Shown here: piece by piece, positions 1 to 64,000 of the stretch
How positions within the stretch are numbered: the stretch's first letter is position 1
How the letters are laid out: every line of letters begins with the position of its first letter
Notes under the pieces: generated by a model
The model's database searches: none
Seen by the model: the letters and a program-made list of their open reading frames with translations, nothing else
Told to the model about the DNA's origin: nothing
Made by a program: the position numbers and the translations under genes
Source of the DNA: Escherichia phage 1-6bf
Sequence record: OR983334.1
DNA: 64,000 bases
Direction: 5' to 3' (one strand)

Positions 1-710
1 TGTGGTGCACTTGCCCTCTGAACTGTTTGAGAAGTAGGAGGTTTACCAGCAAGCATAGCAGCTACCCCTAATACTGCATTACCAAAGTTCTGTTGAGGCT
101 TCTGATCTTCCCCTTCTTGTGCTTCATCAGAGTAAAACTCTACTGGATTGCCACCTAAAGCACCAGTCTTAGAAGCAGCAATTTCTGCCTGAGTCGGAGC
201 TTGTGCGGCCTTCTCTCTATCTAATAAGTCAGGACTAAACTGATTGACTGGTTGAACAGCTTGCAAAGCTCCAACAGGGTTAGCAATCTGAGAAGCTGCA
301 TCACCATAAAAAGGAAGAAAGTGTTTGTTGTTCATTGAATCTAGAGCCTGAGGGGTAAATCCTTTCTTACCAGCGAACATCTGCTTAGCACCACCAGTTC
401 CCTCTGAGTAACCGACCATTGCCTTCTTAACGTCACCATTAAAAGCTTTCAGGTTGTCTCTGATGTAACGAGCACCCATGTCGATATTCTTTGCTGGATC
501 AAGTCTATCTTCTAGTTTGTAACCATAGTCTTTGGCTAACCCTTTACTGATCTGCATCAAACCGACAGGACCAGTTCCGGAAGCCACCTTAGGACGTCCG
601 CTAGACTCTCTTTGGATTACAGCATGAATCAAAGCAGCTGGGATTCCATACTTCTTTGAAGCCTGTTGAACCATCGGGTCTAGTTCTTCTATATCCATTC
701 TAATTGCCAT
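1..710 (-). CDS. Internal virion protein with N-terminal lytic transglycosylase (SLT) domain; 5' part only, gene continues beyond window start
   Basis: Minus-strand ATG at 708-710 preceded by AAGGAGAG; my translation begins MAIRMDIEELDP..ALIHAVIQRESSGRP..GLMQIS (SLT Glu-Ser and GLMQ motifs); frame open to position 1. Confidence 0.6.
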   Translation of the reverse strand, partial: MAIRMDIEELDPMVQQASKKYGIPAALIHAVIQRESSGRPKVASGTGPVGLMQISKGLAKDYGYKLEDRLDPAKNIDMGARYIRDNLKAFNGDVKKAMVGYSEGTGGAKQMFAGKKGFTPQALDSMNNKHFLPFYGDAASQIANPVGALQAVQPVNQFSPDLLDREKAAQAPTQAEIAASKTGALGGNPVEFYSDEAQEGEDQKPQQNFGNAVLGVAAMLAGKPPTSQTVQRASAP

Positions 711-719
711 AAGCTCTCC

Positions 720-1754
720 TTATTGTATGCTTCTAAAAATCTTCCTAGCATCTAGTACTGGAACCTGAAGGGAGATAGCCCCACCACCACCCATATCGTA
801 GTTTCTACTCCACTGGAACATATATCGACCATACCCTGTGCCAAAAGAAGACCCGTTCATTATATGAGATCTTGCGTGTTGGAAATACCAACTACCAGCT
901 TGGCCTCTAATTGAACCAGCCCCATTCGTCAGAGGAATCATAGGATAGGATAGTCCAGTGTCTCCTCCACTCATAGCCATAAAGCGATCAACCATAAAAG
1001 GTGTTCTGTAAGTAGAGAATACACATTGAGAACCATTAGGTGAGTAGATGTTCAATCCACCATTGTGAGTAGGAACACCAGCCCCATCACAGAACACTGC
1101 AACTCTCACATTGTTGATTGTACCTGTTTGGTTGTTGTTTCCATTGTCGTATGTTCTGTTTTGATAAACTCTGATATTACGACTCCCTGCATCGTACAGT
1201 AAACCTTGCCCTCCAGACCAGTTAGCAAACACAGAAGCTCTTGACATATCAAAACCACTGATGGCTGGTATTTGCATAGAACCATTAATGTTTCCTTCCC
1301 AAGCCCAAATACATTGACCAACAACCCCAGCATCTGATATAGAGAAGTAATCAGCTGTGTTTGAAAAGGTTATCCCGTAGTTTCTATTAGCTCTAGGCCA
1401 TATTTGATATACATTGAAAGCCACGTCAAACAATGGGTTACTTCCGGGATTCATATTTATGCTAACCCTAAAAGTTGAGTTATTCACAATACTTATGTTA
1501 TTTACAACATACACATCAGGGACAAGGTTAGGAGGGACTTCCCATTGCCAACACAAAGAGCCGGTTGGGACTACAACAATTTGGCCTGAGCCATCCCATC
1601 CAGAAATAGGGAAATCTCTACTACCTCCATTAAAGTTGTAATTACCACTGACCCTATTCTTGAATTGAGGGAAAGTGGAATTACTATCAATAAAAATCTC
1701 AGCCGGAGAAGCTGGTCCCGGTCCAACTGGCGTTGTCCATATTCCATATGCCAT
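720..1754 (-). CDS. Tail fiber / receptor-binding protein candidate (344 aa)
   Basis: ORF track; Gly/Asn/Ser-rich beta-type composition, adjacent to other fiber genes. Confidence 0.35.
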   Translation of the reverse strand: MAYGIWTTPVGPGPASPAEIFIDSNSTFPQFKNRVSGNYNFNGGSRDFPISGWDGSGQIVVVPTGSLCWQWEVPPNLVPDVYVVNNISIVNNSTFRVSINMNPGSNPLFDVAFNVYQIWPRANRNYGITFSNTADYFSISDAGVVGQCIWAWEGNINGSMQIPAISGFDMSRASVFANWSGGQGLLYDAGSRNIRVYQNRTYDNGNNNQTGTINNVRVAVFCDGAGVPTHNGGLNIYSPNGSQCVFSTYRTPFMVDRFMAMSGGDTGLSYPMIPLTNGAGSIRGQAGSWYFQHARSHIMNGSSFGTGYGRYMFQWSRNYDMGGGGAISLQVPVLDARKIFRSIQ

Positions 1755-1755
1755 A

Positions 1756-2790
1756 TTACCAACTCCCTATTCTGATACGGAGTGTACCACTTCCATCATA
1801 AAAATCTATCCTGTTCCCATTCATCCATAGCTGAGAACCACCAGTACCACCCATAACAAAATCACCACCAACAGTCAATCTCCAGTTTGTACCACTCATA
1901 GAACCAGCGGTAATTTTATTAGCAGACAAACTCTGAATCTGTGCGTTTGTGATGTTGACATTATCAATTTGTGCCCACTGTATTCTAGCGTCAGCAATCA
2001 TAGCAGTTGTAATGTTGACATTCTTTATGTCAGCAAACTCCATCTTCGCTCTACCGTTTTCAAAAACAAAAGGAGTGTTACCGGAGCTGCCATCACCAAC
2101 AATAAATTTGTTAGCTGTTACTTGGAATTGACTGTTTGTTCCGTTGTTAGTTAGCTTGACCCCAGCATATTTTCCGTTGATTGTAGAGTTAACACCCCAC
2201 GTAGCTTCATACTCAGAGAGTTTCATATACTGAGAAAGGCTTCCGTTGATATTTTGAATCTCTGTCTGAACTAAAGCGATCTCTTGACCTTGGTCGTTAA
2301 CAATCCCTTCTACCGTTTGAATCTTAGTTGTGTTACCTTCAATACTAGTTTTAAAGCCAGATACAGTGCTTTCTAATTTTACAGGAGGTTGAACAGAATT
2401 ATCCCAAATATCTTCAGTGGATAAGTTCCCCATCTGAGTTTGGATATCTGCAATAGCTGTCTCTATCTCTGTAGTAACTCTATTCTCAAGCTCATCAAAT
2501 TGTAGATTCATCGCATGAAGAGCTTTGATACGAACATCAATCTCATCGTGAATCTCATCAATAGCTTGGAACATTTGGTTAGTAGCTGTACTAACTTTCT
2601 GTAGCTCGTCATATACGGCTACGTTATATGTTTCTGTGTCCTGTACATTATTGAGAAACCCAACGTTGTACGGGAGTGTGGTGTTATTACGACCAGTGTT
2701 CTTACGAAAACCACCTGCACCCATAAGTTCCTCCAAAACAATAAAAGGGGCACGAAGCCCCTTGTTGTTATCTCCGTCCGCCAACAGCAA
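1756..2790 (-). CDS. Tail fiber protein candidate with central coiled coil (344 aa)
   Basis: ORF track; heptad-like central region (NLQFDELENRV..), Gly-rich C-terminus. Confidence 0.4.
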   Translation of the reverse strand: MLLADGDNNKGLRAPFIVLEELMGAGGFRKNTGRNNTTLPYNVGFLNNVQDTETYNVAVYDELQKVSTATNQMFQAIDEIHDEIDVRIKALHAMNLQFDELENRVTTEIETAIADIQTQMGNLSTEDIWDNSVQPPVKLESTVSGFKTSIEGNTTKIQTVEGIVNDQGQEIALVQTEIQNINGSLSQYMKLSEYEATWGVNSTINGKYAGVKLTNNGTNSQFQVTANKFIVGDGSSGNTPFVFENGRAKMEFADIKNVNITTAMIADARIQWAQIDNVNITNAQIQSLSANKITAGSMSGTNWRLTVGGDFVMGGTGGSQLWMNGNRIDFYDGSGTLRIRIGSW

Positions 2791-5779
2791 ACTCTATCGT
2801 TAACCCATTGATAGCAGCATTACTGTTAACATCATTATCTATAACATTATAGAAAAGGTATGGATGGTTCAGTCTCACCGAGACATGTCTGTCAACACCG
2901 ATTGTATAAGTCTTAGATGTGTGTGGGTGTCCATATTCATTTGAGAATTGACTACCTCCAGCTTCAAAGGTATAGGTGCCTGAGCCAGTTGTCTGAGGAC
3001 GGAATCTATTAACATGCTTCTGATTCCACTCATTCGTCACATTATCAAAATCTATACCAGTCCTCTCCAACCTCATTTCCAGAGGCTTCTCTATAACAGC
3101 ATCATTTAATCTGTCATAGAAATAGTCAAGAGCGCCTACATCCACTTGGTAGAATCCCCTCAAGAATGAACCTACTATCGTAATCCTCTGTCTGAAGTTT
3201 GTTGCATCCTTTCTCCAAACAAGCTCTTTGATCGATGGGTCATCCCAAGTGATTTCTTGGAAGTCAGCCCAAATTGGACCCCTTTCAAGGACAGGAGGAT
3301 CAACCAAACCAATACACTGAGCATATGGGATAGTACGGAAAGACCAAGTATCAAACTCGTAATTCCATACAGCAGCTTTAGTACAAGCATAACTTTCCTT
3401 AGGCTCTCCCGGACCTACATAAAGAATCCAAACCTCCTTTTTATCTTGATGTAAGTGAACTCTGGTAGCTAACGGGTTGACCAGACAGATCTCATTAATC
3501 AGCATGTTCTTGACACGGTTGGAAGCGATTGACTTCTTAGTTGCGCCGTTATGTAAGATCACATCGTTCTGAGTAACAACGAAATGGCTACCTTCTACTT
3601 CAACTGCACACTCAGGAGCAAGGATACCAGAGTCATTAAAGAGTTTCTTGAACATCAGTGGTTGATACGTGTTATTAGTCGGAGAACCAATGTACGTTTC
3701 AAACTCCGTGTAAACGAACAAGTAATCTTTAAGAGGTAGGATATCAATCAAGCTGCCATTGGAGTCTGCTAAATCAATGTAACCAGCATAACCATTTTCC
3801 AGAGCCTCAGTCTGCCCAACTATGTTCGAAGCTAAGTCAGATGTTACTAAACGATCATAGGCAAAGTCATCCCATAGTGTAGGAGCTTTGTTCTCATTAG
3901 CAAAATTAGACCAACGAAGACGAAGTGGGTAGTTAGTTGTAACGCCAGAAGCATTTGATTCCCTCATATTCAGGGCAAAGAGCCTGTTGTTAAAAGAACG
4001 AACTCTTTCACATTTCCAGTTGAACTTCTTAACTGAAGGATTCCCATCACTATCTACCACTGTTTGTTCTCCCCACCCCGGAAGATCAGTAAAATGTTCA
4101 GATTCGAATTCTTTTACTTGTGGTGTTTCATAGTGAGTTGTAGCAACTGCACAGTTTGATATAACAGCATGATACCAAGGATAGTCGTCAAACGCGTCAT
4201 AATCCCTTTGTGTCATTTGGCTGACAGAACATGTTATGTTAATCTCACCTTTGCGAAGAGCTGTAAGTTTAATAGATTTACCAGTTACTGAAGTAGTTGA
4301 GACATAGCCAGTTTTGTCTACAGACCATAAGTACGAGTAGTCACCCTCTGGAGACGCTGTAGCTGTAATAACGATCTCCTCTCCTACATCAAGAGAAGCA
4401 CTAACTACATCTAATGTTACAGAGTCTAAAGGAGTGGCAAAAAGAGAGGCTCTTGCAAAACCTTCCATGTCATCAACGTTTGAATAATCATAGAAGCTAT
4501 TTCCTTCAGACATTCCAGTAGTATCAATCCCAGAGGAGGGTGATGCAAAATATAAAACCTCTTCTGATTCAGGAACTACTACATCCTCGACCACTTCTGG
4601 AGCATCTGGTTCAGTAGAAGACTCAGCCATAAGAGAGGTTCTCATCATCCTTCCAGCCAAATCTACACGAACTGTACAGACAGCGGTTCTGTTGCCCTCT
4701 TGAGTAGTAGCAGTAATCTCAGTGAATCCAGCTGTAATTGCAGTGATGGTAGCCTCTGTGCTCGTACCAGACACTGTAGCAATATTCGGGTTAGAGGAAG
4801 TCCATGTTATATTTTTATTAGGAGCATTCGTTGGAGACACTGTAGCTGTGAGAATATATTGAACCCCTCTATTAATGGTAACATCTGTTTGACTCAGAGT
4901 AATACTATCAATCTGTGGGATTACATTAACAATACATGATGCAGTTTTTGTTCCATTGTCTGCTGTAACAGTTGCTGTCCCTTCTCCATTAGCTACAAGC
5001 ACTGCTGTGAGTGTGTTAGCATTAGGTGTTATAGAAATGATAGAGCCATTAGTAGTGGACCAACTTACAGAAGTTTTACCAGTCACCGCAGTTATGGTAG
5101 TATTTCCACCTTTACGGACAGTCAGAGTATCCTGACTCAAGAAAATACCTGAGTCTCCGTCAATAATATTGACAGCAATCTGAGCTGATACAGATTCATC
5201 TTTAGTCTGAACTGTAACTACGAGATTACCTTCTTTATTCAAAGACGTCAAAGAGGCTTTCTTAGAGTCAGTAGGGTCTACAGTGATCTGACCGTAAGAA
5301 GAGTTACTAACACTCCAAACAAGTTCAGGGTTATTAGCATCTTCTGGAGAGATTGTAACTTCTAGAGATTTAGTTTGGTTGAAGTTCATAGAAATAGTAG
5401 ACTCTTTAGGAGTAATCCTAGAGACTACAGGGTATATCTTGATATTAGCAGAAGCTTTTTTAGTGACCGTAGCAACTTTCCTGCTGATATCAGTTAAGCT
5501 TTCATCTGTTAGTTTATATAACTTCTTATTGGTTCCCACAATAAGAAAGCTATTACCTGCACTATAGTAATCGAAAGGCATAGATATGAAAGATAATGGG
5601 GTTAGATCCTTATCTTCATCTACGTAAGAAAGAGGGGCATTGCCCCCCGTCTTAAAAACTCTCTGCTCAACAAATCGAGCGTTTATAGCGTTAGTGAAAG
5701 CGTTAGGAGCTAAATCAGTAGGTGCTTGGTCAGCAATAACACCGACAGCACCGAGTGATTTTATTGGATACAACGCCAT
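2768..5779 (-). CDS. Large virion structural protein with tandem bacterial Ig-like (Big_2-type) domains (1003 aa)
   Basis: ORF track; repeated Thr/Ser/Val-rich segments (ITAVTGKTSVSWSTTNGSI..; VTISPEDANNPELVWSVSNSS..) typical of Big_2 domains. Confidence 0.5.
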   Translation of the reverse strand: MALYPIKSLGAVGVIADQAPTDLAPNAFTNAINARFVEQRVFKTGGNAPLSYVDEDKDLTPLSFISMPFDYYSAGNSFLIVGTNKKLYKLTDESLTDISRKVATVTKKASANIKIYPVVSRITPKESTISMNFNQTKSLEVTISPEDANNPELVWSVSNSSYGQITVDPTDSKKASLTSLNKEGNLVVTVQTKDESVSAQIAVNIIDGDSGIFLSQDTLTVRKGGNTTITAVTGKTSVSWSTTNGSIISITPNANTLTAVLVANGEGTATVTADNGTKTASCIVNVIPQIDSITLSQTDVTINRGVQYILTATVSPTNAPNKNITWTSSNPNIATVSGTSTEATITAITAGFTEITATTQEGNRTAVCTVRVDLAGRMMRTSLMAESSTEPDAPEVVEDVVVPESEEVLYFASPSSGIDTTGMSEGNSFYDYSNVDDMEGFARASLFATPLDSVTLDVVSASLDVGEEIVITATASPEGDYSYLWSVDKTGYVSTTSVTGKSIKLTALRKGEINITCSVSQMTQRDYDAFDDYPWYHAVISNCAVATTHYETPQVKEFESEHFTDLPGWGEQTVVDSDGNPSVKKFNWKCERVRSFNNRLFALNMRESNASGVTTNYPLRLRWSNFANENKAPTLWDDFAYDRLVTSDLASNIVGQTEALENGYAGYIDLADSNGSLIDILPLKDYLFVYTEFETYIGSPTNNTYQPLMFKKLFNDSGILAPECAVEVEGSHFVVTQNDVILHNGATKKSIASNRVKNMLINEICLVNPLATRVHLHQDKKEVWILYVGPGEPKESYACTKAAVWNYEFDTWSFRTIPYAQCIGLVDPPVLERGPIWADFQEITWDDPSIKELVWRKDATNFRQRITIVGSFLRGFYQVDVGALDYFYDRLNDAVIEKPLEMRLERTGIDFDNVTNEWNQKHVNRFRPQTTGSGTYTFEAGGSQFSNEYGHPHTSKTYTIGVDRHVSVRLNHPYLFYNVIDNDVNSNAAINGLTIEFAVGGRR

Positions 5780-5788
5780 AATTCCTCC

Positions 5789-6592
5789 TTAGCTAATACG
5801 TCTCCAAATGTGAGCCGCTCTGAATGGTGGCAAAGTGTTAATAGGTTGACGAGATATGTCATCACGTCCAAAACTAACAGAACCAGATATTGTGTGAGTA
5901 TGAGTATCAGATTCTGTTCTATGAGTAAACCCAGAACCGGGACTATACCAGTTAGGAGAACTATTGTGACCACTAGCATCCCCACGACCAAAGTTGATAT
6001 TGTGTGAATGGGTGTTACTGGAAACAGAGAAGCTAGAGCCATCAATAGTTATCAACGGTAAGTTCTCTGTCTGGACTGTATTGAAAATCCTACCACCAGT
6101 AGCTCCAGATGTAAACTCAACCCTAGAGGCATTAGGAACTGTACCATCAGGGTTGACCACACCAGTACCCATGATAACACCAGTAACTTTAGACCAAGAG
6201 CCAAACCCAAGAGAGATAGAGTCTCCGGGGTTGATATCCTCTTCAGTGATATAGTAAGAACCAATTCGATAAAGCTTATTCTCCATCCAGTTCTTCATGA
6301 ACGCTTCCATCTGGCCTTTAGTAACAACATCCTTGTCACCAGTTCCCGGAGTAACGTTCTTAATCATAAGACCGCCAACATCCATTGCATCACCAGTAAA
6401 CTTGAGCTTCTCTGACATGATCTTAAAGGTGTCGGAATCTATATCAACTGGCTCAGTTACATTAGGGAATGTGTTCTTTAGTGTTTGTTTAATGAGGCGG
6501 ATTTGGGCCGCCCCTTCGTAGATATAATCCCTATCTCTAGGATAGAGCGGGTTCAGGTCGGTAATCACGACCGCATTAGTTTCAATAGCCAA
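5789..6592 (-). CDS. Tail fiber / tail protein candidate (267 aa)
   Basis: ORF track; Gly/Ser/Thr/His-rich C-terminal part; position in tail gene block. Confidence 0.35.
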   Translation of the reverse strand: MAIETNAVVITDLNPLYPRDRDYIYEGAAQIRLIKQTLKNTFPNVTEPVDIDSDTFKIMSEKLKFTGDAMDVGGLMIKNVTPGTGDKDVVTKGQMEAFMKNWMENKLYRIGSYYITEEDINPGDSISLGFGSWSKVTGVIMGTGVVNPDGTVPNASRVEFTSGATGGRIFNTVQTENLPLITIDGSSFSVSSNTHSHNINFGRGDASGHNSSPNWYSPGSGFTHRTESDTHTHTISGSVSFGRDDISRQPINTLPPFRAAHIWRRIS

Positions 6593-6604
6593 AAGGAACC
6601 TCCA

Positions 6605-7096
6605 TTAATATTTACCTTCGGTATAAAGATCAGCTTCCGCAACCCTTCTGTTATGAAGACCCTGACTTCTCTGCTTCTCTCCCTTAACCGTAATTTTATC
6701 CCAACGTAGAAATTCTGAGTATATATCACCCTTAACCTCTCCATTGATAACTTTCCTTAGCTTAGATGTGCTCAGTGCCCCACTACCAACATTGAAGTTG
6801 AAAGAGGTGAGTGCATCGAACTCATGAACTAGCAAAGGAACCTTTATGTTCTTCTGAGTAGCACGAACAGAGTCTTGTGTGTCTCTATCTAGCAGAGCTA
6901 GACAATCCTCTATAGAATATGTTAATCCTTGCCTAACCGGATAACCATTCATATCGCGCGTAGCCCCTACACAAATCGTCCAGATGCCTGCGGAATCTTT
7001 ATAAGCTTTGGTTCTCATACCCTCATGCTTCATGATGAATTCCATTCCAGCTGGGCTTAAGTTTAGTTGTACAGGTGGCAATGCGACGTTATCCAT
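6605..7096 (-). CDS. Endolysin, T4-type lysozyme (GH24)
   Basis: EFIMKHEGMRTKAYKDSAGIWTICVGAT aligns by eye with the T4 lysozyme catalytic Glu/Asp/Thr triad region. Confidence 0.75.
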   Translation of the reverse strand: MDNVALPPVQLNLSPAGMEFIMKHEGMRTKAYKDSAGIWTICVGATRDMNGYPVRQGLTYSIEDCLALLDRDTQDSVRATQKNIKVPLLVHEFDALTSFNFNVGSGALSTSKLRKVINGEVKGDIYSEFLRWDKITVKGEKQRSQGLHNRRVAEADLYTEGKY

Positions 7097-7125
7097 TTCT
7101 AACCTCCTTTCATGGTCCCTTTAAA

Positions 7126-7344
7126 TTAAGGTAGTATCTTTCTCAGAGCGTTAGATTCAGCATCAGGGCAAATAACAACCAAATTGTTTTGAATGGTTCG
7201 CTGCTTGCATTGTGAACTGAGTTTCTCTACTGGAGCAGGAGTAGTGACTAAAGGGTGGACTGCATTAACAGGAACTGCTGTTGATACAACAACTCCAGCA
7301 CCTAAGCAAACTAAACCGTATGCAGCTTGTTTCATCATTTTCAT
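7126..7344 (-). CDS. Small secreted Pro-rich protein, lysis-accessory candidate
   Basis: N-terminal signal-peptide-like segment MKMMKQAAYGLVCLGAGVVVSTAVPVNA; lies directly upstream of the endolysin gene. Confidence 0.3.
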   Translation of the reverse strand: MKMMKQAAYGLVCLGAGVVVSTAVPVNAVHPLVTTPAPVEKLSSQCKQRTIQNNLVVICPDAESNALRKILP

Positions 7345-7397
7345 CTTAGTGTCTCCTATATATTAACCTTTCATTCATATTGAATTCATTATCTGTC

Positions 7398-7432
7398 TCA
7401 CCTAAATACTACTAAAACCCTCCGAAGAGGGT
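7398..7432 (-). terminator. Rho-independent terminator after tail fiber gene
   Basis: Minus-strand hairpin AACCCTCTTCGGAGGGTT followed by a T-rich run. Confidence 0.45.
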
Positions 7433-7484
7433 TATTAGATTTAGCTATAAGATGCATCAACTGCACAAGAAAAACAGTGACCAC

Positions 7485-10400
7485 TTATTTTTTCTCTAGC
7501 AGTTCCAGTCGCTTGATAATATCCTGCAAGCAAGACACTATCGGAGAGATGAACTCACCGTAGCGAAGACCAAGCTTACCGTCCTCACCTTCAACGTACC
7601 CACCGAAGTCGGAGATTCCCAACTTGTCTACGAGATCCTTAACTTCCTGTGCGATGAATCCATAGTGCGTACGTTTACCCGGTACTTCCGTAATAACTTG
7701 GCGAGTTTTAGGAACGGTTACTTTCTCCATCAACGGTGTTTTGATTGTTCCAATGACATTACCTAGCTCATCACGCAGATCAACCTCATGGAATACTGGA
7801 CGCTCTACTTCCTTGTCAACGAACTTACGGACGTAATAGACTTCATCTCCATCAACAACACGTTCGTGGACTTCTTCAGTTGAAACAACCTTTTCTACCA
7901 CCTGACGTTCAATCTCCTCTACACCATCTTCAATCTCTTCTACAATATTCCCACCAACAATGTTTTTGTAAGAAACAGGGTTTAGGCCCAGAATAAAGTC
8001 TGTAGATAGATTGGATCCTTGAACTTCGGTTTTTGTCGTCCCATCAGAAGTCTGGATAGTAGCGTTCGATGACCATATCTGTGACCACCTATTCCCAGAC
8101 TTACCACACGAATAGATGTTATCTACATATGGATACATCGCGGCGTTAACACCTACCTCGGAGTGGAACACAACCTTACCTGCACCTTTAGACTTAATAG
8201 TTAACGACGCATCCGGTGTAGATCCACCAGAGACTGTAACGGTGGCGTTGCCATTCCTGTTGTCCAGCATGATTTGTGGGTTAGAGGTTTGGCTATAGGG
8301 TACATATAACGGCCCGTTCCCGTAGTTACCACCGAGGGTTACATCTCCATTGGCTGCGGAGATAATGCTTCTTCGCATCTGCCCGTTATCTTCCCAACCA
8401 GATCCAATGTAGAGTGGATACTGCTCATTCGCTGGGTTACTAGCAGCAGCGTGCAATGCGTAATATCCACTATTATTGGCAATGAGACTAATATTTTCCT
8501 CAAAGCCAGCATCATTGATACGATGAACCCGAAGTGCACTGTTGAGGTTGTTAACTGTACCCCAGAATTTATATTCTGTTGATGCTGAATCCCCCGGAGC
8601 AGAACTAAGGGTAACATGCTGAGGGTCTGTAAAAGCCACTACGCGGTAGTCGACACCATTAATAGTCATTGTCTGAGGTACTGATGCGTCGGGAATCACA
8701 AACGGATCACCACTAATGCGGGTTACAGTAGTGCCGGATACACTGCATACACCACTGCCGTGGTAGTAACACAAGCTGTACGAGTGGGTTGCATTTGATC
8801 CCCAAGTAACAGGTGACCCATTGATATTTTTAACAGTAAAACCATCTGCTGTTACGGATGCTACAGTATAAAGTGCATCATAGATAGCAATAGGTTTACC
8901 GATCGCTTCAGATGTAATGCTAGCACCAGACAGGATTTTTACAGCATTGCTGCCTGAGATTGTCTGACATGACCCGGATTTAGAACTTGGATATATCGCC
9001 ATTTCTGTAGGGTGAGGCCATTTAGATGCACGAACACCTAACCACCCAGAACTACCATCGGTAAACATTCTAATACCATCAGCACCGTTATATGGCACAG
9101 CCCCACCAATCTGAATTCCGGTTGACGTCACTCCGTTATCACCGAAAACAGCAGATGTGGTCATCCTCTCAGTAGTTCCTGGCTTAGCCCATTGGGAAAC
9201 TTTAGTTGTCCCATCCGACATAATGCGATTTACAATAGCACCATAGAATTTACCAGCACCAGTAAATGTCACTGGTTCTTCAAATACGAAACGGCGACCG
9301 TAACATTCTACATTACTATTGAGGAGGTATGTCCCGCTTGGAACAATGATCTCACGACTTTTAGGTAGAAGTGTGTTGGCAGAAATAAAGGAACTTGCAG
9401 CATCCGTAGTGCCGTTGTATTTATCACCAAGAAAGTCAAGAATGCTACTGAATTGTGCATTTATGTCATGCTGAGTACGAGCCGCAGCGCCAGCGAAAGG
9501 AGCCTTGACCCCAATTAGTGCATCACCTTGAGCTACGTTAGACGTATTAGAAAGCTGAGCTGTTGGTACACGACTATCCGCATTAGTATTAGCAGCAGCA
9601 GCAGCATCTTTAGCTTCGTTAATCTTCGTTTCAAGTAATGCAGTTTCAGTAGACAGTTGACCGAGAGCTACTGGTTCGTTGTTAGCTACTGCATCAGGAA
9701 TCACTGGAGACTGCGTGAAAGTAACCTTGTTAGTCATTGAGGTTATATCAGAGTTAGCCCCACTTTTAGCAGCAACAAGAGACATACGCGCTGCATCTGC
9801 TGTTGTTGCCCCAGTGCCACCCTGTCCAACCCCTAACGGTATCCAACCTGTTCCAGTGCTGCTGCCCCATGCACCGTTATCCTGGATACGCAAGCGGTTG
9901 GAACCGTTGGCTGTAAGGAAATCGCTATAACTACCACCTTGTATTACGCGGTTGACACCGAGATTCTCTCTGGCACTGACCACCGTTGTTGCCCCCGTAC
10001 CTCCATTAACAATAGGTACAGTGTCCAAAGTAGAAATAGGTCCAAGTCCTAGATTAGTTCTTGCACCAGCAGCATCTCTTGCCCCTGTACCACCTTGATT
10101 TACTTTAAGAGCAATAGGTCCTGTACCTGTTGAGGAATAACACCCCCAAGTGTCGCCATCTTTGTTTACGTATAAAAAAGCGCTACCTGTTCCATTACGT
10201 AGCTGAGTTTCACCGCTAGTTAACTGAGTAAGACGGTCAACTGAGAGATTTATACGAGCATTAGCAGCATCTTTTGCCCCTGTACCACCTTGAGCTACAG
10301 ATAGGGCAGTAGTCAACCCACGAATCTGGTTAATATCGTTGTTAACGCCAGAAGCAGCTGCGCCAGTAACTTGACTTACTGTGTAGTCTCCAGCAGCCGG

Positions 10401-11081
10401 AATAACAGGACCAGTACGACCATTGAAACTAACAACTGCTGGAACAAGCTTAGCAATCTCACTCATTGGAGTTCGATACAAACCACCATTGTCTTTGTCC
10501 ACAAAGAACCCATAATCATCAGCTACAGGAGTGCTTATAGCTACATCCCCAATATCAGAGATTGTACCATCTGTTCCATCTTTACCGGGCTGGCCTTCAG
10601 GGATACCAAAGGAGAAAACACCTGTACTATTATCAAAACTCCCAGTTGCGGGTGCTCCCGGAGGAAGGGTTGTGGCAACAACCGACATATTAGAAACCTT
10701 ATCTAATTGAGTAAGAACATCTTGCACTGCTTGGTTGGCTCGATCTGTTGCTGCATTAGCTTCGCCAATAGCAGTATTAGTGTTGTCAACAGCTTCGACC
10801 GTTTGCTGAATAAGACCAAGAAGCATTTGGTTTTGGTTTTCAAAATCAAATTTGAGTTGTTCAATATCTTCTTTTAATAAACTACCTTCTGCATAGAGTC
10901 TTTCTACTTCCTTAAGAATTTCATCAATGCTGTTGTAGTTCTTTTGAGAAAGCATCGCCCAATACTTGGAATCAGCTGCGTATTCAGCTGCTGATTTGTA
11001 AGCACCGATAGAGCCTTCTGTAGCACCAAACTGACCTACATTATTAACTGCATTAGGTGCTGAGTTGTTGTAACTGATCAT
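7485..11081 (-). CDS. Tail fiber with internal QGGTGA repeats and C-terminal S74-type intramolecular chaperone domain (1198 aa)
   Basis: Four copies of QGGTGA..AA.AR.NL; C-terminal ..THYGFIAQEVKDLVDKLGISDFGGYVEGEDGKLGLRYGE resembles the auto-cleaving chaperone domain of phage fibers. Confidence 0.6.
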   Translation of the reverse strand: MISYNNSAPNAVNNVGQFGATEGSIGAYKSAAEYAADSKYWAMLSQKNYNSIDEILKEVERLYAEGSLLKEDIEQLKFDFENQNQMLLGLIQQTVEAVDNTNTAIGEANAATDRANQAVQDVLTQLDKVSNMSVVATTLPPGAPATGSFDNSTGVFSFGIPEGQPGKDGTDGTISDIGDVAISTPVADDYGFFVDKDNGGLYRTPMSEIAKLVPAVVSFNGRTGPVIPAAGDYTVSQVTGAAASGVNNDINQIRGLTTALSVAQGGTGAKDAANARINLSVDRLTQLTSGETQLRNGTGSAFLYVNKDGDTWGCYSSTGTGPIALKVNQGGTGARDAAGARTNLGLGPISTLDTVPIVNGGTGATTVVSARENLGVNRVIQGGSYSDFLTANGSNRLRIQDNGAWGSSTGTGWIPLGVGQGGTGATTADAARMSLVAAKSGANSDITSMTNKVTFTQSPVIPDAVANNEPVALGQLSTETALLETKINEAKDAAAAANTNADSRVPTAQLSNTSNVAQGDALIGVKAPFAGAAARTQHDINAQFSSILDFLGDKYNGTTDAASSFISANTLLPKSREIIVPSGTYLLNSNVECYGRRFVFEEPVTFTGAGKFYGAIVNRIMSDGTTKVSQWAKPGTTERMTTSAVFGDNGVTSTGIQIGGAVPYNGADGIRMFTDGSSGWLGVRASKWPHPTEMAIYPSSKSGSCQTISGSNAVKILSGASITSEAIGKPIAIYDALYTVASVTADGFTVKNINGSPVTWGSNATHSYSLCYYHGSGVCSVSGTTVTRISGDPFVIPDASVPQTMTINGVDYRVVAFTDPQHVTLSSAPGDSASTEYKFWGTVNNLNSALRVHRINDAGFEENISLIANNSGYYALHAAASNPANEQYPLYIGSGWEDNGQMRRSIISAANGDVTLGGNYGNGPLYVPYSQTSNPQIMLDNRNGNATVTVSGGSTPDASLTIKSKGAGKVVFHSEVGVNAAMYPYVDNIYSCGKSGNRWSQIWSSNATIQTSDGTTKTEVQGSNLSTDFILGLNPVSYKNIVGGNIVEEIEDGVEEIERQVVEKVVSTEEVHERVVDGDEVYYVRKFVDKEVERPVFHEVDLRDELGNVIGTIKTPLMEKVTVPKTRQVITEVPGKRTHYGFIAQEVKDLVDKLGISDFGGYVEGEDGKLGLRYGEFISPIVSCLQDIIKRLELLEKK

Positions 11082-11090
11082 AAAATCTCC

Positions 11091-11840
11091 TTATACTCTA
11101 GAGGTACGTATTCCATAAATATCTGGCAGGCTACTCTGAAGTCTGGTCATGTTGTTGGGTATCGCAATAGGAGAACCTGAGTACTCCTGTTTCTTATCTT
11201 GCTCAACCATCTCATCAAGAATAGCCTTACCTAACGCAGACCATTTTTGAACACCGTTATCATCCTGAACAAAAAGACATGCATGCCTAAGGGTAAAGTA
11301 TAGAAGAAGTTCTGGAGCAATCGTAAGTATTGCACTAGTATCTTCGTCTGCGTGAAACTCCGGAGGATCTGCATAATAGCTTAGAATTACAGAGTTCTCT
11401 GCTGGAATAGCAGGACTTCCATCTTCAGGGTAAACAGGGGTATCAGCATCAATCAGTGGATAGAACAAGAAACGACTTCCGAAACGAGCAAAATTAACAG
11501 GTTGATTATTCCAGTGAGAGGGGTTAATTGTGCCATGCTGTTTACGATAGCTTATCTCTTCTGGGGAAGTTACTTGGAATATTGCTCCATCTTTAGCTCT
11601 CATTATCCATTGAGCTTGCAAGTAGTCCGGTGGGATGAATGCTATACCATTCTTGATACTCAGATACACTTCCTTTTCCAGAGGAGGGATACGTAAGTTG
11701 CGATAAATCTCTTTCTCTGCAAAATTAATAAAGTTTGGAATTTGATTAACAAATTCGTCATCGTCCCTATCTGCCCAGAGGGCCACGGCTTTCTTTAGCC
11801 ACCCATAGGTATTGATGGGATATTGGACGTCAGGCATCAT
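11091..11840 (-). CDS. Virion structural protein (adaptor or tail tubular candidate)
   Basis: ORF track; position between capsid block and tail fiber; no motif recognised. Confidence 0.3.
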   Translation of the reverse strand: MMPDVQYPINTYGWLKKAVALWADRDDDEFVNQIPNFINFAEKEIYRNLRIPPLEKEVYLSIKNGIAFIPPDYLQAQWIMRAKDGAIFQVTSPEEISYRKQHGTINPSHWNNQPVNFARFGSRFLFYPLIDADTPVYPEDGSPAIPAENSVILSYYADPPEFHADEDTSAILTIAPELLLYFTLRHACLFVQDDNGVQKWSALGKAILDEMVEQDKKQEYSGSPIAIPNNMTRLQSSLPDIYGIRTSRV

Positions 11841-12342
11841 AATAAACCTCCTTCCAGTTTACGCCTTTAGTAATGAGAGATATTGTGCTTTTAGAGACCC
11901 CAAACTTTCTAGCTAAGGCTCTAGCTCCAAACTCTCTATCTCTCGGTTTGTAGTTCTCCAAACAAAAGAGAACTTGCTCTTTAGTGAGTTTGGAATTAGG
12001 GTTATCCTCAAGACTCCTAGGTGTTGAGAGGCCTGTTTCAAAAGCATGTGTACAATTTTCTTGTTGAGTACACCACTCTAGATTCTCAATCCTGTTATCG
12101 TCTTTTATTCCATTCTTATGGTTGACACAGTCCTTCCCTTCTACCTTAGGAAGAAAGAGTTCAGCTATGACCCTATGCTCTAAATATGATTTCTTTTTAA
12201 AAGTCACTTTACGATAACCTCTGTCGCCAATACACCCGGCACGTTGTCCTTTCTGCTTATTAAAGATGTTACTCATAGACCAGAAAAGATGCCCTGTATT
12301 TGGATCATAGGTAAAAGCTTCTCTGAAATCTGGCATTGCCAT
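11830..12342 (-). CDS. HNH homing endonuclease
   Basis: CVNHKNGIKDDNRIENLEWCTQQEN HNH motif plus C-terminal HTH-like segment. Confidence 0.75.
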   Translation of the reverse strand: MAMPDFREAFTYDPNTGHLFWSMSNIFNKQKGQRAGCIGDRGYRKVTFKKKSYLEHRVIAELFLPKVEGKDCVNHKNGIKDDNRIENLEWCTQQENCTHAFETGLSTPRSLEDNPNSKLTKEQVLFCLENYKPRDREFGARALARKFGVSKSTISLITKGVNWKEVYYDA

Positions 12343-12410
12343 AGGTTGTCCTCCTTGTTATATGTAGACAAAGAATATACATTACACACTAGCTTGTATA
12401 GGTCTTAAAA

Positions 12411-12438
12411 CGAAAAAACCCCGCCCGAAGGCAGGGTC
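12411..12438 (-). terminator. Rho-independent terminator downstream of capsid gene
   Basis: Minus-strand ACCCTGCCTTCGGGCGGGG hairpin followed by TTTTTTCG. Confidence 0.5.
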
Positions 12439-12443
12439 TAGTT

Positions 12444-12987
12444 TTAAGCAGGTGTTACACCAGTAAAAGTGCATGTTGCATTGATGGACGGGTCAGCTGT
12501 CAAACTTGCTTGAACAGTAACTTCGCCACTTGCAGCAGCATCTAAGGTTAACGCACCAGCGGCGCTTACTGTACCAGCTTCTATAGGAGTTACAACAAAC
12601 GTGTAATCCGCAGCAGCAGAATTAGTTACAGTAAACATGGTAGTGAAATTAGTGGAGGAACCACCAGTTTTACCCGTAATTGGACCCTTAGCTACAATAG
12701 TAGGAGCAGGAGCAACAATTTCAGAAATGGTTGCTGTACCAGAAACACCTTCTAAAGTTGCAGTAATGGATACATCAGTGGATTGAGACGCACTCGGAGC
12801 AGTATACAAACCCGACTGAGTGATAGAACCACCGCCTGTCACTGACCAAGTAAAGCCAGTTGTTTCGGTAGAACCATCACTTTTCTCCGCGCTTGCAGTG
12901 AACTGCCGAGTAGCCCCTGTCTCTAGACTTGATAAAGACGCAGGGCTAACAGTCACACTGTCTACTGTTACGCCGCCACCTTTCCCG
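12444..12987 (-). CDS. Ig-like (Big_2-type) C-terminal extension of the capsid protein, in the -1 frame
   Basis: -1 frame is open across the capsid stop codon; reads GKGGGVTVDS then an Ig-like domain (TVSPASLSSLETGATRQFTASA..). Confidence 0.5.
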
Positions 12988-14026
12988 CAGCAGTGAACAG
13001 AACGCCGGAAGCATACGGGTTGCGGTGACGCAGACCAACTTCCATTTCAATCATCCACTTCTCGTAAGAACCGTCTTTAGCCAGTTCAGTACGTTTCGGA
13101 GCACGCAGAACCATCTGAGTCCAGTCAGCGCTACGGAAGAAGTAAACTGCATCGGTAGGCATCCAACGGTTAACGATGATTTTGTAGCTCTGGCCCAGCG
13201 GGTCAGTGATGCTGTTAACTTCGTAGATGAACTGCTTGGTGTTCTCAAAGATACGCTTACGTGAACCCTGAGTATTTTCTTGCAGACCAGCGAAGATCTT
13301 AGCATGAGCTGGGTTAATCATGATGATATCTGCTTCAGAACCAGCGGTATACAGTTGCAGAGTCATATCAAAGATATCAGCTTCGTCAAAACCAATGTTA
13401 GTGGTCGGGTTAGAAGCATTCTGTGCAACTTTAACAGTTACTGCACCAGTATCTGGGTCAGCAGGACCATTCTTGGTCTTGTCAACAACACCACCAGCCA
13501 GACCGCCGTGAGCACACAGGAACTGGAATGCACCAGTCTTACGAGCTGCATGAGTGTCGTTCAGACCAACAGTTGCAGGATCAGTTGCAGAGTTAGTCAG
13601 GTACTGGTCAGCCAGAACGTCGGTACGAGCCTGACCGGATAGAAGGATTTTCTCGAGGTCACGCTTGATCTCTTTACCTTTCTTCTCCAGCTGATACATC
13701 AGTTCACGACCACGACCGTAGTTAGCGGTGGTGTTAGCAGTATCAGAAACGCGAACAACCTTACGCAGAATCTGAGTAACGTTAGATTTGATAACAGTCG
13801 GTTTCATTTCGCCGTCTTCAGCACGAGAGCCTTCGACGTGTGCGTTATTACCGTCAACGCTTGCCAGTGCATCGGTCTGCCAGCTAAAGATAGTCTGGTT
13901 AATAGACTCTTTACCGGTCATGGATACGAACGGGGTATCCTGAGGGGACAGAACAGAAATCCAGTTAGCAAAAGAAAGTTTTTTACCATTCTGGTCATAC
14001 GATACAAATAAAGTTGGATTAGCCAT
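12968..14026 (-). CDS. Major capsid protein (352 aa)
   Basis: Position after portal and scaffold, size, strong downstream terminator, frameshift-linked Ig extension. Confidence 0.6.
   Translation of the reverse strand: MANPTLFVSYDQNGKKLSFANWISVLSPQDTPFVSMTGKESINQTIFSWQTDALASVDGNNAHVEGSRAEDGEMKPTVIKSNVTQILRKVVRVSDTANTTANYGRGRELMYQLEKKGKEIKRDLEKILLSGQARTDVLADQYLTNSATDPATVGLNDTHAARKTGAFQFLCAHGGLAGGVVDKTKNGPADPDTGAVTVKVAQNASNPTTNIGFDEADIFDMTLQLYTAGSEADIIMINPAHAKIFAGLQENTQGSRKRIFENTKQFIYEVNSITDPLGQSYKIIVNRWMPTDAVYFFRSADWTQMVLRAPKRTELAKDGSYEKWMIEMEVGLRHRNPYASGVLFTAAGKVAA
12981..12987 (-). other. Candidate -1 programmed ribosomal frameshift site (slippery heptamer G_GGA_AAG)
   Basis: mRNA GCG GGA AAG GUG GCG GCG UAA; heptamer GGGAAAG fits X_XXY_YYZ, four codons before the capsid stop. 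Confidence 0.5.
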
Positions 14027-14067
14027 GTTATGTTAGCTCCTATACTATTAATAATTTAATTTGTCGA

Positions 14068-15144
14068 TTAATCTACGAGGAATTTGAATGCGTCTTCGTG
14101 ACTAACGCGACCCTCTGCGAATGCCTTGGCAACCTTAGCGTTGTCGGGCTTATTGGAAGTGCGAGACTTTGCAGCATCAGACTTCACAACCTTGCGTGGA
14201 GCACCGGGACGTTTAATCTTAGCCATCACCTGTTGCTTACCTTTATCAAATTGGTATGCTTTGTGGAGAGCTAGGAAAATAGACGGACGGTTTTCCTTCA
14301 ATACTTCTTCTTCAGTAGCACCTAAGTCAATTGCGTATTGCATTAAGTTTTGATATAAGTTTTCATCCCAATTTGGAATCTCACGTTTCAGAATATTAAC
14401 ACATTCAATACTCTTGGCTTGGAAAGCTTCCTGCTCTTTAGCTGCTGCTTCCTGCTTAATACGGACCTGAGCCTGTTCAAGCTGTTGACGGCGAGCTGTG
14501 TACTTCTCTAGGAAACGTTTGTTTTCAACATATGCTTGAGGATCTTCTACTGCAAGCTTGTCCCAATCAAAACCGTTATAATCTTCAATTACTCGGTCTG
14601 CTTCTAAAGACGCTAGTTCTAATACATCCTTCAAACCTACTACACGTTCCTCAAATGCTTCCATATGACGCTGAAGAGTAGTCTCTCGTTCCGTCATATC
14701 GGCACCAGTAAGATAGCCATTAGAAAGTTCTTCAATAGTCATCTCACGTCCGTCAGGAAGGGTGATAACGGTTTCGTAGTCTACATCAAAGACTTCACCT
14801 TCACCGTCAGCAGAATCATCTTCATATTCTGCATCGCTTGAATCTTCTTCCTCTTGCTCTTCTGCTTCAGAGGAGTCTTCTTCATCTTCTTCGACTTCGC
14901 CTTCCTCTTCACGATCTTCCCAACCATCTTCATCTTCGAACTTAAGCTCATCGCTTTCACCGAGAAGGTCGGTATCAAAGTCGAAATCGTCACCGTCTTT
15001 TTCCGGGAACTCATCGTCAATGTCCACTTCTGGTTCTTGTTCAGATTCTAATCGACCGAGTTCTTCTTTGAAAGAACCTTTCAGGTCATCCAGTTGGAGG
15101 AAAGATTTAAAATCGTTCGGGTCAATATAATTATCTTGTGGCAT
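14068..15144 (-). CDS. Scaffolding protein candidate
   Basis: Highly acidic N-terminal half and helical, charged C-terminal half; sits between portal and capsid genes. Confidence 0.45.
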   Translation of the reverse strand: MPQDNYIDPNDFKSFLQLDDLKGSFKEELGRLESEQEPEVDIDDEFPEKDGDDFDFDTDLLGESDELKFEDEDGWEDREEEGEVEEDEEDSSEAEEQEEEDSSDAEYEDDSADGEGEVFDVDYETVITLPDGREMTIEELSNGYLTGADMTERETTLQRHMEAFEERVVGLKDVLELASLEADRVIEDYNGFDWDKLAVEDPQAYVENKRFLEKYTARRQQLEQAQVRIKQEAAAKEQEAFQAKSIECVNILKREIPNWDENLYQNLMQYAIDLGATEEEVLKENRPSIFLALHKAYQFDKGKQQVMAKIKRPGAPRKVVKSDAAKSRTSNKPDNAKVAKAFAEGRVSHEDAFKFLVD

Positions 15145-15380
15145 TATGAAACATCTCCTGCACTATTGATAGCAGCTTTTATGACCTCTTTTAAGCTACC
15201 CACCATTTTATACTTTTGATAACAATCTTCGCGTTTCTTATTCTCATGAGGTTCTGTTTGAACTATCTCTGTCATGAGTCTTTCTTTCAATGCCTCTAAT
15301 GCTGCGTCAAGACTGCCGTTAAGGTTGAGAGCCGCCAAAGCGGCGGCGTGCTCTTTATTAAATTGATGTCTAATGTTCAT
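15144..15380 (-). CDS. Hypothetical protein (78 aa)
   Basis: ORF track; start overlaps scaffold gene end. Confidence 0.3.
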   Translation of the reverse strand: MNIRHQFNKEHAAALAALNLNGSLDAALEALKERLMTEIVQTEPHENKKREDCYQKYKMVGSLKEVIKAAINSAGDVS

Positions 15381-15389
15381 TCGACGTCC

Positions 15390-17633
15390 TTAGTTTTTAC
15401 TTCCAAGACGTTTGCCTGGAATCCGTGAATCTTTGAGAGAAGCTTGTTGCTCTTTCTTAGTTACATTAGCTTCTTTCTTTTGGAGTTCCAAAGTTTTATC
15501 CTGAACACGAGCTTGCTGAACAATCTTCTCTTGGTCTACCTGATGAGACATAACCATCTGCAATTCTTTCAGTACAGATTCATACTGACGGACCTGCTGT
15601 TGCATAAGAGCTAACTTGTGCTTAGCTTGTTCCAGAGTAGCATTGTTATCTTCTTTACGGTTTTCCAGAGTCATTGCATCTGCTGCATTTTCTTGCTTGA
15701 ATTGCAACTCTTCCTGACGCAGACTTAATTCATCCGCAGCTTTCTGCTGTTCGAATGTAGTACGTTCACGTTGGTCGAATGCATCAGCAATCATCTTCTG
15801 AGAAGAAGCCTGTACGTTCTCAACCTGTGCTTTAGTCATCTCGAGCTGGAGGATTTCCATCGGAGAAGGTTCTGGAGGCTGATACTGTTCCAGAGGCAGA
15901 AGGTATTTATGTGTGTCCTTAATGCCCATCAACTCAAAGATCTGTGCAGTCATGTAACGATCTTGCTCCAAACCAAAGAGAGGTGCTAACTGTGCATCTG
16001 CTGCAATCAGCTGCTTCAAGCTAATCAGTTTCTGTGCACGTTCTGCTTTCTCATTAGGAGAAATGGCTACAACAACTTGAAGGTTGTGACGAGCTGGCAA
16101 TTGTTTCGGATTTACCTGAATCATACCACGAGGGGTTTGTACCTCGATAGGAACTTCACCATTTTCTCTGATAAGATTGTAAATACCACGCATCAATTCA
16201 ACCATACCATTGTGAGCAATGTTACGACATACCATACGGAGACGGTTCTGTGCAGCATTCATCATCAAGCCTACGGTTGCATAAGCGTTATCATTCTTAA
16301 ACACATCAGGGTTGATACCCATGCCAAGTTTAGTTACACCTGTACGTGTCTCTTTAAGCTCCTCAGACATACCTAGGAGGCCATCAATACCTTGAGGTAA
16401 GTTATGGTATGGGAACAGGTCAATAGCGTCCTGACGTTCCATTTCAACCACTCCACCGGGACGGTTATCAAGCAGAGAGCGACGATCGTATGCACCAACA
16501 AGAGCTTTGTATCGACCATAGTTAGCATTGTTGACGTTATCAATATAACCACGAACTAACGCGGTACGTAAATCTTGAATATCTTTCGTAATGTCATAGA
16601 CCGATTGACCATAGAAGGAACCCGGAATCGGATACGGGCAGAAGGTTACAAACGGAATGTGAGTCACTTCTTCAGTGTGAAGGATATGCTCACCAGCTTG
16701 AATAACCTGATAGAGTTTAGACTCTTTATTCTTATCTAGAACACCAGTACGAATGTAGTGCTCATAAACCCAAACCATAGAAGCAATGTCTTCGGTATCT
16801 GTACCAATATCAGCATCAATATCCTGACGCCAGTCAGTACGAGACCAAGCAACTGTAGATTGAGTAGTGTCCATCGTGTCTGTCCAGTCGTTGAATGCTT
16901 CAATCTCATCTTTAGGGAAGCCCATGGCAACCAGATCTTCTTTAGAACGACGTACACGATGGCAGAAGTATTGTGCATCTGCAAAAGAGGTAGCATGTTC
17001 GTCAACAAAGATTTGCTCTGAAGGAACATATTCAACTTTCACACGTTTGACAGTTTGTTCGTAAGTAACTTTAACATCTACTGTACCATCTTCATTTTCT
17101 TCAGTGAAGATTTCCAGATTCTTGAGTCCACCAGCTTCTAGTCCCTGAACATATGCAGCCAATGCTTCCGGTGGTACACCTTCAGCCTCTTCAGTTTGAG
17201 TAGAAGTTTGCTCATCCCAATAATATTTGATAAAAGAGTTACGAGTAACCAGACATTCTTGTGCAGCAGAAGAGATAATATTGTATCCCGGATTATCACG
17301 CAGAAGAATTTGGTTAACTAATTTAGTTGCTACATCAGCAGCATCAGAATCCTGTTGGTTGTCAGCTACGAAAGTAACTGCTTCATCACCAGAACAGAAT
17401 ACGTTAATAATATCTTGCAATGTACCGTTAACAGATTCCCAAACAGTACGATCTACCCAACTAGAGCTGCCAGCAGTTACTGGTGCAGGTAAGTTACCAT
17501 AGAAATATTCCCAAGCTTCACGAGCATAGCCCTTAACAGCTGTGTCTACGTAGCCTTGAGCATAATTAAAACGACGTTGAAGGTCAACACGTAACTCGTC
17601 CAACACCTCTTCACTATATTTTTGCTTAGCCAT
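15390..17633 (-). CDS. Portal protein candidate (747 aa)
   Basis: Size and position immediately after terminase large subunit; C-terminal coiled-coil/charged tail. Confidence 0.5.
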   Translation of the reverse strand: MAKQKYSEEVLDELRVDLQRRFNYAQGYVDTAVKGYAREAWEYFYGNLPAPVTAGSSSWVDRTVWESVNGTLQDIINVFCSGDEAVTFVADNQQDSDAADVATKLVNQILLRDNPGYNIISSAAQECLVTRNSFIKYYWDEQTSTQTEEAEGVPPEALAAYVQGLEAGGLKNLEIFTEENEDGTVDVKVTYEQTVKRVKVEYVPSEQIFVDEHATSFADAQYFCHRVRRSKEDLVAMGFPKDEIEAFNDWTDTMDTTQSTVAWSRTDWRQDIDADIGTDTEDIASMVWVYEHYIRTGVLDKNKESKLYQVIQAGEHILHTEEVTHIPFVTFCPYPIPGSFYGQSVYDITKDIQDLRTALVRGYIDNVNNANYGRYKALVGAYDRRSLLDNRPGGVVEMERQDAIDLFPYHNLPQGIDGLLGMSEELKETRTGVTKLGMGINPDVFKNDNAYATVGLMMNAAQNRLRMVCRNIAHNGMVELMRGIYNLIRENGEVPIEVQTPRGMIQVNPKQLPARHNLQVVVAISPNEKAERAQKLISLKQLIAADAQLAPLFGLEQDRYMTAQIFELMGIKDTHKYLLPLEQYQPPEPSPMEILQLEMTKAQVENVQASSQKMIADAFDQRERTTFEQQKAADELSLRQEELQFKQENAADAMTLENRKEDNNATLEQAKHKLALMQQQVRQYESVLKELQMVMSHQVDQEKIVQQARVQDKTLELQKKEANVTKKEQQASLKDSRIPGKRLGSKN

Positions 17634-17658
17634 CGATTCTCTCCCTCGGTTGATAGCT

Positions 17659-17688
17659 TAAATAAAAGAAGGGAGGACAAACCTCCCC
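17659..17688 (-). terminator. Hairpin plus T-run between terminase and portal genes
   Basis: Minus-strand GGGAGGTTTGTCCTCCC followed by TTCTTTTATTT. Confidence 0.35.
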
Positions 17689-17694
17689 CTTACT

Positions 17695-19236
17695 TTAGTA
17701 ACTCTGATTCCATCTGCTTACGTTTGCCTCATACAGAGAAGCACTTCCGTAGCTAACATCATGTTTAGAGCGACCACGATGTGTAACAGAGCACGCTGAA
17801 TAGCGCATTGCATCCATTAAGTCATCATATTCTTTAATAATCTTACCAACCTTACGGTGATATCTAGCTTTCTCTTCGAATAGCTTAGCGTTAGCGGCTG
17901 TGTTAAAGATTTTAAAGCGTCCACTCATCATTCTTTCTCGGATATCTGTGATTCCCGGTTCTACAAAGAAGTTCTTTTTACCATCCATTCCAATTTTGTT
18001 GTAGAAGGTCTCACTCTGTACGTTAACTCCTGCATTCTTATAGAATTGAGCAACAGATGAGCCACTACCTTTCTCAATATTGTCCGCATCGTGCGGTAGG
18101 ATGACAGGAATCCACTGACCACGACCATTAATAGCTGGAGCATGATACACTGGAGTAAAGCCACCTTCTTTATATGAGTCGTAAACATAGATAGTATCCG
18201 TGTTTGCGTCGTAAGCTGTCCAAACAGCAGCAGTTGGGTGATCAATACCAATATCAATTGCACAGACACGTTTCCACGTATCGGGAATTTCGAATGGCTC
18301 ACATTTAATTGTGTCATCCGATACATCATATATCAAACCACTTCCTAACAATGGCATACCTTTCGAACGCATTTCTAATTGCCACGCTGGAATACCTTCA
18401 GTCATATCTTTTATATCTTGGTCAGTGATATGTCCACCTAGGTCTACATGAGCATCCCACCAAGAAGCATTCTGGAAATATAGAGAACCTGTGTTCTCAT
18501 CCCCTTCACCTTTCATAAATTTATCTACCAGTTCCGTTAAACCGTTCTCTGGTGTAGCTGTAATTGTAACTAGACCTTTAGTTGTGAGTGTACGTGTGAC
18601 GCACTGTGCGAATATAGCCATAGACTCGTATGGATCTTCTTCGTCTAACCAAATGTAGTCAACTGTCGCACCCATCAATGTGTGTTCACCCTGTTGGGTT
18701 GAACGGAATTCTAATGTACTTAAACCGTCAAACTCTCCTCTTTCATTTTGATGTTTGATTTGTACGATTTGAAGTTTGTTACCATCTCGTTCTATCGTGT
18801 CAATGACGATAGCATCACGAGGAATGACACCTGTCCCTAATAAGTTTGTATCCTTTCCGATAGGTGTACCAAACAATTCCTTTTGCAATACTTTCCTTGT
18901 GGAATCCCCTGTAATACCAACTGCCCATGCTAAGATAGGTCTTTTAAATTTATATCCTGTCCACCAAGTTGGGTAGCGACCTGTGACATGACAAGCAAAC
19001 TCGTATGCCTCGCTGTAAGATTTACCAACACGGTTCGCTGCACACAAGAATCTAAAGCGATGCTTCAATCCTGCTGCATAAAATTTCTTTTGGAAGTCGT
19101 ACGCCTTGAAAGACAAAATCCTATTATACTTCCTCCATTGGTCACGCTCTTTCAACATATTCAATAGTGCTTTCTTTTCGTCTACACTAAGGTTGTTACC
19201 AGTTAGAGCTTCATAAATTTGTTTATCTAATGACAT
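17695..19236 (-). CDS. Terminase large subunit
   Basis: Walker A-like CAANRVGKS, Walker B-like YIWLDEED, C-terminal acidic nuclease-like region AIDIGIDHP. Confidence 0.65.
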   Translation of the reverse strand: MSLDKQIYEALTGNNLSVDEKKALLNMLKERDQWRKYNRILSFKAYDFQKKFYAAGLKHRFRFLCAANRVGKSYSEAYEFACHVTGRYPTWWTGYKFKRPILAWAVGITGDSTRKVLQKELFGTPIGKDTNLLGTGVIPRDAIVIDTIERDGNKLQIVQIKHQNERGEFDGLSTLEFRSTQQGEHTLMGATVDYIWLDEEDPYESMAIFAQCVTRTLTTKGLVTITATPENGLTELVDKFMKGEGDENTGSLYFQNASWWDAHVDLGGHITDQDIKDMTEGIPAWQLEMRSKGMPLLGSGLIYDVSDDTIKCEPFEIPDTWKRVCAIDIGIDHPTAAVWTAYDANTDTIYVYDSYKEGGFTPVYHAPAINGRGQWIPVILPHDADNIEKGSGSSVAQFYKNAGVNVQSETFYNKIGMDGKKNFFVEPGITDIRERMMSGRFKIFNTAANAKLFEEKARYHRKVGKIIKEYDDLMDAMRYSACSVTHRGRSKHDVSYGSASLYEANVSRWNQSY

Positions 19237-19397
19237 ACTTCCTCCAGTTTAAAAATAGAAAAGGGAAAGTCCCTTCGTCAAAGAACCTCCCCTCTCCACT
19301 ACAAGGGTACACTGCAAAAGAACATCGTGGCAATAAAACTATAACAATCCTCAGATTATTAATCAGATGATCTTCGACAGCTCCCTGTTTCCTTTAC

Positions 19398-19871
19398 TTA
19401 ACTCTCGTCCGCTTCCTCCCCCTTTTCAGCGTCCTCAGAGTTGTCTTCTTCTGGAGGCATAACGTCGATACCAAGTGCTCCAGTCAAGAAGTCCTTGATT
19501 TGTGCATTCAATGATTCTTCGTTGATTACATTCTCTTCCTCAATCTTAACTTCAACAGAGGCCGCCTTAGGATATACCAGATCTGCAACTTTTGATGCAG
19601 CCTTGAATCTAAGATCGGGTGGAATATTAGGATCTTCGTAAATTTGAATTAACACTTCATCAGGAGACAAATGACTTGCAGCAACACGGTCCAACATTAA
19701 TTGTGTCAGTTTACCTCTACTACCTCTGGGTCGTCCGAATTTATTTCCCTTTTGAAACTTCCCATTGCTTGGGTTCATACCACGGCTTTCGAGTTCTTCC
19801 GTTACTCCGGGTAATCTTCCTGTAATCTCAGCTACCTGTGCAGGCGTGAGTTCTCCGTTTTCTCCAAACAT
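19398..19871 (-). CDS. Terminase small subunit candidate
   Basis: 157 aa ORF immediately upstream of the large subunit; basic N-terminal part, acidic tail. Confidence 0.35.
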   Translation of the reverse strand: MFGENGELTPAQVAEITGRLPGVTEELESRGMNPSNGKFQKGNKFGRPRGSRGKLTQLMLDRVAASHLSPDEVLIQIYEDPNIPPDLRFKAASKVADLVYPKAASVEVKIEEENVINEESLNAQIKDFLTGALGIDVMPPEEDNSEDAEKGEEADES

Positions 19872-19927
19872 TTTATACTCCTTCTACATTATCAACAACA
19901 CAAAAAGCCTCCCAATGGAGGCAAATA

Positions 19928-20611
19928 TTACTTACAATCACCAACGGACAGGTTAAACATCTTACCTAGAGCAATCGTCTCACCTTCCCACGGAAGTTCT
20001 ACACCCTTCTCTTCCTCTAAAAGAATAGAGCCGTCGACCAAAAATTTTTCGTAGTCTCGCAGTGCGTCGTCTACTAGCTCACTCTTGTGAATCCACGTAA
20101 TTGTTTCTGTACCATCCTCTTCGATTCGAACATCACGATGCCATTCATCTTTGGAGGTAATGTAATCATGGAGCATTTCATATTCAGCTTCTTCAATCAT
20201 CTCAATCATTGCACGAGCGTAGTCAGGGAGATGATCATGTTTAGTAGATTCGTATTCAACTACTTCCAGAGTGGACGGTGCTGATTTAGTTTTAGAATTA
20301 GGGCGAGTAGTATGAATCAAGTCTAACATGTTTTTGTTCTCCGTAATATTTGGTTTAAGAATGCTTCCACTATATAAATCTTGTACAGCCAGTCCTGAAA
20401 CATTTCCCATAGTTTCTAAATGTTGTAAGCTACAACCAGAACGACACAGCTGTGAATTATACTCGTTAAGGTCCATCGCTTTAGTGTGGAAAGGAGAACC
20501 AGAAGGGAAGCTACCTCCATAAACACCTTCCATATTAACTGCGATTATTTTATTATTCATCTGTCTCTCCCTTGCTGTAATCTTTAAATGTTTCATATTT
20601 GTACGATGCAA
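19928..20611 (-). CDS. Hypothetical protein (227 aa)
   Basis: ORF track. Confidence 0.3.
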   Translation of the reverse strand: MHRTNMKHLKITARERQMNNKIIAVNMEGVYGGSFPSGSPFHTKAMDLNEYNSQLCRSGCSLQHLETMGNVSGLAVQDLYSGSILKPNITENKNMLDLIHTTRPNSKTKSAPSTLEVVEYESTKHDHLPDYARAMIEMIEEAEYEMLHDYITSKDEWHRDVRIEEDGTETITWIHKSELVDDALRDYEKFLVDGSILLEEEKGVELPWEGETIALGKMFNLSVGDCK

Positions 20612-20819
20612 ATGCTCTGAAGAATAGCCAACCTAAACTGCTAACATCCATCGTAACATCAAAATCTGTTTCATCATCCAAGTCAACCAGACGACCAATA
20701 CAAGTGAGTTCCATAATCTCACCATCTCCATACTTATCAGAGGATTCTTTGATGAAGGCACATTTCTCCGTTCTGAACCGTGGAATCAACTCTGATAAAA
20801 AGTCTAATACTAAATTCAT
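20553..20819 (-). CDS. Hypothetical protein (88 aa)
   Basis: ORF track. Confidence 0.25.
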   Translation of the reverse strand: MNLVLDFLSELIPRFRTEKCAFIKESSDKYGDGEIMELTCIGRLVDLDDETDFDVTMDVSSLGWLFFRAFASYKYETFKDYSKGETDE

Positions 20820-21033
20820 AATTCTTCTCCTCTGAATAAGAGTATAAAGGGCACATCATAAGACCTACCCGTAAAGGCACCCTCACATTGACACCCGTGA
20901 GCATACCTGTATTCATTTTCGTAGTCTTCTTCAGAGAAGCTACCATATTCATCTTCAGTCATAAATCCCTCTGATAAAGTTAAGACATAAAGGGGACTTC
21001 ATGTTAAGGCACCCCCATAAAGGCCATGTCACG

Positions 21034-21240
21034 TTAAGGCTTATCCACCCACGTACTGAATCTCAACTTACCACATTCCTTACACTTCCATGTTGATAGA
21101 TACAAACCATGTATTCTTTCATCCCCGTAAGCTTTACGAAGAAGATAGTAATTGTGCTTACACTTCATCCGTCTAAATACTTTAATTAGATTCATTAAGT
21201 CCTCTCTTAAGCTTAAATCCACAACATAAAGTTGGGGCAT
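21034..21240 (-). CDS. Small Cys-rich protein (68 aa)
   Basis: CKHNYY..CKECGK pairs suggest a zinc ribbon. Confidence 0.3.
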   Translation of the reverse strand: MPQLYVVDLSLREDLMNLIKVFRRMKCKHNYYLLRKAYGDERIHGLYLSTWKCKECGKLRFSTWVDKP

Positions 21241-21379
21241 ATTCTTATATATAAGAGTTTAAAATTCTGATTTGGCCGAGTGGGGCTAGCCGCTTCCCGC
21301 GCGTTTCCTAAAAAGGGGGAGTCCTCATTTAAAAAAGGGTTATTGGCAATGCCTTTACCTTCCCTTTCAACGTTCCACC

Positions 21380-21860
21380 TTTCCCCGTGCCTACTCCCCG
21401 TAGTTATTCCCCCGTGTATACTACCCAATACATTACCTACCCGTTTATTTAGTTCCCCTTTAAAGGGTGAGAGAAAGGCTAGCACTGTATAAACTAGTAC
21501 AGGCACAACCATAACAGGTCTGATAATACCGTATTGTTACCGTTCCAATGGCAGCGTTAGCGTCGCATTCCCCCCACAGTTTGAGTGTAAATAGTTTCAA
21601 TAGTAATGATTATGAGTGCAATAATGATGTATGTATTAATTAAGTGGAAAGATAGTAATTAACAGTTATTATATTCTTTTATTACTTTCTTTTTTCAGCG
21701 TACATGAGCGTAGCGAATGGTCTTTGATGTTTGAGTTATACAATTATTTAAGTGGTATATTATTACCGCACTATCTTGCATGTTTCCCCGTGGTCTGTCC
21801 TGCGGTTGTTGTATCCCCGTTTGTCCTGGTCTGTTGGTCTGTTACCCGTAGTGTTATAAA
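21380..21860. repeat. Iteron-like cluster (CCCCGT x5, ACCCGT x2, GGTCTGT x3) flanking an AT-rich block
   Basis: Direct reading: ttccccgtgcc, ctccccgtag, tcccccgtgt, ctacccgttta, tttccccgtgg, tatccccgtttg, ttacccgtag; AT-rich stretch about 21590-21720. Confidence 0.5.
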
Positions 21861-21960
21861 GTAACAATAAGAAGTAAGCTGATTCTCTGAGTATGGAAAG
21901 TTTAGTAAATTAAATTCCTTTAGTTTTCAGTAGGATGCAAGAAAGTTAGAAAATAGATGG

Positions 21961-21988
21961 TTGACAGTCTTTTCCTTTAATATATAGT
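21961..21988 (+). promoter_or_regulatory. Sigma70-type promoter for rightward early genes
   Basis: TTGACA, 16 nt spacer, TATAGT; about 40 nt upstream of the 22027 gene. Confidence 0.5.
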
Positions 21989-22026
21989 TGTCGATAGTTG
22001 GTTGAATTTATCTAAGGAGTAACGAA

Positions 22027-22524
22027 ATGGCTAAAGCAATGCAGGTAGTTAATCTGGCAAGTTATGCACTAGTTGCAGCGATTGGTGTTAGTGCACTGGT
22101 CACATCTCTTTCTGATAAGGCTATCGCTAGTCCTACTCCTACTCCTGCAACTGATGCGGCTAGTGTCTTCTCTAGTTCCATCAATAAGGGTTGGATGATT
22201 TGTAACGGTGCTGATAGTGATGGCACTTCCATCGTGTTAAAGATGAAATTTAGCAACGTTACTAATGATGGTGTTCTCTTTCAATCTAAAACGCTAGATA
22301 ATCAGCCTAACAGTGATTTGGTGCTTAAGCGTACCGATAACGATATGGATATGGTGACATTTGGCACTGTACAACGTTATGAAGACGTTAAAGCCGTTAC
22401 TAATCTTGTGAGTTATGGTCCGGTTAATGAGTCGATGATCGCCACAACTGTTTACAATAACGCTGACAACGCTGTTTATACTGTTCACGTTAATTTAGCC
22501 AACTGCATTAAGGCTAGTAAGTGA
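22027..22524 (+). CDS. Secreted early protein (165 aa)
   Basis: N-terminal signal-peptide-like MAKAMQVVNLASYALVAAIGVSALVTS; GGAGT RBS. Confidence 0.45.
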   Translation: MAKAMQVVNLASYALVAAIGVSALVTSLSDKAIASPTPTPATDAASVFSSSINKGWMICNGADSDGTSIVLKMKFSNVTNDGVLFQSKTLDNQPNSDLVLKRTDNDMDMVTFGTVQRYEDVKAVTNLVSYGPVNESMIATTVYNNADNAVYTVHVNLANCIKASK

Positions 22525-22560
22525 ATAAATTAATTTGCCAATCTTTTGGGAGTATAAATA

Positions 22561-22812
22561 ATGGCTATTAAAGAAGTTGAATTATCTAACGACTTTTCTT
22601 GTTTTGTTGGCGATACTGCTATCATGTTTAATACGCTTGATGGTCAGCTTATCGTGCCTATTATCACTTTTTGCAAAATGGATTTTCAGTCAGCTAAAAA
22701 ATGGTTGAAATTTGCTGGCCTTGAAATTACCCGTGCTGATTTTCGTGACATCTATATCAAAGGTGATTTGTCACTGGCTAACCTGTTAAGTGAAAGATTG
22801 ATACATGACTAA
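22561..22812 (+). CDS. Hypothetical early protein
   Basis: ORF track. Confidence 0.35.
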   Translation: MAIKEVELSNDFSCFVGDTAIMFNTLDGQLIVPIITFCKMDFQSAKKWLKFAGLEITRADFRDIYIKGDLSLANLLSERLIHD

Positions 22813-23059
22813 AGAGCATAGCTTTACTATTCCGACTCACAATTATGGTGAGATTGATTTCTCATATACTGATGACTCTGACAAGTGTCTAATCTTGTTT
22901 ATTGTCGGCGATAATATTAAGACGGTGAGCTTTCCCGCTGTTGCTTTGATCATGGATACCCTCCTAGCTGGTCAGTATTTGGCGCAACGTCGGATTCTCT
23001 TATCGCTGGAAGAAATCGAACTGCTCAGAGTAGCACTATTTAAGGGTAAAGGCAACTAA
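22805..23059 (+). CDS. Hypothetical early protein
   Basis: ORF track; start overlaps upstream stop. Confidence 0.35.
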   Translation: MTKEHSFTIPTHNYGEIDFSYTDDSDKCLILFIVGDNIKTVSFPAVALIMDTLLAGQYLAQRRILLSLEEIELLRVALFKGKGN

Positions 23060-23258
23060 TGATTCATGATTATTTTTGGCGTTGCTTGTTCGTTGTTACA
23101 GTGGCGTTATTCGTCGCTGACATGCTTTATTCTTACGTTCTTTAAGGTCTGTTGTGCTGTTTTTGTTTTTTGTTTGTCGTGGGCTTCATTTCTTTAAACT
23201 ATTTACTGATTGTTGCCGCTCTCGATTTGCTTAATCTCAATATTAAAGGTTAATTGCT

Positions 23259-23624
23259 ATGTGGTTTATTAAATTCGTCGTTAAAACGATTGTAGGCTTC
23301 TTCCTTGTCGTTCTCCTGTTAGGTGTCCTGCTGTCAGCTATGGGTAGCGTTAAGGCTGCAACGTTCTCCCCTGCTACGGTTGACGGTTTACAGTGCACCT
23401 ATATTGTAGAAAACTATGACACTGGTAAAAAGTCACCTAAAGTTATTATTTTACATGTAAATGATTTCGATCATGTACAATCATATGATAAAACTATTCA
23501 ACTGGTAAATGAAACCACTGGTAAGCAAATTACGGTCGATCACTTGATGCGCTCATCGTTGACGCTCTTTGATGAGTCTATGAATGAAATGGCATCCGGT
23601 AACGGTCAATGTGTAAATCCATAG
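23259..23624 (+). CDS. Membrane-anchored early protein (121 aa)
   Basis: N-terminal hydrophobic segment FIKFVVKTIVGFFLVVLLLGVLLSAMG. Confidence 0.4.
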   Translation: MWFIKFVVKTIVGFFLVVLLLGVLLSAMGSVKAATFSPATVDGLQCTYIVENYDTGKKSPKVIILHVNDFDHVQSYDKTIQLVNETTGKQITVDHLMRSSLTLFDESMNEMASGNGQCVNP

Positions 23625-24007
23625 GCTTAATCTTTCTTCTGTATTGTGCCGTAGTCATGCCTATGGTCATAATCTATCTGATTCTCTAATCCTTCCTGTA
23701 AGCCTCCTAGTGAGGCTTTTCTCTTTTATGAGGTGAGTGTATGCCTTACTCCCTTTTAGCTCGTTGTGATGCGTTTTAGGCCGCTAAATATCGCTTTACA
23801 AGCCGTTTTCTATGATGTATCGCGTGCGCCTGCTCTTTTACCTTCCTATAGTGAAAAAGTTTAAAATAATTTGCTTTACCCTATTGCAATCTCATCTGAT
23901 TAGCGTATACTTCATTTCATCGGGTACGATGTAAAACATACAAGGCAAGAAATTGCCCCGCTCTTTAAAAATCAGGTTAGAAAGTGAAAATATTCTCAAA
24001 AAGAGTA

Positions 24008-24036
24008 TTGACACCGAAAACAGCCTGATATATAGT
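24008..24036 (+). promoter_or_regulatory. Strong sigma70-type promoter P1
   Basis: TTGACA, 17 nt, TATAGT, then GAGCAT; A-rich upstream element. Confidence 0.6.
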
Positions 24037-24139
24037 GAGCATAGTCAGCGATGACTTAAAAAATCCCGCTCTTTAAAAACTTATCATCTTGCCCTTTCGC
24101 ATAGATTCACGCGAGATAAGGGAAAGGAATTAAAAGAAG

Positions 24140-24274
24140 ATGATAAAAAGAGTTGCAAACGTGGTTAAAGTAGTCCATACTAACCACAAGTTAGCAGATA
24201 CACCGCTAACAAGTTCCCAAATCAACGTATCGCGGGAAAAGTGGCACATAGTGCAGCGAGTAGTTCGGGTGTAG
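24140..24274 (+). CDS. Candidate small basic ORF (44 aa) in leader region
   Basis: ATG preceded by GGAAAGGA; below the ORF-track size cutoff; weak support. Confidence 0.2.
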   Translation: MIKRVANVVKVVHTNHKLADTPLTSSQINVSREKWHIVQRVVRV

Positions 24275-24455
24275 GCGGCCCGTTAATGAATAAGTAAGCC
24301 TTAAATGTGACAGTGATTAGCAGACACTCTAAAAGGCTAACGCTCTTTAACAATATGAATCATAAGTTAAGCATCACCGCTTAATCTTCAATCAAATAAA
24401 GCTGATTGATATATCCTCCCAATAGCGGGAACGACGAAAAAAGATTAAAAAGCGG

Positions 24456-24484
24456 TTGACAGCGAAAACAACATGATTCATAAT
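24456..24484 (+). promoter_or_regulatory. Strong sigma70-type promoter P2 (duplicate of P1)
   Basis: TTGACA, 17 nt, CATAAT, then GAGCAT; spacer nearly identical to P1. Confidence 0.6.
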
Positions 24485-25404
24485 GAGCATCACTTAAGCA
24501 AATCACCGCTTAAGGAAAGCGTAACAACGGCTAACAGTTGCATAGTGTGAGAAAGCACACTGATAGATTTACCGCTCTTTAATAATTTAAACATTCTCCT
24601 ATATCGGTTGAATATGCTGGATGATAATAACCATCGGAAAGCATACCAGATAAAACGGCGTAAAACTCCCTAAATTATCAGGGTAAACAGTTTTACATTC
24701 CCTTACTGGAAACGTCACCACTGGTAAACGGATTCATTGAGTGCACGCAAAGGCTTAAGCTAATCGCCCACGGTTAAGGGTAGCGGCGGTCATCGCTAAC
24801 AAGGCGCTACAGTGAAAGAAGTTAATCAGGGTAGGCAATCCCGACGAATTAACGCCCAATTGAGGGCGGCGGGGAGTGGTTAAAAGTGGCAAATTGCTAT
24901 TTAACAATAAGGTTTAGTGTGAACGTTTACGATGTGAACGGCTTGAGATTCATCTTATGATGAAAGTACATAGTCGGGTAATGTAGTAAACTCGCTGAAA
25001 GATATAAAACGTCGGAATATTAGGCGGTTAGTGACTCTTTCGCAATAGTATCCCGTAGTGGGCGATGACTAGCGATAGAGAGCTGATATAAAAGGATAGG
25101 CGAGAGCGAAAGCAAAGTGGACGATATTGCCGACGGTTACAATAATGTAACTAATTAGAGTCGGACACACAGCCTTATTGTGATGATTGATCATCGCTAT
25201 CAGGTCGGCTTCGTTTATAGCGACTAATTAAAGATACCAGATGAAACATCACGGATAAGGGGGCGGCAAGGTTAACTCCTGATAAGACCGCCCCGCTTAC
25301 CTATAACTACTTAACAACGAGTGGTTATAGTTAAGTTAATAGTGACTTAAACAAGCTCATAGAGAGCGGGGCAATAGCGCCCTTACAATTGAAAGGTGAA
25401 TATC

Positions 25405-26304
25405 ATGGCTAAAATCTTTACTCTGGTTAACGAATCCGGTTTTAATGCTCTGGCTAACAACATTCGCAGTAATAACGCGGCGATCAAACAAGATGTTTCT
25501 AACTTCCTGTTAGGGCACTTACAGCACTTCCGCAGTAATGGTAAGAAGCTGGACGTATTGCAGGCGGCGGTTGACTTCTTGTTAACTGAACGTTTCCGTG
25601 ATATGGATGTTATTGCCACTGCAATTACTTTCTTAACTCCTATCAAGTTTAACACTGATGCGGCAAACGGTCGTAAAAAGTGGATTAATCTGGAAGGTGA
25701 AGCGAAAGCGAAAGAAGATGCGAAAGAAGCGCAAATTAAGGCCAAAATGGAACAAAATCGAGCTCGCTGGTCAAATGCTTTCGAAAATTTTGCCCTCGGT
25801 CGTGAAATTGAAGTCGATAACCCTAACTTTTACAAGGGTTGCAATGACAACGTAGCGGCACACCTGCAAATACCTGCGAAAAACAAGGAAGATTTTAATC
25901 AGGATATTTACGCTTTAGTTGAACGCTTGAATGCAATCCGTATCGAAGCCAAATTGCTGGCTGATGAGCGCAACGGCGCTACTAGCGATAATACTATCGC
26001 CTTAAGTGAAGAAGTCGGCAAGGTTAAAAAGTCTTTCGACTCACTCATCAAGAAAGTAACGGCCTCAACGGTAGCGATCTCCGATGACTATCTGATGAAC
26101 GCATCAAGCAAGGAATTAGAATCCCTCGATTCATACGCTGATGAAATGGAAAAGACTATCGCAGCTATGCAGGAGAAGTTAGAAGGACTGCGCAGTCGTA
26201 TCTCTTCAACGGTTGCTACCCGTACCGAACAAGCGGCGAAAGCAGAAGAGGAAGAAGTATTGCGTAAAGCGGCTGAAATTATGGCGGCACGCCAAGCGGC
26301 ATAA
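25405..26304 (+). CDS. Hypothetical early protein (about 300 aa, helical)
   Basis: ATG at 25405 with AGGTG RBS; ORF track frame. Confidence 0.45.
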   Translation: MAKIFTLVNESGFNALANNIRSNNAAIKQDVSNFLLGHLQHFRSNGKKLDVLQAAVDFLLTERFRDMDVIATAITFLTPIKFNTDAANGRKKWINLEGEAKAKEDAKEAQIKAKMEQNRARWSNAFENFALGREIEVDNPNFYKGCNDNVAAHLQIPAKNKEDFNQDIYALVERLNAIRIEAKLLADERNGATSDNTIALSEEVGKVKKSFDSLIKKVTASTVAISDDYLMNASSKELESLDSYADEMEKTIAAMQEKLEGLRSRISSTVATRTEQAAKAEEEEVLRKAAEIMAARQAA

Positions 26305-26338
26305 GTAAGACAATTCAAATAAGCATAAGGCGCTATCT

Positions 26339-26372
26339 TAACGGGTAGCGCCTTTTCTTTTATCAGTGCATT
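26339..26372 (+). terminator. Rho-independent terminator
   Basis: GGCGCTA..TAGCGCC hairpin followed by TTTTCTTTT. Confidence 0.5.
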
Positions 26373-26406
26373 GATTCAGTGCATTAATCAAAGAATCTAA
26401 TCAAAG

Positions 26407-26634
26407 GTGACGATCATGTTAATTACACATACCACGATCTATAGGAATCTTGTCAACGGTCAACATTACCGCCTATCTAAAAAGTATGGCGTTGAATGTA
26501 AATGTGTTATTACCGGTGAATGGTATCCGTCTCCAATGAAGATTGAGACGTTGGAACGTGAAGCGATCAGCTATATTATCACGCAAGAAACAACGTTAGG
26601 CCGTATCTTAAGAAAGTTGGGATTAAGAAAATGA
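26407..26634 (+). CDS. Hypothetical protein (75 aa)
   Basis: ORF track. Confidence 0.3.
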   Translation: MTIMLITHTTIYRNLVNGQHYRLSKKYGVECKCVITGEWYPSPMKIETLEREAISYIITQETTLGRILRKLGLRK

Positions 26635-26855
26635 TATTCAGTAGCAATTTTGGTAAGTGTCCTATTTGTGAGAAACATCGCAGCACGGGAAACCATCGCA
26701 AATGTAGTAAGATATTACAGCGCCAACGTGATGACAATCATTGGGATACTGTACACGCTAATCAGCGTAAAGAAGAAGTTAGAAAAATGGCTGTTAAAGC
26801 GTCCTTTGCTCAATCCACCCGTATTGAACACATCCAAAGGTATCAAGCATTATGA
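26631..26855 (+). CDS. Small Cys/His-containing protein (74 aa)
   Basis: ORF track; CPICEKHRSTGNHRKC. Confidence 0.3.
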   Translation: MIFSSNFGKCPICEKHRSTGNHRKCSKILQRQRDDNHWDTVHANQRKEEVRKMAVKASFAQSTRIEHIQRYQAL

Positions 26856-27061
26856 TCACTAATATTTCAGAGTTTAAGAAAGCTCCCTCCCGACTGTTAG
26901 GTCGTCGTGTTGTATATCTTTACAGCAACAAAGGTAAATGCACAACCGGACGAATTACAACGGTGAGTAGTGCCAATAAGAAACTACTAAAGTTGTGTGT
27001 AACTATGGATGACGGTACAATCCTTCTACGTAGTTGGAAATCGTTTAGTTTACTTGATTAA
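26852..27061 (+). CDS. Hypothetical protein (69 aa)
   Basis: ORF track. Confidence 0.3.
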   Translation: MITNISEFKKAPSRLLGRRVVYLYSNKGKCTTGRITTVSSANKKLLKLCVTMDDGTILLRSWKSFSLLD

Positions 27062-27130
27062 GTTATTTGTTCAAGCCTATCGCCTTGATGGGCTTGCCCG
27101 ATATAACTTATCACTGAAAGGAATAAGATT

Positions 27131-27574
27131 GTGGCTAAATCTAAAATCAGCATGAAGGGCGGTCGTTGTTTTTCTATTTCTGAATTGGAGAAAGAGAAGC
27201 CAAAGGCAACCAATCACGTTAGTAAGCGTAGTTTAAAACGTCGTGCTGCAAAGGCTGAAGCTGAATCCCATGTTCCTTCTAGTGTGGCAAAACGTGTAGG
27301 CCATCGTGTCCATCGTGCTGATGCGTTGTTGTTAGCTGATCATAAACGTTCTTTGTTACAGAGCGGGGGCGCTAAAACAGAAGAAGAGAAGAAGTTAGAA
27401 ATCTTCTGTAATGGTCGCACCCGTGGTAAGCAGAAGTTTAAAGGTAGCACGAAAGACCCGCAAGCATTCCCTAAGACAAGTCAGTGTGCGCCTGATGTTT
27501 TCTACGCAGATAGTAAACATAAATGGGGCGTTGAGAAATACATTGACCCCATCAAAGAGGCGAGGGTAAAATGA
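27131..27574 (+). CDS. Basic Lys/Arg-rich protein (147 aa)
   Basis: ORF track; strongly basic composition. Confidence 0.35.
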   Translation: MAKSKISMKGGRCFSISELEKEKPKATNHVSKRSLKRRAAKAEAESHVPSSVAKRVGHRVHRADALLLADHKRSLLQSGGAKTEEEKKLEIFCNGRTRGKQKFKGSTKDPQAFPKTSQCAPDVFYADSKHKWGVEKYIDPIKEARVK

Positions 27575-27744
27575 TTTATTCAGAGATTCTAAATAAAGTC
27601 AGAGAGATGCGGCAAGGTGATGCAGTAGTTGATGTTCTGGTCCATCTGGTAGCATCCTTGCAAGAAGAAAACGAATTGGTTAAACAAGAAAACAAGGCAT
27701 TAAGGAAGGCAATAAGTAACCTCTCCAATAGCCTCTCTTTTTAG
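27571..27744 (+). CDS. Small helical protein (57 aa)
   Basis: ATGA start/stop overlap with upstream gene; my translation MIYSEILNKVREMRQGD.. Confidence 0.3.
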   Translation: MIYSEILNKVREMRQGDAVVDVLVHLVASLQEENELVKQENKALRKAISNLSNSLSF

Positions 27745-27800
27745 TACTATGACGCTCTTTCTGTAGCGTCGTGCCCTCTCCCCATTTGAAGCTTCCGCAT

Positions 27801-27824
27801 AGCCGCCTTTGAGCGGCTTTTTGC
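27801..27824 (+). terminator. Rho-independent terminator (first of a tandem pair)
   Basis: AGCCGCCTTTGAGCGGCT followed by TTTTG. Confidence 0.45.
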
Positions 27825-27885
27825 GTTGCTGTAAGTGCATTTGCGAGTGTATTTATAGCAACGGTCATGTGTTGCTTTCAGGTTT

Positions 27886-27911
27886 GCCCCGGCTACGGCT
27901 GGGGCTTTTTT
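27886..27911 (+). terminator. Rho-independent terminator (second of the pair)
   Basis: GCCCCGGCTACGGCTGGGGC followed by TTTTTT. Confidence 0.55.
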
Positions 27912-27960
27912 ATGCCCGTAAAACAGGAGGTAGCAAGTTCTGATAACAACGGCCCAGCTA

Positions 27961-28350
27961 ATGTTGACATTGACTATTTATTATGAGGCAGGGAATCAGC
28001 CAACCGCATGTAAGGCTTTAGTTGCGGATACCGTGATAAATAGAATGGCCCAACGAAAACTGACCGCTGAACAGGTGATAAGACAAAAGAACCAGTTTGA
28101 GTGGATTCCGGTACTATTAAAACAGGAGAAACCTTATAAACGTTATGTAAAGCTGATTCGTGATAAAAATCCGATGACTAAACAAGCCATTGGAGAAAGC
28201 GAGCGGTTAGCTAAACGTGCCCTTAAGAAGAATTATGTTCCTCTGTATAGTGGGACTTACTTTCAGAGTAAGAGCGAAGGGGTGCCAAAATGGTATGCCA
28301 ATCCTATGTATTGTGGTGATTTAGTGTTCGATAATAGCTCTAGGGAATAA
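27961..28350 (+). CDS. Hypothetical protein (129 aa)
   Basis: ORF track. Confidence 0.35.
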   Translation: MLTLTIYYEAGNQPTACKALVADTVINRMAQRKLTAEQVIRQKNQFEWIPVLLKQEKPYKRYVKLIRDKNPMTKQAIGESERLAKRALKKNYVPLYSGTYFQSKSEGVPKWYANPMYCGDLVFDNSSRE

Positions 28351-28549
28351 TCACTAGTGCCAGATTTGACAAACTAAATTCCTTTATAAACCAACCACTT
28401 AGTAAATTTATTGAAAAAGATGGCAGTATTCTGGAACTATGGGTAATGCTCTGTATATAGACCCTTTGAAAATTTCTTAGAAAATAAGTTTACTAAATAT
28501 AACTTACTTAAATAATATTACTTTTAATCTCTGATAAAGGGTAAATAAT

Positions 28550-28846
28550 ATGACTTTAGAAGTATATAAATTCCTTTTTGTAAGCTGTTTAACTATCAGC
28601 GTTCTAGGATTTATTATTCTCAGAAACAAAGCAGCAAGCTGGGAGAGAATGTATAAATCCCTAGTTCGAGTGGATGAGATGTATAATGAGAAAGTTAAAG
28701 TAACACTTAACGATCTTATTATGCAAGTAGAGGACAGAAACAAGCGTCTTCAGAACCTCAACAATGAAGTATTACGCCTTGCTCGTGCTAATGAAGACTT
28801 GCGAGTAGCTATTGCTAAGCAGCAGGAGATTAACAATGAAGCATGA
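28550..28846 (+). CDS. Membrane-anchored coiled-coil protein (98 aa)
   Basis: N-terminal hydrophobic segment then heptad-like region (NKRLQNLNNEVLRLARANEDLRVAIAK). Confidence 0.35.
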   Translation: MTLEVYKFLFVSCLTISVLGFIILRNKAASWERMYKSLVRVDEMYNEKVKVTLNDLIMQVEDRNKRLQNLNNEVLRLARANEDLRVAIAKQQEINNEA

Positions 28847-29093
28847 TATTAATACAGCCCCTGTAGTCAAGCAGCTGAAAGATCTGAAGGTGGGAAGTGT
28901 TTTTGAAACTGTGCCACCTAAAAATAAATTATATCTTACAGTAAAGCTAGATTCCTCAACCGTTTATTCAGCTAGTTGGAAGTCTGATGAAAGGGTAGTA
29001 GTAGATCTCACTTCGGATAGAATAACAATGTTGAGAAAAGATACTGTTGTTCAGGTAGTTGATAATGCTCGACTTACCAATAAGGTGGATTAA
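28836..29093 (+). CDS. Small protein, paralog family A member 1
   Basis: ATG with AGGAG RBS; shares DLKxGxVF and downstream hydrophobic blocks with seven other ORFs. Confidence 0.45.
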   Translation: MKHDINTAPVVKQLKDLKVGSVFETVPPKNKLYLTVKLDSSTVYSASWKSDERVVVDLTSDRITMLRKDTVVQVVDNARLTNKVD

Positions 29094-29095
29094 AG

Positions 29096-29332
29096 ATGAA
29101 AGTTAATATTAAATCCGATCGTACAATGCTTCGCTTAAATAACATGAAGCCGGGGGTTCTGTTTGAGTCTAAAGGGTTCTTTTACATTAGAACTGACAGT
29201 CTATACGCAGAAAATTATGTGAACTGTGTTGATGTGGTAACTGGAAAGCTCATTCCTATTAAACGAGATGAAGTCTGCCAAGTACGCAGTGATCTCCACA
29301 TAACCAATATAGAGGCTAAAGATGAAGATTAA
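29096..29332 (+). CDS. Small protein, paralog family A member 2
   Basis: NMKPGVLFE..FYIRTD..VNCVDVVTGK. Confidence 0.45.
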   Translation: MKVNIKSDRTMLRLNNMKPGVLFESKGFFYIRTDSLYAENYVNCVDVVTGKLIPIKRDEVCQVRSDLHITNIEAKDED

Positions 29333-29579
29333 TCTTGAAGTAAAGGAACCGTCTTTGTGTGTTGGTGATCTCAAACTTGGAGATGTATTCCAAATCAGGG
29401 AAACACGAACAGATTTCTACATGGTTGTTCAGCTATTTACCCCACAGATTGAAGAGACCAAGCCTTCTGATGGTGGTTGTGTCGTCCTCAGTCTGACAAA
29501 TAAGCAAGTCCTTAAGCTTAGATCGAAAAGCAAGGTTGTTCTTCTTCATGATGTTATTATTACCAACAAGGGTAAGTAG
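29322..29579 (+). CDS. Small protein, paralog family A member 3
   Basis: DLKLGDVFQ..GGCVVLSLTNK. Confidence 0.45.
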   Translation: MKINLEVKEPSLCVGDLKLGDVFQIRETRTDFYMVVQLFTPQIEETKPSDGGCVVLSLTNKQVLKLRSKSKVVLLHDVIITNKGK

Positions 29580-29798
29580 ATGGAAATTAAAGTAGTTGAG
29601 ACTCCTAAATATGCAAATGTGGAAGATCTTAAAGGGGGAGATGTTTTCTCTTATGATCAAAAATTCTGGCTGATGCTAGATGATGATCTCTCTAATGGAC
29701 TACGCAGGGCTGCCAATCTAAGCACTGGTTATGTTGGTAATTTCAATCCATCAACCACTGTTATGCCTCGCCCTGATTTGTATTTGACTCAAAAGTAA
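29580..29798 (+). CDS. Small protein, paralog family A member 4
   Basis: DLKGGDVFS..FWLMLDDD..ANLSTGYV. Confidence 0.45.
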   Translation: MEIKVVETPKYANVEDLKGGDVFSYDQKFWLMLDDDLSNGLRRAANLSTGYVGNFNPSTTVMPRPDLYLTQK

Positions 29799-29935
29799 CA
29801 CCGACTTATAGCCCTTGTGTTTATCAGAGGGCTATGTGAGGGTGTTCCTCATTAACTTATTAATTCAGGCATATGCCACACCGCTAGGGAGAGCTTGCTC
29901 GAACATCCGGTGCTAGACTAAAACCTGTTAATTTT
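29796..29935 (+). repeat. Intergenic repeat element, copy 1
   Basis: Shares TAACACC..TATAGCC..AGGGCTATGTGAG..GCTAGGGAGAG..CTCGAACATCCG blocks with 35771-35900. Confidence 0.45.
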
Positions 29936-30156
29936 CGAAAGACTTTCTGATATGTAGGGGTACGTATTAGTTTGGGATTCAGGAGACTTCCTAGGGGTAG
30001 GGAGTCTTCACCAGTTGGAATAAGAGATAGCTCTAGAACCTGAACTCTTAGGCAGAGAAGGTCGGCAATGAGTACGCGGTCAGGATTAGTCTACTGACTA
30101 GGGCTATTCCTTATATCAACTGGCAATAATGCCTCCACTAACAAAGAGAGATAGGT

Positions 30157-30297
30157 ATGAAAGTATCAACCAAACGTATGAACCGCCCTGAACGTATGGA
30201 TGCAGTAGCTAACGGTGCTCTGAAACTGGAAGGCTTTTGGATTCATGCAATGTCAGCCATTCGTAACAAGCAAGGTGGTTGGACGTATAACAGTTAA
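30157..30297 (+). CDS. Candidate small ORF (46 aa) followed by a terminator
   Basis: ATG at 30157; MKVSTKRMNRPERMDAV..; below ORF-track cutoff. Confidence 0.3.
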   Translation: MKVSTKRMNRPERMDAVANGALKLEGFWIHAMSAIRNKQGGWTYNS

Positions 30298-30306
30298 TAA
30301 ATAAAA

Positions 30307-30335
30307 GGCTGCCTTCGGGCGGCCTTTGTTGTTTT
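30307..30335 (+). terminator. Rho-independent terminator
   Basis: GGCTGCCTTCGGGCGGCC followed by TTTGTTGTTTT. Confidence 0.6.
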
Positions 30336-30378
30336 AATTAAGGGACAACTCTTACTTAAACTAACAAGAGGTGCTTAT

Positions 30379-30723
30379 ATGAGACGCATGGTTAAAGATT
30401 GGGTCACTAAATCAGGTCTTCGTGCTGTGATTATGCACATGAACGACTCCCATTTTTGTGGATATGTAGAGCTACCAGACAGCTTAAAACATAAAAACTT
30501 CACCGGATATAACGGAAAGGAAAAGGTTTGTTATGTAAGTGTTCATGGTGGTGTCACATGGCAAGACACCCTTGAAGAGATGGGTGGTTTAAATACAATC
30601 GGATTTGATTGTGCCCATGCAGGTGATAAGACACGGTTCAACCCTAACGGGGTTCCAAGAACAGAAGCTTTCTGCATCAACGAATGCGAACAAATGGCTG
30701 AACAACTGAGAGATCTTGAATAA
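30379..30723 (+). CDS. Hypothetical protein (114 aa)
   Basis: ORF track. Confidence 0.35.
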   Translation: MRRMVKDWVTKSGLRAVIMHMNDSHFCGYVELPDSLKHKNFTGYNGKEKVCYVSVHGGVTWQDTLEEMGGLNTIGFDCAHAGDKTRFNPNGVPRTEAFCINECEQMAEQLRDLE

Positions 30724-30901
30724 AATGTCTAAGCAAACAATAAAACATACGCAAGCTGGTTACTCTTATGTCAACTCCCCTTGCTGCGGTGCTCGTATTA
30801 ATCTGGTTAAGGAAGAGGTTCGTATCGTTCAGCGTGGCGCTACTGTTGTTCGTTCATGCTGTGTCTGTGGTAATGATATTTTTATCAAAGGTAAAGTATG
30901 A
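30716..30901 (+). CDS. Small zinc-ribbon-like protein (61 aa)
   Basis: CCGAR..CCVCGND Cys pairs. Confidence 0.3.
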   Translation: MNKMSKQTIKHTQAGYSYVNSPCCGARINLVKEEVRIVQRGATVVRSCCVCGNDIFIKGKV

Positions 30902-31149
30902 AAAACTTTCAAGCTGCACCAATCACTAAAGTGATCGAAGTTGACGGTGTGATGATGACTGTTCCTCTGAACACTCGTTACATTGCAATTGACAAGATGG
31001 GTTATGTATGGGCTTGGAAGATTAAGCCTAGCTATAACGCATTGTTTGATGAGTTTGTTTGCACTGGTACGTACAGTCCTACATTCTTGGGTTTGTTTAG
31101 TGAGTTTGATGGTCAGTATAAAATCATCACTCTCCCTGCTTGTGCTTGA
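30898..31149 (+). CDS. Hypothetical protein (83 aa)
   Basis: ORF track. Confidence 0.3.
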   Translation: MKNFQAAPITKVIEVDGVMMTVPLNTRYIAIDKMGYVWAWKIKPSYNALFDEFVCTGTYSPTFLGLFSEFDGQYKIITLPACA

Positions 31150-31156
31150 GGTTAAT

Positions 31157-31318
31157 ATGTTCAAGTGGCTAAAGCGTGTCTTTCATTGTCATGATTGGAA
31201 GATTATTAATACTCGCCCTCTGGTCTATACAGATTCAGATGGGAATAACGACAAGGGCACACGTTACGTTATTCAGTGTAAGGTGTGTGGTGATGTTAGT
31301 CATCGTGATGTAATCTAA
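31157..31318 (+). CDS. Small protein, paralog family B member 1 (53 aa)
   Basis: MFKWLKRVFHCHDW..CKVCGD; below ORF-track cutoff, supported by paralogy. Confidence 0.4.
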   Translation: MFKWLKRVFHCHDWKIINTRPLVYTDSDGNNDKGTRYVIQCKVCGDVSHRDVI

Positions 31319-31327
31319 GGAATCATT

Positions 31328-31492
31328 ATGATCAAATGGTTCAAACGCTTCTTTCATTTCCATGAGTGGGAAGATCTTCATACTTATGAACTGACGATCA
31401 CAAATAAACTTACTGACAGAGAGCGACAAGGGTTGCGTATCTACTCTCGCTGTAAAGTGTGTGGTCTGCACAAGAAAACAGATCTGATCTAA
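31328..31492 (+). CDS. Small protein, paralog family B member 2 (54 aa)
   Basis: MIKWFKRFFHFHEW..CKVCGL. Confidence 0.4.
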   Translation: MIKWFKRFFHFHEWEDLHTYELTITNKLTDRERQGLRIYSRCKVCGLHKKTDLI

Positions 31493-31500
31493 GGGGTGTT

Positions 31501-31710
31501 ATGTTCTTTCGTAAGAAAAAGCCCGAAGATTCTGGATGTAAACACGAGTGGGTGATCACTGAGAACCTACATATCACCCACGCTAAAGACACTCCGGTCG
31601 AGAGAAAAGAATCTCGTGTATCTCGTATCTGTAAACACTGTTTGAAAATAGAACAGCATAAAGTTCCCGGTCATATTGGTCACGATGTAGCCATTCGTAT
31701 CTTTAGTTAA
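31501..31710 (+). CDS. Small protein, paralog family B member 3 (69 aa)
   Basis: CKHEW..ICKHCL shares the family B motif. Confidence 0.4.
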   Translation: MFFRKKKPEDSGCKHEWVITENLHITHAKDTPVERKESRVSRICKHCLKIEQHKVPGHIGHDVAIRIFS

Positions 31711-31733
31711 ACAAATCTAGCACCCTTAGCTCA

Positions 31734-32174
31734 ATGGAGGTGGTATTGAAAATAGAGTTGGAATACCCCTTCATCAATGACTGGAGGTTGGGGTATTTAA
31801 GGACAAGTAAGGATGGGAGGAGGCGTGTTGACCTATTCAATTCTAACACAGATAGGACTACGATCTCTTATGCAAGGTATTTAATGTCTTGCCATGTAGG
31901 GAGGTATCTTACTGCGGAGGAAGAGGTAGATCATGTTGATCAAAATCCAACCAATGATGAGATATCTAACCTTCAGATTCTAAGCACAAATGATCACCTA
32001 AAGAAGACCTTAGAGAACAGACCTAAGGGTGTGGTCATTACTTTGATTTGTAGTAATTGTGGCACATCTTTTGAGAGAAGGGGTAACAAGGTCCACAAAG
32101 AAAACCAAAACCATTTTTGTAGTAGGTCTTGCAACGGTAAGTATTACTGGAGCAAGGGTTTCAATAATAAATAA
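31734..32174 (+). CDS. HNH homing endonuclease
   Basis: EVDHVDQNPTNDEISNLQILSTNDH HNH motif plus C-terminal Cys-rich zinc-binding segment. Confidence 0.7.
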   Translation: MEVVLKIELEYPFINDWRLGYLRTSKDGRRRVDLFNSNTDRTTISYARYLMSCHVGRYLTAEEEVDHVDQNPTNDEISNLQILSTNDHLKKTLENRPKGVVITLICSNCGTSFERRGNKVHKENQNHFCSRSCNGKYYWSKGFNNK

Positions 32175-32277
32175 GAGCTTCTAGCGAGGATGTATCTTCC
32201 CCGCCTTCTAAGCGGTCGTTAAAGAAGTAATTGGAGTATGCAGGTTCGAACCCTGTCATCCTCGCTAGAGGCTCTTG
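32172..32277 (+). ncRNA. tRNA-like structured element (about 20 bp outer stem, internal UCU-loop hairpin and T-arm-like hairpin)
   Basis: Outer stem AGAGCTTCTAGCGAGGATG / CATCCTCGCTAGAGGCTCT; inner CCGC-CTTCTAA-GCGG and GCAGG-TTCGAAC-CCTGT; no canonical D-arm. Confidence 0.3.
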
Positions 32278-32287
32278 GAGGTGTGTT

Positions 32288-32569
32288 ATGTCATGGGGTG
32301 GTGTAATATCCTTAATCTGTATCTTCCTTGTCTGCATAGCCCTTACAGGCTGCGTACAGAGCCGTCCTGATGGATGGTGTGCAGTAGCAGTGGAAGGTGT
32401 TTGTGTTTCTCGCTGGCACAAAGGTGAGAAGGTTCCTTCTGGTGAAATTGATATGCGTTACAGTGGTATCTCATGCCTGAACGGTGCAGCAGTAGATGAG
32501 GAAACTAAAACCTTGTCAGATGCACAGTGGTGTGGTGGTTCTGTAACAACAACCGGTAAGGAGTGGTAA
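32288..32569 (+). CDS. Small lipoprotein candidate (superinfection-exclusion-type)
   Basis: MSWGGVISLICIFLVCIALTGCVQ: hydrophobic segment ending in LTGC lipobox, Cys-rich mature part. Confidence 0.4.
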   Translation: MSWGGVISLICIFLVCIALTGCVQSRPDGWCAVAVEGVCVSRWHKGEKVPSGEIDMRYSGISCLNGAAVDEETKTLSDAQWCGGSVTTTGKEW

Positions 32570-32570
32570 T

Positions 32571-32819
32571 ATGACAGCTCATTATTGGAATACAAAGAAG
32601 CTTCTTGAAGAGATGGCTGGAGGTAGTAGGGTACAGCTAATCTCCATGCTTCGAATGGATGCTCGCTCCTTACGCTTCCAAGTAAAGATTGGTAACTTCA
32701 GTGATGGCCTTTATTACACGCTGAAGGAAAGGATCAAGAAGACTCACTTCATCATGTACGGAATCAAACCGAGAACGTACGTTAACTACATGTATTGGAA
32801 TACATGCTACGATAATTGA
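32571..32819 (+). CDS. Hypothetical protein (82 aa)
   Basis: ORF track. Confidence 0.3.
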   Translation: MTAHYWNTKKLLEEMAGGSRVQLISMLRMDARSLRFQVKIGNFSDGLYYTLKERIKKTHFIMYGIKPRTYVNYMYWNTCYDN

Positions 32820-32826
32820 GGTTATT

Positions 32827-33048
32827 ATGAAACTAGACTCTAAGCAGTCACTTAAAACCGCTGAACTGTCCACGCTGCCAAACGGAAGTATCTTTGGTCA
32901 TGATAAACACTTCTGGATTAAAACAGACATCATAGACGATGGGTATATTACCTGTGTCAACCTTTGGAATGGTTCAGTGGATGGTTATCGCCCTAGCGCA
33001 AAGGTAGTCCCTCAGCCCGATGCAAAGGCTATAGGTTTAGTTTACTAA
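32827..33048 (+). CDS. Small protein, paralog family A member 5
   Basis: TLPNGSIFG..FWIKTDIIDDGYITCVNLWNGSV. Confidence 0.45.
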   Translation: MKLDSKQSLKTAELSTLPNGSIFGHDKHFWIKTDIIDDGYITCVNLWNGSVDGYRPSAKVVPQPDAKAIGLVY

Positions 33049-33057
33049 GGAGCCTGT

Positions 33058-33231
33058 ATGAGTTGTTTTGGTGGCGGTGAAGTAGATGACGATGATGACA
33101 TGGAATCAAACGGCACATGTCCTGATTGTGGGTGTGAGACATGGGATGGGGTTTCTGTCTACCCTGCCTGTAGTTATTCACCAGTAATTTGTAAAACATG
33201 CGGTGATCAGCCGTGTGACCAGTCTTGCTAA
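33058..33231 (+). CDS. Candidate small Cys-rich acidic protein (57 aa)
   Basis: MSCFGGGEVDDDDD..CPDCGCE..CKTCGDQPCDQSC; below ORF-track cutoff. Confidence 0.3.
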   Translation: MSCFGGGEVDDDDDMESNGTCPDCGCETWDGVSVYPACSYSPVICKTCGDQPCDQSC

Positions 33232-33844
33232 GAGAATATTATGACTGAAGAATTTTTAAAGTGGTTTGGTGATACCTTCAAAGAGTATCTATTCTCTCCA
33301 GAAGACTTTGAAGAACTGAAAACCTACACTTGGTTGGCTTGGAGAGATAGCCGACGAGAGATGAATAAGTAATATCGTGAAGGATTCTTACGAGAGTCCT
33401 TTGAGATAGGACTTCAGATCTCCTATCAAACTAACATTCATGTAACTAGCCCATAAGGGCGTTACCCTTTAATAACCCAGCCCACTAAGGGGGCGGGAGT
33501 TTAGTGCTGGATTAGCATAACGCTTATTCCTACAAAGGCAACCGATTGTTAGATCTTACATGCAATACTAATTAATAGGATAAGGGAGGATTCGTCCCCT
33601 CCCCCTATTTATAAATTATCAGGAGAGTACTCTAGCTGATTAGCTGTAGAAGGGAGGCCGATATCTACGGCGTGGCCCAGAGCTAGTGTACTCTCCTGAT
33701 GAGGCACCTCCTCATCGTGGTAAGCTGTGGAATAATCTTTACAGCAGTTACTTGAAGTAGCCTGTACGGCCCTCAGCAAAGAGTCCGGACGATATCTGAG
33801 TGACTTTAAAAACAGATGGAGCCAGGTGGAATCCCTGGCAATTA

Positions 33845-33992
33845 GTTACAGGTATAGCTTATGAGGCTCACTAATGCAGAGCCTACGGTAAAGCAGTCGC
33901 CCGTGGTCAAATGACCGTATGCCCATTGGATGCATTCCTTTGGTGATGGCTAGGGAGTCCGAGCGTAGGTTCGAATCCTACACCTGTAACCA
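33845..33992 (+). ncRNA. tRNA-like element with canonical T-arm, acceptor 3' strand, discriminator and encoded CCA; 5' acceptor partner 139 nt upstream
   Basis: GTAGG-TTCGAAT-CCTAC then ACCTGTA-A-CCA at 33965-33992; complementary TACAGGT at 33847-33853; intervening region forms several hairpins but not a standard cloverleaf. Confidence 0.35.
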
Positions 33993-34020
33993 AATCGAAT
34001 AATATCTAATTGGAGGATGT

Positions 34021-34332
34021 ATGAAAGCACGAAGAACTATATGGACTCCGATGCAGATTGAAAATCTTCGGAGACTAATCAAAGAGTACTCGGTTAAAGA
34101 AGTTGCTCAGATTATGAATGTAACGGAGAATGCAGTTAATACAGCTTGCACTAAATTCGGAATATCAAGAGCTTCAATCCGAGTTAAATGGTCTGAAGAA
34201 GAAGACCAGTTCCTTATCCGTAATGCTGGGTTCATGTCTATTCAGAGAATGGCTGACATGCTCGGTAGAAGCTATGCTGCTGTACAGAACAGGGCATGTA
34301 TGCACCTTAATATTAGCCTCAAACTTAAATAG
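34021..34332 (+). CDS. Putative DNA-binding protein with two HTH-like repeats (103 aa)
   Basis: Two W..E..L.. helix-turn-helix-like units (TIWTPMQIENLRRL.. and VKWSEEEDQFLIRN..). Confidence 0.35.
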   Translation: MKARRTIWTPMQIENLRRLIKEYSVKEVAQIMNVTENAVNTACTKFGISRASIRVKWSEEEDQFLIRNAGFMSIQRMADMLGRSYAAVQNRACMHLNISLKLK

Positions 34333-34340
34333 GAATCAAT

Positions 34341-34589
34341 ATGAAGATTACTCACAAGAAAGAAGAAGTGACCACGGTTGATATCAACTCCCTTCCCAGC
34401 GGAGCAGTATTTAAATTCCCTGAGAGTGCTACTCTCTATGTTAAAGGGTCTGTGTCTGAAAGTCCTAATGTAACCGTTAACTCTGATCGAGCAATTACCC
34501 TTCGTTTATCCGATGGTAACGTAACAGCACCTTCTATCTGGTGCCGAGTTGTTCCTGTGTCAGCAGAACTTTTGGTGGATAACACATAA
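34341..34589 (+). CDS. Small protein, paralog family A member 6
   Basis: SLPSGAVFKF.. Confidence 0.4.
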   Translation: MKITHKKEEVTTVDINSLPSGAVFKFPESATLYVKGSVSESPNVTVNSDRAITLRLSDGNVTAPSIWCRVVPVSAELLVDNT

Positions 34590-34834
34590 TGAAGATCCTT
34601 CCCAAGATTAAAGATAAAACTGTTTCACTGGATACAATTATTCCCGGAAACCCTTTCGTAATCCAACAAGGTTTAGCATCGCCTCAGTATTATATGCGAG
34701 TTACCAATGTATCCAATAAGATCTCTGTCGAAGAAGGTTGGATTACTACAGTTAATCTTATGACTGGTGTTCTGGGTGTTATGAAAAGTGATACTCAGGT
34801 TGAAATGATTCGTATGTCAGTGGTTCAGGAGTAA
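34589..34834 (+). CDS. Small protein, paralog family A member 7
   Basis: IIPGNPFVIQ..WITTVNLMTGVLGV. Confidence 0.4.
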   Translation: MKILPKIKDKTVSLDTIIPGNPFVIQQGLASPQYYMRVTNVSNKISVEEGWITTVNLMTGVLGVMKSDTQVEMIRMSVVQE

Positions 34835-34836
34835 TT

Positions 34837-35085
34837 ATGAGCACTATTCATATTAAAGTTAAGAGCAAAGAGGAAACAGTCCTCCGTGTTAAAGATCTAA
34901 ACATGTCAGATGTGTTCACTCTCCAAGAGTGCCATCTTCAAAAGATTTACATGCTGACAGCTAAGAGCATAGGTTGTCAACCTGCTGGAGCTGTTAACTT
35001 AGGAACTGGAGAAGTTCGTCCTGTGTCTGGAGATATGGTTGTTGGTGAGAAGTTTATTAAGGCTGAGATTATTTTAACTTCATAG
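34837..35085 (+). CDS. Small protein, paralog family A member 8
   Basis: DLNMSDVFTL..GAVNLGTGEVRPV. Confidence 0.4.
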   Translation: MSTIHIKVKSKEETVLRVKDLNMSDVFTLQECHLQKIYMLTAKSIGCQPAGAVNLGTGEVRPVSGDMVVGEKFIKAEIILTS

Positions 35086-35092
35086 GTGATCT

Positions 35093-35305
35093 ATGACTCA
35101 AGAAGAGAAAGATATACTCATCCAGAATGCATACCTACTGTTCTCCTCTGAGGAAGTATTGTTCAACCAACTTTCTAAGTTGTGGAAAGTGTCTGAGGAA
35201 GAAGCTAAAGAGAAGTTTTATTCTGACATAACAGAAGATTACAAATCTTTTCTTGGTGAGGTGCTGAGAGATCGGCATGTGTATCTAAGTAACTACGCCT
35301 GTTAA
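35093..35305 (+). CDS. Hypothetical protein (70 aa)
   Basis: ORF track. Confidence 0.3.
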   Translation: MTQEEKDILIQNAYLLFSSEEVLFNQLSKLWKVSEEEAKEKFYSDITEDYKSFLGEVLRDRHVYLSNYAC

Positions 35306-35539
35306 TAGGAAAACAAATGAGACGTAAAGCATATTCTTATGACGATATGATTAACCAGAAAGGCTTCGGTCAACGACAGCCTGATGGTTCAATTATCTGG
35401 TTCGTAAATGGACAGAAAAAGGTAGCTAAATAAGCCTTCTTCTCTCCTCCTTTTAGTACTATGACGCCTCTCTGTGGGCGGCCCAATTTGCGTAGGGAAT
35501 TCCCTCTACGCAGCCATGACTTTTTAAGGAATTTCCCCT

Positions 35540-35773
35540 ATGTCTAAAGTAAGCGCAATTGATGCAATCCGTCAACCATTCCAGTTCCAATCTAAATCAA
35601 CCCAAACCTTCAGTGAGCCTAAGCAAATTCGCTTGGGCGGCACAGAGAAGACTGTGTTTGATCTGGCTAAAAACAAGAGCGTTACTGTAGTTGAAGGTGG
35701 CACTCTGGTTAACGTTTCACACCGCATCCGCACTGGCAAGACTGCCAAAGACCGTGCTAAGAAAGGCGAGTAA
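35540..35773 (+). CDS. Hypothetical protein (77 aa)
   Basis: ORF track. Confidence 0.35.
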   Translation: MSKVSAIDAIRQPFQFQSKSTQTFSEPKQIRLGGTEKTVFDLAKNKSVTVVEGGTLVNVSHRIRTGKTAKDRAKKGE

Positions 35774-35900
35774 CACCTATAGCCTTCTTCGGAGGGCTAT
35801 GTGAGTTATTCTGACTCAACTAACCTAATCTTAATATATTTCCCGTATGGGGCCGATGCTAGGGAGAGGAACATTCCTCGAACATCCGTCGGATAGATAT
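35771..35900 (+). repeat. Intergenic repeat element, copy 2
   Basis: Same conserved blocks as 29796-29935. Confidence 0.45.
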
Positions 35901-36154
35901 TTTAAGAGCAGGTTATCCACAGATATTGGGTAATATCTTTTTGTATTTAAAGCTTGACTCTTTTCGGAGAGTCCTTTTTTAAATTCAACGAGAGGAAATA
36001 TGTCTAAATTAGATTTAAAACTGCTAGCAGCAGCGGTAGTGATTTGTGCACTAGCACTGGTAACGCAGAGAACATCTGGATTTATTCAGTGTTTCTTTTC
36101 TGGGCAATCCACTTATCAGTGGGTTATTGACGAGTGTAAACAACAGGAGTAAGT

Positions 36155-36517
36155 ATGAATACACGTCCCATCAAGGGCAACGTTAATATTGAAACTCTGA
36201 ACAAGGTTGCATCAAACCTCGGTGGAATGTCCAACGATGAGCTTGAGCAAGAACTTGCTTGGATTGCAAATGGTATCAAAGTTGCTAAAGGTAAGATTGC
36301 TCGTGAGCAAAGTAATATGAAAGCTCACAAGTATATCATCCGTCGTGCAAATATGTTACCGGAGCGGGTTGTACATCTTGCCCGTAAGAACTACGAAGGT
36401 GCTAAAGAAGCCCTGCTTGAAGCAGAGTTCCAGAAGCATCAATTTATGAACAACTATCGAAACTTCCGAGATATTCTCTATATCCGTAAATCGATTGAGT
36501 TGATTAAAAACCAATAG
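36155..36517 (+). CDS. Hypothetical protein (120 aa)
   Basis: ORF track. Confidence 0.35.
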   Translation: MNTRPIKGNVNIETLNKVASNLGGMSNDELEQELAWIANGIKVAKGKIAREQSNMKAHKYIIRRANMLPERVVHLARKNYEGAKEALLEAEFQKHQFMNNYRNFRDILYIRKSIELIKNQ

Positions 36518-36528
36518 AGGTTGGTATA

Positions 36529-37728
36529 ATGTTTCCAGTAACATTAGAAGATACTGAAGGTAATGTTTTAACGGTCAACCCTCCTTGTTATGGGTTCCTT
36601 CAGCTACGCAATTATAACGGGGGCGTTGAGGAAGAGGATGAAGAATATGATGAGTATTACGAACCTAACATGTATGAGGCAACTCATGGATGGAATATGC
36701 ACGTTCGAGTGTGGCATGAAGAAGCTAACGTTCGTAGTGCTGATGGGGAAGAATTCCGATTAAGCAGAGAGATGGATATGTGTAAAATCAAGCATATCTG
36801 GAACTCTGGAACTCATATGAAAATGTTAGGTTTTAGACGTTGGCGCGATGAAAAGCATGTAGCTGAAGCTTTAAGTTGGTGTTCGTATGAAGATGAAGAC
36901 ACGCCCCCTAAGAATAACATTGAACGTTGGAACGACAAAAACCCTGAACATCGAACCACACCTCGTGCTGTACTGGAAGCTATGGAAGCATTTGTGGACA
37001 AAGATCGTCCCTCCTGTTTACGCTGGCACGATAAAGGTTTTATGGGGGTAGCAACTGAGAACATCCCTGCTGATCGTTGTCTGTTCTATTTGATGTTAGA
37101 TCGAACCTTCTATTGTGAAGATGAAGAGAGTCAAGTTGAAACCTTCCTTCATAAATGGTTGGTTGAAGGCTGGACAATCCTTCAGGCTTATGTTTACTCA
37201 CGAATGGTTAGTACCTACACTAACCTCTTGGGGGAAACGAAAGCAACTCTGGTTGGTAATGATTGGGATGCTTGTATCTTCCCAGCGTCGCTGTTTACAG
37301 TCGGCATGGCTGATAAATATGCTGAAGCATTTCAAGTGCCATGGCGTCAACAGTCGTACAGAGATGGCTGTGGTCACTTCCGTGATGAAGATTTTAAGTG
37401 GATTCATTATGAGAATGATGAAACAGCAGAATTACGAGTTAATAACTCAATGTTCTTGCCAGTGATGCACCCCGATCTAGTAGAGAGTGAATCAGAAATC
37501 CTGAAATGTGATAACCTTTTGGTTAACTTTGCTCGTCGTGTCTCTAAAGATGAAAGAACAGCAAATAAATTAGTATATGGCATTCGTGCTGAGACTAAAG
37601 ACCTGTTCAACATCTATAACATTGTTCAGCGATTTAGTAGTGGAACTCTGGACCAAAGTTCGGAGTATTCAGTGATTCCATCCTCTGAGTGGGATGGTGT
37701 TATGAGCGGATTATTTTTAGGAAAATAA
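36529..37728 (+). CDS. Hypothetical protein (399 aa), first gene of amidoligase cluster
   Basis: ORF track; Trp/acidic-rich; no motif recognised. Confidence 0.4.
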   Translation: MFPVTLEDTEGNVLTVNPPCYGFLQLRNYNGGVEEEDEEYDEYYEPNMYEATHGWNMHVRVWHEEANVRSADGEEFRLSREMDMCKIKHIWNSGTHMKMLGFRRWRDEKHVAEALSWCSYEDEDTPPKNNIERWNDKNPEHRTTPRAVLEAMEAFVDKDRPSCLRWHDKGFMGVATENIPADRCLFYLMLDRTFYCEDEESQVETFLHKWLVEGWTILQAYVYSRMVSTYTNLLGETKATLVGNDWDACIFPASLFTVGMADKYAEAFQVPWRQQSYRDGCGHFRDEDFKWIHYENDETAELRVNNSMFLPVMHPDLVESESEILKCDNLLVNFARRVSKDERTANKLVYGIRAETKDLFNIYNIVQRFSSGTLDQSSEYSVIPSSEWDGVMSGLFLGK

Positions 37729-37738
37729 AAGGTTAGTT

Positions 37739-38710
37739 ATGTCAATCTCCACAACGATCGTACCTCTTAACCTTCAACAGGATTTAGGGGAACAGAAGTT
37801 CTTAGGTCGTGGGTGTTTCGGTATCCACAACTACATGCAAGGCCAGTGTGTAAATGACATTAATGGTGAAGTTATCACGGAAGAAGGGCGCTATCGTCGC
37901 TTCAACCGTGATATCAACTTGCAACTGGAGATGTTGAATTACTGGACTCACTCTTTTCATGGTCATGTTACATCTGATATTGAAAAGAATTTGGTTGAAA
38001 CAGCAGACATTATGAACTCCATGTCTTGCTATCGTGACGTATTTACGATCACTTCAGCGAATAGTGTTGCTGTCAACCTTCGTGAGCATCCAGCAGATCA
38101 GATCTTCACAGGACTTATGCTCTTTCGTAGTATTCTGGAAGGGCAATATCGTGGAATGGATTTCCTAGCAGAAGGAATTGAAGACAGGGAAGAGTGGCTG
38201 AAGCGTAAACGCATCGGCATCGCTCTAGTGTTAGCTGGGTTGGGTCGTGACTTCTTCGGTGGATGGTCTCAACGAGGAAGAGCTAATGGGAGTAGCGAAA
38301 GCACCTCTATTGTTATTAACAACAATATGTCAGCAGCAGCATTCCTTCCTTTGGTTGTAGACTCTGATGAATACACGAAGCAAGTATGGGTTCAAAACCC
38401 CTTCGGTGTTGGCGACAACGAGAATGGTTATGTTCGTAACCATAACCAAGATGCCTTACGAAGATTTGCTCGTGCTAAAGATCAAGACCCGGACGAGTAT
38501 GAAACAATGTCAGAGTGGTTAAGACTCTGGTCCAACTGTTATGGTCACAAACGTGAATCAATAGACGACAAGTTGGGAAACATTACAGTACAAAACTTTA
38601 CATCCCGACTGATTCAAAGAACTGGAGCAGATTCCGGTCTTACTCTTGAAGAAGTTGGTAACACAATCTCATCTCTCTTTTCTGAACTAGTGGAGTATTA
38701 CAATGACTAA
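37739..38710 (+). CDS. Hypothetical protein (323 aa), amidoligase cluster
   Basis: ORF track; no motif recognised. Confidence 0.4.
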   Translation: MSISTTIVPLNLQQDLGEQKFLGRGCFGIHNYMQGQCVNDINGEVITEEGRYRRFNRDINLQLEMLNYWTHSFHGHVTSDIEKNLVETADIMNSMSCYRDVFTITSANSVAVNLREHPADQIFTGLMLFRSILEGQYRGMDFLAEGIEDREEWLKRKRIGIALVLAGLGRDFFGGWSQRGRANGSSESTSIVINNNMSAAAFLPLVVDSDEYTKQVWVQNPFGVGDNENGYVRNHNQDALRRFARAKDQDPDEYETMSEWLRLWSNCYGHKRESIDDKLGNITVQNFTSRLIQRTGADSGLTLEEVGNTISSLFSELVEYYND

Positions 38711-39509
38711 GCGCAAATTCCTCATCGGCTCTGACCCTGAAATGTTCGTTCGTACTAGCAATGGTATCATCACTTCTGTAGCCGGTTTATTAGGCTGCTC
38801 TAAGGACGATAAAATCGCTCTGGCTAAGGATGTTCGTCTCCAAGAGGACAATGTACTGGCTGAGTTTGATATTGACCCACAGAGCGGTTTTGAAGCGTTT
38901 AACGATAACATGCAACGTGGTATTGATCTCACCAATAATGTCCTGAACAAACTGGACATGGAAACAGCTCCTGGTGTTAGCTCTCACATCTTCACTGAAG
39001 AAGAGATGAAGACCTTTAATGAATCAGCGTTCATCTTCGGGTGCACTCCTGATTTCAACGCCTTCACTGGTCAGAAAAACCCATCCCCGACTTCTCAGAA
39101 TAAGGGACTTCGTACTGCCGGTGGTCACGTACATCTTGGCGTAGTTGGTGCTTTGGATATCACTCTGCAAACTCAGATGATGCTTGGTGTGCTGTGTGAC
39201 TACTTCCTATCCCTCCCAGCAGTAATTATGGACAAAGATACTCGCCGTAAAGAACTCTACGGTAAAGCATCTGCAATCCGTTATAAAGACTATGGTATTG
39301 AATACCGTTCTCTGTCTAACTTCTGGATTAGTGATCGTGAAAACCGTAAGTTTGTTTACGATCAGGTTGACAAGGTTGTTCAGCAATGTGATATGTCCAC
39401 TCTGATGGCATTGCACTCTCGCCTTCCGATTGAGAAGCTTCATGAAATCATTAACGGGAACAATGTTAAAGAAGCTGACCAGCAGATCAAACTCCTTCAG
39501 GTAGCATAA
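38703..39509 (+). CDS. Divergent amidoligase / GCS2-like COOH-NH2 ligase candidate (268 aa)
   Basis: LIGSDPEMFV .. GGHVHLGV .. YGIEYRS pattern parallels the neighbouring amidoligase; start overlaps upstream gene. Confidence 0.4.
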   Translation: MTKRKFLIGSDPEMFVRTSNGIITSVAGLLGCSKDDKIALAKDVRLQEDNVLAEFDIDPQSGFEAFNDNMQRGIDLTNNVLNKLDMETAPGVSSHIFTEEEMKTFNESAFIFGCTPDFNAFTGQKNPSPTSQNKGLRTAGGHVHLGVVGALDITLQTQMMLGVLCDYFLSLPAVIMDKDTRRKELYGKASAIRYKDYGIEYRSLSNFWISDRENRKFVYDQVDKVVQQCDMSTLMALHSRLPIEKLHEIINGNNVKEADQQIKLLQVA

Positions 39510-39518
39510 GAGGTTATC

Positions 39519-40136
39519 GTGAGCTTAGTAGCTGATTTTTCTCATTACTATAATGGTACATGGATTGCTAAACGAGCAGGTAATATCAACCTTCCATGTT
39601 TTGTGATTGGTGTTGAGCAGAGCGGTAACTTCCGCAGTGATGACTTCTCTCACGAAGCAGAGCAGGCTCTGTACTTTGTTGTAGAGCAGTGGTACAAGAA
39701 CGAGCAAGGGCATCTTCGAAACACTACGATGAATATCCCAGTGTTCGACCCAACCCTGATTCTTGAATCACCTGACGTTGGTTATCTGTTCCATAACGGT
39801 AACACTGTAAGCTGGACTCATATTAACCCTGTTCGCCAGAGAGCAAAGGGCTTAATGGGTAATAAGATTCGAAATGCTCCGGGTGTTGGTCGTGCTATCT
39901 CCGGAGAGATGGTTTACAGTCTGTTCAATCCTGAATTCGAAGGATTGGTTACTCGTTATATTTACATCAACCCTACAGATGGTAAGGTGCATTATAAAGG
40001 TGCACTGGTAGGACAAGTAGATCTGGAAGCACCTCGTGACTCTTACGGTCAGCAACCGATGCGACTTCTGGAACATTTTCATCACATTTCTGAAAACCTT
40101 AGCAATTACAATATTACGTTGGTGGATTCGTTATGA
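39519..40136 (+). CDS. Hypothetical protein (205 aa), amidoligase cluster
   Basis: ORF track. Confidence 0.4.
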   Translation: MSLVADFSHYYNGTWIAKRAGNINLPCFVIGVEQSGNFRSDDFSHEAEQALYFVVEQWYKNEQGHLRNTTMNIPVFDPTLILESPDVGYLFHNGNTVSWTHINPVRQRAKGLMGNKIRNAPGVGRAISGEMVYSLFNPEFEGLVTRYIYINPTDGKVHYKGALVGQVDLEAPRDSYGQQPMRLLEHFHHISENLSNYNITLVDSL

Positions 40137-41236
40137 CAACTGTAGCGCAAACTTTTGGATATCGAGAAGGTCGTTTAACTGAGGCGCATAGTTCAATTGC
40201 ACTTCAGTGCGGTGTCGGTATTGAACTTGAACTCGAAGGTTCCGATCATATCGAAGCAGATATGTGGGATTGTACAGAGGATGGTTCCCTGCGTAATGGT
40301 TGTGAAATGGTATGTTCACGACCTTACAACGGACAGGAGTTGTTAGACGCTATCAACAACCTGAGTGAAGCAGTAGCTGAATCGCACGCCGAGGGGACTT
40401 GGCGTTGCTCTACTCACGTTCATATGGATATGAGGGATGCTGATAGTAATATCCTCAAGAAAACCATTCTCGCTTGGACCTTCTACGAAAAGATGTTGTT
40501 CAAGTGCTCAGGCTACCATCGTTACCGTAGCAATTTCTGCCCTGCGTTTGCAGTGGTACAAGCACAGGTAATGAATGCCTCTGACGCATTTAACTACGAT
40601 GGTGAAGAGTTCTTCAACCGTCTGGTTCGTTCATGGGATAAGTATACATCCCTGAACCTTCTGCCACTTGCCCAATACGGTTCGATTGAGTTCCGTATCA
40701 GCGAGCCTAAGTGGAAACGTGGTCAACTTCTCAATCTGGTTAACCGCTTCTTGATGCTGAAGAAGCTGGCTTTAGATAACGCAGATATGAGCAACGATCA
40801 GTTTGTTGAGCATTTAAATACTGTACGATTTGCCCCAATGCTTCCTTACCTTCCTCTGGATTACAATCTGGATGAATCGGATTTGCATTCAGGTTATTGT
40901 ATGGCCCGTGATGTTTTGTATTGTCGTTCTCATGAAGTAGAACAGTCTGGTCGTATTCGTTTACGTCGAACCAACTCCAACGGAGATGTTCTTGTTGACT
41001 TGCGTCTTATGTCAGACTTCTATGGATTCCTTGGTTATGTCCGAGGGAACGCTAACAACTTGTATCAAGAGATTTTGGTTATGCTTCGTACAGCAGACCT
41101 ATCTCAAGTAAGACACGCTCCAGAACAACGTATCCGTGCTATTTTTGACTTACTACGTGAGTCAGGTCACAGTGATAGCAATATCACAGGGTACATTCCA
41201 GACCATCTGGAAAATCAGTTAGAACAAGCGCTGTAA
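40133..41236 (+). CDS. Amidoligase (glutamine-synthetase-fold COOH-NH2 ligase) (367 aa)
   Basis: CGVGIELELEG .. STHVHMDMRD .. YGSIEFRISE blocks; ATGA overlap with upstream gene. Confidence 0.55.
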   Translation: MTTVAQTFGYREGRLTEAHSSIALQCGVGIELELEGSDHIEADMWDCTEDGSLRNGCEMVCSRPYNGQELLDAINNLSEAVAESHAEGTWRCSTHVHMDMRDADSNILKKTILAWTFYEKMLFKCSGYHRYRSNFCPAFAVVQAQVMNASDAFNYDGEEFFNRLVRSWDKYTSLNLLPLAQYGSIEFRISEPKWKRGQLLNLVNRFLMLKKLALDNADMSNDQFVEHLNTVRFAPMLPYLPLDYNLDESDLHSGYCMARDVLYCRSHEVEQSGRIRLRRTNSNGDVLVDLRLMSDFYGFLGYVRGNANNLYQEILVMLRTADLSQVRHAPEQRIRAIFDLLRESGHSDSNITGYIPDHLENQLEQAL

Positions 41237-41282
41237 TCAATGGGTGCCTCTGACAAAGGGGCACAATTTAAAGGTTAATTAG

Positions 41283-41312
41283 ATGAAAGGGTTTACCCTT
41301 CAGGTGGATTAG
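41283..41312 (+). other. Nine-codon upstream ORF (MKGFTLQVD) ending in TAG, in frame with the glutamine amidotransferase
   Basis: ATG at 41283 with AAAGG RBS; TAG at 41310-41312; in-frame AGGTGG lies 8 nt before ATT 41316. Confidence 0.35.
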
Positions 41313-41315
41313 AAA

Positions 41316-43346
41316 ATTTGTGGCATCGTATTAGCTGGCGGTAATCTGTCAAGCACTGATTTAGACGTATTCAACCAACTCTTTTATGCTGGAGTATTCC
41401 GAGGACAACATTCCTCCGGTATCTTTGGTCAGCGTAAAAGCACTAAGGAAGTCTTCACTTATAAAGAAGCTCTTCCTTCTTTCGCATTCATCCTACAAGA
41501 TGAGTACAAGAAGCACACCACTGGTGAAACAGCTTACACTGTAGCACCTTCATGGATTGTTGGTCACAGTCGTCATGCAACGAAAGGTGCAGTTAACGCC
41601 AAGAACGCCCATCCTTTCCAACATGGTAACATCACTCTGGTTCATAATGGAACCTTGATGGACCAAGATCTGTTACCTGACAGCAAAAGCTTCGAGGTAG
41701 ACAGCGAGAACATCTGCCACTCTATTAACACTATCGGTGCAGCAGAGACTATTCAAAAGCTGGATGGTGCTTTCACCTTAATCTGGCATGATGCTTCTGA
41801 TAACCGCCTTCATATCATTCGTAACGAAGAGCGTCCTTTCCACCTCGCACGTTGTAACAGAGATTGGTTTGGTGCTTCTGAAGAAGATATGTTGATGTGG
41901 ATTCTGAAGCGTTCTAAGTCTCATAAGAACCGTATTGACGAGCATTTTGAATGTAAAGTTGGTACAGAGTATATCTTTGATATGTCAAACAACGGCATGA
42001 CTCTGGTTGAAGAGGTCGCCCACGAGCTTCCGGTTTTTACGGTAGCCAATCGTTGGGGCAGTTATTACTCGAACAACTACAGCCAAAGCAACTATCAAAG
42101 TTCCTCAAAAAGCAGTACAAGCAATCCCTACGACACGAAGCCGGGAGTGACAGCGGCAGATGTTCGTCGAAGAAACGCAGTGGTAAGTCAAAACAAAATC
42201 GCAAGTGATCGAAACATTGATATTCGCCGCGATATGACTGTGGAAATCACTCCGCATGAGTTTGTTCCTTATGCAACTGCTGGTGCTGTTCCTTCTCGTG
42301 GTAAGATGATTGGTTATATCTACGATGAGAAATCTCAAGAGTATATCGAAGGTGATGTCCATAACGTAGATATTAAGGCTTATCAGGATGCCCTGAAAGA
42401 CCCTAAAATTGTTTACCGTGGGACAGTATCCTGTATCTCCGAAGTTAATGCTATGGTTCGCTTAGTGATCACAGCAGGTCGTTTTGTTGACCCATCTCTG
42501 GAGAAAAAGGAGCCTGAGTCTACTACTGCTGACTTTGATGATGATATCCCTTTTGACATGAATGATAGTTTCGTCAACAAGAATGGCGTTACTATCACTC
42601 GTAAATTCTGGGAAGCACATTCTCATGGTGATTGTGGTGGTTGTGACAAACACATTGATTGGAAGGATGCACCTAAAGCAGTCTTCGCATATCAGTGCTA
42701 CTGGCATCCTGAATGTCTGGAAGGTTTGACTAAACCTAAAGAGGAAGAAGAGGAGGAGACTCCTATTGGTGTTTGTGAAATCTGTGGTGAAGTTAAAACA
42801 GAGAATGAGTTCGATGATGAACTTAGTCGTCTTCGCGGTGAAGATATCTGTAAAGCCTGCGCTGTAGAGGTAAAGAAGAAAGTATCTAATGCTACGATCA
42901 AAGATGGTTATGTATGGATTAAAGCAACAGATACAACAAACGCCCGTCGTCCTGAGTTTGCTTTACGTGTAACTGAAGATATGATTGGTCGTATGACTGT
43001 ATTACCTTCCTCAGCGAAACAGACAGGCATCACTCTGGAGGATGTTGTTGATGCTTATGTTGAGAAACGTAGCAACAGTATTTTTGCAATCTCAACTAAG
43101 CCAAAAAAGGAGGAACCTGCTGAGAAAGCAGGTGTGTTTCCTGAATCACGAACAACTCTCCGCAAAACTGTTGTCAGCTTCGACGGAAACCGAAGCACTG
43201 ACTTCACCAAAGCCATGTGGTCAACCCTTGGATACTGCTCAGAGTGTTTTAAGCAGATTCCGTGGCGCGATGCTGAAAGTTGTACGCTTGGTTCTATGAA
43301 TCAAGTTTATTGTAATTCTCCTAAATGTTCATTGAATAGAGGTTAA
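41316..43346 (+). CDS. Class II (Ntn) glutamine amidotransferase domain fused to a ~430 aa Cys-rich C-terminal region; start codon uncertain (ATT or readthrough)
   Basis: Frame reads K-I-CGIVLAGG..VFRGQHSSGIFG..VGHSRHATKGAVNAKNAHPF..LVHNGTL, matching PurF/GlmS-type N-terminal motifs; C-terminal part has several CxxC pairs. Confidence 0.55.
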   Translation: MCGIVLAGGNLSSTDLDVFNQLFYAGVFRGQHSSGIFGQRKSTKEVFTYKEALPSFAFILQDEYKKHTTGETAYTVAPSWIVGHSRHATKGAVNAKNAHPFQHGNITLVHNGTLMDQDLLPDSKSFEVDSENICHSINTIGAAETIQKLDGAFTLIWHDASDNRLHIIRNEERPFHLARCNRDWFGASEEDMLMWILKRSKSHKNRIDEHFECKVGTEYIFDMSNNGMTLVEEVAHELPVFTVANRWGSYYSNNYSQSNYQSSSKSSTSNPYDTKPGVTAADVRRRNAVVSQNKIASDRNIDIRRDMTVEITPHEFVPYATAGAVPSRGKMIGYIYDEKSQEYIEGDVHNVDIKAYQDALKDPKIVYRGTVSCISEVNAMVRLVITAGRFVDPSLEKKEPESTTADFDDDIPFDMNDSFVNKNGVTITRKFWEAHSHGDCGGCDKHIDWKDAPKAVFAYQCYWHPECLEGLTKPKEEEEEETPIGVCEICGEVKTENEFDDELSRLRGEDICKACAVEVKKKVSNATIKDGYVWIKATDTTNARRPEFALRVTEDMIGRMTVLPSSAKQTGITLEDVVDAYVEKRSNSIFAISTKPKKEEPAEKAGVFPESRTTLRKTVVSFDGNRSTDFTKAMWSTLGYCSECFKQIPWRDAESCTLGSMNQVYCNSPKCSLNRG

Positions 43347-43348
43347 GT

Positions 43349-43582
43349 ATGGAAATTCGTAAGATGATGCTGGATAACGTTGTAACTACTCGACGTATCC
43401 CGATGACGAGCACAGGATGTGATAACCTTCGTGCAATCCAAAAGTGGATGCAAGCTGGTATTGGTCAAGTACTTGAAACACAGGTTGAGGTTCCTTTCCC
43501 AACGGTGATCAACAACGTGCTTGCTGATTATGTAAAAATCAAAGGCATTAAGGTAGAACCTCATGTCAAATCTGGTTCCTAA
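43349..43582 (+). CDS. Hypothetical small protein (77 aa)
   Basis: ORF track. Confidence 0.35.
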   Translation: MEIRKMMLDNVVTTRRIPMTSTGCDNLRAIQKWMQAGIGQVLETQVEVPFPTVINNVLADYVKIKGIKVEPHVKSGS

Positions 43583-43787
43583 GAAACCAAAGATCACTCT
43601 CCTACAGTATTATATGGGAGTTCATATCGAATTAGTAACGGAGCAGCGAAAGCTGTATCCGTTCGCTTTCGGTCTGATTGATGCACCATCCGATGAAGTA
43701 GAGAACGATGCGTTCAACGACTACTTCGAAATTGAAGCTCAGATTCAAAAAACTCGTAACGAAATTCTTAAACTTAAAGGTATCTAA
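43563..43787 (+). CDS. Hypothetical small protein (74 aa)
   Basis: ORF track. Confidence 0.35.
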   Translation: MSNLVPKKPKITLLQYYMGVHIELVTEQRKLYPFAFGLIDAPSDEVENDAFNDYFEIEAQIQKTRNEILKLKGI

Positions 43788-43789
43788 CA

Positions 43790-44986
43790 ATGACTACTCG
43801 TATCCGTGTTCTTCCTTATGGCCCTTCCGATTCAGTTCGTGAACTTACTTCTGCAATTAATACTAAGATTCAGGAACTCCGCTTAAATGCTAACGTAATG
43901 TCTTTGGTATCAGAAGGCTCTCGTTATCGTTCTCGAGCTGGTGATATTGTTGTAAACTATGGCAACCGCCGTTATGATGCTTCTTTCTTTGGTGGTGCAA
44001 CCGTATTGAACCCTGTTGAAGCTCTGAACCGAGCGGCTAACAAGATTGCAGCGTTCAACGCATTGCGTTTGGCTGAAGTTAAGACTGTTGAATACACTAT
44101 CGATCACGAATTAGCTCTGAACTGGAACCGAACCGAAATTGTTTATGAACGTGCAACCTTAACTGGTCACTCTGGTGAAGGTATCACCGTTCGTCTTCCG
44201 GGAGAAGGTGTTGCAAGTGCTCCTCTGTATACGAAAGGTATTCAAGGCCCACGTCGTGAATGGCGTGTTCATGTGTTTGAAGGTGTTATCACTTACGTTC
44301 AGAAGAAGATTCGTCGTAATGGATATCGTGAACTGGAAAGCTACCGTGAAGATATTCGTAACCATCACACTGGTTGGGTTTATTCTAACGCATTCACTGA
44401 AGCTCCTCCTGATCAAGTTCTGATTCAAGCTCACAAAGCTGTATCTGCTCTGGGCTTAAACTTCGGTGCTGTTGATCTGATTAGTAAAGGGAATAACGCT
44501 TGGGTTCTGGAAGTAAATACAGCTCCGGGACTGACTGGTACAACTCTGGAGACTTACACTCACAATATCGTTGAGTTTGTTAAGAGCTTCTCTGGTGTTG
44601 AACCTGACTATCGTGTTGCTTACCAACTGCCTGTTGAAGAAGTGGAAGAAGAATTTGCTGAATCAGCAGATGATGAGAACTTTGCATTAACAGCTGAGCC
44701 AGTTGCTGAAGAATCTTCGGAACCTGTTCCTGAAACGATGCAAGTTGAAGAGCAAGGGTTAGAGATCACCCCGATCACCCGTCGTAATCTGCGTCGTGGT
44801 TATTACATCGCTAACATCAAGCATCCTGAAAACGGTTCAACTGTAGCAAGTAACGTAATTGTTTTCTTCTGCGGTCGTAACTTCTACCGCTCTGGCTGGA
44901 ATGCTCCAATTAGTGATCGTCAGCTTGGTCGTGTGTTGCAGATTAATAGCATTACCCTGAATGATGGCACTGTTGTAAACTACTAA
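43790..44986 (+). CDS. ATP-grasp ligase (RimK-like) with acidic C-terminal region (398 aa)
   Basis: TLTGHSGEGITV Gly-rich loop, EWRVHVFEGV, FGAVDLI..WVLEVNTAPGL Mg/ATP-binding block. Confidence 0.6.
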   Translation: MTTRIRVLPYGPSDSVRELTSAINTKIQELRLNANVMSLVSEGSRYRSRAGDIVVNYGNRRYDASFFGGATVLNPVEALNRAANKIAAFNALRLAEVKTVEYTIDHELALNWNRTEIVYERATLTGHSGEGITVRLPGEGVASAPLYTKGIQGPRREWRVHVFEGVITYVQKKIRRNGYRELESYREDIRNHHTGWVYSNAFTEAPPDQVLIQAHKAVSALGLNFGAVDLISKGNNAWVLEVNTAPGLTGTTLETYTHNIVEFVKSFSGVEPDYRVAYQLPVEEVEEEFAESADDENFALTAEPVAEESSEPVPETMQVEEQGLEITPITRRNLRRGYYIANIKHPENGSTVASNVIVFFCGRNFYRSGWNAPISDRQLGRVLQINSITLNDGTVVNY

Positions 44987-44992
44987 GGATAT

Positions 44993-45241
44993 ATGGATAT
45001 GTTTTCATTGGAAGATCTAGTACAAAATGGAATGATGGAACAAAAAGAGCCTCTGACTGTAGGCTCTCGTAAAGAGTTGCGTAAGTTGTGTGAAGAATGG
45101 GGTATTACTAATCAGCGAATGATTGGTAATCAGTTCTCTGCAATTGTAACTTTCCTGAAACGTGGTGATAAGTATTCTATGGAATGTGTAGAACGTATCA
45201 TCACTGAAGCACAACAAGACAAGGGAGTGACCTATCTGTGA
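44993..45241 (+). CDS. Hypothetical protein (82 aa)
   Basis: ORF track. Confidence 0.3.
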   Translation: MDMFSLEDLVQNGMMEQKEPLTVGSRKELRKLCEEWGITNQRMIGNQFSAIVTFLKRGDKYSMECVERIITEAQQDKGVTYL

Positions 45242-45423
45242 ATAAGTATAAAGTTCTGTTTAAAGATACCAATACCGCTGGTGAAATGCGAGCTATGGAC
45301 CTCGATGCTGATATGTTTAACTTCACTGATGGCAAAGTGGCCTTCTTTCAAGGAAGTGAAGCTATTGCAGTGTTTGAAAGTGCAGCGATCTGTGGCGTAA
45401 TCAAAATCTTTATTACAGAGTAA
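45238..45423 (+). CDS. Hypothetical protein (61 aa)
   Basis: ORF track. Confidence 0.3.
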   Translation: MNKYKVLFKDTNTAGEMRAMDLDADMFNFTDGKVAFFQGSEAIAVFESAAICGVIKIFITE

Positions 45424-45492
45424 TCTGCTTTAGCCTCTTCGAAAGAGGAGGCTAGTTCGGATAAACTAAACAAACCAACAAAGGTATAGATA

Positions 45493-45912
45493 ATGTCAGA
45501 AGTAATTTACGTAGCAACTTATGGTTCTCTTCGTCGTGGTCAAGCTAACTATTTAGTTAATGACCGAGCTGGTGCTAAGTCAATTGGTGAAGGTTGGACT
45601 GAAGACAACTTCGATCTGTTCCGTTATGGTGGTTCCTACTTCCCAAGCATCTCTCTCACACACAGCAATAATAATAAGCCTGTTCGTGTAGAAGTGTTTG
45701 CTACTGACAAAGCAGGTCTGGAAGGTCCGTATGACCGTCTGGAAGGTTACAACAAACATAGCCCTGAAGACAGCTTCTATCAGCGTACTCAGATTGCTGT
45801 TAAGATGGACTCAGGTGAAACTGTTATCGCTTGGATTTATCACATCGACAAAGAACAAGACGTTCTGGTTGAATCTGGCGACTGGTCAGAGTATCTGAAA
45901 AGTGAATCTTGA
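45493..45912 (+). CDS. Gamma-glutamyl cyclotransferase-like (AIG2/GGCT family) protein (139 aa)
   Basis: N-terminal VATYGSLRRGQANY and later YDRLEGY, matching the YGSL / catalytic-Glu pattern. Confidence 0.5.
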   Translation: MSEVIYVATYGSLRRGQANYLVNDRAGAKSIGEGWTEDNFDLFRYGGSYFPSISLTHSNNNKPVRVEVFATDKAGLEGPYDRLEGYNKHSPEDSFYQRTQIAVKMDSGETVIAWIYHIDKEQDVLVESGDWSEYLKSES

Positions 45913-46105
45913 GAAAAGGCAGGCTCTTCGGAGACTTGAAGCCAAGTATTTAATGCTACGGTGCAAAATCAACCGACATGAACGTTTCGTTGAAGCTGCA
46001 CAAACCAAAAACTTTGAATCATCAGTGGAGATGTTCAAGACACAACTTTCTTTTTATAGGAAAGAACAGGAACAAGTGTGGGATGAAATTCGTTCGTTCT
46101 ACTAA
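45902..46105 (+). CDS. Hypothetical protein (67 aa)
   Basis: ORF track. Confidence 0.3.
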   Translation: MNLEKRQALRRLEAKYLMLRCKINRHERFVEAAQTKNFESSVEMFKTQLSFYRKEQEQVWDEIRSFY

Positions 46106-46131
46106 GCTCAAGGATTCCAAGGAGGAAGAGC

Positions 46132-47922
46132 ATGTCAAAGATCATTTTGGGAGACACAGGTTGTAAGGAATGTATCTCTCATGGTCGTGATAAAACCCAC
46201 AACCACATGATTCTCTTCCGTAACGAAGAGACAGGTGAGGAGTGGGGAAGTTGTAACCGTTGTGGGAATTACGAAGTGTTCGAAAAGGGCACTACACCTA
46301 CTCCAAACGAGAGAAAAGAGTTATCCCCTGAAGAGTTGAGAGAAGTCTTAGATGATTGCTTAGAGCTTCCTCAGGGAGAGCTTACTCGACGTTTAATCCC
46401 CAAAGCTGTATCAGAGCGTTTTGAGTGTCGCATCGGTCTAAGCCAGACTGATGGGCAGACTCCAGACAGCTACTTCTTTCCTCGTGAACGTGATGGAAAC
46501 ATTGTTGGTTACGAGGTTAAGCTGCTAGATAGTAAGAAGTTTTATTATGTCGGCAGTGTGAAAGAAGCAGATTTATTTGGTATGGCACAAGCTCAACGTG
46601 GAGATGTGTACAACAAGAAGCTCTTCATTTTTGAAGACCCGCTATCTTGTATGTCTGGTTTCCATGTCCTCACAGCTTTTACAAATGCAACAAACATTAA
46701 ACCAGCATGTGTTTCTTTACCGTTCGGTGCAGGTTCAATCTCTTCTGTGTTGTCTCGTAACCGAGACTTCGTAAATGGTTTTGAGGAGGTTGTGCTCTGC
46801 ATGGACAACGATGATGCAGGTGAGATAGCTTTAACAAAAGGTCGTTCTTTATTCCCTCATGTTAAGTTTGCTCGTATTCCTAAAGGAACTTTCCCATACA
46901 ACGGTGTGGAGAAAGAGATTAAGGATGCGAATGACATGCTTCTGTCTGGTCGTGGTCAAGAGTTATTCAACATTCTCAAGTACTCAGCAAAGCGGGAATC
47001 TCCTGCTGGAGCTGTAACAATCTTTGATTGCCTTGATGATGCTCTGAAGAAAGCGGAGTGGGGTATCCCATATCCGTGGAAGACTCTGAATGAGATGACC
47101 TTCGGTATTCGATGGGGAGAGGTGGTAGCAATTGGTGGTGGAGTAGGGAGTGGTAAAACACTCATTGCTCACGAGCTGGTTGCCCATCTGTGCTTAGAGC
47201 ATGGTTTTAATGGAGGTGGCTTCTTCTTGGAAGAGAAGGTAGGCATGTCTGTTAAGAACATTGCTGGTAAGTCAGCATCAATTCCTTTCCACCGACCTGA
47301 TGTTGAATATGATGAGGAGGATTTGCGTAATGAAGCACTTCGTTATGCAGACAAATTCTTCTTGTATGACAACTTCGGACAGAACGAATGGGAAGACATT
47401 AAACAGTGTATCCGTTTCTGGGTAGTTGAAAACCAGTGTAAGTTCATCATCCTTGATAACATTACCGCTCTGGTGTCTCATTTAACACCTTCAGAGATTA
47501 ACACTGAAATCAGTAAGATTGCTTCCGAGCTTGCTGGTATGTGTAAAGAATTAGACTTTACCGCTTTCGTGCTATCTCACCTTAATGCTCCGGCAGGTGG
47601 TGCTCCTCATGAAGAAGGTGGACAGGTACGTGAAGTACAGTTCACTGGCTCTCGTTCTCTTATGCGTTGGTGTCAGTGTATCATTGGCTTTGAGCGTGAC
47701 AAGCAAGCTGATGGCTTAGCTAAGAACATCTCAGTCATTCGATTGCTGAAAGAGCGTAACTATGGTCAGACTGGTGTCTGTTATACTAAGTATATCAGTG
47801 AAACCGGTAGGCTTGTAGAAAGGGAAGACTTTGAAGTCGATGAAGATAATCCATTCGTTTTAACTAATGGAGAGGATGCAGCTTCTCTCGTCAACCAAGC
47901 AGATGGAGCTTCACCGTGGTAA
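46132..47922 (+). CDS. DNA primase-helicase (T7 gene 4-like)
   Basis: N-terminal zinc ribbon CKEC..CNRCGN, central primase region, helicase Walker [10 protein letters not shown] and Walker B-like IILDNIT. Confidence 0.7.
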
Positions 47923-48473
47923 AGAAAAAGAAGAAAGTGTTTGCATTCGATATCGAGAGTAATGCACTGTACGATGACATAACTAAAGTATGGTGTATTT
48001 ATATCTTCGATGTTGAAACTGGTGAAAGGTGGGGCTATCGGCCTCACCAAATCGAAGACGGGATTCGTAAACTGACAGAAGCAGATGTGCTCGTGGGTCA
48101 TAATATTATTGACTTCGACTTACCTGCTCTGAAGAAGATGTATCCCTCTTTGATTAAATATAATTTTAACGTCTTTGACACTTTATGTCTTAGTCGATAT
48201 CTTAAACCTGACCGTATTGGTGACAGTCCTGAGTATCCGAAAGGCGACCCTAGACGTGGCCCAAGGGGTCATGGCTTGAAGCAGTGGGGTGAGTTCTTAG
48301 GAGAACTTAAGGGCGATTATGGTGAGCAAGAGGAAGCATGGGATGCTTTCACTGAAGATATGTTTACTTATTGTGAACAGGACGTTAACTTAACTGTTAA
48401 GGTTTATCTTTTCTTGTGTGAAATCACAGGATTTGACCCTTACGACCCACCTTCATTATATTGGAAAATGTAA
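47916..48473 (+). CDS. DNA polymerase 3'-5' exonuclease domain as a separate gene (185 aa)
   Basis: FDIESNAL (Exo I), [43 protein letters not shown] align by eye with the T7 DNA polymerase N-terminal domain. Confidence 0.7.
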
Positions 48474-48474
48474 A

Positions 48475-49824
48475 ATGATTGTTATCCCGATTAACCGAAT
48501 TGAAGATAAGGTTGCTCAACAACCTGATATCACTGTTGGTCGTCACTTCATTGAACAGCTGATTAACAACAACTTGATTCCAGACTGTATTTGTCCTATC
48601 ATCACTGGTGGGGCTATTCGTGATGCTGTGCTTAATAACACAGCTCCGCATGACATTGATATCTTTATTGTCAGAGGACAGGCCCCAAGAACTCGAAATA
48701 CTTTCATCCGTCATGAGCAGTGGCAAGATCTCGGACGAGAAGTTGAAAGTAACGTTAAAGAGTGGCTTGAGTCTCAAGATATTGAATATGCATCACTTCT
48801 TGCTGAAGCTACAAACGAATCCTATGCTGGGGGTTCTCAATTAACATTCACTGATATTATTGAGTTTCAGTGGAATGGGGTTCGTATCCAATTCATGTTT
48901 AATTATCCTACTTCTATCGAAGAGGTATTGGATAACTTTCCTATGATGTGCCGTGGTGCGATGACTCTTGACAACTTATTCATGACTTCTCACGGATACT
49001 TGGCTATGACTGCCCCTTGTCCAGTGGTTGTTTCTAGTCGTGAAATCAGGTATGTTCACAAGAAGTGGCCTAATTCACAAGTGTTGAGATTTTCCTCTCC
49101 AGCAGTTGCACATCAATACATGGCCCAAACTCGATATCTTCCCACACCTCAGCCAGTTAGTCACCTAGTCAATGGATTAGGTCAGGTTTCTCTTATTGAA
49201 GATACAACAAGTGCTCTATATTGTGTTAACCGAGACATGAGTCTATTCTTTGGAATCCCTTATGAAGAGATTCAGATTATGTCTAGTCTTCACGGTTCCG
49301 GTCAGATTCATGCGTATTGGTCTGAAGGGTTGACAAATTTAACGACTAATACAGGAGGAGATCTACTTGGTCGAGAAGAAGAGCCTAGTCGTCATAACGC
49401 AATCGAAGGGGTGTTTGTAGCCCCTACAAGACGCCGAGCAAACGAAGCACGAAATATAAGCTCTACTCGTAGAACATCTTTTGAAGAAGCTCTTGGTATT
49501 ACAAGTGATTCTATGGAGAGATGGATGGCTAGTCCTTCTCGTGGTCGACCAAACGGCTTCAATGTTAGTGCACGTCAGTTCTCTGGTCAGGGTTTCGCTG
49601 TTGGTGATATCAACGCTCCTTCTCGTGTTATCTGGACTGATGAAGGCGTGGCTCAAGATGTGGTAGGTAGTCTCTCCGATCTTGATATTCCTTCTCATGA
49701 CGAACTCGCTGAGACTGTCAGCCGCAGTCTCGCTGATCGGTTTGTTGCCAACAATCCTGAAGTATTAGAGCCTCAGGTTGGTGGAGAACTGGACCACTTA
49801 ATAAATTCACAAAACATTCGCTAA
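48475..49824 (+). CDS. Pol-beta-type nucleotidyltransferase with CCA-adding-enzyme-like head motif (about 450 aa)
   Basis: ITGGAIRDAVLNNTAPHDIDIF matches the GGxVRD..DxD head motif; rest divergent; ATG at 48475 right after exonuclease stop. Confidence 0.45.
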   Translation: MIVIPINRIEDKVAQQPDITVGRHFIEQLINNNLIPDCICPIITGGAIRDAVLNNTAPHDIDIFIVRGQAPRTRNTFIRHEQWQDLGREVESNVKEWLESQDIEYASLLAEATNESYAGGSQLTFTDIIEFQWNGVRIQFMFNYPTSIEEVLDNFPMMCRGAMTLDNLFMTSHGYLAMTAPCPVVVSSREIRYVHKKWPNSQVLRFSSPAVAHQYMAQTRYLPTPQPVSHLVNGLGQVSLIEDTTSALYCVNRDMSLFFGIPYEEIQIMSSLHGSGQIHAYWSEGLTNLTTNTGGDLLGREEEPSRHNAIEGVFVAPTRRRANEARNISSTRRTSFEEALGITSDSMERWMASPSRGRPNGFNVSARQFSGQGFAVGDINAPSRVIWTDEGVAQDVVGSLSDLDIPSHDELAETVSRSLADRFVANNPEVLEPQVGGELDHLINSQNIR

Positions 49825-49836
49825 TAAGGAAAAAGA

Positions 49837-50370
49837 ATGAGTTTACTAGGAAGTATTGAACTGCACGATGTAATTGACAATGGTTATCTGGATGCGGAGC
49901 ATAAGTATGTTAACGCTGCTAGTGTGGATATCCGTATTGGTGATACTATCCTTGTTGAAGAACAGGCTGATGGCATCGTTGATATTGATGCGAAAGAAAA
50001 TCTTCAGTGGAAGGAAGTAAAGATTCCTGAAGAGGGTTTGGTTATCACTCCGGGTCAGTTCTTCTTGGCTCACTCTATGGAGGAGTTTAATCTTCCAGAT
50101 AACATCTCAAGTCTGTTTGTTCTGCGTTCATCTATGGCTCGTTGTGGTTTGAACCACCTCCATGCTGGTTGGGCTGATGCAGGATTTAATAGTAGTAAGC
50201 TGACATTTGAATTCCACAACGTAACCAAGCACCATAGCTTACGAGTTCGTGCTGGTATGCGTGTTGGTCAAATGGTTATGTTCGAGCACTCTCATGCAGG
50301 GGAACACTCCTATGCAGTGAAGGGTCGTTATAATAACTCTGAAGGTGTAGTTTCATCTAAAGGTGTGTAA
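49837..50370 (+). CDS. dcd: dCTP deaminase family protein
   Basis: VDIRIGD .. SSMARCGL .. GRYNNSEG align by eye with dCTP deaminase / dUTPase-fold blocks. Confidence 0.65.
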   Translation: MSLLGSIELHDVIDNGYLDAEHKYVNAASVDIRIGDTILVEEQADGIVDIDAKENLQWKEVKIPEEGLVITPGQFFLAHSMEEFNLPDNISSLFVLRSSMARCGLNHLHAGWADAGFNSSKLTFEFHNVTKHHSLRVRAGMRVGQMVMFEHSHAGEHSYAVKGRYNNSEGVVSSKGV

Positions 50371-50568
50371 ATGAAAAAGTGGATTGTTCGTGTACATGAT
50401 AACACGACTGGAGAGTTAGTAGCTGTAGATTTTGTTAAGACTCGAGAGCACGCACGTAGGGTCAAAAATCAATACAAGTCTACTTTTAGACTTAACAAGG
50501 TTACATTAGGAAGAGCTATCGTGAGTAGTGAAGGTGCTTTTATGGCAAATAGTAAGGTTTATTACTAA
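50371..50568 (+). CDS. Small protein, paralog family C member 1 (65 aa)
   Basis: MKKWIVRV..KVYY. Confidence 0.4.
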   Translation: MKKWIVRVHDNTTGELVAVDFVKTREHARRVKNQYKSTFRLNKVTLGRAIVSSEGAFMANSKVYY

Positions 50569-50777
50569 TGAGACCGATCACCATGAGACAGTTTTGGTTA
50601 GCGAAGATTAAGTGGGCATCAGGCGGGATGACTATGACTGCACTGCCCACCCGTCAACAAGCTCGAGAGTTTAAAAAGTCTATGTTCAATGTAGACTTAA
50701 CTAAGAATATTAGCATTCACAAGGCCAGAGAATATTCCTCTGGTCGTGTTTATATCAGCGGAAAGGTACATTACTAA
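50568..50777 (+). CDS. Small protein, paralog family C member 2 (69 aa)
   Basis: ..ARE..KVHY; same length class and C-terminal motif. Confidence 0.4.
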   Translation: MRPITMRQFWLAKIKWASGGMTMTALPTRQQAREFKKSMFNVDLTKNISIHKAREYSSGRVYISGKVHY

Positions 50778-50986
50778 TGAAAAAGATGTGGGCTGTTCGT
50801 GTTGTTTGGGAACAGAAGCAACACTTAGGTAAAGATAATATCAAACTGTTTAACACTCGCAAAGAGGCTCGTGTCGCTAAAAAGAACATGAAAGCTCTAA
50901 TAGGAACTGTTAAAAGTGCTGACATTCATCGCTGGTATGAAGACCCTAGCTCGGGTTCTTTTATGTCTAAAGTAATTTACTACTGA
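50777..50986 (+). CDS. Small protein, paralog family C member 3 (69 aa)
   Basis: MKKMWAVRV..KVIYY. Confidence 0.4.
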   Translation: MKKMWAVRVVWEQKQHLGKDNIKLFNTRKEARVAKKNMKALIGTVKSADIHRWYEDPSSGSFMSKVIYY

Positions 50987-51059
50987 TTGGTAGTAGATAT
51001 GGTAACTCTCAAATGTATATAGAGTACAATAAGAATTTGTATTTTTACAGGAGAGAGTT

Positions 51060-51389
51060 ATGTTAGATTTGAGTAAAGTGGCCCCGCCCACTGAAGAGAT
51101 TACAAAATCCAAGGTGATGCAACAGTTTTATCATCGTGATATGCTTGGTCGCTTTATCAAGAATCGTGATGTTGTTGCTTGGTCTATTGGGAATCAGGGA
51201 TATCTGTTGAAGGTTCTTCAGGTTACAGGTTCAACTGCTAAGCGAGTTAAGGTGTATGACCCTGAAATGGGGCGTTCTAAGTCAGTAGACCCACAGAACT
51301 GCATCGTAATTACCCAGCAGGTAATGGATAATATTGCACGTAACGTTGCTAACTCAGTTGAACTGGATGGAGAAAACCCAAATGCATAA
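51060..51389 (+). CDS. Hypothetical protein (109 aa)
   Basis: ORF track. Confidence 0.35.
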   Translation: MLDLSKVAPPTEEITKSKVMQQFYHRDMLGRFIKNRDVVAWSIGNQGYLLKVLQVTGSTAKRVKVYDPEMGRSKSVDPQNCIVITQQVMDNIARNVANSVELDGENPNA

Positions 51390-51945
51390 GAATGTTTTTG
51401 ATTTACCTGAGATCGGTCGTGACAGTTATAGCATGTTAGACCGGTCCGACCTATCAATCTCTCGCCTTGAAACAATGCAGGGTATGATTAGTGGAAACAG
51501 CCTAGAACACATCCTGAGCTGCTTACAAGCTAACATGGAACTCTTGCATATCAAAGCTAAAAACTACCACTGGAACGTCTCTGGTGCAGGATTTCAAGGT
51601 GTTCATGGTATGTTTGATGAGCTGGAAGATTACGCACGACAGGTAGGAGATCGTATTGCTGAACGTATGCGTTACCACTGTGTTAAAGTGGATGCTACAG
51701 CAGCTAACTATCTCTCTCATGCTTGGTTCTCAGAGGGTAATGCTGATCTAGACATGGACGGTATGCTCTCTGATATGTGCATGACCTTGATGTGTATTAT
51801 TGAGAAGATGGATGAGTTTGATGGTGATTTAGCCACCTACCCTGTCGATCAGAGTATGCTTCAAGAAATTAATGAAGGTCTTGGCAAGTATTGCTACTTC
51901 GTCAAGAGCAACATGTCCCATTCAAGTGGTGACGTGTCTTACTAA
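51382..51945 (+). CDS. Dps-like ferritin-fold protein
   Basis: LHIKAKNYHWNVSGAGFQGVHGMFDELEDY matches the Dps signature (HWN..G..F..H..FDE); start taken at ATG 51382. Confidence 0.6.
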   Translation: MHKNVFDLPEIGRDSYSMLDRSDLSISRLETMQGMISGNSLEHILSCLQANMELLHIKAKNYHWNVSGAGFQGVHGMFDELEDYARQVGDRIAERMRYHCVKVDATAANYLSHAWFSEGNADLDMDGMLSDMCMTLMCIIEKMDEFDGDLATYPVDQSMLQEINEGLGKYCYFVKSNMSHSSGDVSY

Positions 51946-52005
51946 AACCTCCGCCCTGTCTCCTAACCCGAGGTGGGGCGAACTTATTTATAAGGATATA
52001 GATAT

Positions 52006-52185
52006 ATGTTATCAGCAATCGTATGGGGTATTTGGGCTATCTTTATTGGTGGTGGTATTTATTGGGCTTCTGGTAAGCTTATTGAAGAAACTCCTGATAA
52101 GAAAGGTGAGATTCAAACAGCATCAACTATTATGGTTGTCGTAGCTGTTGTTATCCCATTCCTGCTTCACCTCCTGACTGCATAA
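52006..52185 (+). CDS. Small membrane protein (59 aa), paralog family E
   Basis: MLSAIVWGIWAIFIGGGIYWASGKL..; preferred over the overlapping ORF 51872-52144. Confidence 0.35.
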   Translation: MLSAIVWGIWAIFIGGGIYWASGKLIEETPDKKGEIQTASTIMVVVAVVIPFLLHLLTA

Positions 52186-52194
52186 GGATTTGAT

Positions 52195-52380
52195 ATGATT
52201 TCACTGATTGTGTGGGCCGTGTGGTCGTTAATAGTTGGTACTGTTATATATAAAGCTCGAAATTTAGCAATTAAAGAAAACCCAGCAGAAGAGGATGTTA
52301 AAGCTATCAAGCTAGGTAGTGTTGTTCTGGTACATTTTGCTATAACACTACCTCTTGTTATTATTCTTTGTATGCTATAA
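52195..52380 (+). CDS. Small membrane protein (61 aa), paralog family E
   Basis: MISLIVWAVWSLIVGTVIYKARNL.. plus second hydrophobic segment. Confidence 0.4.
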   Translation: MISLIVWAVWSLIVGTVIYKARNLAIKENPAEEDVKAIKLGSVVLVHFAITLPLVIILCML

Positions 52381-52570
52381 GGAATCCAAAGAGTGAAACT
52401 AAACCTACCTGAAGAATTACAAGCACATGCCATTATCGTTAGTGGCTGTGTGATGGGTCTTGGTCAGACAAAGAAGATTGCTCATGACCTAGCAAAAGGT
52501 CAGTATAAATCTTTTATTGTTGTTCCTGCTACCCAGCGTCATATCAACCTGTTTATTAACAAGGAATAGA

Positions 52571-52846
52571 ATGAGTAAAGTAATTAAGTTTTATAGTGAT
52601 CAGTGTGCTCCATGTAAAGCAATGGCTCCTACCTTTGAGAAGGTTGTTAAGGAGTTTGATGTAGAAGTGGAAGAGATTAACATCCTTGAAGGTGATGGTC
52701 GTGAGCAAGCTGTTAAGTATGGTGTACGAAGCATCCCTGCTTTCGTTGTGCCTGACCGTAACAGTGGTGCACACTACAGCCTCTCTGGTATGCAGACTGA
52801 AGCAAACCTGAAAGCATTTTTGGACACAGCCCTGAGCAATAAATAA
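52571..52846 (+). CDS. Thioredoxin-like protein
   Basis: ATG at 52571 with AAGGAA RBS; KFYSDQCAPCKAMAP CxxC active-site context. Confidence 0.6.
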   Translation: MSKVIKFYSDQCAPCKAMAPTFEKVVKEFDVEVEEINILEGDGREQAVKYGVRSIPAFVVPDRNSGAHYSLSGMQTEANLKAFLDTALSNK

Positions 52847-52861
52847 TAAGGATATTCACGG

Positions 52862-53518
52862 ATGAATGAACAACTACAAGCAACATTAATCGAAGCTATG
52901 GGAAGTGACAAATCTGTAGTCAATGCAGCTAGAGTATCTTTCGGTGTTGTTCGAGAAGGTGACTTAAATGAGAGAGACACAAAACTTATCAACTTCCTTG
53001 CACGGGAAAAACACTGTACTCCATTCCGACACCCGCAAGTCAGTTTCCGATGCAAAGCACCTATCGCAATTGCGAGACAGCTGGGAAAGCATCAGGTTGG
53101 ATTCTCGTGGAACGAAATGTCCCGGCGGTATAAAGATGGAGCAGTTGAAGTCTTCATCCCTAAAGAGATTTTTGCGAGACCTTCGGACCTCCATGCAGGT
53201 TCAGGGATTCAACTCATCGACGGAGAGCGAGCTGAAGCATTAATGTTGATTAATGATGCATATGAAGCTTCTTTAGCAGCATATGATAAGTTGATTGAAT
53301 TTATTGCACCAGAGCAAGCTCGATTTGTTCTTCCTCAGGGGATGATCACTGAGTGGGTGTGGACTGGTTCTTTGTATGGCTGGTTTGAGTTGTGCCGTCA
53401 GCGACTATCCTCTCACGCTCAATATGAAGTTCGAGTGTTTGCTAAATCCGTAGATGAAGAGATGGCTAAGCTCTACCCAATCTCGTGGGCAGCTCTGAAG
53501 AAAACTTTGGAGAATTAA
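52862..53518 (+). CDS. ThyX-like flavin-dependent thymidylate synthase homolog with non-canonical KHQ in place of RHR
   Basis: VNAARVSFG, TPFRH, KAPIAIARQLGKHQVGFSWNEMSRRY, LSSHAQYE align by eye with ThyX blocks; RHR replaced by KHQ. Confidence 0.55.
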   Translation: MNEQLQATLIEAMGSDKSVVNAARVSFGVVREGDLNERDTKLINFLAREKHCTPFRHPQVSFRCKAPIAIARQLGKHQVGFSWNEMSRRYKDGAVEVFIPKEIFARPSDLHAGSGIQLIDGERAEALMLINDAYEASLAAYDKLIEFIAPEQARFVLPQGMITEWVWTGSLYGWFELCRQRLSSHAQYEVRVFAKSVDEEMAKLYPISWAALKKTLEN

Positions 53519-53519
53519 A

Positions 53520-53762
53520 ATGGTTAGGAAGAATATTTGGATTCTGAGTCGTGTTGAGGATGCAGACAGAGGAGAGGATACAGAAATTCTTTGCTCTTTC
53601 ACTGACTATCCTACAAAGCAGCAGCTTGAGGATGTTGGAGTAGAAGAGGATGTTTCTCAATCCCTTTTTGATAAAATGGTTTCCAACTTAACAGCCAAAC
53701 CCTTTGGTTACTCCTACTACATGCTTGACTGTGTGGAATTATTCTCACCCAACAACATTTAA
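53520..53762 (+). CDS. Hypothetical acidic protein (80 aa)
   Basis: ORF track. Confidence 0.3.
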   Translation: MVRKNIWILSRVEDADRGEDTEILCSFTDYPTKQQLEDVGVEEDVSQSLFDKMVSNLTAKPFGYSYYMLDCVELFSPNNI

Positions 53763-53777
53763 ATTTAAGGTTGTGAA

Positions 53778-53981
53778 ATGAAAACTTTGTGGACTCTTGG
53801 TTGCCAAGACGATGACGGATATTTTTGGACTTGGAAAAGATTTCCAAAGAAGCCAACACCTGATAATCCTGCTTTAGATTGTGCTTCAGATGAAGATGCT
53901 AAGAAATTGGTAAATGGAGAAAAGGTTTGGTCTCCGGATAATGAAGTTCAGCACTCTTTAACAGAACGGGAATTTTCGTAA
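53778..53981 (+). CDS. Hypothetical protein (67 aa)
   Basis: ORF track. Confidence 0.3.
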   Translation: MKTLWTLGCQDDDGYFWTWKRFPKKPTPDNPALDCASDEDAKKLVNGEKVWSPDNEVQHSLTEREFS

Positions 53982-54304
53982 TGATTGACAGTAATACATT
54001 TAGGACTTCAAATGGAAGTGAGATAAGTCCCGCTGAAGTAATTAATCGGCACAGAAGGCAATTGATCATCCATTCCTATTTGTATTACTGGTTGGATGAC
54101 CCTATCTGGTCTGACGATAAATGGCAACAAGTTGCTAACGATCTAGTGGAGCTGCAAGCTCTGTATCCAGAGCCTACCGGAGTCTTTGACAGTGAGTTCA
54201 AAGATTGGGATGGTTCTACAGGGATGCACCTCCCACACAACGAGGCTGTTGCTTGCATGGCGACAGCTATTTATAGACTTCATAAAGAGGCTAATGTCGC
54301 ATGA
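53981..54304 (+). CDS. Standalone protein resembling the N-terminal Ia domain of NAD-dependent DNA ligase (107 aa)
   Basis: RHRRQLIIHSYLYYWLDDPIWSDDKW..LVELQALYPEP parallels the LigA block [35 protein letters not shown]. Confidence 0.4.
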   Translation: MIDSNTFRTSNGSEISPAEVINRHRRQLIIHSYLYYWLDDPIWSDDKWQQVANDLVELQALYPEPTGVFDSEFKDWDGSTGMHLPHNEAVACMATAIYRLHKEANVA

Positions 54305-54501
54305 GTGTAGTTTATGTGCTTGAGGAGTTTTCTGATGATGGTAATAACATTGTTGCCATATTCAAACATGTTCCAGATGTTGAGGATATCTTGAATGTAA
54401 CTCACTTGACTGATGTTGATAAAATCAAAGATCTCATCCGACATGACAACACCCACATAGGGGACTCTCTGTGGTCCCTTACTGAATGGACATTGTGGTA
54501 A
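54301..54501 (+). CDS. Hypothetical protein (66 aa)
   Basis: ORF track. Confidence 0.3.
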   Translation: MSVVYVLEEFSDDGNNIVAIFKHVPDVEDILNVTHLTDVDKIKDLIRHDNTHIGDSLWSLTEWTLW

Positions 54502-54507
54502 GGAGTT

Positions 54508-54753
54508 TTGATGCAATATAGAACATTCGAAGGATGGGCCAAAAAAGGAAAAGTGGTTAAGAAAGGAGAAAAATCTTCTGCTAGGACTTCTGAAGGGGTT
54601 CACCTTTTCTCTTCTAGTCAAGTAACGAACATAACCAAAGGCAAAACTGTTCCTGGAAAACCTCACTACGAAGATTTCGGATTAAAGCGCCGATATCTTA
54701 ATAGCTCAGATTATGGGTTTGATTCTCTTGATTATGACCTTTATAATTTCTGA
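54508..54753 (+). CDS. Hypothetical protein (81 aa)
   Basis: ORF track. Confidence 0.3.
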   Translation: MMQYRTFEGWAKKGKVVKKGEKSSARTSEGVHLFSSSQVTNITKGKTVPGKPHYEDFGLKRRYLNSSDYGFDSLDYDLYNF

Positions 54754-54761
54754 GGTAAATA

Positions 54762-54947
54762 ATGAAGTGCTCTAAATGTGAAGGAACAAACCTTCATTTA
54801 AGTAACAAGGTTATCAGAGAGCTTGCCAAAGGCTCTCCAACCAAAGGGAAGAACAAACGATTTACTAACGTCAGGGTTTATACAGCAATCTGTAAAGACT
54901 GTTTAACTACTGAGTGTCATTACGAAGAAATTGGAGAGCGTAAATGA
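54762..54947 (+). CDS. Small zinc-ribbon-like protein (61 aa)
   Basis: CSKCEG..CKDCL. Confidence 0.3.
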   Translation: MKCSKCEGTNLHLSNKVIRELAKGSPTKGKNKRFTNVRVYTAICKDCLTTECHYEEIGERK

Positions 54948-55684
54948 GTCGTCGTCAATCACGGAAAGAATCACGGAAAGACCTTCGTCGGGAAGCACTT
55001 GTTACTCGTAAAGGTAAGCGAGAGTATGAAGAGGTGGTTTTAGCAAAGCCTGTAGTCCCTCAGAACCAGTTTCAGTCTGAGCTACTCAATGCTATTAAGA
55101 CTAAACAAGTTGTGTTCACAGACGCTCCTGCGGGCTGTGGTAAGACCTTTGTAATCACTTCCACGGTTATTGATGCACTGAAGAGCGGTAAGATTCAGAA
55201 GATCATTCTGAGTCGTCCTTCGGTTGGCATGGGCAATTCTCTTGGGTTACTTCCGGGGGGAATGCGTGAGAAGTTTGAACCATACCTGATGCCTATTATT
55301 GATGTTATTACTCAGCGATACGGTAAGGGGTTCTATGAATGCCAAATCGGAAATGGTAACATTGAATTCGTACCTCTGGAATATCTCCGTGGTCGTTCTT
55401 TCAATGATGCTATTGTTATCGTAGATGAGTTCCAGAACACAACTAAGGATGAAGCCTTCTCCATCATGACTCGATTGGGAGAAACCTCTCAGCTGTTTTG
55501 CATGGGTGATACAAACCAGCATGATATGCGTGGTCGTGAGAGTGGCCTAACTTGGGCTACTAATTTTATTGATGAACATGATCTGTATGAGTTCGCTGAG
55601 ATTGTAGACGGCGAATCGGATGACATTGTTCGTTCTGGTTTCTGTAAAGCCATTGTTAAAGCAATGGAAAAGGTAAACAGTTAA
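54944..55684 (+). CDS. phoH: PhoH-like ATPase
   Basis: Walker A FTDAPAGCGKTF, Walker B IVIVDEFQN, GD.NQ.D block (CMGDTNQHD). Confidence 0.7.
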   Translation: MSRRQSRKESRKDLRREALVTRKGKREYEEVVLAKPVVPQNQFQSELLNAIKTKQVVFTDAPAGCGKTFVITSTVIDALKSGKIQKIILSRPSVGMGNSLGLLPGGMREKFEPYLMPIIDVITQRYGKGFYECQIGNGNIEFVPLEYLRGRSFNDAIVIVDEFQNTTKDEAFSIMTRLGETSQLFCMGDTNQHDMRGRESGLTWATNFIDEHDLYEFAEIVDGESDDIVRSGFCKAIVKAMEKVNS

Positions 55685-55978
55685 TGAAAATCGGTATTAT
55701 AGTTCGTGAGTGTTATGATGGTAGTGCAGCTCTTAATTTTTATAAAGATATTGATAAAGCTCGCTGGCTTTTAGGTTTTGGCGAGCGTACCTACCTGAGT
55801 GATGATGTAGAGGTTCTGGATGTTCAAGAAAATTTTGAACCACCGGGAGGGTGGAGTGATTAGTACTCAAAAGTCAATGATAGAAGAGGGTTTTATTTAC
55901 ACTGAGTAGGGGGTCCAAATAGCAACCTACCACAAGGAATGTGAAACCTGTAAGGTACCATTTGTAACGAAGTATATA

Positions 55979-56308
55979 ATGCAGAGGTTTTGCAATGACT
56001 CGTGTAGATGGGCCGACCCAGGAAATAGAGATAAGAGAAAGGCAGATAACGAGAGAAGAAGAGTTAGGCAACTAGCTTTTATTCGTAGAGTTAAAACATT
56101 CTATGGATGCTCTGAGTGTGGCTTTAAGGGTCACGCATCTGCTCTTCAGTTTGATCATTTAAATCCATTAACTAAGTCATTCGAACTCTCCAAAGGGCAC
56201 ACCAGATCTTTATCTCAAGTAAAAGAAGAGATGAGGAAGTGCAGGATATTGTGTGCTAATTGCCACGCCATCCACACCTTTAATCAAAGAGAATCAGGAG
56301 AAATCTAA
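55979..56308 (+). CDS. HNH endonuclease (109 aa)
   Basis: CSECGF..LQFDHLNPL..CANCH His-Me finger pattern. Confidence 0.65.
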   Translation: MQRFCNDSCRWADPGNRDKRKADNERRRVRQLAFIRRVKTFYGCSECGFKGHASALQFDHLNPLTKSFELSKGHTRSLSQVKEEMRKCRILCANCHAIHTFNQRESGEI

Positions 56309-56335
56309 TGGCAGATCATGTAGGAAAAAGAGATT

Positions 56336-56614
56336 ATGCACAAGAAAGAAGGACTGCGATCAAGCGCGGTGAAACGGGAATTGGGAGCAAGAGCGGAGAT
56401 GCTCAGCGCCACCGTGCACGTCGCATCGTTGAAAAGCGCGATGGAAAAGCTGCTGTCAGAGGTAAAGACGTTGGACACAAACGAGCTGTCAAGTCTGGAG
56501 GTTCTAATGCGTCAAGCAACTTACGTGTTGAATCAGTCAGCTCAAACCGTTCAAACGGCGGCAAAAGTGGTGATCGAGCTGGAAAAGCAGCTGGAGCACG
56601 CAAAGGAGCTTTAA
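56336..56614 (+). CDS. Coiled-coil protein (92 aa)
   Basis: Preferred over the overlapping low-complexity frame 56308-56625. Confidence 0.3.
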   Translation: MHKKEGLRSSAVKRELGARAEMLSATVHVASLKSAMEKLLSEVKTLDTNELSSLEVLMRQATYVLNQSAQTVQTAAKVVIELEKQLEHAKEL

Positions 56615-56629
56615 GCTCATCATAACATG

Positions 56630-56658
56630 AGGCTACCCAAATGGGTGGCCTTTTCATT
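56630..56658 (+). terminator. Rho-independent terminator
   Basis: GGCTACCCAAATGGGTGGCC followed by TTTTCATT. Confidence 0.55.
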
Positions 56659-56671
56659 AAAGGGCAATTAG

Positions 56672-56857
56672 ATGAAGAGAGAAATTATCAATTTTATCAA
56701 CCCTGGAAATTGCTGCCCCGGTCATGACAAATATCCGTGTGACAAATACAAAAACAGGCGTTCAGTTCGACAGCGTGCTCTCGGTATTAAAAAAGAGCAT
56801 AGATATGTGAGAAGAGTTGTCCGTCAGAAGTTGTTATTAAATGTCATCGAAGAGTAA
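56672..56857 (+). CDS. Small basic protein (61 aa)
   Basis: ORF track. Confidence 0.3.
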   Translation: MKREIINFINPGNCCPGHDKYPCDKYKNRRSVRQRALGIKKEHRYVRRVVRQKLLLNVIEE

Positions 56858-56874
56858 TCCAGTTCTAGTACAAT

Positions 56875-56906
56875 AGGCTGCCCACTTGGGTGGCCTTTTC
56901 TTTTAT
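56875..56906 (+). terminator. Rho-independent terminator (near-duplicate of 56630 hairpin)
   Basis: GGCTGCCCACTTGGGTGGCC followed by TTTTCTTTT. Confidence 0.55.
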
Positions 56907-56938
56907 ATAAACCAAATTAAACTTCTTAGGTAATAATT

Positions 56939-57196
56939 ATGTCTATTGTAAAAACCGTAACTATCATTGATGTTTGGACTAACCGTCTGGCTAAGTGGAA
57001 ATTCACTAATAACCATGATGTCAAACACAACATCAGCCTAATTGCAAACCAGATTGGTCATAATCCAAAAACAGCTCGTACTAATGTAATCCTCCGTGGG
57101 GCTGATGGGAAATTCATTTCTTATAAGAATAAAGATGTAGAGAAAGAATATCGTGTTGCAGTAGAAAACCTCATCCCATTCCCTAAAGGAGTTTAA
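56939..57196 (+). CDS. Small protein, paralog family D member 1 (85 aa)
   Basis: ..ARTNVILRGADGKFISYKNKD..ENLIPFPKGV. Confidence 0.4.
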   Translation: MSIVKTVTIIDVWTNRLAKWKFTNNHDVKHNISLIANQIGHNPKTARTNVILRGADGKFISYKNKDVEKEYRVAVENLIPFPKGV

Positions 57197-57197
57197 C

Positions 57198-57473
57198 ATG
57201 AATAAGTTAGCTATGGTACAGATTCGAGACACATACCCCAACCATCCAGAGCAGACTTGGTCTTATTTGTTAACTGAAAGCAAAACTATTGACAGATGTT
57301 CTGTAGGGATTGATACTATCCCAACCAGTATTACATTACTCCCTCATTTAACAGCCAGAACTAATGTGATGTTACGTGATACCAAAGGTAAGTTTATCTC
57401 TTATCGTGACTCACGAATCAATAACGAAATTAAATCTGCTATGGAATCTTTAGTGCCATTCCCAAAAGGTTGA
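57198..57473 (+). CDS. Small protein, paralog family D member 2 (91 aa)
   Basis: ..ARTNVMLRDTKGKFISYRDSR..ESLVPFPKG. Confidence 0.4.
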   Translation: MNKLAMVQIRDTYPNHPEQTWSYLLTESKTIDRCSVGIDTIPTSITLLPHLTARTNVMLRDTKGKFISYRDSRINNEIKSAMESLVPFPKG

Positions 57474-57476
57474 GTT

Positions 57477-57899
57477 ATGCCATTACCAGCTAGACACCAA
57501 AACCGTTTCTTAGTTCTTAAGTGGGATGATATCGAAATGAATCTCACTGAGCACGAACTAGATCTGTTCCATGAATTATTATCGGAGATTCGATCTGGTA
57601 TTCCTGAACGTCAATATGTGGTTATCAGTGATAAACACCCTCAAGAGTTTGAAGAAGCTTGGGGTATGAAGCTGGCTTACATCCAAAGAGCTATCCGAGA
57701 AAGAGAAGAAGTCGCTAACCAAAGGGTTGTGGCTCATTTAGTACGAGAGCAACCTCGTGAAGCTAGGGCTAACCATGCACCACCTCCACCTCCTCCTTGG
57801 ACAGTTGTCAACGGGACGGTTAGGGCTTATAGTGATGAAGCCACCATGTTGAATGTAGTAGAAGATAACCAAGCATTTACAGATTTACTTTACCAATAA
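57477..57899 (+). CDS. Hypothetical protein with poly-Pro tract (140 aa)
   Basis: ORF track; PPPPPPW. Confidence 0.35.
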   Translation: MPLPARHQNRFLVLKWDDIEMNLTEHELDLFHELLSEIRSGIPERQYVVISDKHPQEFEEAWGMKLAYIQRAIREREEVANQRVVAHLVREQPREARANHAPPPPPPWTVVNGTVRAYSDEATMLNVVEDNQAFTDLLYQ

Positions 57900-57915
57900 T
57901 TTAAAGGAGTATAAA

Positions 57916-59616
57916 GTGAGCAACCCGGACGCTCTTCCATTTTTGACAGAGATGACTGTCGCTGATATAATCTCTAAGCAAGCAAAGCACGGAGTGAGTT
58001 TCAACCGAAGAAATGCTCGGTGGTATGTTCACCTCCTTAAAGAGATTATTGTTAATATTGACAGAGAGTTGATTCCTCTCTTACCTAAGATGAGATTAGA
58101 TGGCTCTACTTATATGAAGCCGTTTAAGAAGTCTGGAGCTTTGCAGAAGTGGCCTCAAGCCTATTGTGATAGAGTTGGGCTGAAGAGAGAAGACATTGGT
58201 GGAGCTTTCACCTGTGTCGAATACGTAGACTTTGACCCATCGAAAGATGCACGAGTTAAAGAAGCTCTTATGGATGAGGGCTTTCTTCCTCCAGAGTTTA
58301 ACGTATCTAAGAAGCCTTGGAATACTTTCGAAATTAAGAAAGATATGAGAAAGTATGGAACATACCAAGCATGGTATACTGCTTGGATGCGAGGAAATGC
58401 TAAGCAGAAGCAGACAGCCGAGATGGTTGACGCTGATATTAAGAAGTTCTTAGAAAAGCATTTTAGGTTTAAAACTAAGAACTATATGAAGGCTTACGTG
58501 TTTGGTTTGGGATTAAACCCGAATCGACGTAATCCTGTAACGTTTGATGAGATTAAGAAAGCACTAGCCACTTCAAACAAGTGGCCTACAGCTCCTACAA
58601 ACCTCGAGGAGACTCTTGAAGAAGGGTTAGGGGGTGAGCTAGGGAGTGTCGGAAGTTTGCTTAAGAGACGCGTTGTAGCGGCTCACAGGCTAGGTCTTAT
58701 CAGTGGACTCATAGCAAAGGAACGCGAAGATGGTAAACTTTCGGCAGAAGCTAACAGCTGCGCTACGCCGACTTTTCGATTCAAACATCGTATCGTGGTT
58801 AATATTCCCTCCCGTGGTTTGTTTGGTCACGAGTGTCGCAGTTTGTTTGAGTCTGACTATAACTCAGACAGTGATCATTCTCGTCCTTTCGTTATTACTA
58901 ACGTTGTTCCTGATGGTTGTTATATACGAAAAGGTACTAACGTAATTTATGAGAAAGGTAAACCGGGGAAGAAAGACAAACCTGTAGGTGCTTACAAATA
59001 TTACATACCCGCTGGTAAAGAAGTATTCTTAGGGTATGATGGTTCTGGGCTTGAACTTCGTATGCTCGCTCACTACCTCATTAAAGAGTGTAGGGATATG
59101 CTTGCTGAGGCAATTGAAGAGAACAACCCAGCTAAGAAAGCTCTGGCAGAACGTGGTTTAGCTTCTGCTATTATGTATCGTGATATTCTCCTTGAAGGTG
59201 ATATCCACTCCCACAACCAGAAACTTGCTGGTCTTCCTACTCGTGACAACGCTAAAACGTTTATCTATGCATTCAACTACGGTGCTGGCGATGCTAAGCT
59301 TGGTTCAATTGTAGGTGGTGGGGCTGACGAAGGTTCAGTGATGCGAGCACGTTTCTTGGCAGAGAACCCATGTATTGCAATCCTCATTGATCGTATGACA
59401 GAAAAGGCTGCTCAAGGGTACTTGATTGGTGTTGATGGTCGTAAGATTACAATGAGACGAGATGCCACTGGTAAAGTTATGGTTCATAAAGCCCTTAACA
59501 CACTCCTGCAATGTGCTGGTGCTGTTGTTATGAAATACGCTATGATGTTCCTTAACAAGTGGATTGAGAGGGATGGGGTTCGTTGTGCTAAGGTAATTGA
59601 TATGCATAAACTTCAT
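57916..59616 (+). CDS. Family A DNA polymerase, polymerase domain (exon 1; 3' boundary uncertain, ORF track frame runs to 59637)
   Basis: GTG start with AAGGAG RBS; motif A LGYDGSGLELRMLAHY, motif B RDNAKTFIYAFNYGAGDAKLG, GVDGRKI..ALNTLLQCAGA; aligns by eye with T7 DNA polymerase. Confidence 0.7.
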
Positions 59617-60214
59617 TGTGCATGTAAAAGTTGGTGAACTCGGTGAAACCCGACCATTAAGTTGAGGGCAATACCGAGCTAAGCTATTAGGAGGTGATAT
59701 GGCTAAGAAAGATCTAGTGCTAGAAACAACTAGCACAGGATGTATCATCCCTATCTCACACAAACTAAATAAAGATGGTTACTTTCGAAAAATGATAAAT
59801 GGCAAATGGGTCATGTATCACAGATACGTCATGGAAGAGAAATTTGGAAACATCCCTGACGGTTATGAAGTTAACCATAAATGCAAGAATAGAGCTTGTT
59901 GCAATACTGACCATCTAGAAATCTTAGAAGGTAGTGCACATGCTATCGAGTCAAACACTGGCAGAAACAGAGAAAGACAGAATGCTGCTAAAGAGTTCTG
60001 GCTTAACAATGAATGCACTGGTGTTGCTCTTGCAGAAAGGTTTGGTGTGAGCTTTGGAATCGCTTGTAGATGGATTCGAAAGTGGAAAGTGTAGAGACTA
60101 TCCTGCGGGAGTAGGGGGTTAACAGGGAAACCCTCGAAGCGCCAACAACAGCAAATTAGCTATGCTGTTATGATATAGTCCGATACCCGAAGTAATTTGG
60201 GAATAACATAAATG
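59617..60214 (+). mobile_element. Candidate group I intron carrying an HNH endonuclease ORF, interrupting the polymerase before motif C
   Basis: Exon 1 frame stops before motif C; downstream reading DEGQ..GLNWMHTH supplies motif C and the conserved C-terminus right after a G at 60214; HNH ORF lies between. Confidence 0.45.
59699..60094 (+). CDS. HNH homing endonuclease (intron-encoded candidate)
   Basis: GYEVNHKCKNRACCNTDHLEI HNH motif; AGGAGG RBS. Confidence 0.7.
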   Translation: MAKKDLVLETTSTGCIIPISHKLNKDGYFRKMINGKWVMYHRYVMEEKFGNIPDGYEVNHKCKNRACCNTDHLEILEGSAHAIESNTGRNRERQNAAKEFWLNNECTGVALAERFGVSFGIACRWIRKWKV

Positions 60215-60366
60215 GATGAGGGCCAGTTCTCAGTTAATCGTAACGATGTACAGAAACTCAAAGAGCACACTGAGCTTTGCGTTAAGAAAGCTGGTGAGTA
60301 CTTGAACATGGAATGTCCTCTGGCATCTGATTGTCAGATTGGACTTAACTGGATGCATACGCACTA
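60215..60366 (+). CDS. DNA polymerase C-terminal segment (exon 2) with motif C Asp-Glu
   Basis: DEGQFSVN..ECPLASDCQIGLNWMHTH parallels the T7 polymerase end HDEIQVGC..LLDTEGKMGPNWAICH. Confidence 0.45.
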
Positions 60367-60375
60367 AGGTGGGTT

Positions 60376-60567
60376 ATGAGTGTTCGTGATTATTATAAAT
60401 CTTGGGCCATCTTCAGTGGTGGCTCCACTATTACCGCGCTGAATAGTCAATTCTGTATCTTTGAAACAGAGAACTTAGCAATTAGCAAAGCAGCGGAGCT
60501 AGTTCGAAAGTTTCCAGACAAAGCATTCACAATTAAGAGATTAGAGATACCTGCATTGGCAGAGTGA
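60376..60567 (+). CDS. Hypothetical protein (63 aa)
   Basis: ORF track. Confidence 0.3.
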   Translation: MSVRDYYKSWAIFSGGSTITALNSQFCIFETENLAISKAAELVRKFPDKAFTIKRLEIPALAE

Positions 60568-60723
60568 ATAAATAAGACGAATGAACTATTCTTATTGATT
60601 GGTTCGTAACAAGGAGATTGAAGTGGAAGAGATGCCATCGGATTGGTGTTATCGTCAAAGCGCCATCTGTAGTGAACAAGGACGTGCTGATGAAGCACAA
60701 TATTATTTAGAACTGGCTGAATT

Positions 60724-60921
60724 ATGGAAAGAGAGAGAAAAAGAATGACTGCAACTGAACTGAAAGAAACCATATCCACTGAAGAAGGTAAAGCTTTCTT
60801 CTTATCTCAAGTACACTCTATGGGTAAAGATGCCCTTCGCCAAGCAGTCGTTGAGCTTACTGGTGTAGTGATTGACTTGAGTATTGAAAATGAAACACTT
60901 GAAGCTAAAGTGAATAGTTAA
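60724..60921 (+). CDS. Hypothetical protein (65 aa)
   Basis: ORF track. Confidence 0.3.
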   Translation: MERERKRMTATELKETISTEEGKAFFLSQVHSMGKDALRQAVVELTGVVIDLSIENETLEAKVNS

Positions 60922-60925
60922 ATAA

Positions 60926-60952
60926 GAAGCTGCCTTCGGGCGGCTTTTCTTG
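60926..60952 (+). terminator. Rho-independent terminator
   Basis: AAGCTGCCTTCGGGCGGCTT followed by TTCTT. Confidence 0.5.
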
Positions 60953-60968
60953 TCTAAAGGGTTTAGAT

Positions 60969-61361
60969 ATGAATATTGGTTTAGATTACGATGACACTTA
61001 CACCTCAAATAAAAAGCTGTGGCGCTCTGTGGTGGCATTAATGCAAGCCGAAGGTTATGATGTACGCTTTGTAACCTATCGCTTTGCAGAGCCTAATGGG
61101 TACGATAATCACGACATTAAGATTGATGCAGAGTGTTTGCAGATTCCTATAATCTTTTGCAATGGTGTACAGAAGGATGAGGTATGTCGGCAGCTAGGTT
61201 TCTTTGTAGATATCTGGATTGACGACTTCCCTGTTGGAATCCCCCAAAAGGACCACCTAGATGGGATGCTGAAGGGTGTAAGACTTAATGACCTTAGGGC
61301 AGCACCTCCTGTAGAAATAGCCGCTCCTGTGTACTCTGAGGAGCCTTTGGTGATTCGATGA
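60969..61361 (+). CDS. Putative HAD-like phosphatase / nucleotidase (130 aa)
   Basis: N-terminal hydrophobic-DxDxT pattern (NIGLDYDDT); weak. Confidence 0.3.
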   Translation: MNIGLDYDDTYTSNKKLWRSVVALMQAEGYDVRFVTYRFAEPNGYDNHDIKIDAECLQIPIIFCNGVQKDEVCRQLGFFVDIWIDDFPVGIPQKDHLDGMLKGVRLNDLRAAPPVEIAAPVYSEEPLVIR

Positions 61362-61534
61362 AGAAGATAATTCTTTGGGCTTTAGGTCTAGCTCTATTCC
61401 TGTATCTGGTTGATATCGGAGGGGATGCCAGTAGAGAAGACTGTGAAGTGAGACTGTCTCAAGAATTTAAGTCAGAGACAAAGTGGGTTAACGGTCGATG
61501 CTATGTAAAAGATTGGGGAAGAACTTCTCGATGA
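61358..61534 (+). CDS. Candidate small secreted/membrane protein (58 aa)
   Basis: MKKIILWALGLALFLYLVDIGG..; ATGA overlaps with both neighbours; below ORF-track cutoff. Confidence 0.3.
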   Translation: MKKIILWALGLALFLYLVDIGGDASREDCEVRLSQEFKSETKWVNGRCYVKDWGRTSR

Positions 61535-61698
61535 AGAAATATAGTGTATGGTTTAACGAAGAAGAGGAAGGTTTTGATGAAGTTGGAGGGTGGGTGAACA
61601 TCCTAAACACTGACGACATAGAAGAGGCTGAGAAGTGCGCCCTAAACTACAACTCTGGATATTATGAAAGAAATTGGGAATATGAGGAAGAAGTATGA
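61531..61698 (+). CDS. Hypothetical acidic protein (55 aa from internal ATG)
   Basis: ORF track frame 61498-61698; ATG 61531 coupled to upstream stop. Confidence 0.3.
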   Translation: MKKYSVWFNEEEEGFDEVGGWVNILNTDDIEEAEKCALNYNSGYYERNWEYEEEV

Positions 61699-61853
61699 TT
61701 TGGATTCACACTTATAAGATTGGAAAGAAAGAGATCACCGTTGTACATCACTCTGAGGAAAGTGCAAATGCTTCTCAGGAAGTCTTGAAAGGTGAAGTTA
61801 AAACATACGTCGAAGTAAAAGCTAAATCTTGGTCATAATTAATAGGAGTAAAA

Positions 61854-62069
61854 ATGGAATACATTGATAAATATTCAAGTGAAGATTCAACAGACGCTGA
61901 AGTTTTATTTATACTAAAAACAGACTGTCTTGAACATGGTCAACTTATCAATTTCATTGAGTTGGCAAAACTTAAAGAAGAGATTGATCAACTATATAGT
62001 GATGAGCAATCCAGATTACTTTCCCTATCCCTGCTAGGTGACTTAACTTGTGATGGGTGTACTATCTAA
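61854..62069 (+). CDS. Hypothetical protein (71 aa)
   Basis: ORF track; AGGAG RBS. Confidence 0.35.
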   Translation: MEYIDKYSSEDSTDAEVLFILKTDCLEHGQLINFIELAKLKEEIDQLYSDEQSRLLSLSLLGDLTCDGCTI

Positions 62070-62078
62070 GAGGTCTTT

Positions 62079-62582
62079 ATGGCTGAAGTTTATTTTGCAG
62101 GAGATGGTCACTTAGGTCATCGCAACATCTGTAGTTTTCGTAAGCAATTTAAAACCATCGAAGAACATGACAAAGCAATTCTAGCTGCATTTGATCATGT
62201 AACTAAGCGAGACAAAATATTCTTTACCGGTGATTGGGTGTTTGAAAAGTATGCCCTTGATATCATCGCTGAAGTAAAAGGAGAGAAGCATCTAGTCTTA
62301 GGGAACCATGACAGGTTAGAACTTCTCCCTGATATGATGAAAGTCTTCCGTAGAATCTCTGGTGATTATAAATATAAAGAGTTTTGGGTAACTCATATTC
62401 CTATTCACACTGATGAAATGAGAGGGAAGTTTAATATTTATGCTCATACCCATAATCATGTAATTGATGATTGGAGATATTTCTGTACATCAATGGAGCA
62501 AATTAATTATAAAGCTGTTTCTCTGCAAGAGATTAGGAAGGTTTTCGATGAAAGAAGAAAAGAACAAGATCTCATTATTTAA
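62079..62582 (+). CDS. Calcineurin-like metallophosphoesterase
   Basis: GDGHLGH, FTGDWV, LGNHD, AHTHNH metal-binding motifs. Confidence 0.6.
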   Translation: MAEVYFAGDGHLGHRNICSFRKQFKTIEEHDKAILAAFDHVTKRDKIFFTGDWVFEKYALDIIAEVKGEKHLVLGNHDRLELLPDMMKVFRRISGDYKYKEFWVTHIPIHTDEMRGKFNIYAHTHNHVIDDWRYFCTSMEQINYKAVSLQEIRKVFDERRKEQDLII

Positions 62583-63128
62583 AGAACCTGTAGTTTATAA
62601 AGACTCTATCAGAGATAAATATAATGAGATGTTAAAGAAACAAGCTGATTCTAGTCTTCACTATCAGAGGATAGTAGAACAATCTAACTTTAAAGGTTTA
62701 CTTGAATGGTAACTTATATCCTTTACTTTTTAGCTTTCTTAGGAATAATCTTTTTATCTATTGTTCTTGAATTTGGTTTAAGTAAGTTAGTTAATTATTT
62801 AGGTAATAAGTAATTAATATTCTTTTAAATAGAGAATCAAAGTCCCTAGGAGTCCCTACAACCTAAATCAAGGATTCCTTAATTCTCTATTTTTATCTCG
62901 CAGGTGGCTCCTGCCCTTCGGTACTTGCAAGGGATTCTGTGAATTGCCCAATATACAAGCCTGCAATAACTTTATCAGCTATACAATATATACATTACTA
63001 GTGTGTTATATCTACTACCAAAGATACTTATATTATATAGTACTCTTATCGGTATAAGCGTAATGTATACTATACATAACCGCTCAAAGAGAGCAACAAT
63101 CTTTCAAATTAAATAAGGAAATTAAAAT

Positions 63129-63875
63129 ATGTCTATGATTCCAACTATCGCAACTTCTTCCCGTAAATCCAACTACGATGTAATCCCTGATGGTGAGTAC
63201 GAAGCACGTATCGTTCGTGTAGTAGGTTTGGGTGTTCACAATCGTGACCCTTGGATTGACCCGAAGACCAAAGCAGTAACTCCTAAGAATCCGGCTTTCC
63301 GTATGGATTTAGCTTTCGAGCTGATTGGTGTTGATGCTACTGGTAAAGATTCCGATGGTAAGGCATTAGAACCACGTCCGGCTTGCCAGTTCAAGAGCTA
63401 TGATGTAAACCCACGAGCTAAGAACTCTGGTATTCTTGATCTTTGCAAGATGATTGACCCAAGTATTCAAGCACTGAAAGGTGATCTGTCTTGGTTCAAG
63501 GATGTTCTGTTAGGTCAGCCTGTTAACATTCTGGTTAACTCTTACACTAACAAAGCTGGTGAAGTTAAAAACTCCATCAAGACCATTTCTCCAATCCCAA
63601 CCAAATATCGTGCAGCAGTTGGTGAAGCTCGTAGTCCTCTGGTATTCTTCGAACCGTATGCTGAAACCGATGAGAACGTAGCATCCTATCAACTGATGTT
63701 CCCGTTCCAGCGCAACCTGCTTACTCAAGCTAATGACGCTAAGAACATGCCTCTGGCTGGTCGTGAAATTACTCGTGCTTCTGAAACAGATCAGAAAGAA
63801 GCTACTCCTTCAATCCCTACGATTGATAAAGAGCCTGCTTCTACTTATGAAGACGACAACGATAGCCCATTCTAA
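63129..63875 (+). CDS. Single-stranded DNA-binding protein candidate (T7 gp2.5-like) with acidic C-terminal tail ending in Phe
   Basis: Strong AAGGAA RBS after AT-rich leader; C-terminus ..TYEDDNDSPF; followed by a strong terminator. Confidence 0.45.
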   Translation: MSMIPTIATSSRKSNYDVIPDGEYEARIVRVVGLGVHNRDPWIDPKTKAVTPKNPAFRMDLAFELIGVDATGKDSDGKALEPRPACQFKSYDVNPRAKNSGILDLCKMIDPSIQALKGDLSWFKDVLLGQPVNILVNSYTNKAGEVKNSIKTISPIPTKYRAAVGEARSPLVFFEPYAETDENVASYQLMFPFQRNLLTQANDAKNMPLAGREITRASETDQKEATPSIPTIDKEPASTYEDDNDSPF

Positions 63876-63895
63876 TAACTCTCCTTGTTATAGCT

Positions 63896-63921
63896 TAGCC
63901 ACCTCCGGGTGGCTTTTTTCG
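63896..63921 (+). terminator. Rho-independent terminator
   Basis: AGCCACCTCCGGGTGGCT followed by TTTTTTCG. Confidence 0.6.
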
Positions 63922-64000
63922 TTGGAGACAACATGCAAAACACATTAAGTGATAACTTAGGGTTTATCGTTTTCTCAGCTCTTGTGTTCTTTGGTGGTAT

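Follow-up and report, generated by a model that had tools for sequence, protein, structure and literature searches.

Programmed -1 ribosomal frameshifting very probably gives Escherichia phage 1-6bf an Ig-extended minor capsid protein, as in other Kuravirus-type phages

How is an Ig-like reading frame expressed that opens within the 3' end of the major capsid gene of Escherichia phage 1-6bf and continues, in another frame, past the capsid stop codon? The locus lies in a window of 64,000 nucleotides, the whole stretch of DNA analysed here (record OR983334.1), and its features, all on the minus strand, are collected in Table 1. An earlier note on this DNA had proposed that a -1 programmed frameshift fuses the Ig-like cargo to the capsid protein. 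Our analysis supports the proposal, since its sequence-level predictions all hold: the phase of the slippery site, its conservation, the lack of a start belonging to the downstream frame, and the occurrence of single-ORF fusions in relatives. We consider this to be, very probably, the -1 programmed ribosomal frameshift site of the Kuravirus (phiEco32/SU10-like) major capsid gene, giving a minor capsid protein with an Ig-like extension.

Table 1. Features of the capsid locus, with positions in the window
Feature	Position	Strand	Description
Shine-Dalgarno AGGAG	14037..14041	-	10 nt 5' of the capsid ATG; read from the sequence ...tataggagctaacataacATG
Major capsid protein gene (zero frame)	12968..14026	-	352 aa, 38.7 kDa, HK97 fold; ATG 14026-14024, TAA 12970-12968
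Slippery heptamer G_GGA_AAG	12980..12986	-	In phase with the capsid ORF, 16 nt before the capsid TAA
-1 frame extension	12447..12980	-	178 codons, GGGVTVDS...FTGVTPA; TAA 12446-12444
Ig-like domain 1 (predicted)	roughly 12971-12717	-	Extension residues ~4-88; AlphaFold2 model
Ig-like domain 2 (predicted)	roughly 12707-12447	-	Extension residues ~92-178; AlphaFold2 model
Candidate stimulatory hairpin H1	12947..12970	-	UAACAGU (12970-12964) pairs with ACUGUUA (12953-12947)
Candidate second hairpin H2	12913..12946	-	Outer stem GCCCU/GGGGC, inner stem GUCUU/GAGAC; directly 3' of H1; RNAalifold
Intrinsic terminator	12416..12439	-	10-bp stem with 6 G-C pairs and a T-run; 5 nt past the extension stop

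At the 3' end of the capsid gene the minus-strand mRNA reads ...ACT GCT GCG GGA AAG GTG GCG GCG TAA. The heptamer is, as previously claimed, of the X_XXY_YYZ type and in phase with the capsid codons, AAG being the fourth codon before the stop; the coordinates first given for it (12981-12987) were one base off the actual 12980-12986. The claim that the -1 frame is open across the capsid stop, with the reading GK GGGVTVDS, is borne out by translation of the window: this frame stays open for 76 nt upstream and 524 nt downstream of that stop, and continues for 178 codons past the shift, to 12447. GGGAAAG as such is not enriched in the window (10 copies, with 6.85 +/- 2.3 expected). One copy of the ten, that in the capsid gene, stands in X_XXY_YYZ phase within a long ORF, with 1047 nt open before it, and leads into a -1 frame of 540 nt; the remaining nine reach 53 aa at most, and at none of them are the upstream ORF and the -1 frame both long. 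It is also the sole in-phase X_XXY_YYZ heptamer in the 76-nt zone where the two frames overlap. The 20 nt preceding it show no Shine-Dalgarno-like motif. Two other routes into the extension were rejected: readthrough, because the zero frame meets TAA and then TAG two codons on and the extension is in another frame, and a +1 shift, because the +1 frame is closed 22 nt beyond the capsid stop.

The zero-frame product matches the Pfam family SU10_MCP (PF17236) with 259.4 bits against a cut-off of 24.1, and its residues 1-352 are about 99% identical to the solved major head protein of SU10 (PDB 7z45). Judging from the sequence, the AGGAG listed in Table 1 would be the only ribosome-binding site for both capsid products. 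The intrinsic terminator closes capsid gene and extension as one transcription unit; a search for terminator-like sites between the capsid stop and the extension found none, and a terminator is annotated at the corresponding position in the records of SU10 and Privateer. Plus-strand ORFs also occur within 12444-13000, for example 12820-12996 (58 aa), antisense to strongly supported genes.

Translation of both products would start at the capsid ATG (14026). Most ribosomes would stop at the TAA (12970-12968) and release the 352-aa, 38.7-kDa HK97-fold protein, while a minority would slip back one base at G_GGA_AAG (12986-12980), where, following the literature, the P-site tRNA-Gly would re-pair from GGA to GGG and the A-site tRNA-Lys(UUU) from AAG to AAA. 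Shifted ribosomes would then read GGT GGC GGC GTA... for 178 more codons, so that the predicted fusion comprises capsid residues 1-349, a GGG linker and two tandem Ig-like (Big_2-type) domains, with a computed size of 527 aa and 55.6 kDa. This protein would be expected to co-assemble as a minor capsid subunit that exposes its Ig domains on the outside of the head; there they would probably adhere weakly to carbohydrate surfaces. The ratio of the two capsid forms would be set by the efficiency of slippage. G_GGA_AAG is among the three most efficient shift heptamers in E. coli (PMC4066793, PMC5009743), with about 0.3% shifting in reporters that lack a stimulator (PMC4066793); the published E. 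coli data for this heptamer lead us to expect between a fraction of a percent and a few percent. Some 2-30 of the 715 subunits per head would then be Ig-extended, if the geometry of SU10 applies.

What is the nature of the cargo? The AlphaFold2 model of the extension (pLDDT 96.7) has two all-beta domains, and its best Foldseek match is a tandem Big_2 segment of LigA (8gyr, E 6.9e-11, TM 0.59); the Big_2-CBM56 structure 7quz is also among the top matches, and Ig domains of phage Hoc, the phi29 prohead and T5 pb6 were matched as well. With Pfam, extension residues 8-85 score 22.1 bits for Big_2 (PF02368), 0.7 bits under the gathering threshold of 22.8. The homologous extensions of Privateer, L022 and Bas88 reach 67, 118 and 33.6 bits, respectively, and P0004 and P0007 carry PF02368. 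The extension is thus modelled as two tandem Ig-like domains of the Big_2 type: the Ig-like fold first read from the sequence stands, while the single domain of about 170 aa becomes two, over 178 aa after the shift. A larger capsid species is likewise predicted, with an added mass computed at about 17 kDa instead of 18. In mass spectrometry, GGGVTVDSVTVSPASLSSLETGATR would be a tryptic peptide of the extension that lies 5' of the annotated GTG (see below). The lysine at the shift site is itself a trypsin site, hence no tryptic peptide crosses the junction; VGLRHRNPYASGVLFTAAGKGGGVTVDSVTVSPASLSSLE is the predicted Glu-C peptide that does.

We compared the junction in 22 Gordonclarkvirinae-type loci of near and intermediate relatedness (from isolates, IMG/VR, ENA and Logan assemblies), comprising 20 distinct junctions. 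GGGAAAG is present in the identical codon phase in 22 of 22, and Privateer and CsaP_009 keep heptamer and phase as well, although capsid identity there is only 57%. Both synonymous sites of the heptamer (the third positions of GGG and AAA) are invariant. Protein divergence is 60-95% and domains have been inserted, yet 21 of the 22 junctions keep an uninterrupted -1 ORF, as do Privateer and CsaP_009. Across the loci read, the length of this ORF ranges from 180 to 543 aa; the peptide GKGG.VTVDSVTVSP is conserved from the heptamer onward. The heptamer marks the very start of the open -1 frame in Privateer and CsaP_009; in Privateer a TGA directly before it blocks this frame, leaving the heptamer as the only possible point of entry. 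The cargo is modular and varies between close relatives: behind the identical heptamer Privateer carries unrelated cargo, I-set plus Big_2, which argues for selection on the arrangement itself. Some relatives use GGUAAAG in place of GGGAAAG; in L022-24 (3410-3450 in L022) a GC hairpin follows this site after 6 nt, whereas the LAh_8/L025 junction shows no clear hairpin. Other, distant relatives join the two parts in one ORF, namely SE131 (SU10_MCP and Big_2, 586 aa) and the second capsid copy of A24 (SU10_MCP and a partial Big_2). A metagenome scan with the pattern ACNGCTGCGGGAAAGG was less informative: one of 120 matching stretches was a real capsid junction, the pattern being too short.

Could the extension be instead a separate gene, started or restarted at GTG 12956-12954, whose free product (170 aa, 16.6 kDa, N-terminus Met-Thr-Val-Ser-Pro) decorates the capsid non-covalently? 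A 513-nt CDS from this GTG is annotated in the phiEco32, ShigP1, IME267, MN05, CHD5UKE1 and KM01 records, the codon lies in the extension's frame 11 nt past the capsid stop, in principle within reach of bacterial reinitiation, and the SU10 cryo-EM paper considers gp10 a possible separate minor capsid protein (PMC9509320). However, a search upstream of the GTG (cgtaacagtagacagt) found no Shine-Dalgarno sequence, and the GTG falls within the predicted H1 hairpin. Nor is the start conserved. The first ATG, GTG or TTG of the -1 ORF shifts between codons 10, 17 (Bas88), 34, 35 (EP335 type) and 48 (KBNP1711 type), or is absent from the first 60 codons (Privateer), in no case with a Shine-Dalgarno sequence, and conservation of the peptide nonetheless reaches beyond these codons, in the 5' direction, as far as the heptamer. 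The suggestion that the extension ORF has no start context of its own, beyond the internal GTG, is upheld. Homologue lengths from gene callers range from 110 to 254 aa. Together with the in-frame capsid-Big_2 fusions of relatives and the larger capsid band of Privateer virions (PMC7881722), these observations make a free decoration protein improbable, although some reinitiation after the capsid stop may occur.

The heptamer and its ORF might also persist by descent as a decaying remnant, the extension being no longer usefully made and without function, as is apparently the case in SU10. Breakage of the -1 frame leaves that phage viable, with a uniform capsid (PMC9509320; PMC9965538), and the reporter rate cited above for the heptamer alone is low (PMC4066793). 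Yet SU10 is the sole member of the group to have lost the arrangement (PMC9965538), and a decaying element is hard to reconcile with an ORF intact at nearly all junctions and folding confidently in the model, with invariant synonymous sites in the heptamer, or with unrelated cargo in Privateer behind the same heptamer; we regard decay as very unlikely. Slippage of RNA polymerase on the GGGAAAG tract, which would give mRNAs one base short, is an alternative route in some phage and IS genes (PMC5009743), with nothing specific in its favour here. The homopolymer runs at this site are only 3 nt long, and what is conserved is a phased X_XXY_YYZ heptamer, the signature of tRNA re-pairing. Productive transcriptional slippage requires runs of A or T of about 6-9 or more, and we give this explanation almost no weight. 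Ribosomal slippage at the capsid heptamer is the reading that we retain.

Is this slippage assisted by structure in the mRNA? Bacterial sites of the X_XXA_AAG class often, though not always, have a stimulator, either a structure 5-9 nt downstream or a Shine-Dalgarno-like sequence upstream. The 5' arm of the candidate hairpin H1 starts with the capsid TAA, and the GTG annotated as a start in databases lies in its loop, adjoining the 3' arm. The spacer from the heptamer is 5-9 nt; a GGC/GCC extension of the stem (12974-12972 with 12946-12944) would give the 5-nt spacer and a folding energy of -10.0 kcal/mol. The stem is invariant across the 20 distinct junctions, a situation in which covariation is impossible. 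The H1 stem contains four synonymous sites, all of them fixed, compared with 7 fixed sites out of 31 elsewhere (Fisher p = 0.006), and the interleaved third positions outside the stem vary. The 60-nt and 120-nt stretches downstream of the heptamer fold no better than shuffled sequences (z = -1.10 and -1.11, range about -1.1 to -1.3), as is also true of Privateer and the GGUAAAG clades, and we therefore claim no stimulator on energy grounds. The conservation is suggestive of a hairpin that may raise the efficiency of the shift.

H2 is a candidate hairpin with weak to moderate support from covariation: one of its pairs occurs as U-A (7), G-C (6) and A-U (2), another as G-C (10) and U-G (4). In the combined H1 and H2 model 99.2% of cells can pair, compared with 27-51% in slid controls, and the covariation score is 0.159, compared with 0.143 in the -1 slide control. 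A different stem-loop, CUGCUGC-GGGAAAG-GYGGCGG with the slip site in its loop, was proposed in the SU10 paper (PMC4281155) and can form in the window using G-U pairs. We rejected it as a stimulator: from the established mechanism, its 5' arm should be inside or behind the ribosome while the heptamer is decoded, and would present no downstream roadblock.

The capsid shift at GGGAAAG is not new, its mechanism, heptamer and product having been published for Kuravirus-like phages since 2008-2014. The phiEco32 proteomics of Savalia (2008), cited second-hand, reportedly observed the trans-frame product. The same region of phiEco32 is 97.8% identical in DNA to the window, with the same heptamer, -16 nt stop distance, first 17 extension residues and 180 codons counted from GGG, and we see no difference of substance between the two. 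SU10 is 97.6% identical over the region, and its GGGAAAG was identified 'as in phage phiEco32' (PMC4281155). In YF01 and other Kuravirus-like members, -1 slippage at GGGAAAG in the capsid gene is described with isoforms of about 500-550 aa, and with an isoform of 892 aa in YF01 (PMC9965538). Privateer virions give two gel bands, and their minor capsid protein was detected by mass spectrometry (PMC7881722).

The evidence from SU10 is weaker than usually cited. In the published mass spectrometry table, coverage is 50.3% (about 265 of 527 aa) for the '9+10' entry and 78.1% (about 275 of 352 aa) for the capsid protein. The residues covered for '9+10' do not exceed those of the shared capsid part, hence the table does not by itself demonstrate peptides from the Ig domains. 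SU10 heads showed no additional density by cryo-EM (PMC9509320). In the SU10 sequence as deposited, a 1-nt insertion (around 8,420-8,430) brings the -1 frame to a stop after 13 codons, whereas the frame in the window is intact.

The parallel with T7 10A/10B drawn in the earlier note is right in kind, and T3 gene 10 and lambda G/GT come closer (PMC5009743, PMC3296357). T3 and T7 likewise make a minor, C-terminally extended capsid protein by a -1 shift late in the major capsid gene, and the T3 extension is an Ig-like domain, unlike that of T7 (PMC5009743). These capsids appear to belong to another family (the Pfam match to SU10_MCP sets the capsid protein of the window apart) and use other slip sites; we take them to resemble our locus in how it works, not in membership. 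The reported rate of about 10% in gene 10 (PMC9965538) is not known to hold here. Lambda G/GT has the identical GGGAAAG, Gly-Lys in both frames and the same E. coli tRNA-Lys(UUU), with about 4% shifting (PMC3296357, Table 1), but its proteins are unrelated tail chaperones and the fusion is an assembly factor, not a virion surface protein. More generally, Ig-like domains are added to phage structural proteins by -1 shift, +1 shift or in-frame fusion (Fraser et al. 2006, reviewed in PMC5009743). The appendages reviewed there are the same in kind as ours, and the routes match those seen in relatives of the window, where the cargo consists of two tandem domains.

Our additions are small: the H1 hairpin, the relatives with GGUAAAG or a second capsid copy, and the reading of the SU10 mass spectrometry table. 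We put forward, as a tentative proposal that may well not hold, that the conserved H1, perhaps stacked on the covarying H2, is a previously undescribed tuning element, and that prolate phages of the SU10_MCP type have three interchangeable routes to a few Ig-decorated subunits: slippage at GGGAAAG, slippage at the near-cognate GGUAAAG, and duplication of the capsid gene with the Ig part fused in frame.

Current annotation does not reflect the fusion. In 8 of the 8 Kuravirus-type records that we opened with an intact arrangement (Kuravirus, Suseptimavirus, Nieuwekanaalvirus), the extension stands as a gene of its own, named 'Ig domain containing protein' or 'hypothetical protein' and given an arbitrary internal start; among the records opened, only that of Privateer has a joined CDS. 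The proper annotation here would be a ribosomal_slippage join of 14026..12980 and 12980..12447 on the minus strand. An Ig-decorated minor capsid species would be a candidate for adherence to surfaces or mucus, and, in phages under development for therapy of E. coli infections, a natural site for display.

The mRNA at the 3' end of the major capsid protein (MCP) gene reads ...ACT GCT GCG GGA AAG GTG GCG GCG TAA CAG TAG ACA GTG TGA CTG... The earlier note had correctly recognised GGGAAAG near the MCP stop but placed it one base off, at 12981-12987; the heptamer lies at 12986-12980 on the minus strand. Its X_XXY_YYZ phase, with AAG as the fourth codon before the stop, is as claimed, and the -1 frame is indeed open across the MCP stop, from 76 nt before it to 524 nt after it. 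The post-slip peptide, GK-GGGVTVDSVTVSPAS..., continues for 178 residues, and the predicted products are an MCP of 38.7 kDa and a 527-aa fusion of 55.6 kDa. The heptamer by itself is unremarkable in number (10 copies in the window, with 6.85 +/- 2.3 expected), but its configuration here is unusual: in a single copy, an in-phase position within a long ORF that is open for 1047 nt upstream coincides with a long -1 frame of 540 nt. The other nine reach at most 53 aa, and in none do a long upstream ORF and a long -1 frame occur together. We hold with high confidence that the original observation is confirmed and its frameshift interpretation supported.

Genes around the capsid junction
Feature	Coordinates	Strand
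Scaffold protein	14068-15144	minus
MCP	12968-14026	minus
Extension ORF in question	12444-12956	minus
HNH endonuclease	11830-12342	minus
Adaptor	11091-11840	minus

By DNA comparison, phiEco32, SU10 and dozens of Kuravirus (Gordonclarkvirinae) E. coli podophages share 97-99% identity with this region. The MCP matches Pfam SU10_MCP (259 bits), is about 99% identical to the solved SU10 head protein (7z45) across all 352 residues, and has AGGAG 10 nt upstream of its start. The sole strong terminator, at 12439-12416, lies 5 nt past the extension stop, and none was found between the MCP and extension ORFs. Between this terminator and the adaptor gene, whose start it overlaps by 11 nt, lies a gene for a 170-aa HNH_3 endonuclease (Pfam score 48.6 bits). 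The full HNH segment occurs in 10 of 85 related phage records, being present in IME267, Bas86, TH06, TH38, 1-6af and FH3 and absent from phiEco32 and SU10, a patchy occurrence typical of homing endonucleases. The same slot, between capsid extension and adaptor, in a Kuravirus-like Logan contig (ERR7365608_327, L151:2283-3131) holds a 282-aa ORF matching Pfam Collagen.

Capsid -1 slippage is already known in this phage group. GGGAAAG was identified in SU10 'as in phage phiEco32' (PMC4281155, 2014); in Privateer the join was annotated, with two gel bands and detection by mass spectrometry (PMC7881722, 2021); and slippage was described for YF01 and throughout the Kuravirus-like group, SU10 being the one member whose -1 frame stops prematurely (PMC9965538, 2023). 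We confirmed this lesion in the deposited SU10 sequence as a 1-nt insertion 30 nt past the heptamer (KM044272.1, position ~1645-1650 of locus L003: GACACTGTCTACTG versus GACAGTGT-GACTG in the window and phiEco32); combined with two substitutions, it ends the -1 frame after 13 codons. In the SU10 mass spectrometry table, coverage is 50.3% of 527 aa (~265 aa, 22 peptides) for the '9+10' entry and 78.1% of 352 aa (~275 aa) for the MCP entry. Capsid-derived peptides would suffice to account for the former, and a table that does not require Ig-domain peptides fits the uniform capsid seen by cryo-EM (PMC9509320).

Junctions for comparison, each comprising the MCP 3' end and the DNA beyond it, came from GenBank phages, IMG/VR, ENA and Logan assemblies and were chosen blind to heptamer presence. 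GGGAAAG was found in the same phase in all 22 Gordonclarkvirinae-type junctions, 16 or 19 nt upstream of the stop, followed, SU10 excepted, by a -1 extension of 180-543 codons. In Privateer and CsaP_009, where MCP identity is only 57% and the cargo differs (I-set plus Big_2), GGGAAAG directly precedes the stop; in Privateer a TGA shuts the -1 frame just upstream of the heptamer, so that the heptamer is the only possible entry point.

Could the extension instead be translated from a start of its own? The first ATG, GTG or TTG of the -1 ORF falls at codon 10 (window, phiEco32), 17, 34, 35 or 48, and within the first 60 codons in Privateer there is none. No first start codon examined has a Shine-Dalgarno motif. 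The peptide GKGG.VTVDSVTVSP is conserved from the heptamer onward despite the shifting start codons. Gene callers assign homologues lengths of 110 to 254 aa, and GenBank start points vary from record to record, as expected of an ORF without a true start.

G_GGA_AAG is reported to rank in the top three -1 heptamers for efficiency in E. coli, and A_AAG is the A-site tetramer most prone to shift; the best heptamers give ~0.3% without a stimulator, ~3.7% in a favourable 3' context and far more with a structured stimulator (PMC4066793; PMC5009743). The same heptamer in lambda G/GT shifts at ~4% (PMC3296357). From the published rates and the 715 MCP copies of the SU10 head (PMC9509320), we infer that a head would carry ~2-30 decorated subunits.

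A suggestive candidate stimulator lies downstream. A spacer of 5-9 nt separates the heptamer from hairpin H1. The 5' arm of H1, UAACAGU, opens with the MCP TAA codon and pairs with ACUGUUA; a GGC/GCC extension brings the hairpin to -10 kcal/mol. Across 20 distinct junctions the stem is invariant and the loop variable. All 4 synonymous sites in the stem are fixed, compared with 7 of 31 in the rest of the domain (Fisher p = 0.006), and the non-stem third positions interleaved with them vary. The loop contains both the annotated GTG of the stand-alone extension and the SU10 lesion, which leaves the stem intact. In a second hairpin that follows, H2, one pair covaries as U-A/G-C/A-U and another as G-C/U-G. 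The two-hairpin model has 99% of cells paired, versus 27-51% in slid controls, one of which has a similar covariation score. By folding energy the downstream sequence does not stand out (z about -1.1 to -1.3).

An AlphaFold2 model of the extension, built with an alignment of 17 homologues (pLDDT 96.7), supports the proposed Ig-like fold, with two all-beta domains over 178 residues rather than the single ~170-aa domain first suggested. Its top PDB match is a Leptospira LigA tandem Big_2 segment (E 6.9e-11), and structural matches include the phage Ig domains of RB49 Hoc, the phi29 prohead and T5 pb6. Against Pfam Big_2, domain 1 reaches 22.1 bits, slightly below the 22.8 cut-off, which the extensions of relatives clearly exceed. 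Homologue alignment indicates modular gain of extra domains among close relatives.

Single-ORF fusions also occur: second MCP copies carry SU10_MCP (10-307) and Big_2 (503-580) in one frame in Salmonella phage SE131 (L007:3001-4761, 586 aa), and SU10_MCP with a partial in-frame Big_2 in Cronobacter phage A24 (L009:4011-5096). It follows that this capsid family accommodates a covalent MCP-Ig protein as a functional arrangement. Several more distant prolate podophages (SE131, A24, L027/L028 from IMG/VR 3300033688_000038, and Aeromonas phage APT65, L010) have 2-4 tandem SU10-type capsid genes, apparently a route to a decorated subunit by gene duplication instead of frameshifting; one 438-aa copy in L027 is extended in frame at its C-terminus by ~130 aa that match nothing in Pfam. 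In L028 (~3406-3412), a dnaX-type A_AAA_AAG lies in phase 10 nt before the stop of one capsid copy, and the -1 frame opens Ig-like (KKGVNPPPTVDPTLATKTVRVKP...) and stops after ~40 codons. Three IMG/VR loci with 64-66% capsid identity (L022:3408-3445, L023, L024), whose capsid genes end ...CUG AAG GUA AAG GCG UAA, and Aeromonas phage LAh_8 (L008/L025), with a GCC CUA A variant, have GGUAAAG in place of the Kuravirus GGGAAAG, a candidate near-cognate -1 shift site. The open -1 frame that follows encodes Ig domains (two Big_2, 118 bits, in L022; I-set in LAh_8). The three IMG/VR loci have a GC-rich hairpin, GCGCCC-CUAC-GGGCGU, beginning 6 nt beyond AAG, in which a C-G pair is replaced by U-G from one locus to another.

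GenBank records of Kuravirus, Suseptimavirus and Nieuwekanaalvirus give the extension as a stand-alone CDS whose start is placed inconsistently, between 11 and 126 nt past the capsid stop, under the names 'Ig domain containing protein', 'major head protein' or 'hypothetical protein'; a ribosomal-slippage join is annotated in the Privateer record alone. The chief practical worth of the finding is that this annotation should be corrected to a ribosomal_slippage join.

Follow-up and report, generated by a model that had tools for sequence, protein, structure and literature searches.

The closest described counterparts of the region analysed here are the direct terminal repeats (DTRs) of the Kuraviruses, a group of phiEco32-like podophages. 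A terminal repeat of 193 bp has been mapped in phiEco32 by restriction analysis and primer walking, in SU10 by read drop-off, with blunt ends, in Paul by PhageTerm and in YF01 by nanopore. How phiEco32-like phages recognise, cut and duplicate this repeat without a T7-type RNA polymerase was stated to be unknown in the SU10 paper, which also reports that, as in phiEco32, the last gene is preceded by one sigma-70 promoter. In the relative 7-11, validated early promoters are found at its right end.

A short terminal repeat, of 160 bp, is also present in T7, where processing involves the phage's own RNA polymerase, which pauses at ATCTGTT just after the repeat; the phiEco32 group lacks such a polymerase. 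Since a literature search on the SRL/SRR arrays of T7 found nothing, the arrays were checked directly on the T7 sequence, in which the word CCTAAAG is distributed 13:0 between the strands, from -106 to +332 around the repeat and in 13-bp steps. These are the SRL/SRR arrays of Dunn and Studier, for which no role is known to have been established.

Phage tf (LUZ24-like) has a large terminase subunit (TerL) related to that of the source phage (37%) and a short DTR of 186 bp. The same word, GATATCCC, stands at both edges of the tf repeat, and the cut falls in or next to a palindromic hexamer. Terminase sites that are built of repeated sub-sites are known from lambda (cosB R1-R3) and SPP1 (pacL/pacR).

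The probable genome-end junction

At 98.7% identity, the source phage matches Escherichia phage 1-6af, a Kuravirus. When the phiEco32 and YF01 records are aligned to the window (the whole 64-kb stretch of DNA that was analysed), their ends fall exactly on positions 21288 and 21480, and over these 193 bp the identity is 91% to phiEco32 and 86% to YF01, whose record is annotated as direct terminal repeat at 1-193 and 78434-78626. By BLAST coordinates, the SU10 alignment stops at the same point as the phiEco32 and YF01 ends, and the ends of IMEP8 and VTCCBPA_211 map within about 2 bp of it. The repeat is found once in the window, as expected if the assembly collapsed both copies, and the ORF map and homologues place it between gene 1 and the last early gene, as in the Kuraviruses, with the terminase genes about 1.4-2 kb away. 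The segment and its neighbourhood comprise the following features.

21244..21283, no strand assigned: nearly invariant block CTTATATATAAGAGTTTAAAATTCTGATTTGrCCGAGTGG (alignment; conservation 0.85-0.87)
21284..21290, plus strand: boundary word GGCT^AGC, virion right end, predicted cut between 21287 and 21288
21288..21480, no strand assigned: very probable 193-bp direct terminal repeat, single collapsed copy (alignment to phiEco32 and YF01 record ends)
21297..21339, no strand assigned: most conserved DTR block, CCCGCGCG-N-AAAAAGGGGGAGTCCTCATTTAAAAAAGGG (conservation 0.92 across 14 genomes)
21477..21483, plus strand: boundary word GGCT^AGC, virion left end, predicted cut between 21480 and 21481

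Judged by these alignments, 21288-21480 is in all likelihood the junction and DTR of the source phage. Compared with the DTRs of phiEco32, SU10, Paul and YF01 it would be the same element, 193 bp long and 86-91% identical, with the boundaries and the conserved block at ~130-170 in common, and it likewise sits between gene 1 and the last early gene, the latter again preceded by a sigma-70 promoter; there is no substantive difference. Since 21288-21480 would represent a collapsed DTR, the surrounding ORF-free region 21241-22026 is very probably the genome-end (concatemer) junction plus the non-coding right end of a phiEco32-like genome in a circularised assembly. In the phiEco32 orientation the virion left end would be at 21480, reading toward 21288, and the right end would stop at 21288, with the repeat present at both ends.

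The original prediction had offered a replication origin as its preferred reading of this region and a terminal-repeat junction as the alternative. It is the alternative that gains from the mapped ends of phiEco32 and YF01, which align inside the region, while the tests add nothing to the origin. The description of 21241-22026 as ORF-free was accurate, as no conserved ORF was present, and neither a tRNA search nor an Rfam search of the region gave a match (Rfam, E up to 1). The leftward arm had been called late, which does not agree with the gene classes of SU10 (early, genes 1-3; late, CDS 4-24), by which the gene set adjoining the region is not late. In most relatives nothing is marked in the corresponding interval, and conservation is higher in its non-coding DNA than in the genes on either side. 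N4-like hairpin promoters were also considered and were dropped, since the taxonomy of the best matches was Kuravirus.

Within the 64 kb, both DTR boundaries read GGCTAGC and no other site does, and GGCT^AG or xCCT^AG is retained at the boundaries in 14/14 genomes. The tetramer CTAG is depleted genome-wide, at 0.76 of expectation. It is likely that the terminase cuts at GGCT^AGC. This would resemble phage tf in the use of one word at both edges and in the palindromic core (GCT^AGC in the source phage, GATATC-CC in tf), whereas tf differs in having one blunt end and one 4-nt 3' overhang and localized nicks. The DTR edge GCCGCTTCCCGCGCGTTT had been likened to the cos 20-mer of PaP3, which is bound by the PaP3 small terminase subunit (TerS); the best local alignments of the 20-mer lay elsewhere in the window, so the likeness is not significant.

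The block at 21297-21339 corresponds to the 'highly conserved region ~130-170' of the DTR described in the YF01 paper. Its AAAAGGGGGAGTCCTCA, with CCGCGCG upstream, is also found in 88-90-kb relatives that have different repeat arrays, and we regard the block as the best candidate for the recognition site of TerS. In Cronobacter phage 009 and Aeromonas phage 4_4572 the block was absent even at 4 mismatches, and the genome ends of these two phages therefore could not be placed by homology. The block at 21244-21283 is located just outside the DTR on the gene-1 side and may be cut-site context or the promoter of gene 1, for which a search for a leftward sigma-70 promoter gave no convincing consensus match.

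The genes that bear on the junction are as follows.

17695..19236, minus strand: large terminase subunit (TerL), 99% identical to phiEco32 TerL
19398..19871, minus strand: putative small terminase subunit (TerS), phiEco32 gene 6 homologue (profile match and synteny)
21034..21240, minus strand: first leftward gene, homologue of phiEco32 gene 1, small Cys-rich protein (homology)
22027..22524, plus strand: first rightward early gene, in the position of phiEco32 gene 128

TerL is 39% identical to LUZ24/tf-group TerL and 32% to P22 TerL, and among the matches listed (45 of 417) and in the organism and host counts its relatives were Kuravirus-like, LUZ24/tf-like and P22-like, with no T7-like phage; the gp19-type terminase of T7 is thus not shared. 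TerL would be expected to make the cuts at the DTR boundaries. Immediately upstream of TerL is the putative TerS gene, whose product matches the NV1 and PaP3 small-terminase structures 7joq and 6w7t (E 0.004 and 0.08) by profile, via the oligomerisation core. A fold search with an AlphaFold model of pLDDT 68 gave no significant Foldseek match in the PDB, PaP3 TerS being ranked 14 with E about 4. The TerS assignment, from a weak profile match and synteny, is putative, and the same assignment was made by HMM in the YF01 paper. Ahead of the gene, at 19883-19891, stands the phage-sigma promoter word TAATGTAGA; in phiEco32 a phage-sigma promoter sits upstream of gene 6. For the first leftward gene, whose PHROG match spans residues 15-66, translation probably starts at the ATG at 21195, which has an RBS at 21201-21208. 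For the rightward early operon the RBS, AAGGAG, is at 22014-22019 and the ATG at 22027. Its first gene has its nearest sequence matches in NJ01, PE006 and O18-011, where the matching gene is likewise the first one rightward.

Oriented repeat arrays at the junction

Short repeats had been reported in the original prediction, and all were recovered on the plus strand: CCCCGT five times (21383, 21396, 21410, 21786 and 21815), ACCCGT twice (21439 and 21844) and GGTCTGT three times (21792, 21828 and 21836), each copy of the last reading TGGTCTGT. The pyrimidine bias noted for 21360-21470 is also real (69% pyrimidine; C 39, G 13), as is the AT-richness of 21590-21720 (27% GC; lowest 100-bp stretch 20%). 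The repeats fall into two arrays, with further copies to the left.

20867..21128, plus strand: outlying copies, ACCCGT at 20867 and 20893 and CCCCGT at 21123, inside the first leftward genes
21383..21444, plus strand: array D, CCCCGT at 21383, 21396 and 21410 and ACCCGT at 21439 (spacings 13, 14 and 29 bp)
21786..21849, plus strand: array R, CCCCGT at 21786 and 21815 and ACCCGT at 21844 (spacings 29 and 29 bp)

Array D is inside the DTR, 35-97 bp from the left-end cut, and in all Kuravirus-type genomes its core CCCGT stands +97, +110, +124 and +153 from the boundary; the counterpart in EP335 and Bas89 has 4-5 copies at about 30-bp spacing. Array R is in the unique right-end DNA, 306 bp beyond the DTR and upstream of the sigma-70 early promoter, and is interleaved with TGGTCTGT at 21791, 21827 and 21835. 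Across genomes its internal spacing of 29-30 bp is kept and its distance to the DTR varies from 443 to 514. GGTCTGT is less conserved, with only the first copy, which is fused to CCCCGT, being widespread. Equivalents of the outlying copies occur in most relatives, none on the opposite strand; coding constraint may account for these three copies, and whether they belong to the arrays is uncertain.

Repeat counts within a single sequence are weak evidence, only modestly above chance. Compared with the remainder of the window the clustering is strong, five of the eight plus-strand copies of CCCCGT being found within 440 bp (Poisson about 1e-9 before multiple testing). Over 20860-21860 the CCCGT strand ratio is 10:0 (four copies in the DTR, three to the right and three to the left), an exclusivity reached in 2/300 shuffles. 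In a divergent genus represented by EP335 and Bas89, with 64% identity here, CCCGT, the word specified beforehand for this test, was again 10:0 and the top 5-mer, with 0/1000 shuffles equalling it. We lean towards the view that the arrays are functional protein-binding sites; that they serve packaging or maturation is a more tentative proposal.

A structured RNA was rejected as an explanation: there were no Rfam matches, no tRNA and no compensatory stem changes, the sole consensus stem at array R, CCGCA/TGCGG, being invariant and no covariation supporting RNA structure being found there.

The arrangement is most readily compared with the T7 junction. Both have a short exact terminal repeat, a one-stranded word of 6-7 bp inside the repeat and on both sides of it, steps of 13 bp together with longer ones of about 25-30 bp, and more non-coding DNA and promoters on one side. 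They differ in the word itself (CCTAAAG in T7, CCCGT here) and in copy number (13 in T7 versus 7-10 here). In phage tf, the nearest mapped relative by TerL, candidate arrays were not statistically convincing, and the array architecture is therefore not universal among DTR phages.

A comparison with lambda cosB and the SPP1 pac sites is also instructive. As in those systems, several sub-sites are present within about 100 bp of a cut, on the side packaged first and near the terminase genes (array D adjoins the left-end cut, with TerS and TerL encoded 1.4-3.6 kb away), and, as in SPP1, the cut has another set of sub-sites on its far side. The sub-sites here differ in being all direct repeats without an IHF site, and there would be two cuts 193 bp apart rather than one staggered cut or headful start. 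Array R, at least 300 bp from the nearest cut and at a variable distance, is unusual for a terminase site. Binding of TerS to the arrays is putative and unsupported by covariation: the TerS of ECBP2, a phage that has the same array layout with the motif variant TACCCAT, shares about 90% identity with that of genomes carrying CCCCGT arrays. Since TerS is nearly constant while the array word changes, it is not indicated as the reader of the arrays.

One-stranded words were also found in Cronobacter phage 009 (Privateervirus; ACTATG, 10 copies) and Aeromonas phage 4_4572 (Lahexavirus; GGCATG, 9 copies). The array word types named for the relatives are CCCCGT, TACCCAT, CCCCACGT, ACTATG and GGCATG. 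A speculative and rather doubtful extension, drawn from T7 (CCTAAAG), Kuravirus and Nieuwekanaalvirus (CCCCGT), ECBP2 (TACCCAT), 009 (ACTATG) and 4_4572 (GGCATG), is that strand-exclusive arrays of a lineage-specific word around short DTRs form a recurrent, unnamed class of genome-end signal in podophages, which would be read by a junction-binding factor other than TerS and would set the polarity of concatemer cutting and repeat duplication.

Origin, transcription or no function

The other readings of the region depend largely on the AT-rich block and the DNA to its right.

21572..21647, no strand assigned: invariant non-coding block where the AT-rich zone begins (conservation 0.86-0.94), with an 18-bp tandem repeat at 21604-21639
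21588..21720, no strand assigned: AT-rich block, 20-27% GC, ending in the invariant TTTCTTTTTTCAGCGT at 21686-21701
21743..21769, plus strand: invariant block with an extended -10-like element, TGgTATATT (21753-21761), directed rightward into array R
21961..21988, plus strand: sigma-70 early promoter TTGACA-N16-TATAGT (11/12 consensus matches)

In the reading as a replication origin, the (C/A)CCCGT arrays would be iterons flanking the AT-rich block at 21588-21720, which would melt so that the phage primase-helicase can be loaded; transcription starting at the extended -10 element or at the early promoter might assist. Such a function could coexist with a junction role. The block, with its minimum of 20% GC, does have a repeat array on either side, both in the same sense and about 150 and 65 bp away, and the AT-rich zone contains strongly conserved non-coding blocks. 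Its TTCTTTCAGCGT word occurs also in the 88-kb relative L024. The centre of the block, however, varies in length as well as sequence and scores lowest for conservation (0.60), and two stretches of the window are more AT-rich, one of which carries divergent phage-sigma promoters, so that the block ranks third. The region is like iteron-type origins such as lambda ori and plasmid oriV in having direct repeats beside an AT-rich stretch, and departs from them in repeat length, spacing, initiator gene and DnaA boxes: the repeat core is 6-8 bp at spacings of 13, 14 and 29-30 bp, compared with phased iterons of 17-22 bp, no initiator-like (Rep/O-type) gene was matched among the neighbouring proteins, and 21241-22026 contains neither a DnaA box (up to 1 mismatch) nor an exact IHF consensus. 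Furthermore, since array D is inside the terminal repeat, a full origin of this kind would be present at one virion end only. T7 has secondary origins at promoters next to its genome ends, where phiOL and phiOR are annotated, and the TGGTC words of array R match the pentamer recognised by primases of the T7 gp4 type. No origin is mapped in the phiEco32-group literature found; on balance we consider an origin at this site unlikely.

A purely transcriptional role, with the repeats acting as operators, pause sites or leader RNA for the early promoters and the early-to-middle switch, and with the phage RNAP-binding proteins gp79 and gp36 or an early repressor as candidate effectors, appears very unlikely to us. 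Strand exclusivity would fit transcription-coupled signals, the near-consensus sigma-70 promoter is kept in phiEco32, YF01, EP335 and Bas89, and TGgTATATT, a candidate promoter element by consensus match, is conserved and points toward array R; array D, however, is inside the repeat, 500 bp upstream of the known promoter and facing away from it. Phage-sigma promoter words with one mismatch are present at 21427-21435 (minus strand) and 21978-21986 (plus strand), but the six mapped phage-sigma promoters of phiEco32 are located elsewhere. Array R contains (A/G)TCTGTT, similar to the pause signal located after the repeat in T7, in a phage group without a phage-type RNA polymerase able to read it, and a leader RNA finds no support in covariation or in Rfam. 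It is also improbable that the short repeats are functionless, the by-product of a C-rich, slowly evolving repeat and an old partial duplication by which array R, 403 bp away, came to resemble array D. In shuffles of the 786 bp that keep local composition some hexamer reached at least 5 copies in 37/300, motif cores compared column by column were not clearly better conserved than their surroundings, and over 17 nt around their first copies the two arrays agree to 82%. Against a by-product, CCCGT also leads the strand-exclusive words of the 64%-identical genus, where its copies stand at different positions, as in site turnover, the internal spacing of array R is kept while its flanks change, and analogous arrays with other words are found in distant relatives and T7. 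The explanation that probably fits the region best overall is the known terminal-repeat and packaging junction, with previously undescribed T7-like oriented repeats.

Proposed packaging at the junction and its wider meaning

We propose that during packaging the terminase, TerL with the putative TerS, would recognise the junction on concatemeric DNA, most likely at the invariant block CCCGCGCG...AAAAAGGGGGAGTCCTCA (21297-21339), and would then cut within both GGCT^AGC words, which are separated by 193 bp. Strand-displacement synthesis, as in the T7 model, would duplicate the repeat and give blunt-ended genomes. The (C/A)CCCGT arrays may be the binding sites of a junction-organising protein, not demonstrably TerS, that would give the junction its polarity. 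When the right end enters the cell, the sigma-70 promoter at 21961-21988 would fire rightward into the early genes.

For annotation, the analysis would fix the true genome ends and orientation: a corrected record would begin on the minus strand at 21480 and contain both copies of the 193 bp, and the seemingly empty 0.8 kb would be accounted for without invoking a new element. Neither the boundary word GGCT^AGC nor the CCCCGT arrays are described in the phiEco32-group literature found (Savalia 2008 and Pavlova 2012 being outside its scope). If the arrays behave as in T7 the finding is an ordinary one, and if a new factor reads them, DTR-type packaging gains a component. GGCT^AGC, the invariant block AAAAAGGGGGAGTCCTCA and the oriented CCCCGT arrays are concrete candidates for the signals of recognition, cutting and duplication in these phages, and the same three elements would be a minimal cassette for packageable plasmids in a phage group that is used therapeutically.

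Genome ends and the terminal repeat

Over the ORF-free region at 21241-22026 and the sequence on either side, identity is 98.7% to Escherichia phage 1-6af and 83-96% to about 100 other Kuravirus coliphages, the phiEco32-like podophages of C3 morphotype. An identity as an N4-like phage was dropped, the matches being to Kuravirus. The reverse-complemented window was aligned to both ends of phiEco32 and YF01, and these alignments place the right genome end (...GAGCGGCT-3') at window 21288 and the left genome end (5'-AGCCTTTCTC...) at 21480. The SU10 record stops at the same mapped end point, those of IMEP8 and VTCCBPA_211 fall within ~2 bp of it, and the direct terminal repeat (DTR) annotated in YF01 is exactly the same 193 bp. 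Four phages have a mapped repeat of this length: phiEco32 (restriction profiling with primer walking and subcloning), SU10 (read drop-off, which showed blunt ends), Paul (PhageTerm) and YF01 (full-length nanopore reads). Similarity has also revealed repeats of 192-193 bp in 30 members of the phiEco32-like group. The 193 bp at 21288-21480 are 91% identical to the phiEco32 repeat and are present once in the window, which implies a permuted assembly in which both repeats have been merged. From homology to the mapped genomes, it is very likely that what the original prediction called a divergent control region represents the concatemer junction together with the non-coding right genome end.

Boundary word, terminase and conserved blocks

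Features of the junction and the terminase genes (window coordinates)
21284-21290 and 21477-21483: boundary word GGCT^AGC, with both DTR boundaries at the word centre
21244-21283: invariant block just outside the repeat
21297-21339: invariant DTR block CCCGCGCG...AAAAAGGGGGAGTCCTCATTTAAAAAAGGG, the best-conserved part of the repeat
21572-21647: invariant block that includes an 18-bp tandem repeat
21686-21701: invariant TTTCTTTTTTCAGCGT
21743-21769: invariant block containing the extended -10-like TGgTATATT
17695-19236: large terminase subunit (TerL), 99% identical to phiEco32 TerL
19398-19871: putative small terminase subunit (TerS), the gene directly upstream of TerL

Within the 64 kb, the GGCTAGC heptamer is found only at the two DTR boundaries, and CTAG is depleted in the genome. 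All 14 aligned genomes have the CT^AG core at the first boundary, and 12 of the 14 have it at the second. Similarly, in phage tf both edges of the 186-bp repeat carry GATATCCC, as checked on its sequence; the tf authors proposed this word as the terminase core site, and the tf large terminase is a relative of the window TerL. The homologue profile of the putative TerS matches the NV1 and PaP3 small-terminase structures via the oligomerisation core (E 0.004 and 0.08, respectively), and the YF01 authors made the same assignment; the TerS structure model gave no significant fold match. A likeness of the repeat edge to the PaP3 cos 20-mer failed an objective test. Elsewhere, five + strand copies of CTAGTC occur at 49034-49534 (49034, 49165, 49283, 49385 and 49529; intervals 100-145 bp), the genome total being 12 observed against 32 expected, with CTAG-containing words depleted. 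The flanks of these five copies are unrelated, and they are possibly due to chance or coding.

Conservation of the non-coding sequence is 0.8-0.94, compared with 0.3-0.7 for the flanking genes. The core of the DTR block, AAAAGGGGGAGTCCTCA, is present even in the 88-90-kb relatives in IMG/VR, and since the block persists with a conserved TerS core in such very distant relatives, 21297-21339 is the leading candidate TerS site. Within the right end, the best-conserved non-coding block contains an imperfect 18-bp tandem repeat at 21604-21639 (AGTAATGATTATGAGTGC / AATAATGATGTATGTATT), which may be a protein-binding site. One 90-kb IMG/VR contig of a distant relative that shares the invariant DTR block (3300031419_000013) has the 20-bp unit TTTGTAAAGTTATGTCAAGT three times in tandem at ~667-726 (offsets 596-655 from its block-ii match at locus position 72), directly upstream of a perfect TTGACA-17-TATAAT promoter.

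Oriented repeat arrays and rival readings

Groups of (C/A)CCCGT repeats (window coordinates)
21383-21444, + strand: array D, inside the DTR
21786-21849, + strand: array R, in unique right-end DNA
20867, 20893 and 21123, + strand: further same-strand copies in the first leftward genes

The elements described in the original prediction were all located: CCCCGT on the + strand at 21383, 21396, 21410, 21786 and 21815, ACCCGT at 21439 and 21844, three copies of GGTCTGT, each within TGGTCTGT (21791, 21827 and 21835), a pyrimidine content of 69% over 21360-21470, and an AT-rich block with 27% GC over 21590-21720 (100-bp minimum 20%). The leftward ORF ends at 21240 and the rightward ORF starts at 22027; the gap contains no conserved ORF, and no tRNA or Rfam match was found there. 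In every Kuravirus-type genome the CCCGT cores of array D lie at +97, +110, +124 and +153 from the boundary. The internal spacing of array R (29-30 bp) is conserved, while indels in the AT-rich zone make its distance to the repeat vary from 443 to 514 bp. Across ~950 bp in each of the 14 genomes, no copy was found on the opposite strand.

From the window sequence alone the repeat evidence is weak: when the 786 bp were shuffled with local composition kept, some hexamer reached at least five copies in 37 of 300 trials, and column by column the motif cores show no clear gain in conservation over the adjacent positions. The case for the repeats lies in other evidence. Compared with the rest of the genome they are concentrated here, five of the eight + strand copies of CCCCGT lying within 440 bp, and the CCCGT strand ratio of 10:0 over 1 kb was reached in 2 of 300 shuffles. 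In EP335 (Nieuwekanaalvirus) and Bas89, which are 64% identical here, the pre-specified word CCCGT was again 10:0; it was the top 5-mer and 6-mer core, and its count was reached in none of 1000 shuffles. This result contradicts an origin of the repeats by chance or passive duplication, which we consider quite unlikely. The EP335 and Bas89 copies stand at partly different positions with a regular ~30-bp spacing, and such apparent site turnover with the array retained is the pattern of binding-site arrays. GGTCTGT is less general; wide conservation is limited to the copy that is fused to the first array R CCCCGT. Words similar to ATCTGTT, the T7 class II pause/termination signal that occupies the seven bases directly following the T7 terminal repeat, are GGTCTGTT (twice, 21828-21843), GATCTGTTT in EP335 and TGTCTGTTT in Bas89, but a T7-type polymerase is absent from the phiEco32-like group.

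In ECBP2 the invariant block is kept, but the array word is (C)TACCCAT/G instead. Since TerS is ~90% identical between CCCCGT and TACCCAT genomes, covariation does not implicate TerS as the array reader. Two distant relatives have other words: the ORF-free divergent region of Cronobacter phage 009 (1.7 kb) has ACTATG ten times on one strand across 3613-5343, nine of them in 4422-4907, and that of Aeromonas phage 4_4572 (2.8 kb) has 8-9 strand-exclusive copies of GGCATG, eight in 4360-5186. The steps in these arrays are 14-15 and ~30 bp, and both arrays are significant by the same shuffle test. In T7, all 13 copies of CCTAAAG in the stretch from -106 to +332 that spans the 160-bp terminal repeat are on the same strand (two before, three inside and eight after the repeat), and they often follow one another in 13-bp steps. 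We take these to be the SRL/SRR arrays of Dunn and Studier. Phage tf shows no convincing short-repeat array, so the layout is common, not universal.

The original prediction preferred an iteron-type replication origin and offered a terminal-repeat junction as the alternative; it is the alternative that the evidence favours, the mapped phiEco32 and YF01 ends aligning inside the region. The accessible literature holds no mapped origin for phiEco32-like phages, which leaves room for one here, but in length and phasing the repeats do not resemble iterons, one array sits inside the terminal repeat, and no DnaA box, IHF consensus or initiator-like neighbour was found in or near the region. Furthermore, the centre of the AT-rich block is its least conserved part, and other stretches of the window are richer in AT and also carry promoters, making an origin unlikely. 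A purely transcriptional role would leave unexplained why one array lies within the repeat and 500 bp behind the promoter, and no RNA structure signal was found; we regard it as very unlikely.

Promoters and proposed action of the junction

Promoter of the right end
21961-21988, + strand: near-consensus sigma-70 early promoter TTGACA-N16-TATAGT, preceding the first rightward gene

This agrees with the single host-type promoter upstream of the last gene in SU10 and phiEco32, and right-end early promoters have been validated in the relative 7-11. The word of the phage (gp36-type) sigma factor, tAATGTAtA, occurs with one mismatch at 21427-21435 (-) (TAATGTATT), inside the repeat and toward gene 1, and at 21978-21986 (+) (TAATATATA), overlapping the early promoter -10; window-wide, 21 such matches were observed and 21 expected, which is chance frequency. 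A second large ORF-free stretch in the early arm (23625-25395, 1.8 kb) has a terminator-like hairpin at 23700-23718 (+) and near-consensus sigma-70 promoters at 24008-24036 (TTGACA-17-TATAGT) and 24456-24484 (TTGACA-17-CATAAT), and probably corresponds to the "three promoters between genes 120 and 121" of SU10 and phiEco32. The ORF-free, very AT-rich 62713-63128 (18% GC at 62744) carries phage-sigma words TAATGTATA in near-palindromic pairs at 62980-62997 (-) and 63061-63079 (+/-); by its sequence it resembles a divergent middle-promoter region, and as a "promoter plus AT-rich" origin candidate it is at least the equal of 21241-22026. The most AT-rich 100 bp of the window (28471-28570, 17% GC) lie between small early ORFs. 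For the first leftward gene, the ORF call and the 1-6af annotation start at ATG 21240, the family match begins at residue 15, and ATG 21195 has a strong RBS (AGAGAGGA, 21201-21208); the start at 21240 is probably over-extended.

We propose that the terminase would act on concatemers at the junction, cutting at the two GGCT^AGC words, and that strand-displacement synthesis of the kind proposed for T7-type genomes would duplicate the 193 bp between the cuts and give blunt ends. The arrays are probably binding sites for a protein that gives the junction its organisation or polarity. The early promoter would fire rightward into the early genes, and a further transcript, running through array R, may start from the extended -10-like element.

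The Kuravirus terminal repeat and junction are already known, and the window element is another copy. The shared boundary word, the invariant block reaching beyond the genus and the T7-like oriented arrays appear to be undescribed in the accessible literature, and these three features add new detail to a type of system that is already known. The preferred origin interpretation is corrected and the junction alternative supported. The SU10 paper stated that the end-processing mechanism of phiEco32-like phages was unknown; the present finding supplies testable packaging-signal candidates for this group.

Follow-up and report, generated by a model that had tools for sequence, protein, structure and literature searches.

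The ORF-free spacer ahead of gp124 in phage 1-6bf is probably an early transcription unit that is organized like a host rRNA operon and makes a folded RNA, the mechanism and the role of the RNA as a product being the conjectural parts of this reading. As far as can be read from the sequence, the layout is that of an rrn operon: tandem strong promoters with A-tracts are each followed after 15-95 nt by a perfect boxA. Downstream of these elements, a predicted conserved RNA of ~915 nt, which consists of two long-range-closed domains and a series of 3' hairpins, leads into gp124, and the unit has terminators on both sides. Compared with the earlier note on this DNA, the analysis identifies the recurrent motif of the spacer as boxA and its last ~915 nt as a large structured RNA.

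The 64-kb window (the whole stretch of DNA that was analysed) comes from a phiEco32-like coliphage (Kuravirus), and its ORF-free stretch corresponds to the spacer known from phiEco32 between genes 125 and 124. The absence of ORFs of 60 aa or more, which had drawn attention to this region, holds on both strands for 23625-25395, where the longest ORF is 50 aa (minus strand), and the plus strand of 24551-25395 lacks even ORFs of at least 25 aa. The small ORFs of the spacer are not conserved among relatives in frame, start or length, with the exception of a 79-codon ORF that is restricted to the SU7 subgroup and lies upstream of the spacer promoters. In addition, the substitutions between phages have no codon periodicity in the spacer, which together with the non-conserved ORFs speaks against small protein genes. 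This corrects the annotation of ~100 deposited genomes, in which the ~1.8 kb are left blank or filled with spurious small ORFs.

Several other identities were considered and rejected. ARAGORN found no tRNA or tmRNA, and the spacer is not the genome termini or the packaging site, as homology to phiEco32 coordinates places the physical ends ~3.3 kb upstream, near 20.7 kb of the window. A host origin is contradicted by the lack of similarity among 5,426 E. coli genomes and a plasmid origin by the lack of similarity in PLSDB plasmids, while the motif matches in GTDB genomes are chance hits in GC-rich MAGs. When IMG/VR and metagenomes were scanned for more distant relatives, all matches were Kuravirus-like contigs apart from three unrelated AT-rich ones. 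Phage 7-11 has an ORF-free leader of similar size; it was rejected as a relative of the unit, since boxA is absent and homology undetectable, and its own relatives are too few for a covariation test. Apart from boxA and a hairpin described below, no repeat family was found in the region.

Table 1. Predicted elements of the transcription unit in window coordinates.
Feature	Position	Strand	Remarks
Intrinsic terminator, end of first early operon	23700..23728	+	Upstream boundary of the unit; stem AAGCCTC/GAGGCTT and T-run
P0, weak sigma70-like promoter	23884..23911	+	TTGCAA-16-TATACT, 9/12; predicted start ~41 nt before boxA-1
boxA-1, GCTCTTTAAAA	23960..23970	+	Perfect GYTCTTTAANA match; conserved in relatives
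P1, promoter	24008..24036	+	TTGACA-17-TATAGT, 11/12; UP-like A-tract upstream; predicted start ~24043
boxA-2, GCTCTTTAAAA	24068..24078	+	~25 nt past P1 start
Long hairpin right after boxA-2	24081..24146	+	10-bp perfect outer stem; in variable segment
boxA-3, GCTCTTTAACA	24342..24352	+	Own intact promoter missing in 1-6bf
Hairpin UUAAGC-AUCACC-GCUUAA	24367..24384	+	First CACCGCTTAA site; exact repeat, folding
UP-element-like A-tract upstream of P2, GACGAAAAAAGATTAAAAAGCGG	24433..24455	+	Compared with rrnH P1 and P2 upstream regions
P2, promoter	24456..24484	+	TTGACA-17-CATAAT, 11/12; predicted start ~24491
Large structured RNA, ~915 nt, gp124 leader	24491..25404	+	Covariation; no Rfam family
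5'-terminal hairpin of P2 transcript, CUUAAGC-AAAUCACC-GCUUAAG	24493..24514	+	Second CACCGCTTAA site; alignment, folding
boxA-4, GCTCTTTAATA	24574..24584	+	~84 nt past P2 start
RNA domain I, multi-branched, ~300 nt	24586..24883	+	Helices 5-18
Conserved hairpin between domains I and II	24884..24902	+	Helix 19
RNA domain II	24904..25181	+	Helices 20-34
3' hairpin array	25182..25383	+	Helices 35-42
RBS AGGTGA and gp124 ATG	25394..25407	+	Annotated starts in relatives
gp124 homolog, 299 aa, all-helical	25405..26304	+	Sole protein gene of the unit
Intrinsic terminator past gp124	26327..26363	+	Downstream boundary of the unit; kept in 23/24 relatives

The two promoters that had been proposed from the sequence, P1 and P2 of Table 1, were recovered as described, each matching 11 of 12 consensus positions, and so was their duplication: they have a 35-nt block of 83% identity in common, which ends in GAGCAT, and A-tracts precede both. 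Only four promoters of this quality exist in the 64-kb window, all on the plus strand; an equally strong one at 21961 drives a translated operon and lacks boxA, thereby serving as an internal control. P1 scores 10-12/12 in relatives, and P2 keeps a fixed distance to the gp124 ATG (~-950) in all of them. phiEco32, EK010 and EP335 have a stronger promoter than P0, TTGACA-16-TAATAT, upstream of their first boxA. The sigma70 early promoters of this spacer have already been noted in the SU10 genome paper (PMC4281155), and reading them as such agrees with both the SU10 and the phiEco32 literature (PMC4281155). Where the transcripts start and end, how they are processed and how abundant they are is predicted from sequence throughout.

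The motif that recurs in the spacer, CGCTCTTTAA(A/C/T)AA, agrees at every position with GYTCTTTAANA, the boxA consensus of gamma-proteobacteria (PMC5725501). In agreement with the earlier note, GCTCTTTAA has exactly four copies in the window (at 23960, 24068, 24342 and 24574); all lie on the plus strand within 620 nt, against 0.89 expected in the whole window, and the full consensus has four matches against 0.45 expected, a number reached by none of 100 shuffles. boxA is the loading site of NusB/NusE in rRNA operons. Among 29 related phage sequences, 117 copies were found in the spacers and none in 281 kb of flanks, with 4-6 copies per phage, all on one strand (117 to 0). Every one of these copies fits the consensus and has C at position 4, and the sole variable base is the N of the consensus.

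The copies are also placed in a regular manner with respect to the promoters, as the distances fall into clusters at 15-48 and 82-96 nt, most copies lie 15-96 nt past the -10 element of a promoter scoring at least 10/12 (predicted starts), and each spacer promoter has a boxA downstream. In 1-6bf, the promoter directly upstream of boxA-1 and boxA-3 is weak or absent; in SU7, EK010, TH34, PAS59, TH43 and Bas88, boxA-3 has a TTGACA-16-TAGAAT 24 nt upstream. The boxA copies stand ahead of long untranslated RNA, as the 915-nt leader has no conserved ORF. boxA-4 is invariant in 24 phages except for the N position; in its C-variants, 16 nt (GCTCTTTAACAATTTA) are identical to E. coli rrnH. The helices predicted to pair boxA-4 are either invariant or contain broken cells and have no covariation, which suggests that they are not under selection. 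A fifth candidate, GCTATTTAACAATAAGG at 24896, was rejected because its C4 is replaced by A and the site provides one strand of a covarying helix, in the 5' strand of domain II.

The leader that follows P2 has the properties of a structured RNA, with compensatory substitutions beyond what phylogeny and composition account for, and on one strand. The alignment of 24 phages, which represent one phage lineage at 74-97% identity, yields 230 consensus base pairs, and 99.2% of the cells are paired as compared to 34-49% when the partners are slid. Doubly changed pairs number 80, against 35.4±3.3 in shuffles (0/500 reach the observed value) and 10-15 in slid controls, although some of these double changes are inherited events counted repeatedly because the 24 sequences share one lineage. 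The same result was obtained when the structure was predicted from the window sequence alone. The strand test assigns the pairing to the plus strand (670 G·U versus 18 A·C cells), the plus-strand fold has a z of -4.9, and the RNA is purine-rich and C-poor (18.6% C). Furthermore, the nucleotide identity of the leader equals or exceeds that of the gp124 coding sequence in 22 of the 27 comparisons made, 91 versus 76% being one example.

The covariation extends over the parts of the RNA. The helix that closes domain I (24586-24598/24872-24883) contains three doubly changed pairs, domain II is closed by the long-range helices 24904-24913/25172-25181 and 24917-24921/25166-25170, and a C-to-T change in a domain II helix of TH34 is compensated by G-to-A. 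In the 3' array, the hairpin GGGGGCGG...CCGCCCC (25260-25294) has five covarying pairs. At the 5' end of the RNA, TH34 and PAS59 replace the CUUAAGC stem with CACUAG-GCAA-CUAGUG. This hairpin also explains the two CACCGCTTAA sites, which had been taken for variants of the boxA-like motif and turn out to be hairpin parts: ATCACCGCTTAA, 12 nt that recur in identical form at 24373 and 24502, provides the loop and 3' arm of a repeated hairpin of the form (C)UUAAGC-loop-GCUUAA(G). The variable segment upstream of P2 (24043-24455) folds better than its own shuffles (z = -4.0); paralogy with the main RNA was rejected, as the two have only short motifs in common, none of them individually significant.

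The ~900-nt RNA fits no known family. The Rfam covariance check that the earlier note had called for recovered no known phage RNA family, and Rfam 15 gave no match at the gathering threshold in 23600-25450, including the models of GOLLD, ROOL, OLE, HEARO, group I/II introns, RNase P, tmRNA, 6S, phi29 pRNA, r-protein leaders and others. At E values up to 10, only short matches of 13-21 bits appeared, far under the cut-offs of the models concerned, which are those of eukaryotic snoRNA/U7 and of unrelated bacterial sRNAs. Two of the roles that had been suggested for the region gain strong support, that of a non-coding RNA from the conserved, covarying RNA downstream of the second promoter and that of an early leader from the continuation of this RNA into gp124. 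As for the gene itself, sequence searches of Pfam, PHROGs and the PDB with gp124 were uninformative, and a single-sequence AlphaFold model has a pLDDT of 53. Both terminators that bracket the unit are also annotated at the equivalent places in SU7 and 4E8.

These elements suggest how the unit might work. Host RNA polymerase would initiate at the spacer promoters in the first minutes of infection, and the nascent boxA would recruit host NusB-NusE(S10), which together with NusA, NusG and SuhB would form an rrn-type antitermination complex. Rho otherwise terminates long untranslated RNA, and such a complex would render the polymerase resistant to Rho and speed up its elongation. It would also keep the RNA's 5' end attached to the polymerase and so favour long-range helices, in line with the finding that boxA stays bound in rrn complexes, which help distant parts of the RNA to pair (PMC8632103). 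The untranslated RNA would in this way be completed and fold correctly, with read-through into gp124. From its identity to the consensus we infer that the phage boxA would bind NusB/NusE and confer Rho resistance, and Rho may act poorly on this RNA even if boxA were absent, because the RNA is purine-rich, C-poor and highly structured. Since the folded RNA is conserved at least as well as the neighbouring gene and carries compensatory changes, we infer that it is a functional product, which could be a stable non-coding RNA or part of a ribonucleoprotein in early host takeover, perhaps with gp124. More tentatively, and with some doubt on our side, it may represent a new class of ~0.9-kb multi-domain non-coding RNA that is made in the first minutes of infection by hijacking the complete host machinery of rRNA synthesis, from rrn-like promoters to the boxA/Nus complex with its antitermination and chaperone activities, and acts in trans. 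Such an RNA might form a ribonucleoprotein with gp124, mimic rRNA and so divert host factors for RNA binding or ribosome assembly, or self-assemble in the manner of ROOL and GOLLD.

The closest counterpart of the unit is the E. coli rRNA operon. There, too, strong sigma70 promoters stand in tandem below A/T-rich sequence, a boxA of the identical 11-nt consensus lies within tens of nt of the start, and a long RNA follows that is untranslated and purine-rich, has large domains enclosed by long-range helices, and ends at an intrinsic terminator. In rrnH, the likeness extends to a similar leader layout and to as many as 16 identical nt at boxA. The two also differ: the phage unit lacks boxC and has no recognisable boxB at the rrn position, nothing comparable to the GU-rich boxC (UGUGUGGG) was found near the four phage boxA sites, and the ...CAATCTGTGTGGGCAC that lies 20 nt past boxA in rrnH has no counterpart at the phage sites. 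Moreover, the phage discriminator is GAGCAT and that of rrn is GC-rich, the phage provides one boxA per promoter where rrn has a single boxA after P2, the phage co-transcribes gp124, and its RNA is unrelated to rRNA (no Rfam SSU/LSU match).

A comparable arrangement exists in T7, another virulent coliphage, where three tandem strong host-type early promoters (A1-A2-A3) lie near the genome end that enters first and are followed by a perfect boxA (CGCTCTTTAACAA, T7 812-824) in an untranslated leader, a hairpin and gene 0.3. In T7, the three promoters share a single boxA and the leader from A3 to gene 0.3 has only ~175 nt, which is short beside the ~915 nt and ~230 conserved base pairs of the Kuravirus leader, and its cluster is the first early unit, whereas that of 1-6bf is the second and is bracketed by terminators. 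The unit can be likened to a T7-type early cluster by architecture, not by sequence homology. The same boxA consensus also heads the host CRISPR arrays and suhB leader studied by the Wade laboratory, long untranslated would-be Rho substrates, and boxA has been found to shield long untranslated RNAs from Rho (PMC7665894). Those are host loci, whereas the phage unit would serve a virulent phage's own structured RNA, a boxA arrangement that is not described in the literature searched.

Phage lambda also uses boxA and host Nus factors, at its nut sites, and the order of boxA-3 followed 14 nt on by a hairpin is nut-like. In lambda, boxA is a weaker version of the element (CGCTCTTA) and depends on N bound to a GNRA-like boxB loop; 1-6bf has the full host consensus, and its AUCACC loop is unlike boxB. 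A lambda-type boxB (GAAAA-type loop) is absent, as the hairpins next to boxA have AUCACC and AGAAAG loops on different stems. An annotation search found no N-like gene in any relative, and we know of no N-like protein in this phage group. With respect to its product, the unit resembles GOLLD, ROOL and OLE, which have ~600-900 nt, many covarying helices and multiple domains, although the phage RNA matches none of their covariance models in sequence or structure and differs in host (Enterobacteria) and context (an early leader with boxA). GOLLD and ROOL are phage-associated, and the function of these large ornate RNAs is unknown (PMC12286853).

The strongest rival to a functional RNA product is that the RNA is only a cis-acting, long 5' leader of gp124 that controls stability, RNase III/RNase E processing or translation, like the hairpins of T7 early mRNAs, with boxA merely keeping the polymerase going. 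No intrinsic terminator separates the structured RNA from gp124, so the RNA may never be a separate molecule; the RBS lies directly 3' of the last hairpin, gp124 is the single gene between the two terminators, the 5'-terminal hairpin, a classic mRNA stabiliser, is structurally conserved, and T7 sets promoters, boxA and a hairpin ahead of gene 0.3 in the same way. Nevertheless, the known elements for stability or processing manage with far less than ~900 nt in two multi-branched, long-range-closed domains, conservation is higher in the leader than in the gene under its supposed control, and no covarying helix sequesters the RBS, which makes a purely cis-acting leader unlikely, if by no means negligible. 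It is improbable that the unit acts chiefly as a sink, an idea already raised in the earlier note. In such a sink, very strong rrn-like promoters would attract host polymerase, and up to four boxA per transcript would deprive the host rRNA operons of NusB, NusE and SuhB and so contribute to host shut-off, an effect that can coexist with synthesis of a functional RNA. The several boxA copies per transcript and the rrn-like promoters with UP-like A-tracts, which are among the four best matches in 64 kb, would fit such a sink, but it would not need 900 nt of covarying structure and a leader of fixed length, antitermination that works promoter by promoter would itself call for one boxA at each, and the phage gp79 already shuts off sigma70 transcription.

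We regard a transcription-activated replication origin, where a persistent RNA-DNA hybrid of a G-rich structured transcript would prime replication as in ColE1 RNA II or the R-loop origins of T4, as very improbable. Strong promoters do lead into a long untranslated region with a G-over-C skew of up to +0.31 and G-rich runs such as GGGCGGCGGGGAG, and the literature searched holds no defined replication origin for this phage group; on the other hand, the G·U excess indicates selection on plus-strand RNA pairing over the whole length, the region lacks iterons, an AT-rich unwinding element and other features of origins, its only repeat families are boxA and the hairpin, and boxA plays no part in known R-loop origins. 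Least credible of all is that the CGCTCTTTAA copies, for which the earlier note had also offered an operator role, are DNA operators of a phage or host regulator such as Fis, within regulatory DNA that possibly encodes unannotated small proteins. Some copies do occupy an activator-compatible position 47-48 bp upstream of a -35 hexamer, as boxA-1 does before P1. The match, however, is to an exact 11-nt host consensus that acts at the RNA level, it is strand-specific, varies only at the consensus N and lies within the transcript downstream of promoters as in E. coli rrnH and T7, and the ORF and codon evidence speaks against small proteins.

To conclude, reading the spacer as an rRNA-operon-like unit that makes a functional folded RNA bears on a wider question, as ornate RNAs of the GOLLD, ROOL and OLE type belong to the most poorly understood products that microbial genomes encode, partly because their host organisms are hard to manipulate. 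The phage RNA is comparably large and well supported, and it occurs in a family of virulent E. coli phages that is already a model of transcription control (gp36, gp79) and is common in phage therapy collections, a system that lends itself readily to deletion, boxA mutagenesis, RNA-seq, pull-downs and cryo-EM. If the RNA does form a new class, it would be the first such large structured RNA in a genetically tractable virulent E. coli phage. More generally, the finding suggests that virulent phages use host rRNA antitermination directly, without an N-like protein, for untranslated RNA. If true, this would extend boxA biology past rRNA, lambdoid phages and CRISPR arrays, and it would offer an explanation for the boxA of T7, which was noticed long ago and has remained unexplained.

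The window belongs to a phiEco32-like podophage (Kuravirus), and its stretch 23400-25600 matches Escherichia phage 1-6af at 100% identity and some 96 further records (Kuravirus, Suseptimavirus, Nieuwekanaalvirus) at 75-96%. The spacer within it lies between phiEco32 genes 125 and 124 and is without annotation in almost all deposited genomes. As the earlier note had claimed, no ORF of at least 60 aa exists within 23625-25395, and two strong sigma70-type promoters, P1 and P2 (each 11/12), are indeed duplicated, with a common 35-nt block ending in GAGCAT and A-tracts upstream of both. The spacer promoters are already known as early promoters, since the SU10 paper describes three sigma70 promoters here, as in phiEco32, along with a terminator that closes the small operon ahead of them (PMC4281155). 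The spacer is not the terminal repeat, because homology to phiEco32 coordinates places the physical genome ends about 3.3 kb upstream. By the same homology, these ends and their 193-bp terminal repeats fall within a divergent, ORF-poor 1.4 kb (20611-22027) between minus-strand structural and plus-strand early genes, which makes the window circularly permuted relative to virion DNA.

The 121-aa product of 23259-23624 (+), a member of the first early operon with a hydrophobic N-terminus, is called 'terminase' via PHROG 13168 in many GenBank/RefSeq records, which looks like a propagated misannotation, and so does 'polymerase' for the 83-aa product of 22561-22812. An Rfam tRNA match at 32186-32264 (+) is barely over threshold (29.7 bits, cut-off 29) and may represent a degenerate or atypical element resembling a tRNA; ARAGORN finds no tRNA there or anywhere else in the window.

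The recurring motif of the spacer, GCTCTTTAA, occurs exactly four times in the 64 kb, each time on the + strand, and the four sites span no more than 620 nt (0.89 expected for the whole window). The gamma-proteobacterial boxA consensus is GYTCTTTAANA, in which position 4 is critical (PMC5725501), and all four sites match it perfectly (0.45 expected; 0/100 shuffles reach four). The sole variable base of the spacer copies is the N of the consensus, and by sequence the motif is therefore identified as boxA. The spacers of 29 related phage sequences (58 kb in total) contain 117 consensus sites on the + strand, and 281 kb of flanks contain none on either strand. A fifth boxA-like site at 24896, GCTATTTAACA, was rejected, as it carries C4 -> A and forms one side of a long-range helix that covaries. 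The two exact + strand copies of ATCACCGCTTAA exist as described, but each forms the loop and 3' arm of one copy of a repeated hairpin and is not a motif variant. One of these hairpins is the 5'-terminal hairpin of the predicted P2 transcript, in place of which TH34 and PAS59 have another perfect hairpin with a GCAA loop.

Among the relatives compared, each spacer promoter of at least 10/12 has a boxA after it, mostly 15-48 or 82-96 nt from the -10 element. Just four promoters of at least 11/12 occur in the whole window, all on the + strand. One of them (21961-21988, 11/12) drives the first early gene, which begins about 30 nt farther on (22027), and is followed by no boxA; as an internal control, it supports the boxA logic of the spacer promoters. 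A full 12/12 consensus (57943-57971, TTGACA-17-TATAAT), at the start of ORF 57916-59637, has no boxA after it either. In SU7, a small spacer ORF (gp104, L003 1166-1366; 79 codons when read from TTG, 66 aa in the annotation) precedes the promoter/boxA modules. It is conserved at the same position in one subgroup (SU7, TH34, PAS59, TH43, Bas88) and is absent from the window.

The E. coli rrnH leader has the same layout: 110 bp separate its P1 from its P2, the sequence upstream of these promoters is A/T-rich, and a boxA lies about 35 nt past the P2 start. In those phages whose variable position is C, the last boxA shares 16 consecutive identical nt with rrnH (GCTCTTTAACAATTTA). The rrn boxC has no phage counterpart. 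T7 displays a simpler form of this logic: promoters A1 (498), A2 (626) and A3 (750) precede a single, analogous and perfect boxA at 812-824, and gene 0.3 begins at 925. The phage-group literature searched, two primary phiEco32 papers aside, mentions no boxA, Nus factors or RNA product at the spacer, and no prior description of an rrn-type boxA at these promoters was found in it.

The upstream part of the spacer is variable in relatives (2-4 promoter/boxA modules, inserts of about 130-460 nt), while distances to the gp124 ATG are near-constant in every phage (last promoter about -950, last boxA about -830, the 24896 site about -509). The 915-nt leader between the P2 start and this ATG is at least as conserved in nucleotide identity as the gp124 CDS in 22/27 comparisons (91 vs 76% in SU7, 89.5 vs 74.5% in TH43, 87.7 vs 73.8% in Bas88). 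The gp124 family is lineage-specific and without assigned function; it is predicted to be all-helical, with a structure model of too low confidence for use. The bracketing terminators define a unit of terminator, promoter/boxA modules, structured RNA, gp124 and terminator.

Features of the boxA/structured RNA/gp124 unit (window coordinates, + strand)
Feature	Position	Remarks
Intrinsic terminator	23700-23728	after upstream operon
P1	24008-24036	
P2	24456-24484	
5' hairpin and two small hairpins	5' end of leader	
Last boxA	24574-24584	apparently not constrained to pair
Domain I	24586-24883	covarying closing helix
Conserved hairpin	24884-24902	
Domain II	24904-25181	two long-range closing helices with compensatory changes
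3' hairpin array	up to 25383	
Ribosome-binding site, then gp124 ATG	3' end of leader	
gp124 homolog	25405-26304	only protein gene of the unit
Intrinsic terminator	26327-26363	after gp124; conserved in 23/24 relatives

The consensus structure from 24 aligned sequences comprises 230 pairs in 42 helices. Changes on both sides are tolerated in 80 of these pairs, compared to 35.4 ± 3.3 in 500 shuffles (0/500 reach 80) and 10-15 when partners were slid by 1-3 columns, counts that take in inherited events because all sequences are one lineage. Similarly, standard pairs fill 99.2% of cells (shuffles 93.8%, slid 34-49%) and the covariation score is 0.250 (0.139 and 0.04-0.07), with support confined to pairs other than long-range ones in invariant columns. 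As a check on circularity, the minimum-free-energy structure of the window sequence alone was scored likewise; in it 95.7% of cells were paired and 82 pairs were changed on both sides (shuffles 39.0 ± 3.7, 0/500; slid 10-18). Furthermore, G·U cells far outnumber A·C cells in the consensus pairs (670 vs 18), the + strand folds at -279 kcal/mol (z -4.9) and its complement at -241 kcal/mol (z -3.7), and leader substitutions lack codon periodicity (114/132/142 per phase), which together show selection on the + strand RNA. This comparative evidence identifies the leader as a large structured RNA under RNA-level selection.

In LAMP, part of domain II (alignment A1 columns ~540-625, window ~25000-25050) is replaced by unrelated sequence of another length, and SU7, EK010, TH43, Bas88, EP335 and Bas89 carry a shortened, different hairpin (columns 485-506). 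Given these replacements, peripheral helices appear exchangeable around a fixed core.

The covariance search suggested earlier for known RNAs returned no Rfam family, whether at the gathering threshold or with E relaxed to 10, and by this test the ~915-nt RNA is a new family. Searches of E. coli genomes, plasmids, GTDB genomes and non-Kuravirus viral contigs yielded no counterpart, and those of metagenomes contributed seven contigs of Kuravirus type plus three unrelated matches attributed to chance. The latter (L034-L036; JGI contigs Ga0102958, Ga0316197) are mutually related and AT-rich and share the exact 20-mer TTGCTATTTAACAATAAGGT beside a terminator-like hairpin; the rest of each is unrelated to the phage, and the match was judged to be chance given the database size. 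GOLLD and ROOL are comparable in size and complexity, but unrelated. The distant C3-morphotype relative Salmonella phage 7-11 (NC_015938) has about 1,050 nt of ORF-free sequence (8865-9917, minus strand) between the right genome end, with validated early promoters, and the first early gene gp151; it contains no consensus boxA, no homology could be detected with either the Kuravirus RNA or gp124, and its 3-4 distinct relatives are too few for a covariation test.

boxA RNA, once bound by NusB-NusE, is the nucleus of the rrn antitermination complex, and this complex keeps Rho from acting on untranslated RNA (PMC7665894). It also tethers the boxA end of the transcript to the polymerase and forms an RNA-chaperone ring favouring long-range helices (PMC8632103). 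The phage may use this host machinery for the synthesis and folding of a long untranslated RNA, and the same machinery would carry the polymerase on into gp124. The C-poor, purine-rich composition of the RNA (18.6% C) fits Rho avoidance. According to the phage-group literature, gp79 later shuts off sigma70 promoters, rrnB P1-type included, so the RNA would be made early in infection only. A purely cis-acting leader, a decoy for Nus factors or RNA polymerase, an R-loop origin and DNA operators were weighed as alternatives; we infer that the folded RNA itself is the selected product.

The unit is rated as a variant of two kinds already described, non-coding units under boxA protection on the one hand and large ornate RNAs on the other, and it is of high interest because its carrier is a tractable E. 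coli phage.
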